Positions 1 through 64,000 are shown, counted from the stretch's first letter. The stretch: 64,000 bases of DNA from Squalus acanthias (GCA_030390025.1 CM059431.1:124994001-125058000), one strand, 5' to 3'. The notes: generated from the letters alone by a model not told the origin. Translations and numbers: made by a program.

Positions 1-97
1 TTCTTTACTACTTCACCTGAGGAAGGGGCGATCGATAGCTCCGAAAGCTTGTGATTTCAAATAAAACTGTTGGACTATAACCTGGTGTTGTGCGACC
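1..97 (+). mobile_element. Penelope-like element terminal fragment carrying a minimal hammerhead ribozyme
   Basis: TCAC-CTGAGGA-A-GGGGC..GCTCC-GAAA-GCTT-GTGA followed by AATAAA and GGACTATAACCTGGTGTTGTGCGAC; near-identical copy at 27079-27167. Confidence 0.7.
13..54 (+). ncRNA. Type I minimal hammerhead ribozyme motif
   Basis: Stem I TCAC(13-16)/GTGA(51-54); core CTGAGGA(17-23); stem II GGGGC(25-29)/GCTCC(38-42); GAAA(43-46); palindromic AAGCTT stem III. Confidence 0.7.
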
Positions 98-458
98 TCT
101 CAATTCTATTTATGAAACCCAGGATCCCGTATGCTTTTTTAACCACTTTCTCAACCTGCCCTGCCGCCTTCAACGATTTGTGCACATACACCACCAGGTG
201 TCTCTGTTCATGCACCCCCTTTAGAATTGTACCCTTTAGTTTATATTGCCTCTCTTCGTTCTTCCTACCAATATGTATCACTTCACACTTTTCTGCATTA
301 AGTTTCATCTGCCACGTGTCCGCCCATTCCACCAGCCTGTCTATGTCCTCTTGAAGTCTATCACTATCATCCTCATTGTTCACTATACTTCCAAGTTTTG
401 TGCCATCTGCAAATTTTGAAATAGTGCTCTGTACACCCAAGTCCAAGTCATTAATTAG
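98..458 (-). mobile_element. CR1 LINE ORF2 reverse transcriptase fragment
   Basis: ORF 75..467: INDLDLGVQSTISKFADGTKLG...WADTWQMKLNAEKCEVIHIG, typical CR1 RT domains 5-7. Confidence 0.9.
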
Positions 459-469
459 AACTGTCACGA

Positions 470-1600
470 TGAGACTGTTTTAAGTGAACATTGTGCACAT
501 GATCATATTTCTCTTGCTGCTGACATCAAGTCAACATGAGTGACTGTCATATGCCAGGTGACCGTGTGATATTTAATTGTGTCACCGGGTAGCTGGGCGC
601 TCCCCGTCTCTCCATCTCCCACCGCCATTAATGCGGATACTCAGTTATCTTGAGTGCCTCCTCCTCTGCTGCAGTCAGCGTGGCTATGACTGGAGGGACA
701 CCTCCGGTTCTCTGGCTCTCCCAGGTGTTCTGTGCTCTCTTCTCCTGCAAGGAGGGAAACAAGAGACCTTTGAGTAAGAGCCATGGAATGAGTGGAACGG
801 ATGGATGGGCAACATCTGTAGAGGGCGATTATGAGGGAGAGGCGTGATATTGCATTAAGATGAGGGGGAGTGTCAGTGATGGATGGTCAGATGAGGATGT
901 GAGGAAGTGCATAGACAGAGAGGGATGGGTGCACCTGCAAGGTAGGTTGGTGTGAGGAGTGATGTGCAGGAGTAGGCTTGGGAAGGCAGAGTGAGGGGGT
1001 TGGGGTGACACACACATCAGGATGTAGTTGAATGTGGCATTGTACTCACCTTCCCTGACTTCATGAGGTCATTAAATCTCTTCCTGCACTGCATCCAGGA
1101 CCTCGTCACCACACTCCTGCTGCTCACTTCTGACGCTATCTCCAGCCATGCCTTATTGGTGTCTGAGGTTGTCCTCTTCCTCCTGTCAGCAGAGAATAGG
1201 ACCTCCCTGCGGGCCTTAACTCCTTGCACCAGGACTCCCAGGGAGGCATCACTAAATCGAGGGGCAGCTTTCAGATGCTGAGACTGCATTTTTTGTTCTG
1301 CAAACAAAACAAATTTCTCTCCAAACAAACTACTCTCTCTCACCAATGTCTCTCCACCTCCACCAACCTTCAACTGTCATCTGTGCATTGCTGCTTTAAA
1401 TACCTGAGCTGAATTGGACCCATGCGTGATGTCATCATGCCTGCTCCCGTTAATTGGTTGGGAAACCCGGAAGTCAGATGCAAATGCAGTGGCTTCATTA
1501 AAAAGCCACTGACAACACGCCACTTAAACGTCTGGATTCCCCATGCGATGAAGGGCTCCCCCGCTGCCAGCACCTCAGAAAGGTAAAAATCCCAGACATA
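470..1600 (-). mobile_element. PIF/Harbinger remnant (right end with Myb/SANT exon 1)
   Basis: AAPRFSDASLGVLVQGVKARREVLF...WLEIASEVSSRS...WMQCRKRFNDL followed by GTGAGT donor near 1049; TIR-like AAAATCCCAG near 1590. Confidence 0.8.
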
Positions 1601-2519
1601 GAACCCATTTAGAGTATGTGTTTCAGGGAAGCCCGCACCAAAAAAGAGCTGTTTGCCAGCAGGCTGGCCCTCTGCTTTTAATAAGGCCATCATTCTCTCT
1701 ACTATTTTTTGTCTTTGAGCTCCAATGGACAATCAATGAAAGCAGTTACTGTGTCCCGACCCACTTATTGTAGGAAAAAAATAATAGCACTATAGAAAAT
1801 TGTTTAATTGCTGCTGTTGCCCAACAATCTTGTGCCCAAACTTTGTGGCATTGCCAGCCTGTGATGCATCAGATTTGGGCAGGTATCCTTGCCACATACT
1901 CGGTAGAGCAGGTTAAAATTTCTGGAGTTTCTGGAGGCTTTCCGGTGAGCAAGTAACCTCGGCGATTTGACCTGCTCACCCACCCGCCCAGTTTCCACCA
2001 GGGTGGAGAGGAAATTTCATTACAATTTAGCTATACAGCAAACCCAGTTATCAAATTATCTCACAAAGCTTACTTGTGTGAAAACAGCAAACAAAGCAGG
2101 CAGATTCATGCCTAAAAGTTAGTTAATAACATTGGGATCATGTTAAGGATAGCTCGGGATTTGTTACCATTTTCACATCCTTTTTATATCAGATGCTTTG
2201 GAATATATAACGTCTATTCTGATAGTGGTTCCGTTGAGTGTTGTGACAACATTCTCTCTGTGATTGAATCTTGCCAAAGTCTGATGCTCACTGCAGGCCC
2301 ACAGACAGTGCAGTATTGCAAACATGCTGAGCGGGTTCTATTCTTCTTCTTTTATCAGCATTGATGAGGATGGGTTAGTCCTTACCTTGTGCAGATACCT
2401 CTGCCAAGCATGAGAAGTCTTTCTTCCATTGCTTGGAATCCACAGATGTTCTGCAGATAAAATATGTGAAATGATATGCTGCCCTTCACTCAATTCGGGA
2501 TTGTTTGTTGCCTCTTAAT

Positions 2520-3070
2520 CTGTCTGATTTACAGTGCATTAGGCTGGATGGCTATATTCCAGAATTGGACAGATGTAGGCTTTGTACAGTCTGAAGAAAG
2601 TTCTGTGTGCATCTTTCTACAGGGAACTAACAATTGGCACATCCTGGCTGATGTCTTGGCAATGATTTTGTTAATGTACTGTGTCCAAGCCATATCTCCT
2701 GGGAAGTTATGCCCAGGAACTTTTACTCCCTATTGGACTTGATTGGTATTGATAGCAGTTTATTAATCACATACTCTTCCTTCTGCTTATTTTTTGGTAG
2801 AGACTCGCACACACACATTTGTTGGGGTCAGTAGAATTGACTATTTGCATGGCCATTCCTCCAAATCACCCAGGCACCGCTGGCAATTTTGATGCTTTGT
2901 TCTGAATTCATGGATGATATTCAAATGATAATACCATTAACAAACTCTCAGCAAGCCCCAATCCTTTGACGTGATGCTGGAAAGTCATTAACATAAATGA
3001 GGAACAGAAGTGGGCTCAGAACAGAGCTCTGGGAAATTCCTTCCAATCAGCAAAACATGTTGGAAATTGC
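2520..3070 (-). mobile_element. Highly degenerate LINE RT remnant (CR1/L2 group)
   Basis: Patchy resemblance to LINE RT C-terminal motifs (e.g. GISQSSVLSPLLFLIYVNDF on the minus strand); no long ORF. Confidence 0.45.
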
Positions 3071-3129
3071 TGTGCCCACTGTGACAATAATTTTGAATTC
3101 TGCCAGGAAATTCAATAGCCATCAAAACA

Positions 3130-3606
3130 GCTCATAGGAATATAGGAACAGGAGTAGGTCATTCAGCCCCTCGAGCCTGTTTTGCCATTCAATTAGATTA
3201 TAGCTGATCAGTATCTTAACTCCATCTACCTGCCTTGGTTCCATAACCTTTAATACCCTTGCCAAACAAAAATCTAACAATATGAGTTTTGAAATTTTCT
3301 CATGACCGAGCCTCAACAGTTTTTTGGGGAGGGAGTTCCAGATTTCCAATACTCTTTGTGTGAAGAAGTGCTTCCTAACATCACTCCAGAATGGCCTAGC
3401 TCTAATTTTAAGGTTAGGCAACCTTGTTATGGACTCCTCCACCAGAGGAAATAGTTTATCTCTATCTACCACATCAATTCCTTTAATCACATAAACAGCT
3501 TAACTAGATCACCCCTTAATCTTCTATACTCACGAGAATACAAGCCTAGCCTATGCAACCTGTCCTCATAATTTAACACTTTTAGCCCAGGTATCATTCT
3601 GGTGAA
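3130..3606 (-). mobile_element. CR1 LINE 3' end
   Basis: ORF 3122..3490 IKGIDVVDRDKLFPLV...RKHFFTQRVLEIWNSLP and CR1-type 3' tail. Confidence 0.9.
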
Positions 3607-3609
3607 GGC

Positions 3610-3920
3610 TCACTGGATGTGTTTGAGCTGGGAGATGCCGTATCACAGCTCATTGTGCCAAAACCTGTCAAAAGCCTTTTCCACGTCTAGGAATAGCACC
3701 AATGTGCACTCATTCTTGTGAAAGGCTCGGAGGCTGTGCTCTGATAGTCATAACAATGTCACCAGTGCTTCTTCCACTCCTGAACCCTGTTTGGCCTAAA
3801 ATGAGGAAACCAATGCCCTCATAATGATGTGGAGGCATTTTGTAATGTCTCTCTCTAGCAGCTTTCCGAGGCAGCTCAGTAGGCTGAAAGGCCAGTAATT
3901 GCTGGGGTCACCTGAATCTT
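3610..3920 (-). mobile_element. Non-CR1 LINE RT fragment (I/Jockey/Nimb-like)
   Basis: Minus strand reads GDPSNYWPFSLLSCLGKLLER and LFLDVEKAFDRFWHNEL (RT domains 1 and 3). Confidence 0.7.
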
Positions 3921-4132
3921 GCCAAAAAACTTTGCTGACTACTCCACCCCTGCCAGGAGTCTTTCCAATTGCAAGAATTGATCAAATAAATGCTTTCCTA
4001 CTGGCAGGCTGAGCCATTGAAATAGCTGTACTGCCTTGGACTCAAAACCCATTGTCTGGAGCTTGCTTCAAGCTGCATAGCCCTTCCTGTGGGAATGGTG
4101 GGAAACTATTCGAGTGCCGCACCACCAGCTCT

Positions 4133-4407
4133 AGGAACATAAATACAGGAGTAGGCCATTCAGTCCCTTGAGCCTGTTCCGCCATTCAATTAGATCATGG
4201 CTGATCTGTACCTCAACTCCATTTACCCATCTTATCTCCATATCCCTTGATACCCTTACCTAACAAAAAATTATCGATCTTAGTCTTGAAAGCTCCAATT
4301 GACCCAGCATTCACAGCCTTTTGGGGAAATCCAGATTTCTACTGCCCTTTGTGTGAAAAATTGCTTCCTGATTTACCTCCTAAATGGACGAGCTCTAATT
4401 TTAAAGG
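4133..4407 (-). mobile_element. CR1 3' end, left part (split by Harbinger-1; continues at 8589-8886)
   Basis: Same CR1 tail as 3130-3606; CTAATTTTAAAGG continues as TATGTCCCCTC after 8588. Confidence 0.85.
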
Positions 4408-4884
4408 ATTGGGTACATTAGCGCCTCCCGTTAACCCCTTCCTGGAGGCGCTAACAGGGCGCTAACGACTTACCGCCCAGGCACGGCGATGTTAGCGCCG
4501 CTGGTGAAATTCACCTGGCAGTTTGCGGCGGCGCTAACCACTATCGCCACGCCCGCCTGCAGCCAGAGATCATGACGTCATCCGGCCGCGCATCGCCCCG
4601 GACCGGAAATTCATTGTCGTCCCCTGCCTCAGCGCCTGCCAATAGGAACGACTGGTAGAGGAGGCGGTTTGCAGTCGGCTGAGGGCTGGAGGAGCGCTAT
4701 TTAAAGACGTGAACTTCCGTATTTTTTTTAGTCGGCAAACAATGCTGCCTTGTCAGTTTGATAGAAGCAGACAGGCGTATTTTTATCGATTTCAGCTTTT
4801 TCTACTTGAAGGAGTTTTACTCCTGAGAAAAATTTATCACTTTCATTTCGGTTACATTTGATAGTGCAACATTTCCAACACTTA

Positions 4885-6040
4885 ATGGGGGCTGTACTAG
4901 CACTGGACCTCGCCCTTCAGCATCACTGTCAGAGGCAGCGGGGGCAGAGAGAAAGATTGGAAAACATGGCCACAGGGAGGACGGCCAACAGGGCTCTCAA
5001 CAGGAGACATTACCCTCCCAGGGTATTCCGGGAGCAGTTCTCCTACATTCATCTCTCAGAGGAGCAGTGCCTTAGAAGACTCCGCTTCAGCAAGGAGGTG
5101 GTCACAGAGCTTTGCCACCTCCTGCAGCCAGACTTCCAGCCTCAGATCAGGACCAGGACATGTTTCAGTGGCTGTGAAGGTCACAGTCGCTCTCAATTTC
5201 TACACCAGCGGCACCTTCCAGGCTTCAACAGGGGACATTTCGCAGTTCGCCATCCATTGTTGCATCTGGGAGGAAACAGATGCTCTGTACAGAAGGAGAA
5301 GGGAGTAGATCTCATTCCCATGACCAGAGAGAAACAAGATGAACGCTCAAGTGGCTTTGCAAGGATAGTAGGCTTCCCCAGGGTTCAGGTCACCATTGAC
5401 TGCACTCATGTGGCATTGCGGGCACCTCATCACAATGCAGAGGTGTTCCGCAACCGTAAAGGCTACCATTCTCAGAACGATCAGTTGGTGTGCGACCACA
5501 GACAGCGCATCCTCGCCGTCAATGCCTGCTATCCTGGCAGCAGCCACGATGCATTCATCCTGCGTGAGACCGGAGTCCCAGCACGGTTCCACCCACCACA
5601 TGAAGCTCGCGGCTGGCTGCTCGGAGACAAGGGTTATCCACTCGCCACCTGGCTGATGACACCCCTCCGCAACCCCAACACTCCTGCTCAACGACAGCCA
5701 TAGTGCCACCAGGGACCTGATCGAACAGACTATCGGCGTGCTAAAGCAACGGTTCCGCTGCCTGGATCACTCTGGAGAAGCCCTGCAGTACTCCACTGAT
5801 CGAGTCTCCCTTTTCATAGTTGTGTGCTGCATGCTGCACAACCTGGCCATTCTGAGGGCCCAGCCATTGCCACCAAGGATTGCAGGTCCACCTCAGGAGG
5901 AGGAAGAGGGAGAGGAGGAGGAGGAATTGGAGGACGAGGATGAAGAGGAGGATGAGCAGCAGCAACATAGGAGGGAGCCACTCAATCTTGCTTCTGCAAG
6001 GGTCGTTCATGATCGCCTCATTACACAGCGCTTCCAATAA
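4885..6040 (+). pseudogene. Harbinger DDE transposase (HARBI1-like), frameshifted
   Basis: LSEEQCLRRLRFSK, TIDCTHV, YPGSSHDAFI, LLGDKGY, IEQTIGVLKQRFRCLD, CCMLHN and acidic tail; frameshifts near 5165, 5225 and 5700. Confidence 0.92.
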
Positions 6041-6356
6041 ATGAGATAGCACATGGTCTTTGTGCAGAACAACCACATCATTACATCCAGCTCGCAGCCC
6101 CTATCACTGGGCAAAGGTCAAATGAGAAACATCACAAAATGTGCTACGTCAAATTAAATATTGATTATTGTGCACAACTCTCTCTTATCAAACACAACCA
6201 ATAATAAACAAACACAACAATTTATCAACAAACACAACTCTTTCTTAGCAAGCTGAACAATTTCTTACCAAGCTCAACAATATATTTACAAACACATTAA
6301 ATTATTTACATACACTCCCCCCATTTGCTAATACCGTATTATTCACTCGCTATTCC

Positions 6357-8247
6357 TCAATAATTCCCCTCCGCTTTGGAATTCCCCGCTCCCAACCCTA
6401 CTGCTCCCCCGTAATGTGGCCCCAGTGGCTGCAGCAAGGCTGGCGGAAGGCTGCTGAGTCTGGGAGCCAGAGACTGTAGATGGCCTTGCAGGATGCCCTC
6501 GACCAGCTCTGGGCCTGGAAGGCCCGGCTGCAGACTACACAAACTCTGCATGGGCGACAGCAGTCTGGGCTGGCTGGATTACAGGCTGCAGCAAGTGCAA
6601 TGGCGGAGTGGCAGTGGTGGGAGTAGGAATGCTGTCATCCTGAGAGAGGACAACACCTTCCTGCTCGACCGCCGCACTGCCACTCCCCCGGGCAGTACAT
6701 CAGCATCCGGAGCAATCTGCTCGAGCACAGATTGCAGGCATGCTGCAGCACCGTGAGATACCTGGTGGATTGTGGGCGACCCAGCGACGATGGCAGCAGT
6801 CAGTGCTTGCGTGGCATCAATCTGAGACTGCATGAGAGCAGTCTGAGATTGAATGGCAGCAACCACTGACTCCATTACAGCACTAAGCCGTTGCGTTGCT
6901 TCGGGCTGTGCTGCAATAGCTGCTGCCACCTCACCCATGACACATGGCATGAGGTCTGGGTCCCCATGGTCTCTCTGCGAGTCGACCCTTTGCAATCTGG
7001 CAAGGATAGGCTCGATGGTTTGCGCAGAGATGAGTGCAATGTTGGAGGCGGACTCCTCCAAGCTCCTAGCCAGTGCATCCATGCTCTCGGGCACTCTTGC
7101 CATTGCACCCATGAGCTCAGTATGCATGCTCATCACCTGTGTGGTCATCACCTCGACATCGAGGTCCTCATCTGAGTCCTGTGCAGCAGAACTCGCGCGC
7201 GAACTCACCCTCCGGGGAGATGGCCCCCGAGCTCCCCTTTCCCCATGAAGTTGCTGCAGCCCGCTGGGTCCCGGAGCTTCACCTACATCAGAGCCATTTC
7301 CTCTGCTCCCCTCCAGTGACCGCATGGCCCCATTATCGGATGTCTCACCCTCGGGAGACACAGGCAGTGAGGCTCCGGCTTGGTGTTCATCTTCCTCTCC
7401 CGCGTCGCTGCCACTGGGAGACTGAGGGACATGCTGATGAGATGGTGACTGATTATCTGAAAGCATAAAGGCACAAGAGTGGGTTTAAGGTCAGGGGAGG
7501 AGGACAGGAATGGAGCAAGGAATGAGGACAGTATACTTTGATGGAAAGTGGGAAGGGCTTGTGGTGTGAGGGGGAAGTGGTATGAGAGAAGAAGGAGTGG
7601 AGCTGAACATACCGTTGTTGTCCCCAAGAGGGTCGACATCTCTGACTGCCACAGCGCCCATGACCTGGGATGCAATGATGCTGTGCACTCGCTCCTCCAG
7701 GTCTGTAAGGGGGTGCAGCTCTGCCTGACCTCCTCCTGTGTGTTGCTGCTCCCTCCTGTTATGAGCAAGCTTGGCCTGCAAGAAAATGGACAGCATGTGA
7801 GTGAGTGTGCAGACATGTGTTTGGCAAATGTGTCTACCATTGTTGAATAGCTGTTAATGTATGCAAGGCGTAAGATGTGGATGTGACTTTTAGTAGGTGG
7901 GCATAGTTAGTGGGTAAGTGTTGGGGATTTGGTGGTTTATACTGTCTGTGCACAGAGTGAGGTTCAGATGGTGGGATGTAGAGATTTCTGAAGCATGTAC
8001 TCACCCTGACCACCCGAGTGAGGTCGTTGAAATTCTTGTGGCAATGGGTGGGAGTCCTGTGGACCAGGCTTCTGGCCGAGATGTACTGGGCGACCTCCCT
8101 CCACATCCTCCTGAAGTCCTGTGGCAATGGCCTCCTGCCAGAGTCCGGGAAGAGCACTGCCCGTCGGATTTCCACAGCCACGACCAGAGCCTCCAATGCC
8201 TGGTCACTGAACCGGTGAGCTCTCTCCCTGGGCCTCTGATCAGCCAT
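6357..8247 (-). pseudogene. Harbinger Myb/SANT-like partner gene, 3 exons (8247-8005, 7775-7613, 7456-6357)
   Basis: Exon 1 MADQRPRERAHRFSDQALEALV...W...HCHKNFNDLTRVVR; canonical GT-AG introns with consistent phases (0, then 1); exon 3 is an acidic linker plus heptad-rich helix, with one frameshift near 6690. Confidence 0.85.
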
Positions 8248-8588
8248 GAGATCCTTCAAGGATGGTTTGCAGCTCCTTGCAGGCCCAGTTCACAAGCAGC
8301 AATGATCAGAGTGAGGCTGTGCAGCATGATGGAACCTCCCCTTTAAGAACTGGAAGGCGCCAGTCTGTCGGAGTACTTATAATTGACAGCGCCGGAACTT
8401 GAGTAGCGCTCTGTGATTGTGCCTCGCTTAGTGAATTTGCGCCCGGAGAGGTGTGATTTAGCGCTCCACGTCCCTCTTGCGGCACTAAAACTGAATTTCG
8501 CGGCCGCTGGAGCTAATTAGCGCTGGCGCTAAAGTTAACGCCCACGTAATGTTAGCGCCCCAAATTGTCGATACCAAATTTTTCCCCC

Positions 8589-8886
8589 TATGTCCCCTCT
8601 TTCTTGACTCCCCCATCAGAAGAAAGAGTTTCTCTGCGTCTACCGTACCGAATCCTTTTAACATTTAAAACACCTTGATCAAATGACCCTTTCAATATTT
8701 TATACAAAGGGAATAAAAGCCATGTTTGTGCAACCTGTTCTCATGAGTTAATACTCTAAGCCCTGATATAATTCTGGTGAATCTGCACTTCACCCACTCT
8801 AAGGCCAATATATCCTTCCTGAGGTGCGGCGCCCAAAACTGAACAGAATACTCCAGATGGGGTCTGACTAAGGCTTTGTACAACAA
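8589..8886 (-). mobile_element. CR1 ORF2 3' part (right part of split copy)
   Basis: LYKALVRPHLEYSVQFWAPHLRKDILALE. Confidence 0.9.
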
Positions 8887-9033
8887 AAGTTCTGCATTTC
8901 TTCAAAACAATGTTTCAAAAAAAATTGTTAACAACAGGGAACAAACTGTTTACGCCTTACAGCTCTTACTGTAGTATTAATATGATGCTTCTAAAATGTA
9001 CATCTCTAAATTATTTAGTAGAGTAGATACAAA

Positions 9034-9851
9034 GGGCTGGATTTTTCCAGCCCTGAGGAGGCGGGGTTGGAGGCGGGACTGCTGGGAAAATCATAAAGAA
9101 TGGGAGCGGGTCCCAAAGCCTCCAACCAATCTTCCCGGGAGTCGAGTCCACGATTTGTGCAGGGTCCCGATTCCTAGTGGCGGGTAAAGGATTATAGCTT
9201 CTTAACTGCCTCTTTCCCATTTTGCGATTTCTGCTGCGGGCTTCCCAACGTCAGGGAACCCCTCCAGGGTAAGTGAGACCTGCTGTGGGTCTGTTGTAAT
9301 GTTTGTGTATAGATGACAGCTGCAGGAGTGGTGTGAAGGATGCAATGGGACACTGGTGAGTATCAGAGGTAAGGAAATGTTGGGAAAGTCATTTTTAATG
9401 TGTTTAGATTTTTCTGTAGGTGACAAGCTTTGAAGTGTTTGTATGGCCTCACCTCATTGGGAAAAGTGACAGATCGGTTCTGTACCCTCACCTGCAGCTG
9501 CCATCATTTTATCCTAAGGAGAGAGACATTGGACAGCTTGGGTACAAGGGCTCACCTTTGTACAGTGATTGTCAGTATTTGACAGCACCTCAATGCTGTC
9601 AAACACTGTCAAATCATCTGTCAAAAATAAATGTTTCATGTCCCTTTAAGAAAACCGGCAGATGAAGTATCATCAACTGACGTCATCTGACACCGGCTTT
9701 CCCTTAATTGGCCAGCAAGCCCTCAGGGCGGGCTTAACAAGGCCAATCAGGGGAAAATAGCATTGGTGCATCGGATGTCGCTGGGGGCGGGACTAGAACC
9801 CGGAGGCAGGAGTCCCGCCCCTAACTTGTTTCGGTATGTAAAATCCAGCCC
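9034..9851. mobile_element. Non-autonomous Harbinger-type MITE
   Basis: TIR GGGCTGGATTTT / AAAATCCAGCCC, 3-bp TSD AAA, GGCGGG subterminal motifs; splits a CR1 at RVDT|KKLFPLV. Confidence 0.88.
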
Positions 9852-10140
9852 AAAGAAACTATTTCCTCTGGTGGGGGAAACAGGAACAAGGCCTAATTTT
9901 AAAACTAATGCTAGGCCATTCAGGAGTGAAACCAGGAAGCACCTTTTCACACAAAGGGTAGTGAAACTGTTCATTTCTGTCTCCCAAAAGCTGTGGATGC
10001 TGGGTCAATTGAAATTTTCAAGACTGATATAGACAGATTTTTATTAGGTATTTCAAGAGATACGGATCAAAGGCAGATCAATGGAATTGTGGTTCCACTC
10101 AGCCATGATCTATTTGAATGGCAGAAAAGGCTTAAGGGGC
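9852..10140 (+). mobile_element. CR1 3' end
   Basis: KKLFPLVGETGTR...RKHLFTQRVV. Confidence 0.85.
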
Positions 10141-10238
10141 TGCCAAGCTACATGTTAGACAAAAATAATTATTTTTGCCAAAATGAGACCCTGCTACTTT
10201 GCAAGCTAGGTAGTAAGAGGCAAGTCAAATAACGAGCC

Positions 10239-10375
10239 ATTTCTGACGAAAGGTCACTGGCCTGAAACGTTAAATCTACATTTCTCTCTCCACAGATCCT
10301 GTCTGACTTGCTGAGTGTTTCCAACATTTTCTGGTTTTATTTTAAATTTCCAGCATCTGCAGTAATTTGCTTTAA
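10239..10375 (+). mobile_element. Penelope-type fragment with minimal hammerhead ribozyme (10239-10275)
   Basis: ATTT-CTGACGA-A-AGGTC(ACT)GGCCT-GAAA-CGTT-AAAT, then a CCAGCATCTGCAG-type tail; related degenerate copy at 49330-49440. Confidence 0.7.
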
Positions 10376-12551
10376 GTTATCTACCAAAGTGGTATGTTTT
10401 AATCCCATGTGGGCATTTTCAGTGTAATTAAGGATTAAACAAGATTTATCTTTTTTTGGTGCATTACAGACAGATCCAATAATTATTCCATTTATCATAT
10501 CAATAATCTTTTATGAGGAATTCCTTTTCCATGTTAGTGTCGCCCACCCCACATCTTTCCACCCTCTTTTCTTTCTGGGACACAGTTCTGTATGCACAGA
10601 CCATCATCTTGGATGTTATTTCCACTCCAAATTTCAGTTATCTTTGCAGCATTAATCTTATTTGGTCTGAGACTACCGCTGTCCTCGTATTGGAGTTAAT
10701 TTAATATCTTCATTACTGTTGCTTTATTAAATTGTTATAACCTGAGCCAGACTGTCTCCATTAAATCTGCAATCAACAAAACTCAAGCTTTGAATAGGTT
10801 GCTGGTATTCTAATAACAAATAACACGACCAGTATTTAAATTTGTATACAGTTGCTCATCAGGTATCCAATTCTCAAAGAAAGCATGACACTGCCCTATG
10901 TTAATTTGGCAGATGGTTTTAAAGCAATTCCCATCATTGGTTCCGCTCCCTTTACTCCATTTTATAGGCATATAGGTCAAATACCAGTGTATGTGGCTTA
11001 TATGCACTCTTGCTATTTTGAATTGCAATTATCATTATCATTTTATAATCATGTTTGCTTTCTCCAGCATCAATATGCATTTTGTAATTTGCAATAATTT
11101 ACCCAATTGCTAAATTAGTATAAGGGGTGTTACTGTGATCCTCCACTGCCAGGGTGGAGAGGCACTCCCAAGGCATGCAACTCGAGAAATCATGGATAAG
11201 AAAATGCATTCCCTGCAAACGCTGCTGTCCACGGTCAATGCCCGATACTGGGATCACCCTTCTAGTGTGTTGGATTCTCCTCGGCACCTTATCGTTTCTG
11301 CATTAATCTTCTGTTATTCAACAGAATTGGTCTGAAATTTTAGCAAAGGTGGTTAATAAATATTATTAACAACAGTAATCCCAGTTGGGGATCTCCAGTT
11401 CTCAGTTATCCAATTAGAGCTAATGACACTGGTAATCACCATTTGCCTCCTATTATCTAGCTAATTAGTAATCACATTTAAAACTTCATCTTCACATTTG
11501 CTGCTTTTATGAATGACCCTGTCAATTGATTTTACAGGTCAAGATATGTAAGATAACATTCACCATCTTACTCTCAAACATCAGTTCTGGTACAGCCTTA
11601 AGGAAGTCAAATAAATATATTCGACACCGCTTAACTGTTGCAAAAAGTGGTTCAGATTCATTGCCTTTACTTTTATTAGATGTATTTATTTTTTTCTTTT
11701 ACGTAATAAGCACCAGTATTTTCACTGGGCAACCTAATACAGACTATATTTCATTTTCAATATCATTCTTCTCATGTCTTTAAAACATTATAGTCATCTG
11801 AGTCCTCCCTGTGTCTAATGAAAGTTATTGAATTTCAGCTACCACACTCCTAATTTATAAAGGCATTTGTTTTACTATTCTCAAATGTATCATCTAGACC
11901 CAGTGCTTATGAATCTTTCTTAGGTATTTCAATTTCAAAATGACCATTTAACTGTTTTGTCCATTAACTCAGATACATCTCCCACCAACTTTACTCACCT
12001 ATTTGGAAATGCCACAGATATCTTCTATAATTATACATGTTGGGGGAAAAATTCAGTACCTTAGCGCCTCCCTTAGCACCAGCAGATGGTGCTAACGGGC
12101 CACTAGAGCAGTATCGTGGGGCGAGGCGAATCCAACACCGCACGCCAAATCACGACCCCCCCGCCTCCCCCGCAGCGCCGCCGCTAACAATTATCGCTGG
12201 GAGCCTCAACGGCAGGTGGATCGTGACATCAGTGAGTGTGCAACGCTCAATGGCTGCCCGATCTGCGAAATTGATTGTCGCCACCTACCTTAGCGCCTGG
12301 AGGAAACAGCAACCGGGAGAGTTGGTGTGAAGCAACAGGAAGCCGGCTCCAGTGACGTTATTTAAAGGGATTATCAGTAATGAGTCGCAGCTGTAGGTTA
12401 GTGGAATTTCAATGCTTTCTTATCAGTTTCACTTATCGCAACTGTGTCATTCAATCTGTTTAACATTAGTTAGTATCAGGAGTATTGTAGCAACCAATAA
12501 ATAGTTACATTTATTCTTAAAAAATTCAAACTGCTACACTTGGTTACATTA

Positions 12552-13706
12552 ATGGGGGCTGTAGCAGCAATCAACCTTGCTCTCCAGGTTCTACGGCGGA
12601 GGAAGCACAGGCAGCGAGAAAGACTGGAACATACGGCCAGAGGGAGGAGGAGAGCCATCAGGGCTCTCAACAGGCAGCCTTACTCTCCGAGGGTATTCCG
12701 AGAGCCCTTCTCCTAACTCCAATTAAGCGAGGAGCAGTGTATTAGAAGGCTCCACTTCACCAAGGAGGTGGTCACAGAACTCTGTCACCTCCTGCAACCA
12801 GTCCTCCAGCCTCAGATCAGGGCAACCACGGCTCTCTCAGTGGCAGGCAAGATCACCGTCGCCCTCAATTTCTATGCCAACGGATCCTTCCAATCTGCAG
12901 CAGGAGACATATCTAATATCTTGCAGTTCGCCGTCCATCGCTGCATCCGGGAGGTCACAGAGGCTCTCTACAGAAGGAGAAGAAACTACATTTCCTTCCT
13001 CATGACCAGAGAGAAGCAGGATGAGTGTGCATGTGGCTTTGCCAGGATAGTGGGATTCCCCATGGTGCAGGGCGCCATTGTGTGAAACTACGTGGCTTTG
13101 CAGGCACCCCATAACAATCCTGAGATCTTCTGTAACCGCAAAGGCTACCACGCACTTAATGTGCAGTTGGTGTGCGACCACACACAGTGAATCCTCATCG
13201 TCAATGCCCGCTATCCTGGCAGCAGCCACGATGCCTTCATCCTGCACCAGATCGGTGTGCCAGCACTCTTCCAGCCACCACATCAAGCTCGTGGCTGGCT
13301 GGTCGGAGACAAGGGCTATCTGCTCTCCACCTGGCTCATGACTCCCCACCGCAACCCCAACACTGCTGCTCAGCATTCATACAATGAGAGCCATGCCACC
13401 ACCAGGAACAGCATTGAGCAGACTACCGGAGTGCTCAAGCAATGGTTCCACTGCAGTTACCGCTCGGGAGGAGCCCTCCAGTACTCGGCTGAGTGGGTGT
13501 CCCTTTTCGTCATGGTGTGTTGCATGCTGCACAACTTGACCATCATGAGGACCCAGCCATTGCCACTAGGCATAGCGGGACCACCTCAGGAGGAGAAAGA
13601 GGGGGAGGAGGAGAAGGAGGATCAGCAGCGAGGGAGGAGGCAGCCACTCAATCGGCCTTCTGGAAGGGCAGTCCGTGATTGCCTGATCAGACTGCGGTTC
13701 CAATAA
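12552..13706 (+). pseudogene. Harbinger DDE transposase, disrupted
   Basis: KITVALNFYANGSFQ, GFPMVQGAI, LVGDKGY, IEQTTGVLKQWF, CCMLHN; stops and frameshifts. Confidence 0.92.
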
Positions 13707-13862
13707 ATTCTACCGCACATCCCGGTTGCTGACCACATCCCCATCATTTTGCTTGCCATATCACAGTGCAAAGCTGAATTGAGAGACACCACAAAATCAG
13801 CAACATTCCATTAATAAATTTATCAACATTCAGTAAACACATATATACAACAACAATATTGA

Positions 13863-15708
13863 CTAATCACCCTTGTGCAAACCCTTACTTCCCCTCTTTA
13901 CAGTGCCTTTCCCTAATCTACTGCTCCTACGTAGTCTTTCCCCAGTGGCTGCAGCAGGGTTGGTGGAAGGTTGCTGAGTGTCAGTGCCAGAGACTACAGA
14001 TGGCCTTGCAGGACGCCCTCGACCAGCTCTGAGCCTGTATGGCCCAGCTGTAAACTGCACCACCTCAGGTTGGGTGGTGGCAGTCTGGGCTGGCTGGATG
14101 ACAGGCAGCGACAAGGACAATGGCAGAGTGGCAGTGGTGAGAGCAGGAATGCTGTCATCCTGAGAGAGGACAGCAGGTTCCTGCTCGACTGGCACACTAC
14201 CACTCACCCCGGGCACCACCTCAGCATCCCTGCCAATCTGCTGGAGCACAGATTGCTGGCCTGCTGCAACATCGTGAGATCCCCGGTGGACTTTGGTGGA
14301 CCAGCGACGATGGCAGCATTCAGCGCTTGCGTGGCATCAAGCTGACACTGCACGAGAGCAGTCTGAGACTCGATGGCAGCAACCATTGACTGCATTACAG
14401 CACTAAGACATTGCGTGGCTTCCGCCTGTGCTGCAATGGAAGCTGCCACATCGCCCATGACACGCGGCATGAGGTCTGGGTCCCCACGGGCTCTCAGGGA
14501 GTCCACGTTCCTTTGCAGACTGCCAAGGATTGGCTCCACGCTGTGCACAGAACTCTGTGCAATGTTGGAGGCAGACTCCTCCACGCTCCTTACCATTGCA
14601 GACAGGCTCTCAGGCACCCTTAACATTGCTCCTATGATCTCCCATCACCCTTCATGTGAATGCCTCCCCATCAAGGTCCTCATCGAACTTGCCTTCTGGG
14701 GAGCTGGCTCCCGAGCTACCCTTTCCCCCTGGCCTTGCTGCAGCCCGCTTACCTCTGGTGCATCACCCAGTGCAGACCCCTCTACTAAACTTGCCTCTAA
14801 AGATCGCGTAGACCCAGTATCTGAGGTGGTGCCTCCGGGTGAGACATGCAGTGACGCGGTGCTTTCTTCCTCCTCCTCTTCTCCCGCCTCACTCTCACTG
14901 GGAGGCTCAGGGACAGGCTGGTCATCTGGTTGCTGATTACCTGAAAGCATAAAGGCACAAGGGTCGTGTTAAGGTGAGGGCAGGGGGGAAGGAAGGGAGC
15001 AAGGAATGCAGAATGTATAATGAGCTGCAAAGTGGGAAAGGCTTGTGCTGTGAGGGGAAGTGGGATGAGAGAAGGAGAGGGGATGAACATACCATTGTTG
15101 CCCCCAAGGGGGTCAATGCCCACCACCTGACACCCAATGACTCTCAGCACTTGCTCCTCCAGGTCTGTAAGCTGTTGGATGTCCGCTTCACCCCCGCCTG
15201 TTCATTGCTGCTCCTTCCTATTGTGGCCCAGCTTGGCCTACAAGGGAAAAGAAAGTGTGTGAGTGAGTGTGCAGCTATGTGTTTGGGAGATGTGCCTGCC
15301 ATAGTTGAATAACTGTGATTGTCGGCAAGGTGTGAGATGTGGATGTGAGTTTGAGTAGGTGGAGATTCTTGGTTGGGTGAGTGGTGGGGGTGTGGTGGTT
15401 TGTGCAGTGTGTACAGACTGAGGTTCCGATGCTGGTATGTAGGACTTGTTGAAGCATGTACTCACCCTGACCACCCGAGTGAGGTCATTGAATTTTTTAC
15501 GGCACTGTGTGTGGGTCTTGATGACCACACTGCTGGCCGAGATGTCCTGGGCCACTTCCCTCCACATTACCCTGAAGACCTGGGGCAATGGCCTCCTGCC
15601 AGTGGCCGTGAACAGCACTGCCCTCCTTCCTTCGACTGCCGCGACCAATGCCTCGAATGCCTGGGTGTTGAAACGGCGAGCTCTCTCTCTGGGACTGGGA
15701 TCAGCCAT
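13863..15708 (-). pseudogene. Harbinger Myb/SANT partner gene, 3 exons, disrupted
   Basis: MADPSPRERARRFNTQAFEALV...QCRKKFNDLTRVVR|gtgagt; exons 2 and 3 homologous to copy 1. Confidence 0.85.
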
Positions 15709-16055
15709 GAGGATAAGAGGTGTAGCTGTTGAGTTGCTTGGAGTTCGCCTTCAGAGCCAGCAATGTTGAGAATGAGGTTGTGCTGTATCATCAAGCTCCC
15801 CTTTAAGAGCTGGAAGGAGCCAGTGTGAATGATGAGTCCCGACTGGAGTGCACCTGAAATTGGTTATAGCTCTGCGGGTAATGCCCCGCTCTCTGTGTGT
15901 AGCACCCTAAGTTAGGTGATTAGCGCTTGATTTAGTGCTCCAGTTCTCTCTTGGAGCGCTAACAATCAATTTAACGGGAGGTCAGTAGGATTAGCGCCTG
16001 GTGCTAATACTCTAACTTTTTAAAATTTAGCGGCCCGATACCGAATTTCTCGCTC

Positions 16056-17612
16056 TTAGTGCCTCTCATTACTGTGCCTTTGCCTACGCTAGTGCTCTTA
16101 CGAACTGTTAGCCCAGTGGCTGCAGCATGGCTGGTGGAAGACTGCTGAGTGACCATGCGGGAGACTTCAGATGCCCTTGCAGGACGTCCTCGACCAGTTC
16201 TGGGCCTGGAAGGCCCGGTTGTAGACTGCACCACCTCAACATGGGCGGCAGCAGTCTGGGCTGGCAGGATTTCAGGCAGTAACAAGGGTATTGGTGGAGT
16301 GGCAGTGGTGGGAGCAGGAATGCTGTCATCCTGAGAGAGGACAGCAGGTTCATGCCCCACTGACATAGTGCCACCTCCCCCGGGGCAGCACTCAGCATCC
16401 CTAGCAATCTGCTGGAGTGAGTTGGTAGACCCAGCCACGATGGCAGCAGTCAAGGCTTGCGTGGCATCAAGCTGAGACTGCATGAGAGCAGTCTGAGATT
16501 GGGTGCCGCCAAGCATAGACTGCATTACAGCACAAAAACGTTGCATCACTTCCACCTGTGCTGCAATGGAAGCTGCCAGATCGCCCATCACATGCGACAT
16601 CAGATCTGGGTCGCCACAGTTTCTCTGGGAGTCTACCATCCTTTCCAGACTGGAAATGATGGGCTCCATGGTGTACGCAGAGCCTTGTGAAATGTTGGAG
16701 GCAGACTCCTCCACGCTCCTCATCATTGCCGAGAGGCTCTCGGGCACCCTTGTTATTCCACCTATCATCTCCGTGTGCATGCCCATCACCCTTCTTCAAA
16801 ATGCCTTCCCATCGAGGTCCTCATCTGAGTCCTGTGCAGCAGAACTCACGCGCGAACTTGCCCTCCAGGGAGCTGGCCCCCGAGCTACCCTTTCCCCTTG
16901 GCCTTGCTGCAGCCCATTCATCCCCGCTGCCTCACCCTGTGCAGATCCCGCTAGTATGCTAGCCTCTAAAGAGCACATAGTGCCAGTATCTGAGCTGCTG
17001 GTGAGACATACAGTGACGCGGTGTGTTCTTTCTCCTCCTCTTCTCCCGCCTCGCTCTCAACGGTGCCCTCAGGGATAGGCTGCTCAGGTGCTTGTTCATT
17101 ATTTGAAAGCATAAAGACACAAGAGTCAGGTTAAGATGAGGGGAGAGGGGCAGGAGGGGAGAAATGCTTGCATACAGCAAGATTAACTGGAAGGTGCGAA
17201 AGGCTTGTGGGGTGAGGGGGAAGTGGGATGTGAGAAGGAGTAGGGATGAACATACCGTTGTTGTCCTCAAGGGGGTCAACTTCGCTGGTGGCCACGGCGC
17301 CCACCACCTTGGCGCCCAACAATTTGCAGCACTCTTTCCTCCAGCTCAGACAGTGGTTGGGTGTCAGGTTGTCCCCCGCCTGTGCATTCCTGCTCCCTCC
17401 TGTTGTGAGCAACCTTGGCCTGCAAGTGAAAGGAAAGTGTGTGAGTGAGTGTGGAGCAATGTGTTTGGGAAATGTGCCTTCCATAGTTGAATAGCTGGCA
17501 TTGTGTTCAAGGTGTGAGATGTGGGTGTGAGTGTTGGTAGGTAGAGATTGTTGGTGGGTGAGAGCTTGGGGTGCGGTTCTTTGGGCAGTGTGTGAAGACT
17601 GTGGTTCAGATA
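16056..17612 (-). pseudogene. Partial Harbinger (family A) Myb gene exons 2-3 of a further copy
   Basis: ORF 16004..16789 MMGMHTEMIGGITRVPESLSAMMRSVEESAS... homologous to exon 3 of copies 1-3; exon 2 near 17420-17255; truncated by CR1 at about 17613. Confidence 0.85.
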
Positions 17613-17735
17613 CGAACATACGAATATATGAATCAGGAGCAGGAGTCGGCCACTCGGCCCTTCGAGCCTGCTCCTTTTTATAATATGGCAACCAGAACTG
17701 TACTCAGTACTCGAAGTGTGGTCTAACCAAGGTTT
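17613..17735 (-). mobile_element. CR1 3' fragment
   Basis: GGAGCAGGAGTCGGCCACTCGGCCCTTCGAGCCTGCTCC tail and the LVRPHFEY region. Confidence 0.7.
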
Positions 17736-17747
17736 TTTTTAAATGTT

Positions 17748-18070
17748 TAAACTTGCATTTATATAGCACCTTTCACAACCACTGGACGTCTCAAAGCACT
17801 TTACAGCCAATTAAGTACTTTTGGAGTATAGTCACTGTTTTAATGTGGGAAACGTGGCAGGCAATTTGCGCACCGCAAGGTCCCACAAACAGCAATATGA
17901 TAATGACCAGATAATCTGTATTAGTGATGTTGGTTGAGGAATAAATATTGGCCAGGACACCGGGGACAACTCCCCTGCTCTTCTTCGAAATAGTGCCATG
18001 GGATCTTTTACGTTCACCTGAGAGAGCAGACGGGGCCTCGGTTTAATGTCTCATCCAAAAGACGAAAGGT
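17748..18070 (-). mobile_element. Deu-domain SINE (SacSINE1/AmnSINE-like)
   Basis: 3' tail GAAAGGTGCTATATAAATGCAAG and core GTTTGTGGGACCTTGCGGTGCGCAAATTG on the minus strand. Confidence 0.7.
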
Positions 18071-18071
18071 T

Positions 18072-20515
18072 CGATACTATACTATTTTGTTTTATGTTCC
18101 TTGATAAATTAATTTTATAGTTCCTCTTTGCCTTACTATTTGTTTTTTTGACTTCTTTCCTAATCCCTTCATATTCTCCTTTATCAAGCTCTCCCCTGCT
18201 GTCCATGTACTTAATGTATGCCTCTTTCCTTGCGCTCAATTTTTCCCTTAAGGCTTTATTCATCCACAGTGTCTCATTAATGTTTAACTTGCTCTTGTTT
18301 ATTAGTGGAATATATTTTTCCTGGACTCTATTGAACACCATTTTAAATGTTTCCCATTGCTGTTCTACATCATTGTTTGCCAATACTGTTGTCCATTTTA
18401 TTTTCCCAAGTTCTATTTTCAGCCCCTCAAAATCAGCTTTTCTCCAATCTATTACCCTGGTCTTTGTCATACCTATGTCCTTCTCAATTATTATCTTGAA
18501 GTGTATATTGCCTAGACATTCCCCTGCTTTTACTTCTCTTATCTGCTCTGGTTCATTCCCCATTACAAGATTCAATAGCGAATCCTCCCTCCTTGGGCTT
18601 TTTACATATTGAGTTAGAAAGGGCCCTGTACCCATTGTAGGAACTCCATTCCCTTATCCCCTTTACCTACCTCTTCTGTCCAATTAATATTTGGGTAGTT
18701 GAAATCCCCCATGATTATTATTCTATGTTTTTTACTAATTTGTCTGCACTTTTTTCTGCCACTTCCCTTCCACTATTAGGTGCTCTGTAGACTACGCCTA
18801 TTAGTGTGATTAATCCTTTATTATCTTTTATCTCTATCCACATGGATTCTATTTCTGTCTTGCTGATAGCTGCATCACTTTTTTCTACTGCCATTATGTT
18901 ATCCCTAATAAGTACAGCTACTCCACATCCTCTTTTCCCCTCTCTATCTTTTCTAAATATGTTAAATCTTGCAATGTTTAATTCTAGTCCTGATTTTTCT
19001 GTAGCCATGTCTCAGTAATCCCTACTATGCCTGGTTCCTCGCAATGCATGATTGCCTCCAGCTCCCCTGTTTTATTACGGACACTGTGTGAATTGTTGTA
19101 CAGACAGATTAACTCATTTTTAATAGGATTTCCTCTCACTTTAAGCTTAACCAGCTTTTTAAATTCCTATTCTATAACTCTATTTATTCCCTGTTGATCA
19201 ATCTCCTTCCTTACTTTACTCTTTCCTATGCTCTCCATTCCTGTTTTGTTTATATTTAGGCTGGTTTCATTTCATGTAGATCCCTCCCCCTGTCTTACTA
19301 GGTTAAAGCCTTTGCCACCTCCCTATTTACCCTTTCTGCTAGGACACGGATCCCATCCTGGCTCAGATGGAGCCCATTCCATCGGTACAGCTCGTTCCTG
19401 TCCCAGTACTGGTGCCAGTGTCCCATGAAAACGAACCCCTCCTTCTCACACCAGCCCTTTAGCCACTTGTTAATTCTCCTGATCTGACTGTTTCTATGCT
19501 AATTTGCACGTGGCTCAGGCAATAATCTGTAGATTATTACCCTCGAGGTCTTGCTTTTCGCTCCTAACTCCTGATACTCCTTCAGCGGGACCTCCTCCCT
19601 GTTCCTACCTAAGTCATTTGTTCCGACATGGACCACGACAACTGGATTTACCCTCCCCCTTTCCAAATTCCTCTCCAGCCACCTCGAGATATCCCTTACC
19701 CTGGCACTGGGTAGGCAACTCAACCTTCGGGATTCTCGTTCTTTACTGTAGAGGATGCTATCTATCCCCCTAATTATAGAATCCCTATCACTACCACATT
19801 TCTATTCTGCTCTTCCCCCCCCCCCCCACCCCCTTGGACAGCCTTCTGAGCCACAGTGTCTTGGTCTGCATTGTGGTTGCCCCCATTGCAGTCTTTCTCC
19901 TTGTCCTCACAGGTAGCAAGTACATCGTACCTGTTGGACAGGACCAGTGTCTGTGGGACCTCCTTCTCAACCTCTCAGAATCACAGAATCACAGAATCCC
20001 CACAGTGCAGATAGAGGCCATTTCGGCCCATCGAGCCTGCACCGACACATATCCCACCCTATCCCCGTAACCCCACGTATTTAATCCCCCTAACACTAAG
20101 GGTCAATTGATCATAGCCAAATCAACCTAACCCGCACATCTTTGGACTGTGGGAGGAAACCGGAGCACCCGGAGGAAACGCACGCAGACACGGGGAGAAT
20201 GTGCAAACTCCACACAGACAGTCACCCGAAGCCGGATTCGAACCCGGGTCCTAAGTCCCCGCTACCCAGCTCCCTAACAGTCACACCCTCCCTTTCCTGA
20301 ACCTGTGCTTTCCTCTGGGGTGTGACTGTATTCTGGATAAAACCGTCCAGAAATTTCTCCCCCTCCCTTATGTGTCAGAGTGTCTCTATCTCGTACTCTA
20401 GCTCAATGACTCTGAGCCGGAGTGACTGAAGGCAGAGACATTTCATGAAGATGTGGAAATCCGGGACAGTCTCGTTGTTCACAAACTCCCACATACTGCA
20501 GTCCCGACACATTTC
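18072..20515 (-). mobile_element. CR1 LINE 5' half: ORF1 (zinc finger + esterase) and ORF2 endonuclease
   Basis: CRDCSMWEF...LRLRVIELE (about 20510-20380); VVVHVGTNDLG esterase motif (19499..19723); IFRKDREGKRGCGVAVLI, IGVVYRAP, PRREDSLLNLVM (APE endonuclease). Confidence 0.88.
19976..20251 (-). mobile_element. V-SINE (HE1-like) inserted in CR1 ORF1
   Basis: B-box GGTTCGAATCC on minus, V-domain GGAGTTTGCACATTCTCCCCGTGTCTGCGTG, CR1-like tail with GATTCT-type repeats. Confidence 0.85.
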
Positions 20516-22250
20516 TTAAATAGCATCAATATCTCCAAATTCTTCTTCCTTTGATTCACCTGCTTCAAAGTCTGCTTAACATATATCAGTAAGATTAGTA
20601 ACACAATTATAATACCCTGAGCAAGCACAAAGCCGTAAGATGCCAACCTCAAGAATGGGTTTTGCCACATTATATATAATTTTGCACCATGGTGTTTCTC
20701 CGAGCTTCCCTATTTTCTTTTCCAAGTACTCATTATCCTGATACAATTGATGTAGATGGCGCACAGAAATCTCGGTTCATTCTACGGTTTTCTTAAGGTT
20801 CAGCCTCAAGGGTGGAATAGGATACCAATAATGTGCTAATGCCCTTTGTGCTTTAGCCTGCAATCCTACATCCGCCATCACCTGTGTTTGGTTATGCAGA
20901 TGGACCGGAGTTAGAACTACATGTCCGACCTTGATCATTTCGGTGGGGGTGATGCAGAAGGAGGATATAGTAACTGGACATGTGATGTGTCCATACTTAA
21001 AACTGGAGGCTGTGATTGTGCCAAAATACCACCCTTTCCCAGCATAACTATGCTTGGTCTGGTCTTTATGCCATTTCTGGATTGCAATTGTACAATTAAG
21101 GATCCATTTATACCAGACAAACCCACATGCAGGGATACTGGCTTCTGTCACCTCACAGCGACATATCCAGGTAGCCTTGTCTAAAGTACAACAGGTCATA
21201 TCAGGGGCCATCCTGGTGTTGTCAATACGTACTAGCTTCCTTGGAAATGGCTCGTATTCTTAATGCATGTCATTTTCTAGTATGCCATTTGATTCTACTG
21301 CCCAAAAGCAAGTTGCCTTATGATTGGTTAGCGCTGGCATGACCAAACTGACTCCTACTATCCCTTTGCCTGTGTATGACAGGAATGACATGCCCAACCT
21401 CCTCAGCTCAAAGGTGGGATGGGAACTCCCTACGATATTCCACTCTGTCAACTGCTCATCAGTTATAAAAGTAGGTACCTTTCCCTGTTCAATGTCATCC
21501 AAACCCTGTTGGATTTGGGAAAGCATAAAGGCTCCGTAAATGCTACAGGTGACCCCTCTGGATGCATCACTAAATGTGGTGGTGTCTTCTTTGATAAATT
21601 AATTAATTTTTAGTTGAATGCCCCTATCATTGCTGACTAAATCCTCTACTGAGAGTAGAACTTGTTGCACCTCCTGTAAACACCCTCCTGTAACCTTATT
21701 CCCCTCCCCTTCATTATTTTCTTAATCTGCGTTCTCTTTTTCTGGTCAGCTTCCCACATAGGCTCAATGTCCATGCAATTTACTCCCGCTAAACTAACTG
21801 CTGCTCCTACACCTGCCCACTCTGCTGCTCCTCTCTTTTTACGCCTCGGAGCTTGTGTCCCAGTTGTGGTGATTGACAGTGGTGTCTCAGTTTGGGACTC
21901 TTGTACGGAGTCATAGTTATTAGGGGTATAGACAGGGCTAGATTCATCAGAAAAATAATTCTGCGAGTTACGGTACAAGGAAACCCCGAGCTTATGCGCA
22001 ATGATTTGTCAATAGAAAATCACATACTTTTCATCGCACAGCAGGGTTGAGAAGCTTACATTGCTGGTTAAACAATACAGGGAGAATTTCATAGAGTATG
22101 TTGTTATATAACATTTTTTCAGAGTCAGAGGCCACCAGTCCATTGGTAGGTCCTTCACCCAACCTAGGGCAACTTCTGGGTTCGGATGAGGCGGTCTGAG
22201 AATGAGTGAGATTTGGTGGTTTCTTCATACTTTTCAGTCTTATTGCAGTT
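20515..22250 (-). pseudogene. env: env: class I fusion glycoprotein, frameshifted
   Basis: GEGPTNGLV...LYNN; furin site RRKKR (21846-21832) followed by fusion peptide GAAEWAGVGAAVSLAGVN; QQGLDDIEQGKVPTFI; Cys-rich region; TM IIIVLLILLIYV and short basic tail. Confidence 0.8.
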
Positions 22251-22344
22251 TGAGTCTACTTTCCATAGAAGGCAGGGGTCAGAGCGTTCTTGGTCTCCTT
22301 CCTTGCTGGATCATATTTAATTAAACATGCATACCAGGCCGAAT

Positions 22345-22479
22345 ATCGTAACACGGTGCTGAGTCCCAACACAGTGCGGTGGCTATGCAGACGAGTGAGG
22401 GGCGCGGTATATTGGGAACTGATGCTTTAGATCAGTATGATGTTGTTATTGATTATTCTAGTTATTCTAGTTAAGAAGC
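22345..22479 (+). pseudogene. pol: pol part 1: protease C-terminus joined by deletion to RT start
   Basis: GRGILGTDALDQYDVVID (ILGxD motif), then LVKK| interrupted by solo LTR. Confidence 0.7.
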
Positions 22480-24168
22480 TGTAAAGTTTCGCAATTATCG
22501 CGATTCAAAATAATGAAAGAGAAACAGATTCGTTTGACCAGTTTATTTAAACGAAATGCTGTCATGATTATAAAGGACACAGAAGCCTGTAAAATGGCCA
22601 CCGCGCATCGTGGCAGAAGCTTCCAGAATTTCAGTGGGCAGACAAGATGGCGTTCGAATATACATTTCAAATATAAGACAGGATCATACTCGATGAACAC
22701 TGATAAAAACAGGATGCAACCTGTTTGCATTTGTGACAATAGCAAAAGATATAAGAGCTGGTATCGTTTTCCATGCACAAGTAAGGACCATTATACGGGG
22801 CAATCGAAGGCCCATCCAGACACATCAAAAGACAAATACCCCCACGGCTCTACAATGAGAGAGCCATTCTCGGGTGATTAAACAAGCATTCGGGGGCCCC
22901 CAAAACCAGTCAGGGAGACGATTCATACGATCCCGGCAGGGCCAACAATGGGGAAAACATTAACGGGTAGTTGGCCAGTTTCAGGTGCTACCGAAACCCG
23001 TTAAGTACAAGAATTGCCCCATGCTGGGAGTTTTGGGCGGCAATATTTCACAAAGGACAAACATTAAGATTTGGGCGGGAGATAAGGGAACACAGCACTA
23101 TAACTATAGACAACAAATGTCCATCGGTCTCTTATTTTCTCTTATCTCTGCGGACTCTTGACTGGGGCTGAACTCTGCTGGACGAGCAGCCTTCTGTGTT
23201 TCTCTGGACTCTGGACTTTTAGCCGCACTGGACGGTTATTCGAATGTTGGGTGGAGCTCAAACGGAACGAGCAGCCTCGACGAAGGCCGGTGACCAGGTG
23301 CACCATCCCGAGGGTCGGTAAACGGTGTCTGGACCCGAAGGCCCGAAGAGAAGAGACGAGATGAGACGAGAAGAAGAGGAGAAGAATCCACGTGCCGCCG
23401 CGGTCAGTAAACCCCGACCGCGCCCGAAAATATACAACCCATTTCTTAAACTCTACAGGTTACTGCACGAACTGGTCAAAGACTCTTCTTCGAATTCTAT
23501 CGACAACTGGTGTCGGTACAGGAAGACTTTTCTTTGAGTTCTACAGCCAGGCCCGACTGCTGTCGAGTTCTTCATGACAACGGGGAGCCCAGCCTGCTTG
23601 TCGCAGCAGCGAAGATAAACAAGTGAGGTACAGAGACCCCTCCAAACACGTGACAGTCAGGCGCTGCAGCGAAACGAGCCGAGTGACTCACTTTAAAATT
23701 CTCTGAAGTATCACGAGTGGTGAGCATGTTTCCCGATCCTACAAATCTAGATGCAGTGTAGGTATTGATAGGGGAGGGTGGTTTTATTAAGGATAAAGTA
23801 TAATGTGTTCCCCTTTTTACGATGTGCCGTGCGTTCTTCATTACCATAGACCAAGCTTTATGAATGTATGTATACTTGTACTCTCGTTAATTTGCGCCTA
23901 TGACATGTACTTCATGATTTTGGACGCTATGCAATAAAGACTTCCATTTCGTACTATTCAACCAGGTCTATTTGAGTTTTCTCTGCATTACTGCTCTCGC
24001 ACCTAAGTCCAGTGTTAGAACCGTAAGGGCGAGTGGGTCGAACCACTCACAGGTGCTTATTGCAACAAGGCTGGCCGGAGACCAGAGCAAGCACTAGTAT
24101 TAGGCAACGAAGGCCTAACCCCGTACCAGCACCACCTGCGATACAAGCACGACACAAAACCCCTTACA
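22480..24168 (+). mobile_element. Solo LTR-like element, copy A (1689 bp)
   Basis: TGTAAAG...CCTTACA termini, 4-bp TSD AAGC, AATAAA at about 23933; splits RT at VKK|PD. Confidence 0.88.
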
Positions 24169-24480
24169 AAGCCCGATGTAGTTGGGGATTGATTGTCGAT
24201 TATCGTAAACTAAATTCTGTCAGCCCCGCCTGCTCACCAGTGGTGAGGGAAACACCAATGTTGTTATCCCAAATCCCACCTGGAGCTAAATGATATTCAG
24301 ACTAGACATAGCTAACGAATTCTGGAGCATACCTGTAAGAAGCGAAGATCAGTACAAATTCAGCTTCATTTTTGAAGATCAGAGTTACACATGGACTTGC
24401 CTGCCACAGGGATTCCATAACGCTCCAACTATCTTTTGCAAGTGAATGGCGAGGGCCATTAAAGGGTTTTCTAAACCTGA
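24169..24480 (+). pseudogene. pol: pol part 2: RT domains 2-4
   Basis: SWGLIVDYRKLNS, LDIANEFWSIP, DQYKFSF, YTWTCLPQGFHNAPTIF. Confidence 0.9.
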
Positions 24481-26985
24481 GGGGGCGATCTTGCCAGCCC
24501 TGGGGAGGCGGGACTGCCGGGAAAATGGCAGAATTTGGGGGCGGGTGCCCAAACCGCCCCCACCCGCCTCCATGCCACTTTCCCAGGAGGCGGGTAGCTG
24601 TCCCGCGCCGGGTCCCGTCTCCTTGGAGGCGGGAAGGGATTAAAGCTGTAAGGGGTTTTTGTCGTGCTTGTATCCCAGACGGTGCTGGTGCGAGGTTAGG
24701 CCTTCGTTGCCTAATACTATTGCTTGCTCTGGTCTCCGGCCAGCCTTGTTGCAATAAGCACCTGTGAGTGGTTCGACCCACTCGCCCTTACGGTTCTAAC
24801 ACTGGACTTAGGTGCGGGAGCAGTAATGCAGAGAAAAACTCAAATAGACCCGGTTGAATAGTACGAAATGGAAATCTTTATTGCATAGCGTCCAAGATCA
24901 TGAAGTACATGTCATAGGTGCAAATTAACGAGAGTACAAGTATACATACATTCATAAATCTTGGTCTACGGTAATGAAGAACGCACAGCACATCGTAAAA
25001 AGGGGAACACATTATACTTTATCCTTAATAAAACCACCCTCCCCTATCAATACCTACACTACATCTAGATTTGTAGGATCGGGAAACATGCTCACCACTT
25101 GTGATACTTCGGAGAATTTAAAAATGAGGCACTCGGCTCGTACGCTGCAGCGCCTGACTGTCACCTGTTTGGAGGGGTCTCTGTACCCCACTTGTTTATC
25201 TTCGCTGCTGCGGCAAGCAGGCCGGGCTCGCTGTTGTCATGAAGAACTCGACAGAACTCGGGCCCGGTTGTAGAACTCAAAGAAAAGTCTTCCTGTTGTC
25301 GGTAGAATTCAATGAAGAGTCTTTCTTGTTGTTATGAGGAATTCGATGGACCCAAAGTGGTTCGTGCAATAACCCGTAGAATTCAAGAAATGAGTTCTAT
25401 ATTTTCGGGCGCGGTCAGGGTTTACTGACTGCGGCGGCACGTGGATTCTTCTTCTTTTCTTGTCATTTCGTCTTGTCTTGTTGGGCCTTCGGGTCCAGAC
25501 ACCGTTTACCGACTCTCGGGATGGTGCACCCGGTCACTTGCCCTTGTCGAGGCAGCTCATTCCGATTGAGCTCCACCCAACATTCGAAGCCGAATCAAAA
25601 GTACAGCAGTCAGCAGCGAGATAAGAGAATAAGAGACGATTCGAGCGAATAAGAGTCGAAAATCAAGAGACTGATGGACATTTGTTCACTATAGTTATAG
25701 TGCTGTGTTCCCTTATCTCCCACTCAAATCTTAATGTTTGTCCTTTGTGAAATATTGGCGCTCAAAACTCCCAGCATGGGGCGATTCTTGTCTTTAACGG
25801 GTTTCGGTAGCACCTGAAACTGGCCAACTACCCGTTAATGTTTTCCCCATTGTTGACCCAGCCAGGATCGTATGAATCATCTCCCTGACTGGTTGTGGGG
25901 GCCCCCGAATACTTGTTTAATCACCCGTCAATGTTTCTCTCATTGTAGAGCCGTGGGGGTATTTGTGTATTGATGTGTCTGGATGGGCCTTCGATTGCCC
26001 AGTACAATGGTCCTTACTTGTGCATGGAAAACGATTCCAGCACTTATATCTTTGCTATTGTCACAAATGCAAACAGGTTGCATCCTGTCTTTATCAGTGT
26101 TTATCGAGTATGATCCAATTTTATATCGAATGTTTATTCGACGCCATCTTGTCTGCCCACTGTATTTCTGGAAGCTTCTGCCACGATGCGCGGTGGCCAT
26201 TTTACAGGCTTCTGTGTCCTTTATATCATGACAGCATTTCGTTTAATAAAACTGATCAAACGAATCTGCTTCTCTTTCGTTAATTTGAATCGCGATAATT
26301 GCAAAACTTTACAAAGCCTATTAACTGCCTGTTAACGGATAGTTAACAGGCAGAAAATAGGATGATCCCCTTTTTGCCCTCACAAGTGCGAGCTTCCCGA
26401 TGGCTCCAAAACCCGCCAGCTCAGCGAGGCGAGTACTGGGTCTGCGGGGGGGGGGGGGCGGTGCAAAAGTGTGGTGTGAAGGTAAGAGATGGGTGCAAGA
26501 GTGTAGAGGTGAGTATCTGAGGTAAGTGCAAAGTGTTTTTAAAATTCTACTTACCTTTGTTTCTTCCTGCAGGCTTCAGTCGGTTTGTATGCGGAGAGTC
26601 TCGGACCTCTGCGTTGGGAATGACAGGTGGCCGTTGCATTCTCAGATGCAACAAACATCTCAATTCTGTTAAAGAAAGATGTTTGATGGGGTCTTGTATT
26701 CAAGACCTCATCAAACTGCAGAGAATGTCGCTGTTTGACAGCTTCACAGAGCTGTCAAATGATGTCAATTCATCTGTCAAAAATTTTTGACAGATGAAAC
26801 GTCATACGTTGACGTGCTCTGCAACTGGATTTCCTTTAATTGGCCTGTTAAGCCCGCTGAGTGGGCTTAACAAGGTCAATCAAGGGAAAATAGCGTGGGT
26901 TGGCTACAAATCGATGGAGGCGGGACATCGACCTGACAAGCAGCAGTCCTGCCTCCAACGCGCCCCCATTCACAAAATTGCCCCC
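24481..26985. mobile_element. Harbinger-type MITE inserted in RT, itself interrupted by solo LTR copy B
   Basis: TIR GGGGGCGATCTTG / CAAAATTGCCCCC, TSD TGA; internal sequence related to MITE 9034-9851. Confidence 0.88.
24647..26313 (-). mobile_element. Solo LTR-like element, copy B (inverted relative to copy A)
   Basis: Reverse complement of 22480-24168 with scattered differences; TSD AAGC on both sides. Confidence 0.88.
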
Positions 26986-27790
26986 TGAGTGTTTATTGCA
27001 GTATGTAGACTATTAGTTATTAACAACAATGAAAGAGGAACATCTCCAATTGTTGGATGAGCTGTTTCAAATATTAAATTCACTTCACCCGACGAAGGAG
27101 CAACAGATCCGAAAGCTTGTGATTTCAAATAAAACTGTTGGACTATAACCTGGTGTTGTGCGACTTCTCAAATATTAAAGGAGCTGAAGTAAAATTAAAT
27201 CTGCAAAAGGCTCAGCTGCTACAGGAACATTTCTGGTATCGCCCATCTCTGCTGTGGAACAGACTCCAGATCAGCACAAAGTACAAATCATTCAGCGATT
27301 ACCTCTACCAGTGTCTAGGACAGCACTTAAGTCATTTTTGGGCTAACAGTGAGCTTTGATTGCAAGTTTTGCAGATCTTGCTAAACCATTGTATGAGTTA
27401 CTTAAAGGAAAGGAAGATGAAGTGCAGTCCCAATGGACCCCACAACACACTGAGGCTGTACTACAACCAACTTGCCTAATCACCCCAGATCCAAGTAACC
27501 CATTCCGCTTAGAGGTAGGAGCAACTGACCAGCATTTGACGACAGTCCTGTATCAAGATGTCCTAGGTAGACATTTGTCCATTGCCTACGCATCACAAAT
27601 ATTAACGGGAGTGGAGAAAATCTACAATCTATGCGAAAGACATTTGTTGGCTACCATTTGGTAATTCCAAGGCCAGTAAGGCAGCAAACGAGGCTGTCCA
27701 CATGGGGTTCCCTTGGCAAGCCTGTGACATTCCGGTTGATGTTGTGACCAAGGAGACACAAGATTATGATCTGTACTCAAACAATAGCAT
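26986..27790 (+). pseudogene. pol: pol part 3: RT active site, tether RNase H, end of second RNase H
   Basis: CLLQYVDY* (mutated YVDD), EEHLQLLDELF, KLNLQKAQLLQ, FADLAKPLYELL, PFRLEVGAT, IAYASQIL, CERHLLA, then GNSKASKAA. Confidence 0.85.
27079..27167 (+). mobile_element. 89-bp Penelope-type insertion with hammerhead motif
   Basis: Flanked by 12-bp TSD TCAAATATTAAA; near-identical to 10-97; core reads CCGACGA. Confidence 0.85.
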
Positions 27791-27799
27791 GGCACCAAG

Positions 27800-29520
27800 A
27801 CAAAAAACCCCATTAATGCCAGCAATTTGTCCAATTTATCATCTGTGGCACTCCATGATGAATCGTATATTGGCCATTCGGAGTATCGGGGCGGAAGGGT
27901 GCCAGGATAGCGATTCCTCCCTGGCCTACACTCTTTAGCAAAGTGTCTCATCTTGCCACTGTTGTAGCACTGTGGCCCCCTGTATCTGGGGCCTGATCCC
28001 CTATTTGGTCCCCAATCATTCTGTTCCCTTGGTTGTTTTACCACCACAGCTGCGGGTCTACTCCCAGTCCTTGAATTCTGTGAACCCCAGTGGATCTAAC
28101 AATATGTCCCTTCACACTTTCCCACTATTTAATAATTCTTCCTTCTTCTCCTTCTTAGGCAGTCCCTCGGAACCGAGGATGACTTGCTTCCACATTAAAA
28201 ATGAGTTCTCAGGTGACTGATGAGTCCAATGCGGGACCTACAGTCTCTGTCAGAGGTGGGGCAGACGGTGGTTGAAGGGGCGGGTGGGTGGGGTGCTTGG
28301 GTTGACGTGCGCGCCTTCCGCTCCTTGCGCTTGGCTTCCGCTTGCTCCCAGCGAAGAGACTCGAGGTGTTCTGAGCGCCTTCCCGGATGCTTCACCTCCA
28401 CTTTGTGCGGTCTTGGGCCAGGGATTCCCAGGTGTCGGTGGGGATGTTGCACTTTTTCAAGGAGGCTTTGAGGGTGTCCTTGAAGCTTTTCCTCTGCCCA
28501 CCTGGGGCTCTCTTGCTGTGTCGGAGCTCCAAGTAGAGCACTTGTTTTGGAAGTCTCGTATCGGGCATGTGAACGATGTGACCCATCCATCGGAGCTGAT
28601 TGAGCGTGGTCAAAGCTTCGATGCTGGGGGTGTTGGTCTGAGCGAGAACACTGATGTTGGTGTGCCTATCCTGCCAATGGATTTGCAGAATCTTGCGGAG
28701 GCAGCGTTGGTGGTACCTCTCCAGTGCTTTGAGGTGCCTGCTGTACATGATAATAAGCCTTAAGATATCACCCCAAGTACTATGCTTATTAACGACCACC
28801 CCCAGTGCCATCTTCACCAAGGGTTGGAACTGACTTAAGAACATTTGCTTAAGGAAATGTTTGTCGCACCTGTTAGGCGGTCGGACCCCAGGGGCCGCAG
28901 ACGGCACGGTAGGCTGTGTTCTTTCATACGCATCAAACAGATGGTTCCCAAAAGCAGTAGGGTGTTTCATCAGTCCCTGTATGGTCCGCCCACAAATCTG
29001 CATTAAATTTAGACCGTTTATTCCTAATAAAGTTACTATCTCTCCTAGGGGCACATCGGACCCCGTCTCCGCCTGGTAAACTGCAGGACCAAGGCACTGT
29101 TTCAAACCACCATCCAGGGCGGTGAGTAAGACGGATTTTAGGTCTGCATCCTCCAATTCCCGGTGTCCCTCTTAAAATCACCCCATGCCCGGGCCAGCGT
29201 AATGGGCTCATCCCCGTCTTTAACCGCCCTAACTCTAACCAGAGCAGCTGCCTCATCTGTCCTGAGGAGTCTACTTTCAGTGTGTTGTGAGATGATCACG
29301 TTGTTCACGTTGCGCCTCACACTGATTGATATCGCATTGACAGGCTGACTCCCCCAATCCCCACAATGGGGATTATTGTAACACGCTGCTTCTCTGCCCA
29401 GAGAATCCCAATCTATGCTGTCTCCATCCCTGCTGGGTCCTCCGGCAGTGATGGCAGAAACAAGAGCTGTCTGCTGTCCCAATTTGTGTTGTAACTCATA
29501 TATCTTCACACAAGCATGGT
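27800..29520 (-). pseudogene. gag: gag, frameshifted, interrupted by an RTE LINE
   Basis: IYELQHKLGQQ coiled coil; KHPTAFGNHLFDAYE; FLKQMFLSQF; zinc knuckle CYNSGKMRHFAKEC (CX2CX4HX4C with C to S) near 27970-27930. Confidence 0.78.
28137..28748 (-). mobile_element. RTE-clade LINE 3' end
   Basis: LKALERYHQRCLRKILQIHWQD...LRWMGHIVHMPDTRLPKQVLY...AQDRTKWR, C2H2-like CPTSDRDCRSRIGLISH, (AAG)n-like tail. Confidence 0.9.
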
Positions 29521-29719
29521 CTCAAAATTTAGCAGTTAAATTATTTAGGGTAGCATTCAGAAATAGTAAAGAATTATATTTCAAAACAATATAAAATGGC
29601 AGATCACATCATGTCCTAACAGTCGCAGGTCTGATTATGTTCTAACACAATGCATGAGTTGATCAGGTAACGGCAGCATGGATTGGGTAAGGCAAGTCGA
29701 TTTTGACAATTTAATATAG

Positions 29720-30215
29720 GAGATTTGATAGAGGTAATTAAAATGTTGACAGAGTGAGTAAGGACAGACAATTTCTTCTGGTTGGCGAATCAGTGATGAT
29801 AGGTCATCAATTTAAAATTGTCACTAAGAAAGTGAGGAGGAAGATTAGGAGAAATTTGTTTATGCAGTGTATTATTGGAGCATGGAATGCTTTGCCACAG
29901 GGAACGATTGAGGTAAAGACCATTGCATCTTTTTAGGGAAATTGGATCAATACTTGAAGCAGAGGAAGCGAGCAAGGCAGTGGGATTAGGATTGGATTGC
30001 TGTTGTAAAGAGCCAGCACAAATGTGATGAGGGTGAAATTCAACTTCATCGATGGCGCTAAACCCGCCTCATTCTCCTTTTCTCTCACTTGAATGGAAAT
30101 TAAAATTGGGTGGGATGTATAACGGGAGGCCGATCTGTTACCACCAATTCTGTGCTCCGCTGAAGTTGAACTTCACCCTCGATGTGTCAAATGGCCTCTT
30201 TCTATGCTGTAAATT
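29720..30215 (+). mobile_element. Degenerate CR1 3' end split by a MITE
   Basis: RRNLFMQCIIGAWNALP and CR1 tail resuming after 30180. Confidence 0.75.
30029..30180. mobile_element. 152-bp MITE
   Basis: 20-bp TIR GAGGGTGAAATTCAACTTCA / TGAAGTTGAACTTCACCCTC, TSD GAT. Confidence 0.85.
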
Positions 30216-31214
30216 TCTGAAGGTCTACAGTTCATATGTAGACACCTTCCTCCAAAGTTGGGTTTGTGCTTATGGATCGTTGAAATAGAAGACTTAATCA
30301 ATGACTATTCAGATTGTTTTTTCCAAATTGTGTTAACGGTCAGAATTCTTTTCCCTAACAAGGTAGTTTCCTAAACGTAATCTGTCATACTTGAAAAAAT
30401 ATAATTTTAGAGGCCAAACTATGTTAACCTCTCTTTTTAACAGTTTCTGGCTTAAAGAAATGCCATTTTGTGTAGATCAATTTTGAATATATTATCCCCT
30501 TTCCTCTACAGAATATCATAGGGGATAAAAATACAAAAACATCATTTACATTTTTTCTCGACTACATAAGTATCAGATACTAAGACAGACACATTTGGTT
30601 TGATCATTTTTACAATCCTAGTTCTGTTATAGCAGAGATAAAAAAAACAGTAATGCTAAACCAACAGCGCATGCTGGAAAACTACTTACCATGTAAACTT
30701 TCTTCCAGTCAACTTATTCTTGTTTGAAAGGAGTAACTTTGATTTATTATGATTAGAAATTGAGGTGAACAGGGTTAATCCTTAACATTAAGACGAGTTA
30801 GGGAACCACAAATGAAGCAAATATGATGAAGCTGCCATTTTGGCAATGCGTCTGATCTTGGCTCTCAAATATTTTATTCATCTACACTCATTTTTCTTTC
30901 CATGGCAATTTTTGTTAGTCATGGTCTAATGACATATGAGCATGGCAAGGTTAACTTCAAACACTCAAGTCCTTGCAAAGGAAACCAGATTGAAGCAGGC
31001 ATGGTAAACCTGTCATTATGGAGATGTGCCCGCGAGAAGTGTTGTGTCGTGTTATCAACCAGAAACAGAATTCTCTGAGGAAAATGAACATTTTATCAGG
31101 AATCAAAGAAATATAAAACACACCACAATATTAAAGCATTGCAAGCCAATTTTAGAGAGCTTTTCTTATTATATGATGAAAAAAACATTACTTTATTCAC
31201 ACGTTGTGAGAAAC

Positions 31215-31300
31215 TAATATATATTTATACTGTATATATAATAGAATAAAACTCTCTATGTATAATAGAATATATATATAATATATATAGAATATAAAAG
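31215..31300. repeat. TA-rich simple repeat
   Basis: Imperfect (TA)n / AGAATATA runs. Confidence 0.7.
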
Positions 31301-31879
31301 ATACTGTTAACCATGAATTCTAAGCAAATGTTTTATATTCTAAATATAAACTGATGGGAAAGCACTGCAGCTTCATCAGCATCCAAAAGAGAAGATAGCT
31401 TCATGTTTCACACTCAACTCTTCATTAGAATTGATTCTATATTATGATAATCTACTGAAATTACCACCTAAATGCCCAGAGAGTTCCTTTAATATTACTG
31501 CAAAAGGGAAATAAGTCTGAGCAATATAGGAAAGTACTTTGAGTGGAAATAGACCAAAGCTAAAGAGTTCTGTTTTCTTTAAGAAGACAAAACTCGTGTA
31601 GTACCAAATTGTACAGGACATAAAGGTTCCTGGTTTGTGCTGAATTAACTTATACAAGCAGGGTAGCAGTGAGATCATTACAGTTGGCGTCAGGATCCCA
31701 GGGCTATGTGCGAAAACAACTACCCATATTTCCCACTCCTATTTGCTTGTCCAGTGGTTAGCCTTGCTAGAAAGTGCACAAGTATGGCAGTCATTGGAGG
31801 AGTGGGTTGGGCTTGATTGTGATGTCCTCTATGATCAGAGAGCTTCCCGATATGACAGTATATAAAGTGTTTTTAATGT

Positions 31880-32038
31880 TAAAACTGTCCCAAGCCACTT
31901 CACAAAAGTGTAAGATAAAATAGATGCCAACCGAAGGAAGCAAAAGAAGGATGGATGAGGCGAGGGTTTTGAAGATCTTAAACGAGGACGAGGACAATGC
32001 GAGTATGGATGGGTTTATTGAAGGAAGTCCAGAATGTT
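31880..32038 (-). mobile_element. L2-like LINE 3' remnant (continues at about 35791-36030)
   Basis: Degenerate match to L2 3' region on both sides of Harbinger-3. Confidence 0.55.
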
Positions 32039-32549
32039 GGGGGGGGTGGAATTTGGTACCTTAGAACCTCCAGGTAGCGCTTGGCGGGGGCGCTAATGGG
32101 GCACTGAGGCAGTAGCACCACGGCAAGGCGAATCCAGCGCCGCACGCCAAATTCCCCCCCCCCCCCCCGTAGCGCCGCCACTACGAGTTAGCGCCGGGGA
32201 ATTCAGCGCCAGGCAGATATTGACATCAGCGAGCGTGCAACGCTCACTGGGCACACAATCTGCAAAATTGAGTATCGCCCCTGCCTTAGCGCCTGGTCCC
32301 GACAGCGACAGGGAGAGGTGGCGTCAATCAGGCAGATGCCGGCTCCAGGGTTGCTAATTAAAGGGATCATGCATAATGAGTCACAGCTGTCAGGTTTGTG
32401 CTGTTTCACTGCTTCCTTGTCAGCTTGAGATAGTTCAAGAGTTGAATTCAGTCATTCAAAGGTTGATTAGTCTCCGGAGTGTTGCGGCTTCTAAAAGTTA
32501 GTTACATTTATTCTCACAAAATATCGAAGTGCTGCACTTCCTTACATTA

Positions 32550-33704
32550 ATGCGGGCTGTACTGGAAGTCGACCTCGCCCTCCAGGATCTACTGCAGAGG
32601 GAGTGCAGGCAGCGAGAAAGACTGCAACATGTGGCCAGAGGGAGGAGAAGGACCATCAGGGCTCTCAACAGGAGGCCTTACCCTCCGAGGATATTCTGAG
32701 AGCACTTCTCCTACCTTCAATTAAGCCAGGAGCAGTGTATTAGAAGGCTCCGCTTCAGCAAGGAGGTGGTCATAGAAATCTGTCACCTCCTGCAACCAGA
32801 CCTCGAGCCTCATATCAGGATGAGGATGGCTCTCTAAATGGCAGTCAAGGTCACCATCGCCCTCAATTTCTTCGGATCCTTCCAGTCTGCAACAGGAGAC
32901 ATAGCTAACATCTCGCAGTTCACCATCCATCGCTGCATCCAGGAGGTCACAGAGGCTCTCTACAGTAGGAGAAAGGACTACATTTCCTTCCCCATCACCA
33001 GAGAGAAGCAGGACGAGCATGCATGTGGCTTTGCCAGGATAGCGGGCTTGCCCATGGTGCAGGGCGCCATTGACTGAACCCACTTGGCTTTGCGGCACCG
33101 CATAACAATCCTGAGATATCATGTAACCGCAAAGGCTAACTCACTTAATGTGCAGTTGGTGTGCGACCACAGACAGTGAATCCTCAATGTGAATGCCCGC
33201 TATCCTGGCAGCAGCCACAATGCCTTCTTCCTGCGCCAGACCAGTGTTCAAGCACTCTTCCAGCCACCACGTCAAGCTCGGGGCTGGCTGGTCGGAGACA
33301 AGGGCTATCCACTCTCCAGCTGGACCATGACTCCCCTCCGCAACCCCAACACTCCTGCACAGCACACATATAATGAGAGCCATGCCACCACCAGGAACAT
33401 CATCGAGCAGACCATTGGGGTGCTCAAGCAACGGTTCCGCTGCCTTGACCGCTCGGGAGGAGCCCTCCAGTACTCGCCGGAGCAGGTGTCCCATTTCATC
33501 GTGGTCTGCTGCATGCTCCACAATCTGGCCATCATGAGGGCCCAGCCCTTGCCAGCAGGGATTGCGGGACCACCTCAGGAGGAGGAAGAGGCGGAGGAGG
33601 AGGAGGACGAGGAGGAGGAACAGGAGCAAGGGAGGAGGCAGCCACTCAATCGGCCTTCCAGAAGGGCGGTCCGTGACCGCCTCATCAGACTGCGTTTCCA
33701 ATAA
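32550..33704 (+). pseudogene. Harbinger DDE transposase, disrupted
   Basis: VQGAID, YPGSSH, LVGDKGY, IIEQTIGVLKQRFRCLD, CCMLHN, acidic tail. Confidence 0.92.
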
Positions 33705-33869
33705 ATTCAACCCCAGATCCCCGTAGCTCACCACAACCCCATCATTCCATCCCTGTCGCAGGCCATATCACAGCGCACAGCTGAAATGAGAGACAGTACA
33801 AAATTATCCGAAGTGAATTAATAAATGTATCAATAATCAATGAACACATATTTACAACAACAATATTTA

Positions 33870-35530
33870 CTATTCACCCTTGTGCAATCCCTTAGTGCCT
33901 CGCATTACTGTGCTCCTACGAAGTGTTGACCCAGTGGCTGCAGCACGGCTGGTGGAAGACTGTTGAGTGTCCATGCGGGAGGCTTCAGATGGCCTTGCAG
34001 GATTCCCTTGACCAGCTCTGGGCCTGGAAGGCCCGGCTGTAGACTGCACAACCTCAGCATGGGCGGCAGCAGTCTGGGCAGGCTGGATGACAGGCAGCAA
34101 CAAGGGCAATGATGGAATGGCAGCAGTGGGAGCAGGAATGATAGCATCGTGAGAGAGGACAGCAGGTTCCTGCTCCACTGACCCACTGCCACTCCCCCGG
34201 GGCAGCACTTCAGCATCCCTAGCAATCTGTTGCAGCACAGATTGCTGGCCTGCTGCAAAACCGTGAAAGCCCTGGTCGACGATGGTAGACCCATGCCACG
34301 ATGGCAGCAGTCAGAGCTTGCGTGGCATCAAGCTGTGACTGCATGAGAGCAGTCTGAGATTGAATGGCACCAACCATAGACTGCATTACAGCACTAAGAC
34401 GTTGTGTCGCTTCCGTCTGTGCTGCAATGGAAGCTGCTAGATCGCCCATCACATGCGGCATCAAGTCTGGGTCGCCAAGGTCTCTCTGGGAGTCTACCAT
34501 CCTTTGCAGACTGGAAATGATGGGCTCCATGGTATGTGCAGAGCCTTGTGCAATGTTGGAGGCAGACTCCTCCACACTCCTTACCATTGCTGACAGGCTC
34601 TCGGGCACCCTTGCCATTGCACCTATCATCTCTGCGTGCATGCCCATCACCCCTCTTCTAAAGGCCTCCCCATCGAGGTCCTCATCTGAGTCCTGTGCAG
34701 CAGAACGTGTGCGTGAACTCACCCTCTGGGGAGCTGGCCTGTGAGCTACCCTTTCCCCCTGGCCTTGCTGCAGCCCACTCGTTCCCGGTGCCTCACCCTG
34801 TGCAGATCCCGCTACTACACTACTCTAAAGAACGCGTAGTGCCAGTATCTGAGCTGGTGCCTGCGGGTGAGACATGCAGTGACAAGGTGTGTTCTTCCTC
34901 CTCCTCCTCCTCTTCTCCCGCCTCGCTCTCAAGGTGCCCTCAGGGACAGGCTGCTCAAGTGCTTGCTCATTATCTGAAAACATAAAGGCACAAGAGTCGG
35001 GTTAAGGTGTGGGGAGGGGGGCAGGAAGGGAGAAATGCATGTATACAGCATGATTAGCTGGAAAGTGTGAAACACAAATGCGGTGAGGGGGAAGTGCAAT
35101 GTGAGGGTGGGTGTAAGGGGTGCATAGTAAGATGGGGAAGTGAATCTGTGCATAGGGAGAGAGGGATGGGGGACAGTGCAAGAGATGTTAGGTTGAGTCA
35201 CGATGTGCAGGAGTAGGGTTAGCAATGCAGAGTGATGGGGATGTGATGACAGGCACAGCAGAATTAAGGTAAGTGAGCTTTTATACTCACTTTTCCAGAG
35301 CACAGGAGATCATTGAACCTTTTCCTCAATTGGACCCAGATGCATCTATACACAGACCTGGCATTGACCTCCTCAGCTATTCGCAGCCAGGCTGCCTTTG
35401 TTTGCTGAGGAGGTTTCCTTCTTCCATCAGTTGGGTACAGGACCTCCCGACGTCCTCTGTCTCCCTCCACAAGAACACGGAGGGAGTCCTCGTTGAAGCG
35501 GGGAGCTGCCTTTTGTTTCTCTGCAGACAT
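33870..35530 (-). pseudogene. Myb/SANT gene: exon 3 (family A) plus exon 1 (other family), exon 2 missing
   Basis: MSAEKQKAAPRFNEDSLRVLV...WVQLRKRFNDLL (35530-35290); exon 3 34974-33870 homologous to copies 1 and 2. Confidence 0.8.
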
Positions 35531-36039
35531 CGTGGTGAGCAGCAGCAGTCAGGAGCACCAGAATCTAACTGAGATCTAATGGGGAAATGGCTCCCTTAAA
35601 TGCATCGGCTGCAAACGCGTCAGCATCTCAGCTGAACAGACCCGCACCTTGTGATCAGGGCGAGTATCCCACACAGCGGGCTTAACTAGGTCAATCGATG
35701 AAAAATAGTATCCGCAGGCCAGCAGCAGGACGGGAACCCGCCCACTACCGTTCCTGACGCAAACCCGCCTCCAGGAAGAAAATCACGGTCACAGAGTGGG
35801 TCGTGGCAATGAAAGGATTTCAATACAAGGATGAGAGTTTTAAAGTTAAGGCACTGGGGTACTGGGAACCAACGTTAGTCAATGAGGACAGGTGTGATGG
35901 GCAAGTGTTGCAGGATAGGATAAGGCAGAAGAGTTTTGGATGAGCTGAGGTGTACAGAGTGGGGAGAATACGACGCCAGCCAGGAGAGCATTTGCGTAGT
36001 CAAGTCTGAAGTAGACAAAGGCATGAATGAGAATTTTTC

Positions 36040-37257
36040 CAATTTTCTCTTAACATATGCAATGGTCTTTGCCTCAATCATTTCCTCTGGAAAAACATTT
36101 TATACTCCAACAATCATCTGTGTAAAGGCATTTTTCCTAACCTCTCTCATCGCTCTCAGTAATAATTTTAAATTGATTCCCCTTCATCACTGACTCTTCT
36201 TTACTAATGTACTTCATGCTCCTATAAACAAAACATTCTGTTGACCTTTTTTAAGGATTTAACTACCTACACTTGCATTTTCTGGGAATTATGTATTTGA
36301 ACTTCCAGGTCTCTTTGTTCACCCACGCCCTTCAGTGTCTTTCCATTAAATATGTACTCGCATTCCTTGTCTTGTTTTCCTGCCAAAATATATTACCTTA
36401 CACTTATCTACATTAAATTGTATCTGCCACCTGTTTACCCATTACTAACCTGGCTAAATCTTTCTGAAGTCTTTTACAATCTGCTTCACCATTTGGAAAA
36501 CCTCTTACTCTTGTGTTATCATCCAATTTTGAGATTGTGGTTCACAATAGCCAAGTCCAATTCACTTATATATACTCAGAACAAAAATAAACCTAGCACT
36601 GGACCCTGGGAACAGCACTTCATACCCTTCACCAGTCTGAGGAACACCCATTTACCCTAGCATTCATCAACCAACTTTCTCACCATTCTGCTACATATCC
36701 TCTTCTACCATATGCCTGAATGTTTGTAACAAGCTTCTTGTGAGATGCCTTATCAAACACCTTCACATAATCCACACTGACTACAGCCACTGCATTCCCT
36801 TTATCTATCCAGTCACTTCTTTGAAACATGACTTGCCTTTAACAAATCCGTGCTTCATTAACCCATGCATTTCTCAATGCTAACTACTTTTATCACAAAT
36901 ATTGATCCAAGTTTATGCACAACTTGCATTAGACTAACTGATCCATAGTTAACTGTTTTAACCTTCTCTCTCTTCTGGAACAAGGGTGTTACATCAGCTA
37001 TCCTCCAGTCCCACAACACAATTTGTATGTTTAAGAAGAATTGAAAAATTGAGGCTATAGTCTCTATTATCTCCTTTCGGACCCTCTTCAACAGTCTAAG
37101 ATGCCATAGGACCTGATGGCTTATGTACCTTGAGTTCTACTAATTTTTTAAAGGAGTTATCCTGGAATTACCTTTGTCCATATTTCCATGTCCTCCTATT
37201 GAAGGTCTATGATCTCAGCTCCACTGTCACTTTAAAAAAAAATACAAAGTCAAATTT
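36040..37257 (-). mobile_element. Old degenerate CR1 ORF2
   Basis: DWRIADVTPLFQK...NYGSVSL and GSSARFIF...NELDL remnants. Confidence 0.7.
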
Positions 37258-37630
37258 GGGGCGATTTTCTGACGTCTGAGGAGGCGGGTTTTGAGGCGGG
37301 AAAGGCGGGAAAACCTGAAACAACGAGGGCAGGTTCGGAACCCGCCTCCAACCTGCCTCCGCGGGATTTTGCCGGTGCCGGTTTTGCTGGTCGGGAAACG
37401 GTCCCTCCTCCAGCTGGCCAGAATGCTTGTTAAGAGGATTAAATGCTCGTTAAGGGCCTTTCGAAGCCTATTTTGAGAGGCCCTCATGATTTTGCGACCA
37501 TTTCGGCGTGTTCCACGACCCTCCTAAACCACACCAGCTAAACCTGGCGGTTAACTCCTCACAGCTGCAGGTCCAACATTAAATCGTTTAATTCACAAGG
37601 GATTAGTTGCAGGTGGCAGAACTTTAATTT

Positions 37631-39349
37631 TGTAAGGTTTCCAAAATTTGCAGATCCCCAAAACCTAAGGAAAAAGGACTTTGGAACTACCTCAGAGTGA
37701 TAAAAATGCATTTGGGCCTAACCTAAGGAATATAAGACCAAAACCCAAGTTTTGGCATTTTAAAACTATGTCTGGGCCTGTAAAGGGAGAAAAGGCTGCG
37801 AAGGAAGTTGAGAACGACCTCTGTAAAAGCAGTTTTGGGTATTGCAGTTAATTGCATTGTCTGGGGAACGGGGATGATCTCACTCAAAGCCTCAGCACGC
37901 AGTAACATTTTGACAATAGACCCTAGGAGGAGACAGTCCCACCCAAAATGACAGGTCCCATCAAACCGATTACAGGGCCCATCAAGAAACATGCATAATA
38001 CAGAGAACCCAGGACTAGGCTATAGATCAGCCTAGGAACCCAAAACACAAAACCCATCACCAGCAATCAGCCAAGAAGATCGACAGGATGCAAACCATCC
38101 CAGAAACCCATTTGACACTTAGAGCAGTTACTGGTAGCAGGCCCGCCAAATTCAGACAATGAACTGAACAGATTTGGCGGGTAGATAAGGCCATATTTCA
38201 ATAGGTCAGATTGAAGGCCTGTTAATACCCAGTTAACGTGCTCGTAAATCATTACCGATTTATGAGCCCACCAAAACTAGACAATGAACTGAACAGATTT
38301 GGCGGGTAGATAAGGCCACTTCAATTCTGTATAATTGAAGGCCCTCCAAGCACACACCAAGCGGAAAGGAGAGCTAGCAAGAAGAGGAGAGAAGTAACAC
38401 AGTTCAGCGTTCGTTGGGTCGAGCAGTCAGTCGCAACCGGTGGTCATCAGAAGGAGGAGAGACCAAGAAGAAGAAGGCCCGAGCTGGAAGCGAGTCGGCA
38501 TCGCTCACCACTCAGCAACACCTGAGTCCAGCTCGCGAAGACACCACCTCGACGGACCCCCAACAACGGCCCTAACACAGTCACCCGGAGCAACAAGCAG
38601 CAACAAGTCACCGACAGCTCCACGAGGTCGACCGACACATTAAACAAGGCCTAAAGCCATCGCGGAGACCAAAGGTCTCACAAAACCAACAACCGCGCAT
38701 TACCCCCAACTGACCGGGTAATCGCAGGCCACCGCGACCAACAAAAACCAACTCCAGGGAAGAAAACCCGAAGAATCGCAAAGTTTCCACACTACAAACT
38801 ATTCCTGACTTACCCCTGGGTAAGATTTTCCCCAAAGACTTTAAGCCCTACTGTTGAACTAAAGAAATTGGGTACTCACCAGATAAATCCATAACGACAT
38901 CCTACCGCATCAGCGGACTCGCGAAGACTCACCAGACACCCAGGTGAAGTCCTCTACTGCGTACGGGGTACGGCAAACACTAACCACCATAAACAGCGAA
39001 CCTCAAAACTGCGATTTAGCCCAACTGTCAAAGGATTGGTGAGCATTATCCCTGGTCCTTCGAAACCTAACTTAGCTAGTAAAGTGGGGTTGGGAGGGGT
39101 AAAGTATTTTTCTACTGTCATTTCCCTCGCTTGTACCAAAGTGTTCCCCACCTTTAGAGTGATAAGAGTGTTATTATTTGTGTCTTACCTTTTAATAAAG
39201 ATTGAAGTTCTTTCATCGAACTCAGTTGTCTGCTGCACCTTTTGTATCACAACCCCCAAATAAGTCCAAGGTCTAGAACCAAGGGAGTGGGAGCGATTCG
39301 AACCGCTCAGAAGTCAGAGGTAAAGCTGACACAAAACACCACCCCCTAC
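37631..39349 (+). mobile_element. Solo LTR-like element, copy C (different family, about 1.72 kb)
   Basis: TGTAAGG...CCCTACA termini; flanks ATTT / CTTT; AATAAA at about 39194; 3' motif shared with copies A and B; internal 40-bp direct repeat. Confidence 0.75.
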
Positions 39350-39494
39350 ACTTTAAAAGGTCTTTGAGCACTTTTAGAAGGCCTTCTGAAGTCGGAGGTG
39401 CTGCAGCTTGAATCTATCAACTGTGGGACCTCCTTGGAAGACCCTCTCCACGGTTGCAACGAGCGCTTCCCCAACAGAGGCATCTGCAAACAGC

Positions 39495-40833
39495 ATGGGA
39501 ACCATTCGTTTTCTTTCACCATGGACCTCAGATTCAGATGAGGAGCATCTATGGCAGCAGAACCAGGCAGCTCAGCAGCAACAGCAGCAGGAGAGCCAAC
39601 CTCCTGCTCAGGCAGCTCAGCAGCAACAGCAGCAGGAGCCCCAACCTCCTGCTCAGCCACCTGATGGTGCACAGGGCAGAAGGCGCCAGCGCATCTAGGC
39701 ACCTCGCCGCAGGAGATACTCCCGACAGTGGGTTTACAGACAGAGGATGAGCTACCTCAACATGAGTGAGCAGCAGTGCCAAAGGAGGCTGAGACTTTCG
39801 CGAGAGGTTGTCCGAGAGATCTGCGGACTGCTGCAGCAAGACCTGGTGCCCAGAGGAATGGGTGGACACCCCTTACCAGTGGCTGTCAAAGTCAGCACCG
39901 CACTCAACTTCTTTGCCTCAGGCTCCTTCCAGGGATCATCAGCAGACATCAGCAGCATCTCCCGGTCGGCTGCCCACAGTTGCATCACGCAGATTACTGA
40001 TGCCCTTTTTGCTAAGACCCACAATTACATTCAGTTCTCAAGGGGTCAAGCATGTATAACTGCCCATATGGTTGGCTTTGCAAATAGGGCAGGCATGCCA
40101 ATGGTGCAGGGCGTCATAGACTGCACACATGTGGCCCTTAGGGCACCCCATCACAACCCAGCTATCTTTGTCAACCGAAAGGGCTTCCACTCCCTCAATG
40201 TACAGTTCATGTGTAAACACAAGAAGGAGTTCTTGCATGTTTGCGCCAAGTTCTGTGGTAGTTGCCATGACTCTTTCATTCTGCGGCACTCTAGTGTTCC
40301 TCCACTTTTCAATCCGCCAAACCAACTTAACGGATGGCTCCTTGGTGACAAGGGCTACCCCCTGAAGAAGTGGCTAATGACGCCTATCAGGAGGCCAGCT
40401 AACGAGGCTGAAGAGCGCTACAACGCCAGCCACACTTCGACCAGGTCCATCATCGAGCAAACCATTGGCTTGTTGAAGATGCGCTTCCATTGCCTTGACC
40501 AATCAGGTGGAGCCCTGCAGTATTCAACATACAGGGTCTCCAGAATGGTCGTGGTCTGCTGTGCACTGCACAACATCGCACAGCGTCATGGCTTGCAGCT
40601 TCCTGATGAGCAAATGGCTCAATTCCAGCCCTCCTCAGATGAGGAGGAGGAGGAGGAGGAAGAGGAGGAGGATCTGGAGGAGGAGGAGCAGCAGCAGGAG
40701 GAGGAGGAGCAATAGGAGGAGCAGGAGGAGCAGGAAGTCAGGGCGCCGGTGTATCGACCAGCAGCAGTGGCAGCACGCGAGCACGTGGCTGCCCGGGATG
40801 CAAAGGAGGAACTTAACCTGGCCAGATTCGCAT
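39495..40833 (+). pseudogene. Harbinger DDE transposase, frame intact with two in-frame TAG stops
   Basis: ORFs 39408..39698 and 39747..40715 share a frame; [15 protein letters not shown] and IIEQTIG give the D-D-E triad; stops at 39696 and 40713 lie outside the catalytic core. Confidence 0.92.
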
Positions 40834-40988
40834 AAGTTGCCCAAGTTGGCACATGTCCTTGGCTCCATCCTCCTGGCCTCCTTTCACTCAGGCCACCAAC
40901 CTGACAACGCAAGTGTGGCAGAGCCCGCAATGTGGAGCTGCCTAAGGTGAAAGAACAGATGCCATAATGCCAACATTTTGGCATCAAA

Positions 40989-41234
40989 TCATTTTAATGC
41001 TTTCCAACAGGGACGGCATTTCATCAATACACAGAAACATTCTCCCAATCTGCACACAGATCTGGAGGTTATATCCCTTGCCAGCTGCACGCACACAGCC
41101 TTGGTTTCTTTGGGCGGCCTCTTCCTCCAAGATGAGTGGAACGGCACCTCCCTGCTAGCTGTCACCCCCTCAAACAACATTTGCAGTGCCTCATCCGAGA
41201 GCCTCGGGGAGGCCCTTGCCTTGGAATTAGACAT
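40989..41234 (-). pseudogene. Myb/SANT exon 1 remnant
   Basis: MSNSKARASPRLSDEALQMLFEGVTASREV...RKRPPKETKA. Confidence 0.8.
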
Positions 41235-42849
41235 AGTGGTTTCTCAGAATATGTTGCAGGTGGTGCAACATCGGCAGAAATCCAGTGGAATGAGCAAAGG
41301 CAGCAAGAAGCCCTAAAATCAGGCTGGAAAAGTGATGTCAGCAGAGGCGAGTTTCAGTCCCAAAACACTAATTGACCAACGGCAATCCCACACCTCTGAA
41401 ATCAGGGGAAAATCGCATTTTTTTCAAAGCTATCAGTGGAGGCGGGTTTGAAACCCACCCAAACCGAAACTCGCCTCCAACCCGCCTCCAGTGGGAAAAT
41501 CGCCCCTTCTACCTCACTAAGTACAAAGAAATTACTTTGTCCAGCAAAAATGAAAAAGAAATACCCCCTGTAAGAGGCCTACCCCTACAGGCCAGACCTT
41601 CCACAAGCTGTAGTGCTGATTTCAATTGGGTGAGCAGTCCTCCTGGGAAGAAATGGTGAGAATGCTGCAAAATCCGAGTTGCATGATATTTCTTCAGCGC
41701 AGATTGCAGCCAAGTGAAAATTGGGCGCCTGAGCTCGCACGTCTGATTTCATGCTTTATGCTCCCAGCCAATGGACACTGATACAATCAGACTGAATAAG
41801 TCTGTTGGCATACTGGTACATATTGCCTGCACATTATTATAATTACAGCCACTATTGAAATGTTACATCAGTAGTTGGAACTGCTCCTGTCACTGTTATA
41901 GTATTATTAAGTCATTAATGGATGCTGAATTGTACAATTTAGCAAACTGTTTTTTCACATATAGCAACCTGTGTTATAAGATAGCTCAGGCTGATGGATT
42001 GAAAGCCTCCTCTCTAACAGCTATGAGGATTCCAAGTGAAATTATTTTGGGCAGTCTAGTTGTTAGTTGGAATAAATTCACAGCACAAAATGGTTTATAA
42101 TTTAAAATCAATTGGCATTATTGTAAGTGATAGAAGCTACAAGGATAGCTTGTGTGGGAAATAGAAAGCGGATATGGTAAGGGGATGTGGTAAAGTCACA
42201 TTATGAGAGCAGAACAGAGGAAGGTTTGCTCTGTGTCTGAATTGACCCACAGTGCCTGCTGCAAATGCTAGTTGCAGAAGGTTGTAAACTATTCCCACAA
42301 TGCAATTCATTCCCTCCAACCAAAAATACTTAAACAATGAATGAAATTTGAAAAATACTACTTTTAGTAACTTTCATGCCTTTCTGTTTGTTGTTTTTTT
42401 TTTCTGTCTCTCCTGATCTTTTGCCCATTTTTTTAAATGAAAACAGAAAGCTGATGTTATTGTCAGAGGAAGTACTTCCATGAAGATATTGAACCTGTCA
42501 TCAAAAATGAACTCAGAGTAGGTAGTTTTCTCCTGATGTTAATTAGCTCAATAAACTGCCAGCTCTGAATTTCCTCTGACATAAGTAAACATTTAAACAA
42601 ACACATTTCAAAAATAAATGAAAACCATTAAGGGATGTCTGATAATTCTGGTCTAGTTGATTTTGATACATGGTCCTAATGAGATCCTTTTTAATATGTT
42701 GGAACTGAATATTACATTTTTATTTTGTCATGTTACACTGAGCTAATTCCATTTTTAATATGCAAAGTATTTAGCACGATTGCAGGCAGATAGAGTGGTG
42801 TAGCTTATATCCAATTTAACAAATTATGTATTAAATGTGGAACATTTGA

Positions 42850-43972
42850 GTGGTGGTTTCCCAGGCCTTCCTCACGGTTTTCATCTGTGGAGTACCTGAA
42901 TCCAAGGCTAATGTGCCTCTCCTACCCTATACAATGGGGGGAGGGGCACCCACACCCATCGGACGCAAGTACCCTCGCTGGGCGCAAATCCAGCATTCAG
43001 AACTGGCACCCATTTCTGATCTTTCCTAGTCCTCTCCTGCCAGACCTCTTGCTCCTCCTTACTTGTTAAGTGTGACTCATCCAGTGCACCTTTGTCAAAC
43101 TCACTACCTACATTTGCCAGAATGCCATTATATGTGCTGGTGCTCAGGGCAATTAAGTGTTTGATGCAATCTGCTATGAAGTGCAAAAATCTATGGTGCT
43201 GCTTCCTCTGTTCTCCTTATCACGAGGATAATCTAAAGGAGGAGAAAATGAGCAAGGTTTTACAATGTAACCCCAGACATTGGCTTCAAAGGCAGGCAAA
43301 ATCATCCTCCATCTCCTCCTCCTCCTCTGAAGAGGCTGTGCGCTCTGCACCTTGCTCCTCCTACAACTCCAATCCTCGCTGTTGCACTATATTGTGCAGC
43401 GCGCAGCAAACTACGATGATTCTGGAGACCCTGGCTGATGCGTACAGAAGGGCTCATCCAGATCTGTCAAGGCATCTGAAGCGCATCTCCAGCATGCCTA
43501 TTGCTTGCTCTATGACACATCTGATGGACATGTTGCTCTCATTATAAAGTTCTTCGGCCTCAGTACTTGGCTTTCTCAAGAGTGCCATGAGCCATGTCTT
43601 CAGTGGCCAGCCAATGTCTCCAAGCAGCCAGCTGATAAGTCTGTATAGAGGTGCGGAAGTTGGCGGGATGACGGCAGGTGACCGTTACGCACTTGCAATT
43701 TCGGTGATTTTTACTGCCGACCTGCCCCCAAACCCACACGCTTAGCAACAGAAAAATTCCGGCCAATGATTCTACCTGCTCCTGGACTGCAGCCTCCTCT
43801 GGAACATTCCCTGCCCAACAGGGAGTCAAGCCTATCAATCAGGCTGGCTTCCGTGTGTGGAACCTGCTGGGACACAATGACTCATTAAATCTGTACAGCG
43901 TGCGGTTCCAGATTTCCTCACCAAAACGCCTTCACTCCGCTCACAAAACCCCCCCCAGTAAATATCAGGGCC
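42850..43972 (-). mobile_element. Internally deleted Harbinger remnant with transposase C-terminus
   Basis: Minus strand about 43545-43300: YNESNMSIRCVIEQAIGMLEMRFRCLDRSG...[11 protein letters not shown]...SSEEEEE. Confidence 0.75.
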
Positions 43973-44233
43973 AAGGACTTGCTGCAAATTACATCAACTG
44001 AAGCGAAACTACCAAACTTCAGCCTCCTCCCTGCATTTCTTAGGTGCCCAGTTGTCATTACTTTTACATCACCCTACCATGGAAACTTGGCCCACACTAA
44101 TGAGAAATAAAAAGATCAATATTTATATAATGCTATTTATACTAATTTTGTGCTCTAAGCTGCTGCTTCCCTTTGGTGACTATAAGGTGCGCTTTTCCTA
44201 ATCTGTGAGCTAAGGCTAGGAGTAGGAGGAACA

Positions 44234-44428
44234 ACAAGGAGTTGATGATCCCTTTAAATAGCATTGTTGGGGGGTCCTTCATGCTGCGTGCCGCGTGTTC
44301 AGCTGTGCGAGGTTATGAGAGGGCGTAGGCTACATCGTAGGGCTCCAAAATTGTGCCGTTGGTGTCAAATCAGCATTGCACGCTGATTGACATCATGATC
44401 TTCCTGCTCTGCATAATTCTGGCGGGCA
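44234..44428 (-). repeat. Inverted copy of Harbinger transposase promoter region (pairs with 44845-45040)
   Basis: About 195-bp inverted repeat including CCCTTTAAATAGC. Confidence 0.85.
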
Positions 44429-44699
44429 GGAGGAACAACTGTGGTGGCAGAGCAATGAATGAGGTGGTCCTTTTTGGGATGATTGTAGCCTTGAACCTCA
44501 GCGTAAAGGATCATGTGATGGCACTGCAACAGCTGGACACAGGTGCAGAAATGCAGTAGCTGCCAGCTCCTAGCAATCTTTTGAGCAGTCTGGCTGAGTG
44601 GTAGGATGTGCAGACACCTTGAGAGGAAACTGCTTCCTCAGACACGTCCCCTGTCATGCCATTACTGCTAGGTATCCTGAAAGTTAGTTGAGAGCAGTC

Positions 44700-47158
44700 A
44701 GTAATTGGGCTCAGTAACGCCCATTTTTGGGCACTACAAGGCCGCTTAAGGTTCCAAAATGTCGTCTGCAACGCGCGCACACACTTCTGATGCGAAGTGC
44801 AGCGGACGCCATCTTGGTAAAGGGGTTAGCGCATGCGCAGCAAATGCCCACCAGAATTATGCAGAGCTGGCAGATCACGACGTCAATCAGCATGCAATGC
44901 TGATTCGACACCAATGGTATAATTTTGGAGCCCTACACTATAGCCTACACCCTCTCATAACCTCGCACAGCTGAACACGTGGTAAGCAGCATGAAGGATC
45001 CCCCAACAATGCTATTTAAAGGGATCATCAACTCCTTGCAGGTTAGTTGTTAGTTTATTTATTCTGGTTGTTGCTGTAATTCTATCAGTTATGTGTGCTT
45101 TCTATAGTTAGTTAAAGTTTCAATAGTCTACAGCAAGTGGTCTGGCAGGTGCTGAAGTACTTTTTTGGTGACTTAAAGACTTGCACACAGTCCAGTTGCT
45201 CCCAGACATGGGTGGACCAGGCGGCATTCCTCTTGACATTGAACATGACTGGAGAATGAGCAGAGGCCACGCAGAGCATGACAAGCTGCTAGAAGAGAGA
45301 TGAGGAGGAGGGGGAGAAGGGCTCTCAGCAGGAGGTCATATCTGCAGAGTGTCTTTAGGGAGCAGATCTGTTGGGGAACAGATTGCTGGAGTGCTGTGAT
45401 GCCCTAGAAGCTACTTTGCGCACTGGTAACCAGAGCCACGATGCCAGCAGTCTGAGCTTCCATGGCAGCAAGCTAAGATTGCATGACAGCAGTCTGAGAT
45501 TCCACTGCAGCATTCAGACTTTGGTAAGACATCAGTCATCAGATGCTACATCATAGTTGGCTCCAGGAGTGTGTTGATGGAGGTGGCCAGCCATTTCATG
45601 GTGGAAAGGATGGGCTCCAAGTTCTGCGCAAAGCCCTGTGCCAAGTTGGTACGGGACTCCTCCATGCTCCTTGACATTGAAGGCAAGCTTTCCGGCAGGG
45701 TTCCCAGTACACCAAGCATTTGGGTGTGTACACCCATCAGCCTTCTTCTGTAGCCTGGTCCATCAAAGTCATCATCTGAGTCCTCTGCAGCAGAACTAGT
45801 GTACAGCCTCACCTTCCGGCGAGCTGTCATCTGCGCTATCCTTTCCTCCTGCCCTGGCTGCTGTGCATTTGTGCCCAGTGTCTCACCACATAAAGATCCC
45901 GCCTCTATGCTATCTTCTAAATTATGTGCAGTGTCAGTATCTGAGCTGGTGGCTGCGACTTTGACATCGAGTTATGGTGTCTCTTCATCTTCACTGTCTT
46001 CTTGCTCTTCCCCTACTCCCTGGGTAGGTTGCAGTTTGTGGGTATGTGAAAGGAAAAAGGGACAAGGGTAGGGTTGTGGTGAGGGCAGAGGAGAAAGTAA
46101 GAAGTGCATGCTTATACCATCAGCAGGTTCTCTGTCAGGAGAGATTGTGGGATGAGTGAGCAGTGGGATGAGAGAAGGAGGATTAGGTAAGTGGATACGC
46201 TTATCTTCAAAGGCTTCAACCCTGCCAGTGGCCACGGCCTCAACAGTGGCCCTTCCCATAATGGCTATCTCCTCCATGGGGTTAGAACATGCAGGCGTGC
46301 CTCTCCCCCACTGGTAAGTTTCTGCTGCCTTTGGTTATGCGCCACCTTCTCCTGCAAGAGAGAGCGAAGTGTGTCAGGGAGTGTCGTGTAATATGTACAG
46401 GTTGGCAGTGTGTGCAAGCTGTGAGATGTGTGTTTGAGGCTTGCAACCGTGCTAACTGTGTGAGGGTGAGGGGAAGCATATGAATGTTAGGTATGAGTCC
46501 TGATTGATAGAGATTGTTGGTAGGTGAGTGATGGGGGTGTGGTGAATTGAGCAGTGTCTGAGGCTAGTGATGCAGTTGGTAGGATATGTCATTTGAAGAT
46601 GCATTCACTAACCTTGACTACTCGTGTGAGGTCATTAAACTTCCTCCTGCACTGTATCCATGTTCTTGGAGCTATACTTCTGGCATTGACCTGCTCCACT
46701 ATCTCTTGCCACTGCCTTCTGAGCATCTGCCTGAAGGGCCTCCAGCCCCCATGAGGGTATAGGACATATCTCCTCCATTCCACCTCTTCCACAAGACATC
46801 CAGTGCAGCGTCCGAAAACCTTGGGGCCCACTCTCTCCCATGATCAGCTATTGTTGCTTTGCACACTAATCCCAATGATCTCAGCACCTCCAGCAGCCAC
46901 AATGCACCTTTCCTTTAAGAGTGCAGGCTAGCTTTAAGAAGTGCAGCCAAGCTTTAAGTATTGCTAGGAATATTGGGCTCCCACTGATGAGTACAGCCAA
47001 TGAATAGTGTGACTGGTGCTGGCTGCACGCAGAAGTCGTTATAATGAGCAGGCAGCATGACGTATGCATCCTGCATGCATTCCACTGAATGGGCACAGGT
47101 TATTCACGAATCGTGATCCCTGCACCCATTTTCAGGGGCTACGCAATTTAACCCCCCC
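44700..47158. mobile_element. Internally deleted Harbinger copy 5 (family C)
   Basis: Transposase N-terminus at about 45208-45365 fused to Myb exon 3; Myb exons on minus (46841 to about 46612 WIQCRRKFNDLTRVVK); right end AATTTAACCCCCCC. Confidence 0.8.
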
Positions 47159-47677
47159 TATGTTTTACTTTATGTAGATGAATATCACTGTCATTACTCT
47201 TTGCAACTGATCACCAAGACTGTTAAATCTGGCAGTGATTGGCGCCTAAGGTCTCAGTGCCCCAGTCACAGCATTCATGCATTTTCTTCCTTTATACTTT
47301 GTGGCTCCTTTGCAGATGGCTGTGAAGATGCCACTTGCTCTGTTGTCCTCTGCATTTCCATGAATCCCTCATGCAGGACTGCAGTGATGTCGAGGTCCAC
47401 TGTTGGACGTTCTCAGTCAGTTACTGCAGCGGCTCACAGAGGACTCAAAAAATGTACAAAATCTCCTCTGCTCCTGCATTAAATCCTGTCAGCAGTAAAT
47501 CCAATAGAACACAAATGCCTTGCCCATACAGCTGATAATAGTCACAGGGTTTTCAGGATGGTCAAATATTTCCTCTTCCTTTCCAATTATCTCCACTTCC
47601 TCCTCCTCATTTGTGAGTTCTGAATCACTTGATACAACTTCCTCAAATTCACTATCTACATTCTGTAGCATTATAAT

Positions 47678-48500
47678 GGACCTGAAATTGCAGTCGGAGG
47701 CGTCCCACGGGCGAACGCCTCCGCTCCGCAAGAAAACCTATCTGGTGCCTCCGTATCTTCGGACTCTGGCGGTCCTGGGCCTGCAGGCGTACACCTGCGT
47801 GAAGGCCCACATATCCCAGGAGCACATGTGGTTTGCAAGTGTCCCTGGGATCACGTGGGCCGGCCCAACCAATCACAAAGGGGGTGTCCCATTATGCTTA
47901 TGGGGATTCATTTACATACGGAATCCCCATAAGCATAATAGGAATCCCCTAAAAAACACACTTTCACACAACCTAAATAAAAATAAATCATCACATGTTT
48001 AAAATTAATAAAAATACAATTTAATTAAACATGTAAAACAGAAATTTTATTTTTTGAAAAATAAATTTAAACATTTTTAAAGGGGCCGAAAATAGCCTAA
48101 ACTAATATTAATGATTTTTGACTGTTTAAATGATTTTAAAAGTTTTATTTTAATATTTATTTTCACCCTTACACTGGTAAAAGAAGGCCATATGTCTGCT
48201 TTTACCAGGCATAAGAGTTTTGTGAGCATTCGCTGGGCAGTAGTTGGGCAAATTGCCCAGCTCTCCGCCAGCGAATGTCCATTTTCATGCATGCGCATTG
48301 CACACGGAAACCCGGAACTTGTGTGGCACTTACAGCCACAGTACGCCAGTAACTTCCACAGAGCTTCTTCTGATCAGCTGTCATAATTTGAAGACTTGCA
48401 TAAATCTCGGGCAAATAGCGTAAATGGTGTTTACGCCATTTCTCCGGGATTTTCGTAGATTTTCTGCAAAGCAATGGCTGATAATCAGGAGAATTCCGAT
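47678..48500. mobile_element. MITE with AT-rich core
   Basis: Shares GGGATCACGTG, CCAATCA and AT-rich core with 54700-55442 and 60395-61157; right terminus unclear. Confidence 0.6.
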
Positions 48501-49004
48501 GGAAACTCAACCTCAAACATTTGGTCCATAACATTTCTGGACAATGAATAAGCATATATACAAATGGTAGCTACTCCTGCAAGCAGCACCCCTTTAAGAG
48601 CTTCTAGTTTGACCAATTTTGTGACTCTGAGACATAATACAGGACTGTCTCCCTGCATAGATTTTCTGAACAACACCTCCAGAGCATTCAGAGCCTGTCC
48701 TCTGAAGACTTGGAAACACCACCCAGCAAGGTCTAGAAGCACCGAGCTCTTAACCATTACAGCTGACATCACATCCCAGAATATAGGGATCTCCTCCATT
48801 AAGAGGGCCGCGGACAAGTGAGAGATGAAGATATACTATTCAGCAAGCAATGCTCAAAGAGCATACTACAATGAGAGGGATCATATTAAAATGAAGTGGA
48901 GAATTTGTCTCGCAAAATTCAGTGCGACCTGCCTTCCCTGTAGCAGTTGTACCTGCTATTCTCGCAAAATTGGTGCTGTTAAAACAAAACACCATCTGGT
49001 AGTT

Positions 49005-49212
49005 TAGGTGGATGTTAAGATTGCACTAAAAACAGATGAACTGTTCATTAATTTCATTGTTCTTTCGGGATCTTAGCATGTGTAAAGTGGTTGTTTTGTT
49101 CGGCTGTGTGACAACACTTGCCGCAGTTCAAAGTAATCCATTTTCTGAAGTGTTTAGAGATGATTCAGAGAGATGTGATGAAGTGCAATATAAGTGTAAG
49201 TCTTTCTTTTAC
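49005..49212 (+). mobile_element. Degenerate Deu-domain SINE 3' part
   Basis: Resembles 17748-18070 in opposite orientation; tail GTGCAATATAAGTGTAAGTCTTTC. Confidence 0.55.
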
Positions 49213-49859
49213 CATTGCTAGCTATTTAGCAAAAATAACTTGTCTTCAAATTATAAATCCATGGCAAGTTATAAAACAATTTTAAATCACGAGTTAAATA
49301 CTTCACATAAGAAGTGGCCGATTAGACCAGTCCTGATGAAGGAGTTTCATTTGAACTATTAACCTATATTTCTTTCAGATTCTGACTGACCTGCTGCACA
49401 TTTTCAGCATTTTTTGATTTTATTACAGATTTCCAGAATTCACATTTGTTTTTCTTTTATTGCATCCAAACTGATCGGCTTGATAGCAAATTTATTTGAC
49501 AGAATGAGCTGTAATCTTAGTGGAGCTGGCTGAGCTGACTCTAATGTGCTGTGTTTCAGGCAAGGTTTGGATTCAATTGAAAAAATGGTACTACAAAATA
49601 ATTCCAGGAAAGCCGCCTCTGCTCCTGTATTGCATTCAACTGGTTGAGTAGCAGAGTAAGCAGACATAGCTGCAGGATTCATTGCCAGCACCAGCTTTGA
49701 TAGTCTTAGGGACCACAGTGCCAACATATGTTCCAAAGATGAAGAAGCTGCTGTGGCAAAACCAATTAAGTGACAATGTGAAATCATGAGGGACGTTACA
49801 TGGGTTCTTTTAAACATTTTCCAAGGAACCTAACACATCAGTGAACATACTGGCATTGC

Positions 49860-51005
49860 TATTCGATTGGGCTTGGGGCTCATGGGGTTGGGGGTAATGT
49901 ATTAGCATGGATAGAGGATTGATTAACGGATAGAAAACAGAGAGTAGGGATAAAGGGGTCATTTTCCAGTTGGCAGGCTGTAACTAGTGGGGTGCCGCAA
50001 GGATCAGTGCTGGGGCCTCAGCTATTACAATCTATATTAATGACTAGATGAAAGGACCGAGTGCAACGTATCCAAGTTTGCTGACGATACAAAGCTAGGT
50101 GGGAAAGTAAGCTGTGAGGAAGACACAAAGAGCCTGCAAAGGGATATAGATAGACTAAGTGAGTGGGCAATAAGGTGGCAGATGGAGTATAATGTGGGGA
50201 AATGTGAGGTTATTCACTTTGGTAGGAAGAATAGGAAAACAGAATATTTTTTAAATGGTGAGAAACTATTAAATGTTGGTGTTCAGAGATTTGGGTGTCC
50301 TCATACAGGAAACACAGAGAGCTAGCATGCAGGTACAGCAAGCAATTAGGAAGGCAAATGGCATGTTGGCCTTTATTGCCAGAGGGATGGAGTACAAGAG
50401 TAAGGAAGTCTTGCTACAATTGTACAGGGCTTTGGTGAGAACACACCTGAAGTATTGTGCACGGTTTTGGTCTCCTTATCTAAGGAAGAATGTACTTCCC
50501 TTCGAGGCGGTGCAGCGAAGGCTCACTAGATTGATTCCTGAGATGAGAGGTCTGTCCTATGAGGAGAGATTGAGTAGATTGAGCCTATACTCTCTGGAGT
50601 TTGGAAGAATGAGAGGTGATCTCATTGAAACATGTAAGATTCTGAGCGGGATTGACAGTATAGATGCTGAGAAATTGTTTCCCCTGGCTGGAGAGTCTAG
50701 AACTAGGGGGCATAGTCTCAGGATAAGAAGTCGGCCTTTTAAGACTGAGATGAGGAGGAATTTCTTCACTCAGAGGATTGTGAATCTTTGGAATTCTCTA
50801 CCCCAAAGGATGCTCAGTCATTGAGTATATTCAAGGCTGAGATCGATAGATTTTTGGACTCTAGAGGAATCAAGGGATATGGGGATAGGGCAGGAAAATA
50901 TAGTTGAGGTCGTAGATCAGCCATAATCTTAATGGATGGCAGAGCAGGCTCGAGGGGCCGTATGGCCTACTCCTGCTCGTAATTCTTATGTTCCTATGTT
51001 CTTAT
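49860..51005 (+). mobile_element. CR1 LINE ORF2 RT and 3' end (relatively young)
   Basis: SGVPQGSVLGP, YINDLD, KFADDTKLG, ORF 50273..50824, tail (TTCYTATG)n. Confidence 0.95.
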
Positions 51006-54000
51006 GTCTTGTCCTCTGGTATGTTCTCCATATAACAAATCTATCGTACCTTAGAAAACTCTTGAGTTTCTTAGGGCAATGCTTTCCCTGTAACATGTTA
51101 GTGTCAAGACCAAAACATTCTGTTTGGATAATACGTCATTGCTTTATATCACATGCCACCCCTCCATCCAAGTAGGTTTTATAAACCCAAACAGCCTTAC
51201 TTTTCAGATTGAGAGATTGTAGAAACCTGCTGAATTATAGGCCGGGTTGCAGCTCCTCATGGTAGAACTCCAGCAGGGCTCATTGAATGTGCACGGCAGC
51301 CTTCAGGTTACATTCCTGCTGTCAAGGAGCAGCTCACCATCGGCCACAAGGGAGATGCTGGTGGGACTGCCATTACAGCACGAGAAGATTTGGGGACTGA
51401 ATTAAAGGAGTAGAAGCTCCCCGACGACTGATAAACCTGCATCCTTGTATAGACCAAAGGCTACACAACTAGAACATTGGGTGCAGAGTGGAGGGAGAGG
51501 AGGCTGCTCCATTGGGAAACTCAGAACTGGTACTGCCACTTCCAGGGTCCTAAGGCAACCTTCCATTTGCAGCCCTGGGAAATGGCATTATATGGGACAG
51601 AAGGGAGGAAAATCCTCCAAGGACCCAGACCCCACCCCTCCCCCCTTTGACAGGTGGGGATGGAGCCACCAGTGTTGGGGGCATGGCGAGGGAAATCATG
51701 ATTGGGGCGCTGAGATGATAGTACATTGTACTCACAGTTGAGTGCGGGACTGCAGTTTGTCCCCATAGTGCTCAGTATATTAAAAAAACTTCTTTTTTTG
51801 ATGATGGCCTCCAGCGGTCCCTTTAAGGACCCCTGGTTAGTCTGCATCAGGAACCAAAAAAGAAATTCCAGAATGGTTCCTAAAACAGGCATTAGGCCCT
51901 CATTAACATACACAAATGCTTAATAGGTGGCCGCCAGGAGATGTACCCATTCAGCCATTTTCTGAGTGACCTCCAGCAGCTGAATGAGTACTCCTCTTGG
52001 ACTGCTGGTTCGGTCTTTCAATACCTGGTGCAAATGGCATAAGACCCCAATTTACATTACTCGAAATAGGTAGGCATCACCATTATACAGGCCCACCTGT
52101 AAATTACATCTACCACCTGATGTCCCATTTCACTTTTTATACCCTCCTGAAGTCTTGTACTGTCTTCCTCACTGTTTGCCAAAACCCCTAATTCTGTGTT
52201 GCCGTTAGCAGCGCTGGCCCTAGAAATGCAAAACAGCAGAGCGTGACGTCAGTCGGCGTGCAATCTTCAACCTTTGCACTGACTTTAACGCTGGGTCCTA
52301 AGCTCACTCAGAAAAGCGAGCGTGCAGCAGACCTACAAAGACGCTGTCAGCACTACTTAAAGGGACACTCACATCTTTCAAGTAAGATTGGATTTAAGCT
52401 ATTAGAATGGATTTTTAGTATTTTATTGAAGTGCTGGCTTGGTGCAATAGGTGCACTTCCACCAATGCAAAACATTTATTTATTAACTCTGTCATATCTT
52501 CATCCTCCAGAATTAGACTACTTTCATTATCCCTGAGTGATAATCCTCTCTAATTATACTTCTACTTTTTTATTTCCTTTATAAAAGCTCTCCCTATTTC
52601 CTTCAATAGGATCTGCTAGCTGTTTTTTTATACTCCCATTCAGCCCTCATAATTCCCTTTCATTCTTTCCACTACACATTCTTCGTAAGTTAACATGTAA
52701 CATTTTTCTTTGAGTGTACTATTGTTCTTTTTACTCCATGCCTCTTCATTTCGCGCCGGTATTCTTTACTTCATTCATATGAAATAACTGACATCACAAA
52801 AAAGTTATTTTTCTTCCTCACAGTAGTACAGTGGAAAATGTACTTTAGTGTCAGCAGTACTAACACTTAAGCTAACATTACTACAACATAGCTAAATATT
52901 ATTTGTCAAAATAACTAATTAAATATTCAGTAGAAAGAGCACAAAGATTTTAAAAGATTGCTTTCAGTAACATTTTATTTGAAGCTGAAATTTGTCTGCT
53001 ACCCATTCAGTTCCGCCCACAGAGATTGGGGTGACGACAGGAATGTGTGAACTGTATGGAGTTCAAAAAAAGAGTTGATTTTTATCTGTTCTTGTACAGC
53101 GCAATTACACCAAGATTGCAAACCTGGGGTGTGAGCAGTACAAGGAAAACAATTGTTAGAAATTAAGTTTAGCAAATGTTTCATGATAACATCTCAAGAG
53201 CTGACTGGATTTCAATTGCCAGTTTTGCTAAATTTCACGAGTACTATTGATTTCAACACAGCTAAGTTACTAGATCATCCCGCTTTAATAAACAAGATCT
53301 CAATGGGGCACAACTAATGCAATGAATGTCATTATAAAGATTTATCTTTCACGGAAGAAAAGGAGTTCATCTGTAATGCAAGGTTCAAAATATATTTAGG
53401 GTTTAACTCTGAAAATTCTATTTATAACATACGCAATTTATCTAGCATAAGAATGGCTGAATCATCCGCATTGTCCCAAATGTTACTAAGCGAGACACCT
53501 GTAGATTGAACTATTGTCTTGGTTTATCTCTTGTTCTGCGCTCAGAAACTGCTGATTAGAAGCAACTAGCAAACGGCTTTGTTGCACAGAACAACTCTTG
53601 CGACATCATAGAGTTCTGTTTCAGGGACATCATCAATAGGGAATATGGGATTGTGCACAGCACTCTCCATTCATAATATTAGAGATGGGGAAGTTCTATA
53701 CAAAATATCTGTTTCCAAGCTCCCTCTGATCTTTAATACAAGCATGAAATGAGGTAAAAGAGGTGGCTGTCATATACTGACAAGTGTGTTAGAATCTCAA
53801 TTTATTGCATTGCGATTAACAGGATAAATGTTGTGAGGCCTCTCTCCACTGGCAGGGCTTCACACACAGACAGCACATATCAGGAAATCACAGGTGCACC
53901 GCATGCAAATTTCCATCCATTGATTTCTATGGATGGAAAGTCGTGGGCAGCGTGTTTGCTGGGTGCATGTGAGGACCCACCAGTGGCAGTGGACTTGTAA

Positions 54001-54299
54001 ATTTTACCCTGATATTGTTTCCCCTTTAAAGTGGTTCAAATAGGAACCACAGGTTATATCAGCATTTGTTACACAAAAATATCTAAGTTATCTATTTGTT
54101 TATTACAATCAGAAGAATAGTGAGCATGCTCGTTCACATTTCACTGGTGAAATGCTTCTGGTATTTGCTGTCGACCTCCAAGGATTCAAACCTACGCTTG
54201 TTTAATGAACAGCTAGTGACTATCCATCTTGGAGCTTGGTAAGTGGACACTCCTTGAGGTTTAGTTCACTCTAAGATGACATGACTGGTATGAAATGAG

Positions 54300-54542
54300 T
54301 AAATAAGGAGAAACTGTTTCCACTGGTAGGCAGGTTGGTAACCAGAGGACACAGATTTGGCAAAAGAACCAGAGGGGAGATAAGGAGATTTTTTTTATGC
54401 AACAAGTTGTTATGATCTGGAAGGAATTGCCTGAAAGGGTGGTTGAAGCAGATTCAATAGTATTTTTCAAGGGAATTGGCTATGTACTTGAAAAGGAAAA
54501 AAAAAATCAGGGCTATGGGGAAAGAGCAGGGGAGTGGGACTA
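54300..54542 (+). mobile_element. CR1 3' end remnant
   Basis: KEKLFPLV...FFMQQVVMIWKELPERVVEADS. Confidence 0.75.
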
Positions 54543-54544
54543 CC

Positions 54545-56625
54545 AACAATTTCTACCAAACACGAGGCACACCTCACATTCCTAGCTTCACCTCGCCCCT
54601 TGGAGGAGATGGTGCTGGCTATTCTTGGCAGGGGCATGGCTGAGCCCTTGGCCAGTGGTGGGGCTGAAAGAATACACGATGCTGGTATCCTCATACAGTG
54701 GCCCAAAAATTCGTGAGGAAGCCTTCGTGCGAGGGTAAGGCTTCCCCGCGATCTCTCACTGCGCGTTGGCTTTTTCAGTTCCAGCTCGCACGAACTTGAT
54801 GTTCTGGACAGCTGCTGTGCTGGGCTTGCGTATCCCACAGGCGTAGTTAATTCGTGCGAGCTGTGGGATCACGTGACTCAGTTAGAGCCAATGGCAGCAC
54901 ACCATCTTCCATTCATAACTTTCACATAAGTGCTGTGAAAGCTATGAATACTATAGCCCCCCCAAAAGAACAGCTAAACCTCAATTAAATTTAAAAAAAA
55001 ACATCACATTAATAAAATAAGTATAGTTAAATAAATTAACCATTTTAAATAAAAAATTAAATTTTTGAAAAAATTTAAAATCTTTTAAAAAGTTATAAAA
55101 ATAAACTTACCTGTCTTTAAAGTCTCTAAAAAAGATATACCTGTTAAAAAAAATTCAAAATAATACTTAATTCACTACTTACCTTGTTAAAAGTGGGTCT
55201 TACTCCTCCTTTTTTTATGTGTAAAATCTTCCATACTTACCTGCGCGTTGAAACCACTAAGTGCACTGCATGCGCGCAGCCTGTAGCGCGCACGCGGTTC
55301 ACTTAGGAACCGCCCCCTTTTCCATTCACCAAGTGCCGGTTTTCAGTGCATGCACAGTGCATGCAGAAAACCGGCAATTGGAGACAGAATACGCGAGAGT
55401 ACACAGTGCGTACTCTCGCGTAGCGGCACTAATTTTTGGGCCATTATCCTTCTTCTCACATCCCACTTCCCCCTCATCCCACAATATCTTCTGATTTACA
55501 AGCTGCACATGGTGTAAGCATGCAACTCTTGCTTCCCCGCACCCGCTCCCCGCACCCCTCCTCACCACAACCCTATCCGTGTGCCTTCTTCATTTCAGAT
55601 ACCCAAGAAATGCAGTCTGCCCAGCCAGTGGTAGGCCAAGAAGAAGGAGAGGAGAGTGAAGAAGAAGATACACCGTCACTCGATTTCACACTCCCAGCCA
55701 CCAGCTCCTCGAGGTCGGCATGCAAGGCCATGTGCAGTGTCCCACTGGGGTGGCACTGCGTAACATCCCTAGGATAGGCAAAGGCACATGCAAGGCAGTC
55801 ACTAAGGGAAGGCACAAGGGGGATTAGTTGATTTTTTGATGTAATATTGGATGCATATATGGATAAAGTTGGATTGGAAAGTTTGCTTTGTGGTGGCTCT
55901 TATTTCAGCATTGTGGCCAAGAGGACGCTGTGATGGTCAGTACAGAGGGAAGGTAAGGTATAGGACAAATGTTGAAAGGGGAATTGGTGTTGTGGTCACT
56001 GGTACCGCAGGCAGATGATTCAATCCCGGATATCCCGGCCAGAAAGGGGCTTTCTGGGTTGCCTCCTTCCTTCCGCTTTCTCCTCTTCTGTTTGCTCCTC
56101 TACTGCTTTTTTCTCTTCTGTTTCTTCCTCTTCTACTTCTTCCTCTTCCTCCTCCTCTTCGACCTCCTCCGTCTCCTCCCTCTGCGAGCAGCTTGTCCCC
56201 TTTGCTGCCTCCACTCCATGTCCATGTCATGCTAAAGCCCAAGGGGTACTGCAACTAGAGGCCCCAGGACTAGTAAGCACTTAAAAAACTTATAAATGTA
56301 TTACACCAAGCCATTACTCCAAAAAAATGTTTAAAAAAGGTACAAAAGCAAAAATCTAAACTTACCTGAAAGTTGCGTGTGTCCCTTTAAGAAGCATTGG
56401 TAGGGGGTCCGTCGGGCTTTGGAGAGGGCGTTAAAAGGAGCAGTGATGTCCAAAATACCATATAGTGCATCAATTCAGCGTTGCACACCGATTGACGTCA
56501 CGATCTGCCTCATATAAATATCTGGAGTGAGTGCAGGCAAACGGCAGCGCTGCCAACCTGCCCAAAATGGCGGCCGCCGTGTTCTGCGCCAGAAGTGAGC
56601 AGGAGCACACGGGAAACCCGGACGT
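54545..56625. mobile_element. Deleted Harbinger copy 6 in reverse orientation
   Basis: Myb exon 2 (PLEEMVLAILGRGMAEPLASGGAE) and exon 3 start (DTQEMQ...EESEEEDTPSLD) on +; transposase acidic tail on - (56020..56214); promoter CCCTTTAAG at about 56384. Confidence 0.75.
54700..55442. mobile_element. MITE inserted in the Myb intron of Harbinger copy 6
   Basis: TIR GGCCCAAAAATT(C/A)GTG at both ends; flanks AGT / ATT. Confidence 0.85.
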
Positions 56626-56689
56626 CTGGGTTTCCCTGCATGCTGTGGAGATTTAACTCCACAGCATGCATCTTACATCATTGGCAGGT

Positions 56690-57212
56690 TTTCCACCCAG
56701 GCTTGGCTTCCAGCCGGGTGAGGAACGCTCTGGAGGAGGCCGCTGGATCAGGTAGGTCTGATCGCCCAACCCAGGCGATCCCAAGGGGGGTCCAATCCCT
56801 GACCCCGGGGTGGGGGGGGGGGGGGGGGGGGCGGTGTCCGATCCCAGGGTGGGTTCGATCCCTGACCTGGAGGGTGTCCGATCCTGGGGGAGGGGTGTCC
56901 GATCCTGGGAGAGCTTGAGGGACTGGGAGGAAGCAATTCTGCTGCTCCTGGCCCACAAAGGTGCTCCCCAAGGCTGTCCTCGCCTCGCTGCAGCTGTCGG
57001 GTTCCCTGAGGCTCAGGAAACCCAGCCGGCCACAGTAAAACCTGCAAAGCTGGGTAAATCTGAGGCTTCCAGCCTCATTAACATATTTAAAATGCCAACC
57101 CGCCTCCTGGAAGTGGGTTGGCTGCCCGACCCTTGTCCCACCTCTGTAAAACCCAGAAGTCGGCAGGTTGGAGCCGGATTCCCGACGTGCTTGCAATTTT
57201 TGGCCATTTAAC
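56690..57212. mobile_element. MITE fragment with short GGGTGTCCGATCC tandem units
   Basis: Units repeated at about 56770-56910; CCCGCC and CCCGAC subterminal motifs. Confidence 0.55.
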
Positions 57213-59310
57213 CACCTACCTACACACACTCCCACCCACTGACCCATGTATCCACCCCATCCATTTGTGGAAACAGAACCTCTTTATCAGGGATTTCTCA
57301 GTAGCTTTCTTTGGAGGTTTACAAGCATGGTTTCTGCACATCACACATTTGGCTGACCAAAAAAAAATCTTTCAAACAATTTCTGAGTTTTTTGGCTAAA
57401 TATCTTTAACGTAAGCAACAATTAATTTGATTCGAGACTCCTCAATATAAGAATAAAACAAAGCAATCCATTTGACTAATACAAGCAGGATACTTCCTCA
57501 TTATTATTTATCAGATTTTTCAAGGGTCTCATATTATAAAGCAATTAGTACACATAGGCACATACCTGTTCAACAATGTTTCAATAATCTGTCTGTCAAT
57601 TGATCAATTGATATATCATTATTCTAAAAATTGTACACACATTATTTCTGTCACACTTCAGTCATCATACTCTCTGGTCTCACACTTCCTGCATCACATT
57701 CTAGCATTGCACTTCGGCTCGAAATAAAAGAGTGAACAATTAAGGAAGCAGGGAATGTACAATTCAGAAAGGAAGAAGGCAGCCTGAAAATTACCATGGA
57801 AATTACCAATGAGAAGCCTCAAGTCTTATGAAAACAACAAATGTTGACTATCAGGACAGGATAACATACCAATCATTGAAAAAAGGGGAACCAATCAAAT
57901 CACTCAAAATACTTGTTGACTTTTTTTTTGCCAATTTTTCCCCCTCAGCTTAATGACTCCAGGTTTAAAATAAGAGAGCATGTATAGTGATATCATAGGC
58001 ATACTCTCCACATTATTCAGTCCATTCATTTTAATGATTTTTGATATCAGTAACAAGGCTCACTGGTAAGAGTTCATAAAATCAATCCCAAGGTTTGCAA
58101 AATATTAACATAACTTTATGAAAAATATATGATTAAAATTAATGTCAATTTTATCTGTCAGTGCCTTTATTAATGCTTTTAATGAAAATCCTAGTGTGCA
58201 TCAACAGCATTCTCAACATTCTCTAGTGACGGGTTTACCTTCTCAGTGTAGAAAATTTTCTCAATTTCTTTCTGGGTTTTACGGAATAATTTGAAAACAA
58301 GCTGCACAATGAATCTTTCAGACAAAGTTTCCCATCTGTTGTGAACTGTTTAGTTTTTAGTTCAAAGAGAGCATTGCCATGAATTTCCTCAGAGCCTCTC
58401 CTAGCCCGCCACTGTAACTTTGGCAGAGAACCCGTTTAAGTATGTAAATGGGGATTTAGATGAACTCTACCATAGGTACAATGATGGAGTGGGAAAAACC
58501 CCAAGGAAATTTATGGCATATAAATCAGAAACTGCTAGTCAGCCAGCGATAGATAGAGAGGAAGAATGAAAGAGGCTTTACCATCACCCGTGCTTTATTT
58601 TGTTAGAATTCAAGAACAATTATTCCTTCTGGACAGGTACTTAGAATTCAAACAGCAATGATTGTTAATATAACAGAGAGTCAATTCCACATTTCTGCAC
58701 TCCCATTTGAGGCCACTGCCAAAGAGAGTGTGGGTCAGAGATAGGGCTACAACATTGATTGTCTGTGCTTTCTGCAATCACAACTCCCCACTGAGAAGAT
58801 GGGGTGGTGGAATTAGCCTTTATGTTACTTAACAGAGCATTTTATTTCACTTTTCTCAGGGTCTCTCTTCATGCTGTAAAATGACTTCTGAGCTTTCCCC
58901 TCTAAACAAAGAACAAACGGGATTGGAATTCTGGAAAAATTTCAGTGAAATATTTAACAGGGACTAAAACTAGTAATGCTTAGTTTACACTTTCAGGTTG
59001 AATACATTCTAATTAATGCAACTGAAGTCGATAAGGGAAAACAAGTGCAGGAAATGTTCAATGGTTTTGAGTAAAAGTGCTTCAGATAAAAGCTATTATG
59101 AACCCCTGCCAAACTACCTACTGGTGTATGTTGCCTAATGTCTTGCTGTAGATTATATACTTTAAAAAGGCAAGAGATAGAGTTGAATACAAAGGGTAGT
59201 GTTCCTGAGTTCTCACCCATGATGCCTACAATTTTCTGATTGCACTCACTGGTTATCTCCCCATGAGTGAGGATTCAGAAAATTTGCTCTCATAAGTAAA
59301 GGAACATATA

Positions 59311-59993
59311 GGGCTGGATTTTGATACTGGGGCGGGTTGGGGTCGTGTCATTCACTTTTTGTGTTATCCACCCGACTGCAATTGGATGAGGGAGATTGAT
59401 GCGATTGTCACCTAATTGGGCAATTGAGTTCCAGCATGTGGGAACCCATGACCCAATTAGTGTTTTCAGTCTGAAAGTCGCCTCTGATGATGTCATCATT
59501 GCTGCTGCATTGAAGGTCTGCAAAGACTGCCTGGCCTTTGCTGTGAGAGGACCTGGATGCAAAATGAGCAGCAGCAACCCTAAGTCTGCTCCCAGATATT
59601 TTTGCACCACCACTCCCAGATATGTCTCCTCCTCATCCATCCATCCAGATATGTCTCCTCCTCATCCATCCAGATATAGCCAGCCAACCAAATGTGCTCC
59701 CGCCAGGTTTCACATTCGTGGTTCAGAACAGGCGTGCTTCACGTAGAAAAAGGGTTAAAATCACAAAGGCCTTTCAAAATGGCATTATAGAGGCAATTTA
59801 GTGCTTGTTAAGGGCCTTAACAGCCTATCCCGCCTCTTAGAGGCGGGACGGAGTCGGGACCAGCAGACACGATTTAATGGAATTTGCGTGGAGGCAGGAT
59901 GGAGGCGGGCTTGTGCCCGCCCACCAGTTTTCGCAATTTTAACCCCCCACACGCCTCCAAACCCACCTCCACGGGTCAATGAAAATCCAGCCC
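59311..59993. mobile_element. Harbinger-type MITE
   Basis: TIR GGGCTGGATTTT / AAAATCCAGCCC, same as 9034-9851; TSD not matching. Confidence 0.75.
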
Positions 59994-60394
59994 TCTGCTT
60001 CAGACATTGTTTGCTGCTCTTTTAGCTTGGAAGACCTGTAAAGGGGTTGTGTGCAGCCTCCCAGGACCTCTGAGAAGGTAAGCTTTCTTTTTTTTTTGGT
60101 ACATTGGGCTGCATTGTGGGTTGGAAGGCCATTTGACTGCTGTATCTGACAAGAGCCAGCAGACCTAATATCATTACCATTTATCACCTTTAAGGCCTCA
60201 AGCACTGTGCTACTTTTTCAGGCCCAACTTGGTGGTAATCCTGTCTGGCACTTGCTTGAAAAATTTTAAACATCTGGAGGTTTATTTTGGCCAAAGGGTG
60301 AAAACAGGCACAGGGTGCAGTGCTAATAAGACTAGCCAGTTTGAAAGTTTGGATTTAGCACACAATTTTGATCCTAATTGCTGATAATGATAAT

Positions 60395-61157
60395 GGCCCA
60401 TATTTTCCGATGCCTACGAGTGTGCACGAGCTGTGTACACACCCGTAGGGACTCGGAAATGCCGGTTTCAGGCATGCGAAGCACATGCGATGAAAACCGG
60501 TATTTCCGATCTGTCAAGAATGCTCTTGACAGAGCGGACGCCTGCCCTGGAGAAGGGCCTCCGCGGGTGGAGAGTTCCACTTTCTGCAGAACCTCCGCCC
60601 GCTAAAAACCCTTAGCAATCTTACGCCTGGTAAAAGCAGGCAAAAGGAAAAGGCCTGCTTTTACCAGCATAAAGAGGTTTAAAAAAGTAACGAAAATGTT
60701 TTTTTCACTCATTTATAATTAAAAAATACTTTTAAAAAAGGTAAGTTTATTTTTAGCCCCGTAATAAACCTTAATTATTATCAAAAAATTTAATTTTTGT
60801 TTAAAATATTTAATTTAATGTAATTTTAACTCATTTTAAAAACGTCATTTAAAAAAAAAATTATTTAATGTTGTAGTGTCTTTTTTCAGTGATCCCCATT
60901 CATAATTTTGACAGGTCTATCTGTCAAAAGTATGAAGGGAGAATTCCTTTTTTCATTGGCTGGCCTGCCCCACGTGATCCCAGCGACGCTTGCGAACTGC
61001 GTGCGCCCCTGGGATACGTGGGCCCTGCGCATTTCGACTGTGGAGAGGCCCAGCATCGGAAGTGTCCGGACCTCGGGAGCCCTCAGGTAAGGGGGTAGAT
61101 TTTTTTCCGATAGGAGGCATCCGCACGCAGGAAGCCTCCTATCGGAAATTACGGGCC
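60395..61157. mobile_element. MITE with AT-rich core
   Basis: TIR GGCCCATATTTTCCGAT / ATCGGAAATTACGGGCC, TSD AAT. Confidence 0.85.
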
Positions 61158-61164
61158 AATGTGA

Positions 61165-62037
61165 ATTTGCCTGGAGGTGCTAAACCAGAAACCTGCACGT
61201 TTAGCACTCAAGTGCTGATTAGACGCAATTTTTGTTGAGCGGTATATGTGGGCTTCTCGCACCCACTTCCACTGAAGGTGTGGAGTGCTGTGGCTGGCAC
61301 ACAGCGGCACAATGCAGGACGGCACAGGGACCGACGGACAGGGCGCACAGGTTCTTGGATGCTGCACTGGAAGTCCTGGTGGAGGAGGTCCAGAGGAGGA
61401 GAGATGTCCTGTACCCACAGGGGGGAAGGACGCCACCTCGCCCTCCTGTCCCTCCTTCCTGTAGCAACTGGTGCTGCTCTACCTGGCCTCGTGTCCTCCT
61501 CCCATTCCTCGTTCAGACCAAAGGGGACCCCTAACAAGGTGCCCATGACCAAACACTCCTTTTCTCCTGGTGATGCCTAAAAGACGTTCAGTAAGGTGCA
61601 GTAGCGCAGCACTCACTCTTTTTAGGTGACGTGCTCAGCGAATTGCCGGAATAAATTTTGCTCGAGTGTTGGTGAAGTCTTGACAAAGTGTCCCAGAAAG
61701 TCTCCCGATGTGTTCCAGAGGTCCTCTTCCAGCAGCAATGAATAAGTAGTGCTTGAAATTGACATCAACGCTGTGGTTACTAGCACACAGCTGGTCACTG
61801 TTAGGAAAGGGCATTAGTACAAGTGCTAGCCCCCAAAATGCCCTGCCGCCTCTTTAATGAGCGCTCGTAGGCATTTTAAGTGGCAATCAGCTGTTTAACG
61901 AGCATCTGGTGGCCGGTCCCAGAGCTGGCCTCAACTCCTTTACCAAGAAGGCTAAACCAGCGTTTAGCTCAAGAACCCATCTTTCCCACCTCGGAGGATC
62001 GTTAGCACCTGAACACGCTGCCAAAAATTGCCACCCT
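61165..62037 (+). mobile_element. Harbinger remnant with start of Myb/SANT exon 1
   Basis: RAHRFLDAALEVLVEEVQRRRDVLYPQGGR at about 61340-61440. Confidence 0.65.
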
Positions 62038-63354
62038 GATCTGGAAGAAATAACCAGGTTCAGTCAAAGTCGTCAGGTGCTTCCTGATTTACTTTGGGGT
62101 GAGGAGGGGAGGAAACTTGAGGCTATATTCTCTTGTGCATTCTTTCTATTCACTTCAAAATTACTAATTCACCTGGCATTTCTGCGATGGTTCTATCGAT
62201 CTCCCACCGTAACTTCAGCGGTAGATCGGTAGACTCCCCAGACAAAAGGTGCACATAGTTGTTTACACCATTTTTTTGGGGTTCCCACCGAAGTTGCAGT
62301 GGGAGATCGGGAGAACTCCCATGAAAATTTGTTTGCTGCATGCCTGGTGTTATCCTATTACACTTTATTTATAAGAGATTTTTAGCTTTCAGCTGATCAA
62401 TGATTTAACTTTATTATAGCAGAGAACACTCCTTGACAGCATAAAGATGAGTCAAGCGAATGAAAAAGATTATATTGTGCCACAAAAAATTATGACTGCC
62501 ATTAAAATATATAAGATCAATCCAATAAATCAAATTATTATTCAGATAAGCTAGTGACCTAAATCTTCTTTTCCACAGATTAAAGTGTAGAAACAAGAGA
62601 ACACAGATATAACTGCAAGTATGCCAGAAACCTTTACTCATGTAATTTTGAATTATAAAGCCAAGGGGATTTTTCTATCAGAAAAAAATGGTAGTTGTCA
62701 AATCTTTGGTATTTTGCATAATATATACAGACTCTGCTTCAACATATAACATTAAGGATGGATATGTTCTTGTGGTTTGATCATTAGCCATCTGCCTATA
62801 CTTGGCTGTGTATTCATGTTCAGACATTTACCATATGTTGTCTTCTCATTTATGTGACAGAATTTTCCGTGACTGCAGTTTTATATGACTCTTCTTCTAA
62901 CCTAGTCGGTCCTCTCTCAGATGTATATATTGATGAGTTGGAAGTGATCTTCCAGATGCTGGCCACCTTTGCTCTTGGCACAAGCAATGATTTTGCACGG
63001 TCCAGTGGATCAGTAAACTCTGATGGGTAGTCAAGCATACAGTGAATCAAAATGATTTCCAACTTCTGGCCAACATTTAGGGAAACTGCAATAAAAATAA
63101 AGACAATTCATTGTCACCAAGAATTTGCATAATTAAAGCATCTCAGAAATTAGAGTTGATAGCTAAAGAGCTAACTCTTTCATGATATCTTTGGTCCTCA
63201 TGCAGATATCTAACCAGGACTGTGAAATCTTCTGCAGAAAAAATCATCTTACAAATCATAACATGTTGCATATTGTAAAAGAAAGTTAAACTTTGTACAG
63301 AAATATAACAAAACTGACAAACTATATTAACTTTGAGTTAAAGTAAGTCTATTT

Positions 63355-64000
63355 TTTTTATTCATTCACGGGATGTGGGCACCGCTGGCAAGGTCAGCAT
63401 TTATTGCCCATCCCTAATTGCCCTTCAGAAGGTGGTGGTGAGCTGCCTTCTTGAACCGCTGCAGTCCATGTGGTGAAAGTACTCCCACAGTGCTGTTAGG
63501 GAGGGAATTCCAGGATTTTGACCCAGCAACGATGACGGAACAGCAATATATTTCCAAGTCAGGATGGTGTGTGACTTGGACAGGAGCTTGGAGGTGGTGG
63601 TGTTCCCATGCACCTGCTGCCCTTGTCCTTCTAGGTGGTAGAGGTCGCGGATTTGGGAGGTGTTGTCGAAGAAGCCTTGGTGAGTTGTTGCAGTACATCT
63701 TGTAGATGGTACACACTGCACACTGCAAACACGGTGTGCCGGTGGTGGAGAGAGTGAATGTTTAAGGTAGTGGATGGGGTGCCAATTCTGCTTTTCCCTG
63801 GATGGTGTCGAGCTTCTTGAGTGTTGTTGGAGCTGCACTCATCCAGGCAAGTGGAGAGTATTCCATCACACACCTGACTTATGCCTTGCAGATGGTGGAA
63901 AGGCTTTGGGGTGTCAGGAGGTGAGTCACTTGCCGTAGAATGTCCTGCCTCTGACCTGCTCTTGTAGCCACAGTATTTATGTGGCTGGTCCAGTTATGTT
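63355..64000 (-). mobile_element. CR1/L2-group LINE 3' end
   Basis: HSLHHR...VCTIYKMYCNNSPRLLRQHLP...SKSWNSLP...GLQRFKKAAHHHLL, QVCDGILST region. Confidence 0.85.

Follow-up and report, generated by a model that had tools for sequence, protein, structure and literature searches.

Retroviruses whose envelope protein is of the same type as the fusion protein (F) of paramyxoviruses and pneumoviruses have been described before, in lokiretroviruses (in 2020, from sequence) and in foamy viruses (in 2024, from structure), so that an F-type retroviral env is not a new kind of protein. The structural report describes an F-like core in foamy Env (8RM0/8RM1; Fernandez et al. 2024, PMC11468914). Lokiretroviruses are gag-pol-env proviruses with a dual RNase H and an env that has an RxKR site, a fusion peptide, a coiled coil, an anchor and a relationship to PF00523 reported at E 2.2e-7, and their Pol consensus sequences carry CPFGY(S/A)NSP (PMC7947760). 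Foamy-like endogenous retroviruses (FLERVs) of a shark and of Xenopus tropicalis (CmiFLERV and XtrFLERV) cluster together, and only a pol gene was recorded for them (Aiewsakun & Katzourakis 2017, PMC5512871). A 2023 publication on the shark/frog retroviral clade states ‘no Gag or Env domains’, and the ectodomains that Nino Barreat & Katzourakis (2024) described in cartilaginous fish are of gamma/filovirus type, not F-type.

The region analysed here, within a window that is the whole 64,000-nt stretch of Squalus acanthias DNA under study, is quite likely one old, dead and rearranged provirus on the minus strand, with its protease–RT–tether segment inverted in place, from a clade of shark, frog and coelacanth elements that bears an F/foamy-Env-type fusogen. 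The lineage is probably that of the shark and frog FLERVs: the hosts are again cartilaginous fish and X. tropicalis, the same odd pairing of shark and frog as sisters is recovered (here 100/99), and among solved structures the family’s pol is nearest to foamy PR-RT (2.6e-68, with MLV RT almost level at 8.5e-65, then Ty3 at 5.9e-57) and its integrase to PFV integrase (1e-22). It differs from the FLERVs as described in PMC5512871 in that the relatives found here have, besides pol, a CCHC gag and a 784-codon F-type env frame.

Three things appear to be added by our analysis, namely that the shark/frog clade has a recognisable zinc-knuckle gag and an F-type env, that at the level of sequence profiles this env links loki-type env with foamy gp130 and paramyxovirus F, and that the same env family includes chicken Ovex1 ORF3, a protein of unsettled nature when it was described in 2009. 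Together they make the question raised in the lokiretrovirus paper, that of the envelope of the first retroviruses, testable with trees. The interest lies in the envelope type of the clade and the Ovex1 link, not in the wrecked locus itself. A 2023 paper in J Virol on endogenous foamy viruses of cartilaginous fish may already describe this env.

A protease–RT–tether segment inverted relative to gag and env

Our blastx comparison with a collinear relative showed that gag and env are read on one strand and the protease–RT–tether segment on the other (Table 1), and hence that the parts are not collinear, a layout that differs from the first-pass annotation. Layout apart, the motifs listed in that annotation were all found within the window, among them GILGTD, LPQG and YVD, all three on the plus strand. 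The protease adjoins the start of env and the tether adjoins the end of gag, which is the expected outcome of an in-place inversion. The env/protease junction, one of the two inversion junctions, is spanned unbroken and with no joint by contigs from three runs of two studies. In the copy L019 the gag nucleocapsid, protease and env all lie on one strand and are collinear, and collinearity was also seen in L021 and in L011/L012.

Table 1. Features of the rearranged provirus and its insertions (positions counted from the first nucleotide of the window)
Feature	Position	Strand	Remarks
env fragment	20515..22189	-	residues 222-781 of a 784-residue relative (blastx, L012 env)
membrane anchor	about 20578..20646	-	shifted frame; aligned with the anchor of relatives
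heptad-like stretch before anchor	20700-20776	-	
Gly/Ala-rich hydrophobic fusion peptide	21784..21831	-	directly after cleavage site
furin-type cleavage site RRKKR	21832..21846	-	aligned with R-x-K/R-R of relatives
conserved pre-cleavage (F2-like) segment	22067..22189	-	aligned with the relative’s residues 222-262
protease, RT and tether, inverted	22262-27661	+	
protease fragment	22262..22479	+	GILGTD at 22409-22426; DNA match to collinear same-lineage copy L019
solo LTR, another abundant family	22480..24168	+	TG..CA, 1689 bp, AAGC on either flank
RT fingers/palm	24173..24475	+	LPQG at 24401-24412; one frame change
nested foreign DNA within RT	24476..26965		G+C-rich piece, inverted solo LTR and 0.65 kb
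inverted solo LTR inside RT	24647-26317		AAGC also on its flanks
RT palm, thumb and first 64 tether residues (old RNase H)	26966..27661	+	several in-frame stops
RT catalytic motif	about 27002-27016	+	YVDY, then stop
foreign insert, 90 bp	27082-27171		inside the RT palm/thumb/tether piece
gag, whole extent	about 29518-27877	-	
gag nucleocapsid region	27877..28032	-	63% identity over 52 aa to L019
degenerate zinc knuckle	27928-27969	-	C-x2-S-x4-H-x4-C
putative LINE-derived fragment in gag	28200..28747	-	approximate limits, from ORF translations
gag (capsid-like) fragments	28748..29518	-	blastx/tblastn to L011 gag, 29-57% identity

The same pieces could have arisen as separate gag, pol and env insertions that came to lie side by side through chance. 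The opposite strand of the pol piece, the failure to find LTRs and the great abundance of the family (first-look candidates number 6981 for env and 10303 for pol) would all fit such an origin, but the pieces are complementary in content and are placed as a single inversion predicts, the sub-lineage is rare (only three other loci exceed 70% to the env DNA), and for gag nucleocapsid, protease and env alike the best match is one rare copy, L019 (63% at the amino acid level; 82–83% at the DNA level). We consider a chance assembly improbable and retain the single rearranged provirus. Its history may have run as follows: the protease–RT–tether segment of a minus-strand provirus would have been flipped in place; integrase, RNase H, what remained of the tether, the initial ~220 codons of env and any recognisable LTRs would have been lost; and no fewer than five insertions would have struck it since, comprising two solo LTRs, pieces of 0.65 kb and 90 bp, and a LINE fragment. 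RNase H, integrase and most of the tether were missing at the locus by blastx against the relative, and two methods of seeking direct repeats gave no LTR pair in 18000-32000. The locus can have no viral function and is a fossil.

A 1.7-kb inverted repeat was considered as the cause of the pol inversion and rejected, since its arms, two solo LTRs that belong to an abundant family, are situated within the inverted segment and not at its ends. The solo LTR next to the protease was absent from contigs of three public runs. Homology to gag ends at about 28748, the edge of the insert that a reading of its translations suggests to be a LINE fragment. The CCHC gag of the first-pass annotation stands in part: a zinc knuckle is present, in degenerate form, and the intact CCHC knuckle is seen in the gag of L011. 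To our knowledge, true foamy viruses have a Gag without such a Cys-His knuckle, in which they differ from the family described here.

Placement of the reverse transcriptase

When 17 ORFs of the window were compared with Pfam, only RVT_1 and RT_RNaseH(_2) were matched, apart from a Cas2 match (E 0.005) that we take to be noise; in both the window and L011, the ORFs for gag, protease and env matched no Pfam family. The fingers/palm fragment matches RVT_1 (E 5e-9) and is 72–81% identical to a relative by blastx, and the palm–thumb–tether piece matches RT_RNaseH_2 (E 1.3e-11). The pol of L011 has RVT_1, RT_RNaseH_2, RNase_H (PF00075), Integrase_H2C2 and rve domains. The clade is characterised by a canonical LPQG/YVDD RT together with a dual RNase H; its Gag bears a zinc knuckle, and its integrase is annotated as NYNRIN-like.

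Our RT tree of 61 rows included 45 LPQG retroviruses, eight loki-type RTs, picked by the CPFGY(S/A)NSP motif common to the published consensus and not by published accessions, and six gypsy-type rows. The window grouped with shark, Xenopus, frog and coelacanth elements: with the shark copies at 100/95, and with these and Xenopus P0122 at 100/99. All 45 LPQG retroviruses, the window included, formed one clade (100/99), and the eight loki-type RTs formed their own (100/100). Forcing the lokiretroviruses and the window clade together was rejected (AU p 0.0123, the groups having been named after the tree was seen). The RT is therefore that of ordinary (LPQG-type) retroviruses and not of lokiretroviruses. 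Within the LPQG clade the position of the window is a polytomy, and holding mammalian foamy viruses and the window clade together costs 6.9 lnL (AU p 0.054).

These results bear directly on the first-pass annotation, which had assigned the locus to lokiretroviruses, the sister lineage of retroviruses with an F-type env, in a cartilaginous fish. Part of the evidence would agree with that assignment: the env is homologous to loki-type teleost proteins that match PF00523 (P0067, P0071, P0072 and P0078, at 1e-6 to 1e-8), with an hhalign probability of 97.7% over 411 columns, and the RT motifs W-R-L-T-I-D-Y-R-K-L-N and N-G-F-W are common to both groups. Integrase relatives of the family are annotated as NYNRIN-like, and NYNRIN is presumably the same gene as CGIN1. 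The lokiretroviral integrase has been tied to CGIN1 (PMC7947760), and the dual RNase H of L011 (RT_RNaseH_2 and PF00075), of which the window retains only the 64 tether residues still recognised as RT_RNaseH_2, is also found in lokiretroviruses; being common to all retroviruses, it does not discriminate. On the other side, the RTs lie across the deepest retroviral split, with LPQGFHNAP in the window clade against CPFGY(S/A)NSP in lokiretroviruses, so that LPQG, earlier taken as compatible with a lokiretrovirus, is not the published motif; in the portion of the supplement examined (PMC7947760), ‘LPQGFHN’ occurs 0 times. The original screen found lokiretroviruses in none of six chondrichthyan genomes (PMC7947760 supplement), and these six include two shark species that carry the present env family. 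No smc gene was seen here. The annotation had itself named, as the outcome that would speak against it, an RT inside a canonical retroviral clade, and this is the placement that the tree gave; we now regard a lokiretrovirus as very improbable. Even less credible is an errantivirus-like retrotransposon of the Ty3/Gypsy group whose env would be of baculovirus-F type, a reading for which one could cite the match of the env model to predicted baculovirus F/Ld130 structures (1.5e-11) and that of the tether to RT_RNaseH families typical of Ty3/Gypsy. Against it, the RT falls inside the clade of retroviruses and lokiretroviruses (100/99), apart from the six gypsy-type rows, L011 has the added retroviral RNase H (PF00075), and a survey of env-bearing Ty3/gypsy elements recorded none in vertebrates (bioRxiv 10.1101/2023.10.26.564294).

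The envelope protein

The env fragment has two in-frame stops and at least three frame changes, and its first ~220 codons are missing, the window env beginning at residue 222 of the relative. Its similarity to other copies is far beyond chance, as one window env frame (160 aa) matches all 150 scored genomic places at E <= 2e-19; the nearest env relatives are in Scyliorhinus, Chiloscyllium and Mustelus, in agreement with the shark genome that the first-pass annotation held probable, and a protein homologue search with env returned only two shark proteins. The RRKKR site followed by a Gly/Ala fusion peptide, and downstream of it the long Cys-rich ectodomain with a membrane anchor, are present as first described, and neither CX6CC nor CWLC occurs in the window env frames or in the ectodomains of 7/7 relatives. 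The short F2 inferred earlier from a cleavage site ~140 codons from the N-terminus proved to be an effect of the N-terminal truncation: the pre-cleavage part has 236–427 residues in six relatives, as against ~100 in paramyxovirus and pneumovirus F. The pre-cleavage segment retains the pattern C-P..G-P-x-N-G-L-V ... L-Y-N ... P-V-x-F-N, over which the model of the relative has a pLDDT around 90, and the fusion peptide of the relatives conserves G-x-x-E-W-x-G-I-G-A.

We modelled with AF2 the ectodomain of a relative that is 33–41% identical to the window env (pLDDT 71.7); an earlier model, which covered all 784 residues of env and drew on a shallow alignment of 13 rows, was poor (pLDDT 43). A Foldseek search of PDB with the relative’s model gave 232 matches at E <= 1e-3, with paramyxovirus and pneumovirus F on top among the matches listed (best 1ztm, 3.3e-11) and foamy Env 8rm1 at 1e-6. 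In VIA, all 50 entries listed were F or foamy Env, including 1ztm (Z 11.7), 8dmj (Z 11.4, rmsd 5.1 over 282 residues) and foamy 8rm0 (Z 8.5, rmsd 5.4 over 277 residues). TM-scores of the model to F structures were only 0.37–0.48. By both searches the model has the domain I–III core fold. Among predicted structures, it also matches the Env of walleye epsilonretroviruses (6.9e-10 and 1e-7).

Profile comparisons point in the same direction. The six best PDB matches of one env profile (A1) are all F0, with marginal E values of 0.03–0.16, and a second profile (A3) matches the fusion subunit of foamy gp130 (8rm1_D, E 1.1e-5; 8rm0_A, 7.9e-5), perhaps driven by its distant rows. Scored directly against Pfam, Fusion_gly (PF00523) stays below threshold at E 0.037 (12.8 bits, where the cut-off is 29.8), unlike the reported lokiretroviral env, and Foamy_virus_ENV is not matched by the env family. 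TLV_coat has no env match at E <= 1, compared with 1e-164 to 1e-237 for gamma references. By its modelled fold, its profile matches and the absence of TLV_coat and CX6CC, we assign the env to the F-type class I fusogens rather than to the gamma-type envs, which upholds this part of the first reading.

The sequence has a basic cleavage site with a hydrophobic fusion peptide directly behind it, and a heptad region and an anchor towards the C-terminus. From the cleavage site on, the parts follow the order of paramyxovirus and pneumovirus F (fusion peptide, HRA, domains III, I and II, HRB, then the anchor), a protein that differs in not being retrovirus-encoded. In the once-active virus, furin would have cut the precursor at R-R-K-K-R, freeing the fusion peptide as the start of the membrane-anchored subunit, and the long helix HRA and the membrane-proximal helix HRB would then have refolded as a hairpin and so merged the membranes; cleavage, trimerisation and fusion activity are presumed. 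With foamy gp130 the env shares, besides the F-type core, a long membrane-anchored subunit after a furin site. In gp130 a receptor-binding domain separates the F2-like part from the furin site, and the env has no counterpart of that domain: in the env family only ~40–60 residues lie there, and an extra ~220 are placed at the N-terminus.

Origin of the envelope and Ovex1

With an RT of ordinary retroviruses and an env that nonetheless reaches loki-type proteins by hhalign, the family could have acquired its F-type env through recombination, with a lokiretrovirus or a virus of mononegavirus-like kind as the donor, instead of inheriting it from the common ancestor of retroviruses. Env swapping is well known among retroviruses. 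The authors of the Ovex1 study also suspected separate origins for its Gag-Pol and ORF3 (PMC2717909). Such a capture, however, appears rather unlikely to us, as F-type envs occur in several deep branches (foamy gp130, walleye epsilonretroviruses and loki-type proteins). We tentatively suggest that the F/foamy-type env may be the original one in retroviruses and the gamma-type a later replacement, in which case Ovex1 ORF3 would be a candidate domesticated F-type fusogen. The F/foamy-type env would then be common to lokiretroviruses, foamy viruses, walleye epsilonretroviruses and the shark–frog–coelacanth clade, and no lokiretroviral peculiarity. In birds one member of the env family, Ovex1 ORF3, survives as a conserved gene that is expressed in the left gonad of the embryo.

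Comparison of chicken Ovex1 ORF3 with the env family gave an hhalign probability of 98.2% (E 2.7e-14, 356 columns) and an hmmsearch E value of 2.6e-10, with homology that starts at the cleavage site and extends as far as the membrane-proximal W-W motif. ORF3 likewise lacks CX6CC, CWLC and an immunosuppressive motif (PMC2717909). At the same time, Ovex1 is a single conserved, gonad-expressed bird locus whose frame of 873 residues has been kept across Galliformes (Carre-Eusebe et al. 2009, PMC2717909), whereas the element in the window has decayed and comes from a family with many copies.

Gene order and inserted DNA at the locus

Stop-to-stop frames, motif scans and Pfam showed that every motif listed in the first-pass annotation is indeed present in the window, but also that these motifs are spread over two strands; the Pfam matches, to RVT_1 (5e-9) and RT_RNaseH_2 (1.3e-11), are confined to the plus strand. 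When the window was compared by blastx with the proteins of L011/L012, a relative in the same genome, it proved to lack RNase H and integrase, together with the rest of the tether (the old RNase H) and env residues 1-221, and two repeat searches found no LTR pair for the provirus at the locus, which is a fossil. In L011/L012 all genes share a strand, and they comprise gag (CCHC intact), PR, RT, RT_RNaseH_2, RNase_H (PF00075), Integrase_H2C2 plus rve, and env, the last as a 784-codon frame without interruption.

The layout of the window would be that of one provirus in which the PR-to-tether segment was flipped in place, with gag and env left in their original orientation. PR adjoins the start of env and the tether adjoins the end of gag, which is the product expected of such an inversion. 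The window's sub-lineage is rare: its env DNA retrieves just three other loci, at 70-83% identity. Two of them, L019 and L021, are collinear, and L019 is the best match of the window's env (83%), env start (83%), PR (82%) and gag NC (63% in amino acids). Three public runs, which come from two studies, each yielded positions 21600-22467 (868 nt) as a single unbroken contig with 19-21 differences and no joint, and so the env/PR junction is not an artefact of this assembly; it was at this junction that the inversion was checked in reads, the other lying at 27662-27876.

Features at the locus, in window coordinates
Feature	Position	Strand	Remarks
LINE-like piece left of element	18700-19800	minus	endonuclease/RT-like; read from translations
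env, residues 222-781 of relative	22189-20515	minus	blastx vs L011/L012 proteins
env cleavage site RRKKR	21832-21846	minus	motif scan
env downstream of RRKKR		minus	Gly/Ala-rich stretch, then Cys-rich region, heptad-like stretch and anchor
protease GILGTD	22412	plus	
left solo LTR	22480-24168		1689 bp, TG..CA, 4-bp duplication AAGC
RT and tether residues	24180-27661	plus	blastx vs L011/L012 proteins
RT LPQG	24401	plus	
second solo LTR, inverted	24647-26317		TG..CA
further inserted piece	26318-26965		
RT YVDY, then stop	near 27002	plus	
90-bp insertion within RT	27082-27171		88% identity to window 10-103
tether start		plus	
gag zinc knuckle, degenerate	27928-27969	minus	C-x2-S-x4-H-x4-C
LINE-like fragment in gag	28200-28747	minus	ORF2-tail-like; read from translations
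gag	29518-28914	minus	blastx vs L011/L012 proteins

The two solo LTRs form a 1.7-kb inverted repeat and belong to an abundant family (5968 first-look candidates; the 40 scored show 88-96% identity). The left one is missing from the contigs of runs X1-X3 (two studies), where 22479 is joined straight to 24173; being either polymorphic or lineage-specific, the insertion indicates that the LTR family was recently active. At the second solo LTR, AAGC is found on the plus strand at 24643-24646 and 26318-26321, the same letters as at the first. Such agreement would arise by chance in about 1 of 256 cases, and it may reflect a target preference or a linked event. The 90-bp piece is a short dispersed repeat, and, its length being divisible by three, it leaves the RT frame intact. 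The gag insertion is called LINE-like from a reading of its ORF translations. Positions 18074-18930 show 88% identity to locus L020.

An envelope of the F-protein type and its tie to Ovex1 ORF3

The interest of this family lies in the envelope of its shark-frog clade and the tie of that envelope to the chicken locus Ovex1. The sole Pfam match of a relative's env was Fusion_gly, at E 0.037 and below threshold, with no match to TLV_coat, and a search of env for the motifs CX6CC and CWLC was negative. The top matches of a 13-row env profile (A1) against the PDB were six paramyxovirus F0 chains, all in one common region (E 0.03-0.16). An exhaustive env-profile search yielded 77 proteins at E <= 1e-3, among them proteins of the frogs Pelodytes (1e-100) and Mantella, of the shark Mustelus, chicken LOC422926, and four (P0067, from a cyprinid fish, P0071, P0072 and P0078) that match PF00523 at 1e-6 to 1e-8; hhalign joined A1 to these PF00523-positive proteins at 97.7% (E 1.7e-12), with 411 aligned columns that start in the pre-cleavage part and reach domain II. 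A 53-row profile (A3) reached foamy-virus gp130 as well (8rm1_D, 1.1e-5; 8rm0_A, 7.9e-5).

A first AF2 model of env was poor (pLDDT 43), and the ectodomain was remodelled with A3 (pLDDT 71.7). Foldseek against the PDB gave 232 matches to this model at E <= 1e-3, with hPIV3 F best (3.3e-11), then Langya, RSV and NDV F, and foamy Env at 1e-6. In VIA, all of the best 50 entries listed were F or foamy Env, with Z 11.7 for 1ztm, Z 11.4 for 8dmj (rmsd 5.1 over 282 residues) and Z 8.5 for foamy 8rm0 (rmsd 5.4 over 277 residues). Further matches of the model, in BFVD, were to arthropod mononegavirus glycoproteins, baculovirus F and feline foamy gp130. Profiles, hhalign and both structure searches thus bear out the earlier proposal of an F-protein-type env. 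The 'short F2' that accompanied it is a product of truncation of the window copy: in six relatives, 236-427 residues separate the N-terminus from the cleavage site, and loss of the first 221 residues makes F2 appear short in the window.

Among the BFVD matches were predictions of epsilonretrovirus Env, namely Q9WHI8 (walleye epidermal hyperplasia virus 1, 6.9e-10) and A4GTG3 (walleye dermal sarcoma virus, 1e-7); judging from these models, epsilonretroviral Env may also be F-type.

Chicken LOC422926 (P0047, 873 aa) is Ovex1 ORF3, and the shark env profile finds it by hmmsearch at 2.6e-10 and aligns with it by hhalign at 98.2% (E 2.7e-14) over 356 columns; the alignment begins at the basic cleavage site and ends at the membrane-proximal W-W motif. 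The frame length of 873 residues is maintained in many Galliformes. Whether ORF3 is an envelope was left undecided in the 2009 paper (PMC2717909), and among the papers listed in our literature search none named both 'Ovex1' and 'lokiretrovirus'.

Reverse transcriptase and lineage

Our RT tree (61 rows, 290 columns, rooted on caulimoviruses) included shark-like Pols of Xenopus, other frogs, coelacanth, bowfin and a turtle from protein searches, lamprey and teleost proteins with the loki motif, IMG/VR retrovirus genomes named by env Pfam family (gamma, alpha, lenti), and 15 genomes of 11.6-13.2 kb chosen by foamy RT motif, one of which has an RT identical to that of a protein annotated as feline foamy virus Pol. 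The window falls within a clade of LPQG retroviruses (45 rows, 100/99), the base of which is a polytomy, while eight loki-type RTs stand apart (100/100). It groups with two shark copies (100/95), then with X. tropicalis P0122 (100/99), then with coelacanth and frogs (96/93). Forcing loki together with the shark-frog clade cost 22.2 lnL (AU p 0.0123), and tree and test together refute the loki reading of the element. The RT phylogeny, which the first-pass annotation had itself proposed as a check, thus came out against its lokiretrovirus assignment, and the observation as a whole is partly confirmed. In the part of the loki paper's supplement examined (PMC7947760), the Pol consensus reads CPFGY(S/A)NSP and I-Y-V-D-D, with no occurrence of LPQGFHN, and in the loki screen described there 0 of 6 chondrichthyan genomes were positive.

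Forcing foamy viruses together with the shark-frog clade cost 6.9 lnL (AU p 0.054). Against solved structures, Pol matched foamy PR-RT (2.6e-68), MLV RT (8.5e-65) and Ty3 (5.9e-57) near-equally, and the nearest solved structure to the integrase is that of PFV. The CCHC Gag of the family is unlike true foamy viruses, of which a CCHC-bearing Gag is not typical. A J Virol paper of 2023 on cartilaginous-fish endogenous foamy viruses may bear on novelty. In its published description, the clade of foamy-like ERVs (FLERVs) agrees with the pairing of shark with Xenopus, the foamy leaning of pol and an env of F/foamy type. Passages of Aiewsakun & Katzourakis 2017 (PMC5512871) place the frog XtrFLERV among shark CmiFLERVs and describe no gene but pol as detectable in the hosts of either; a 2023 paper on shark and lamprey ERVs likewise reports that Gag and Env domains were not found. 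An F-type core of foamy Env was shown by Fernandez et al. 2024 (PMC11468914).

Copies elsewhere in the genome

In the 3.7-Gb assembly containing the window, one env frame of the window (160 residues) had 6981 first-look candidates, with E <= 2e-19 at all 150 places scored, and the pol of the family had 10303. Many matches to the env family are clumped in genome G000 on contig C3 around 116.3-118.4 Mb, with dozens at 116-118 Mb, and on C26 around 8.2-11.7 Mb, a pattern suggestive of tandemly or segmentally amplified fragments. Two database proteins carry an env-like segment of the family fused to cadherin domains (P0032) or to an F-box (P0038), and these fusions are probably gene-model artefacts spanning ERV fragments.
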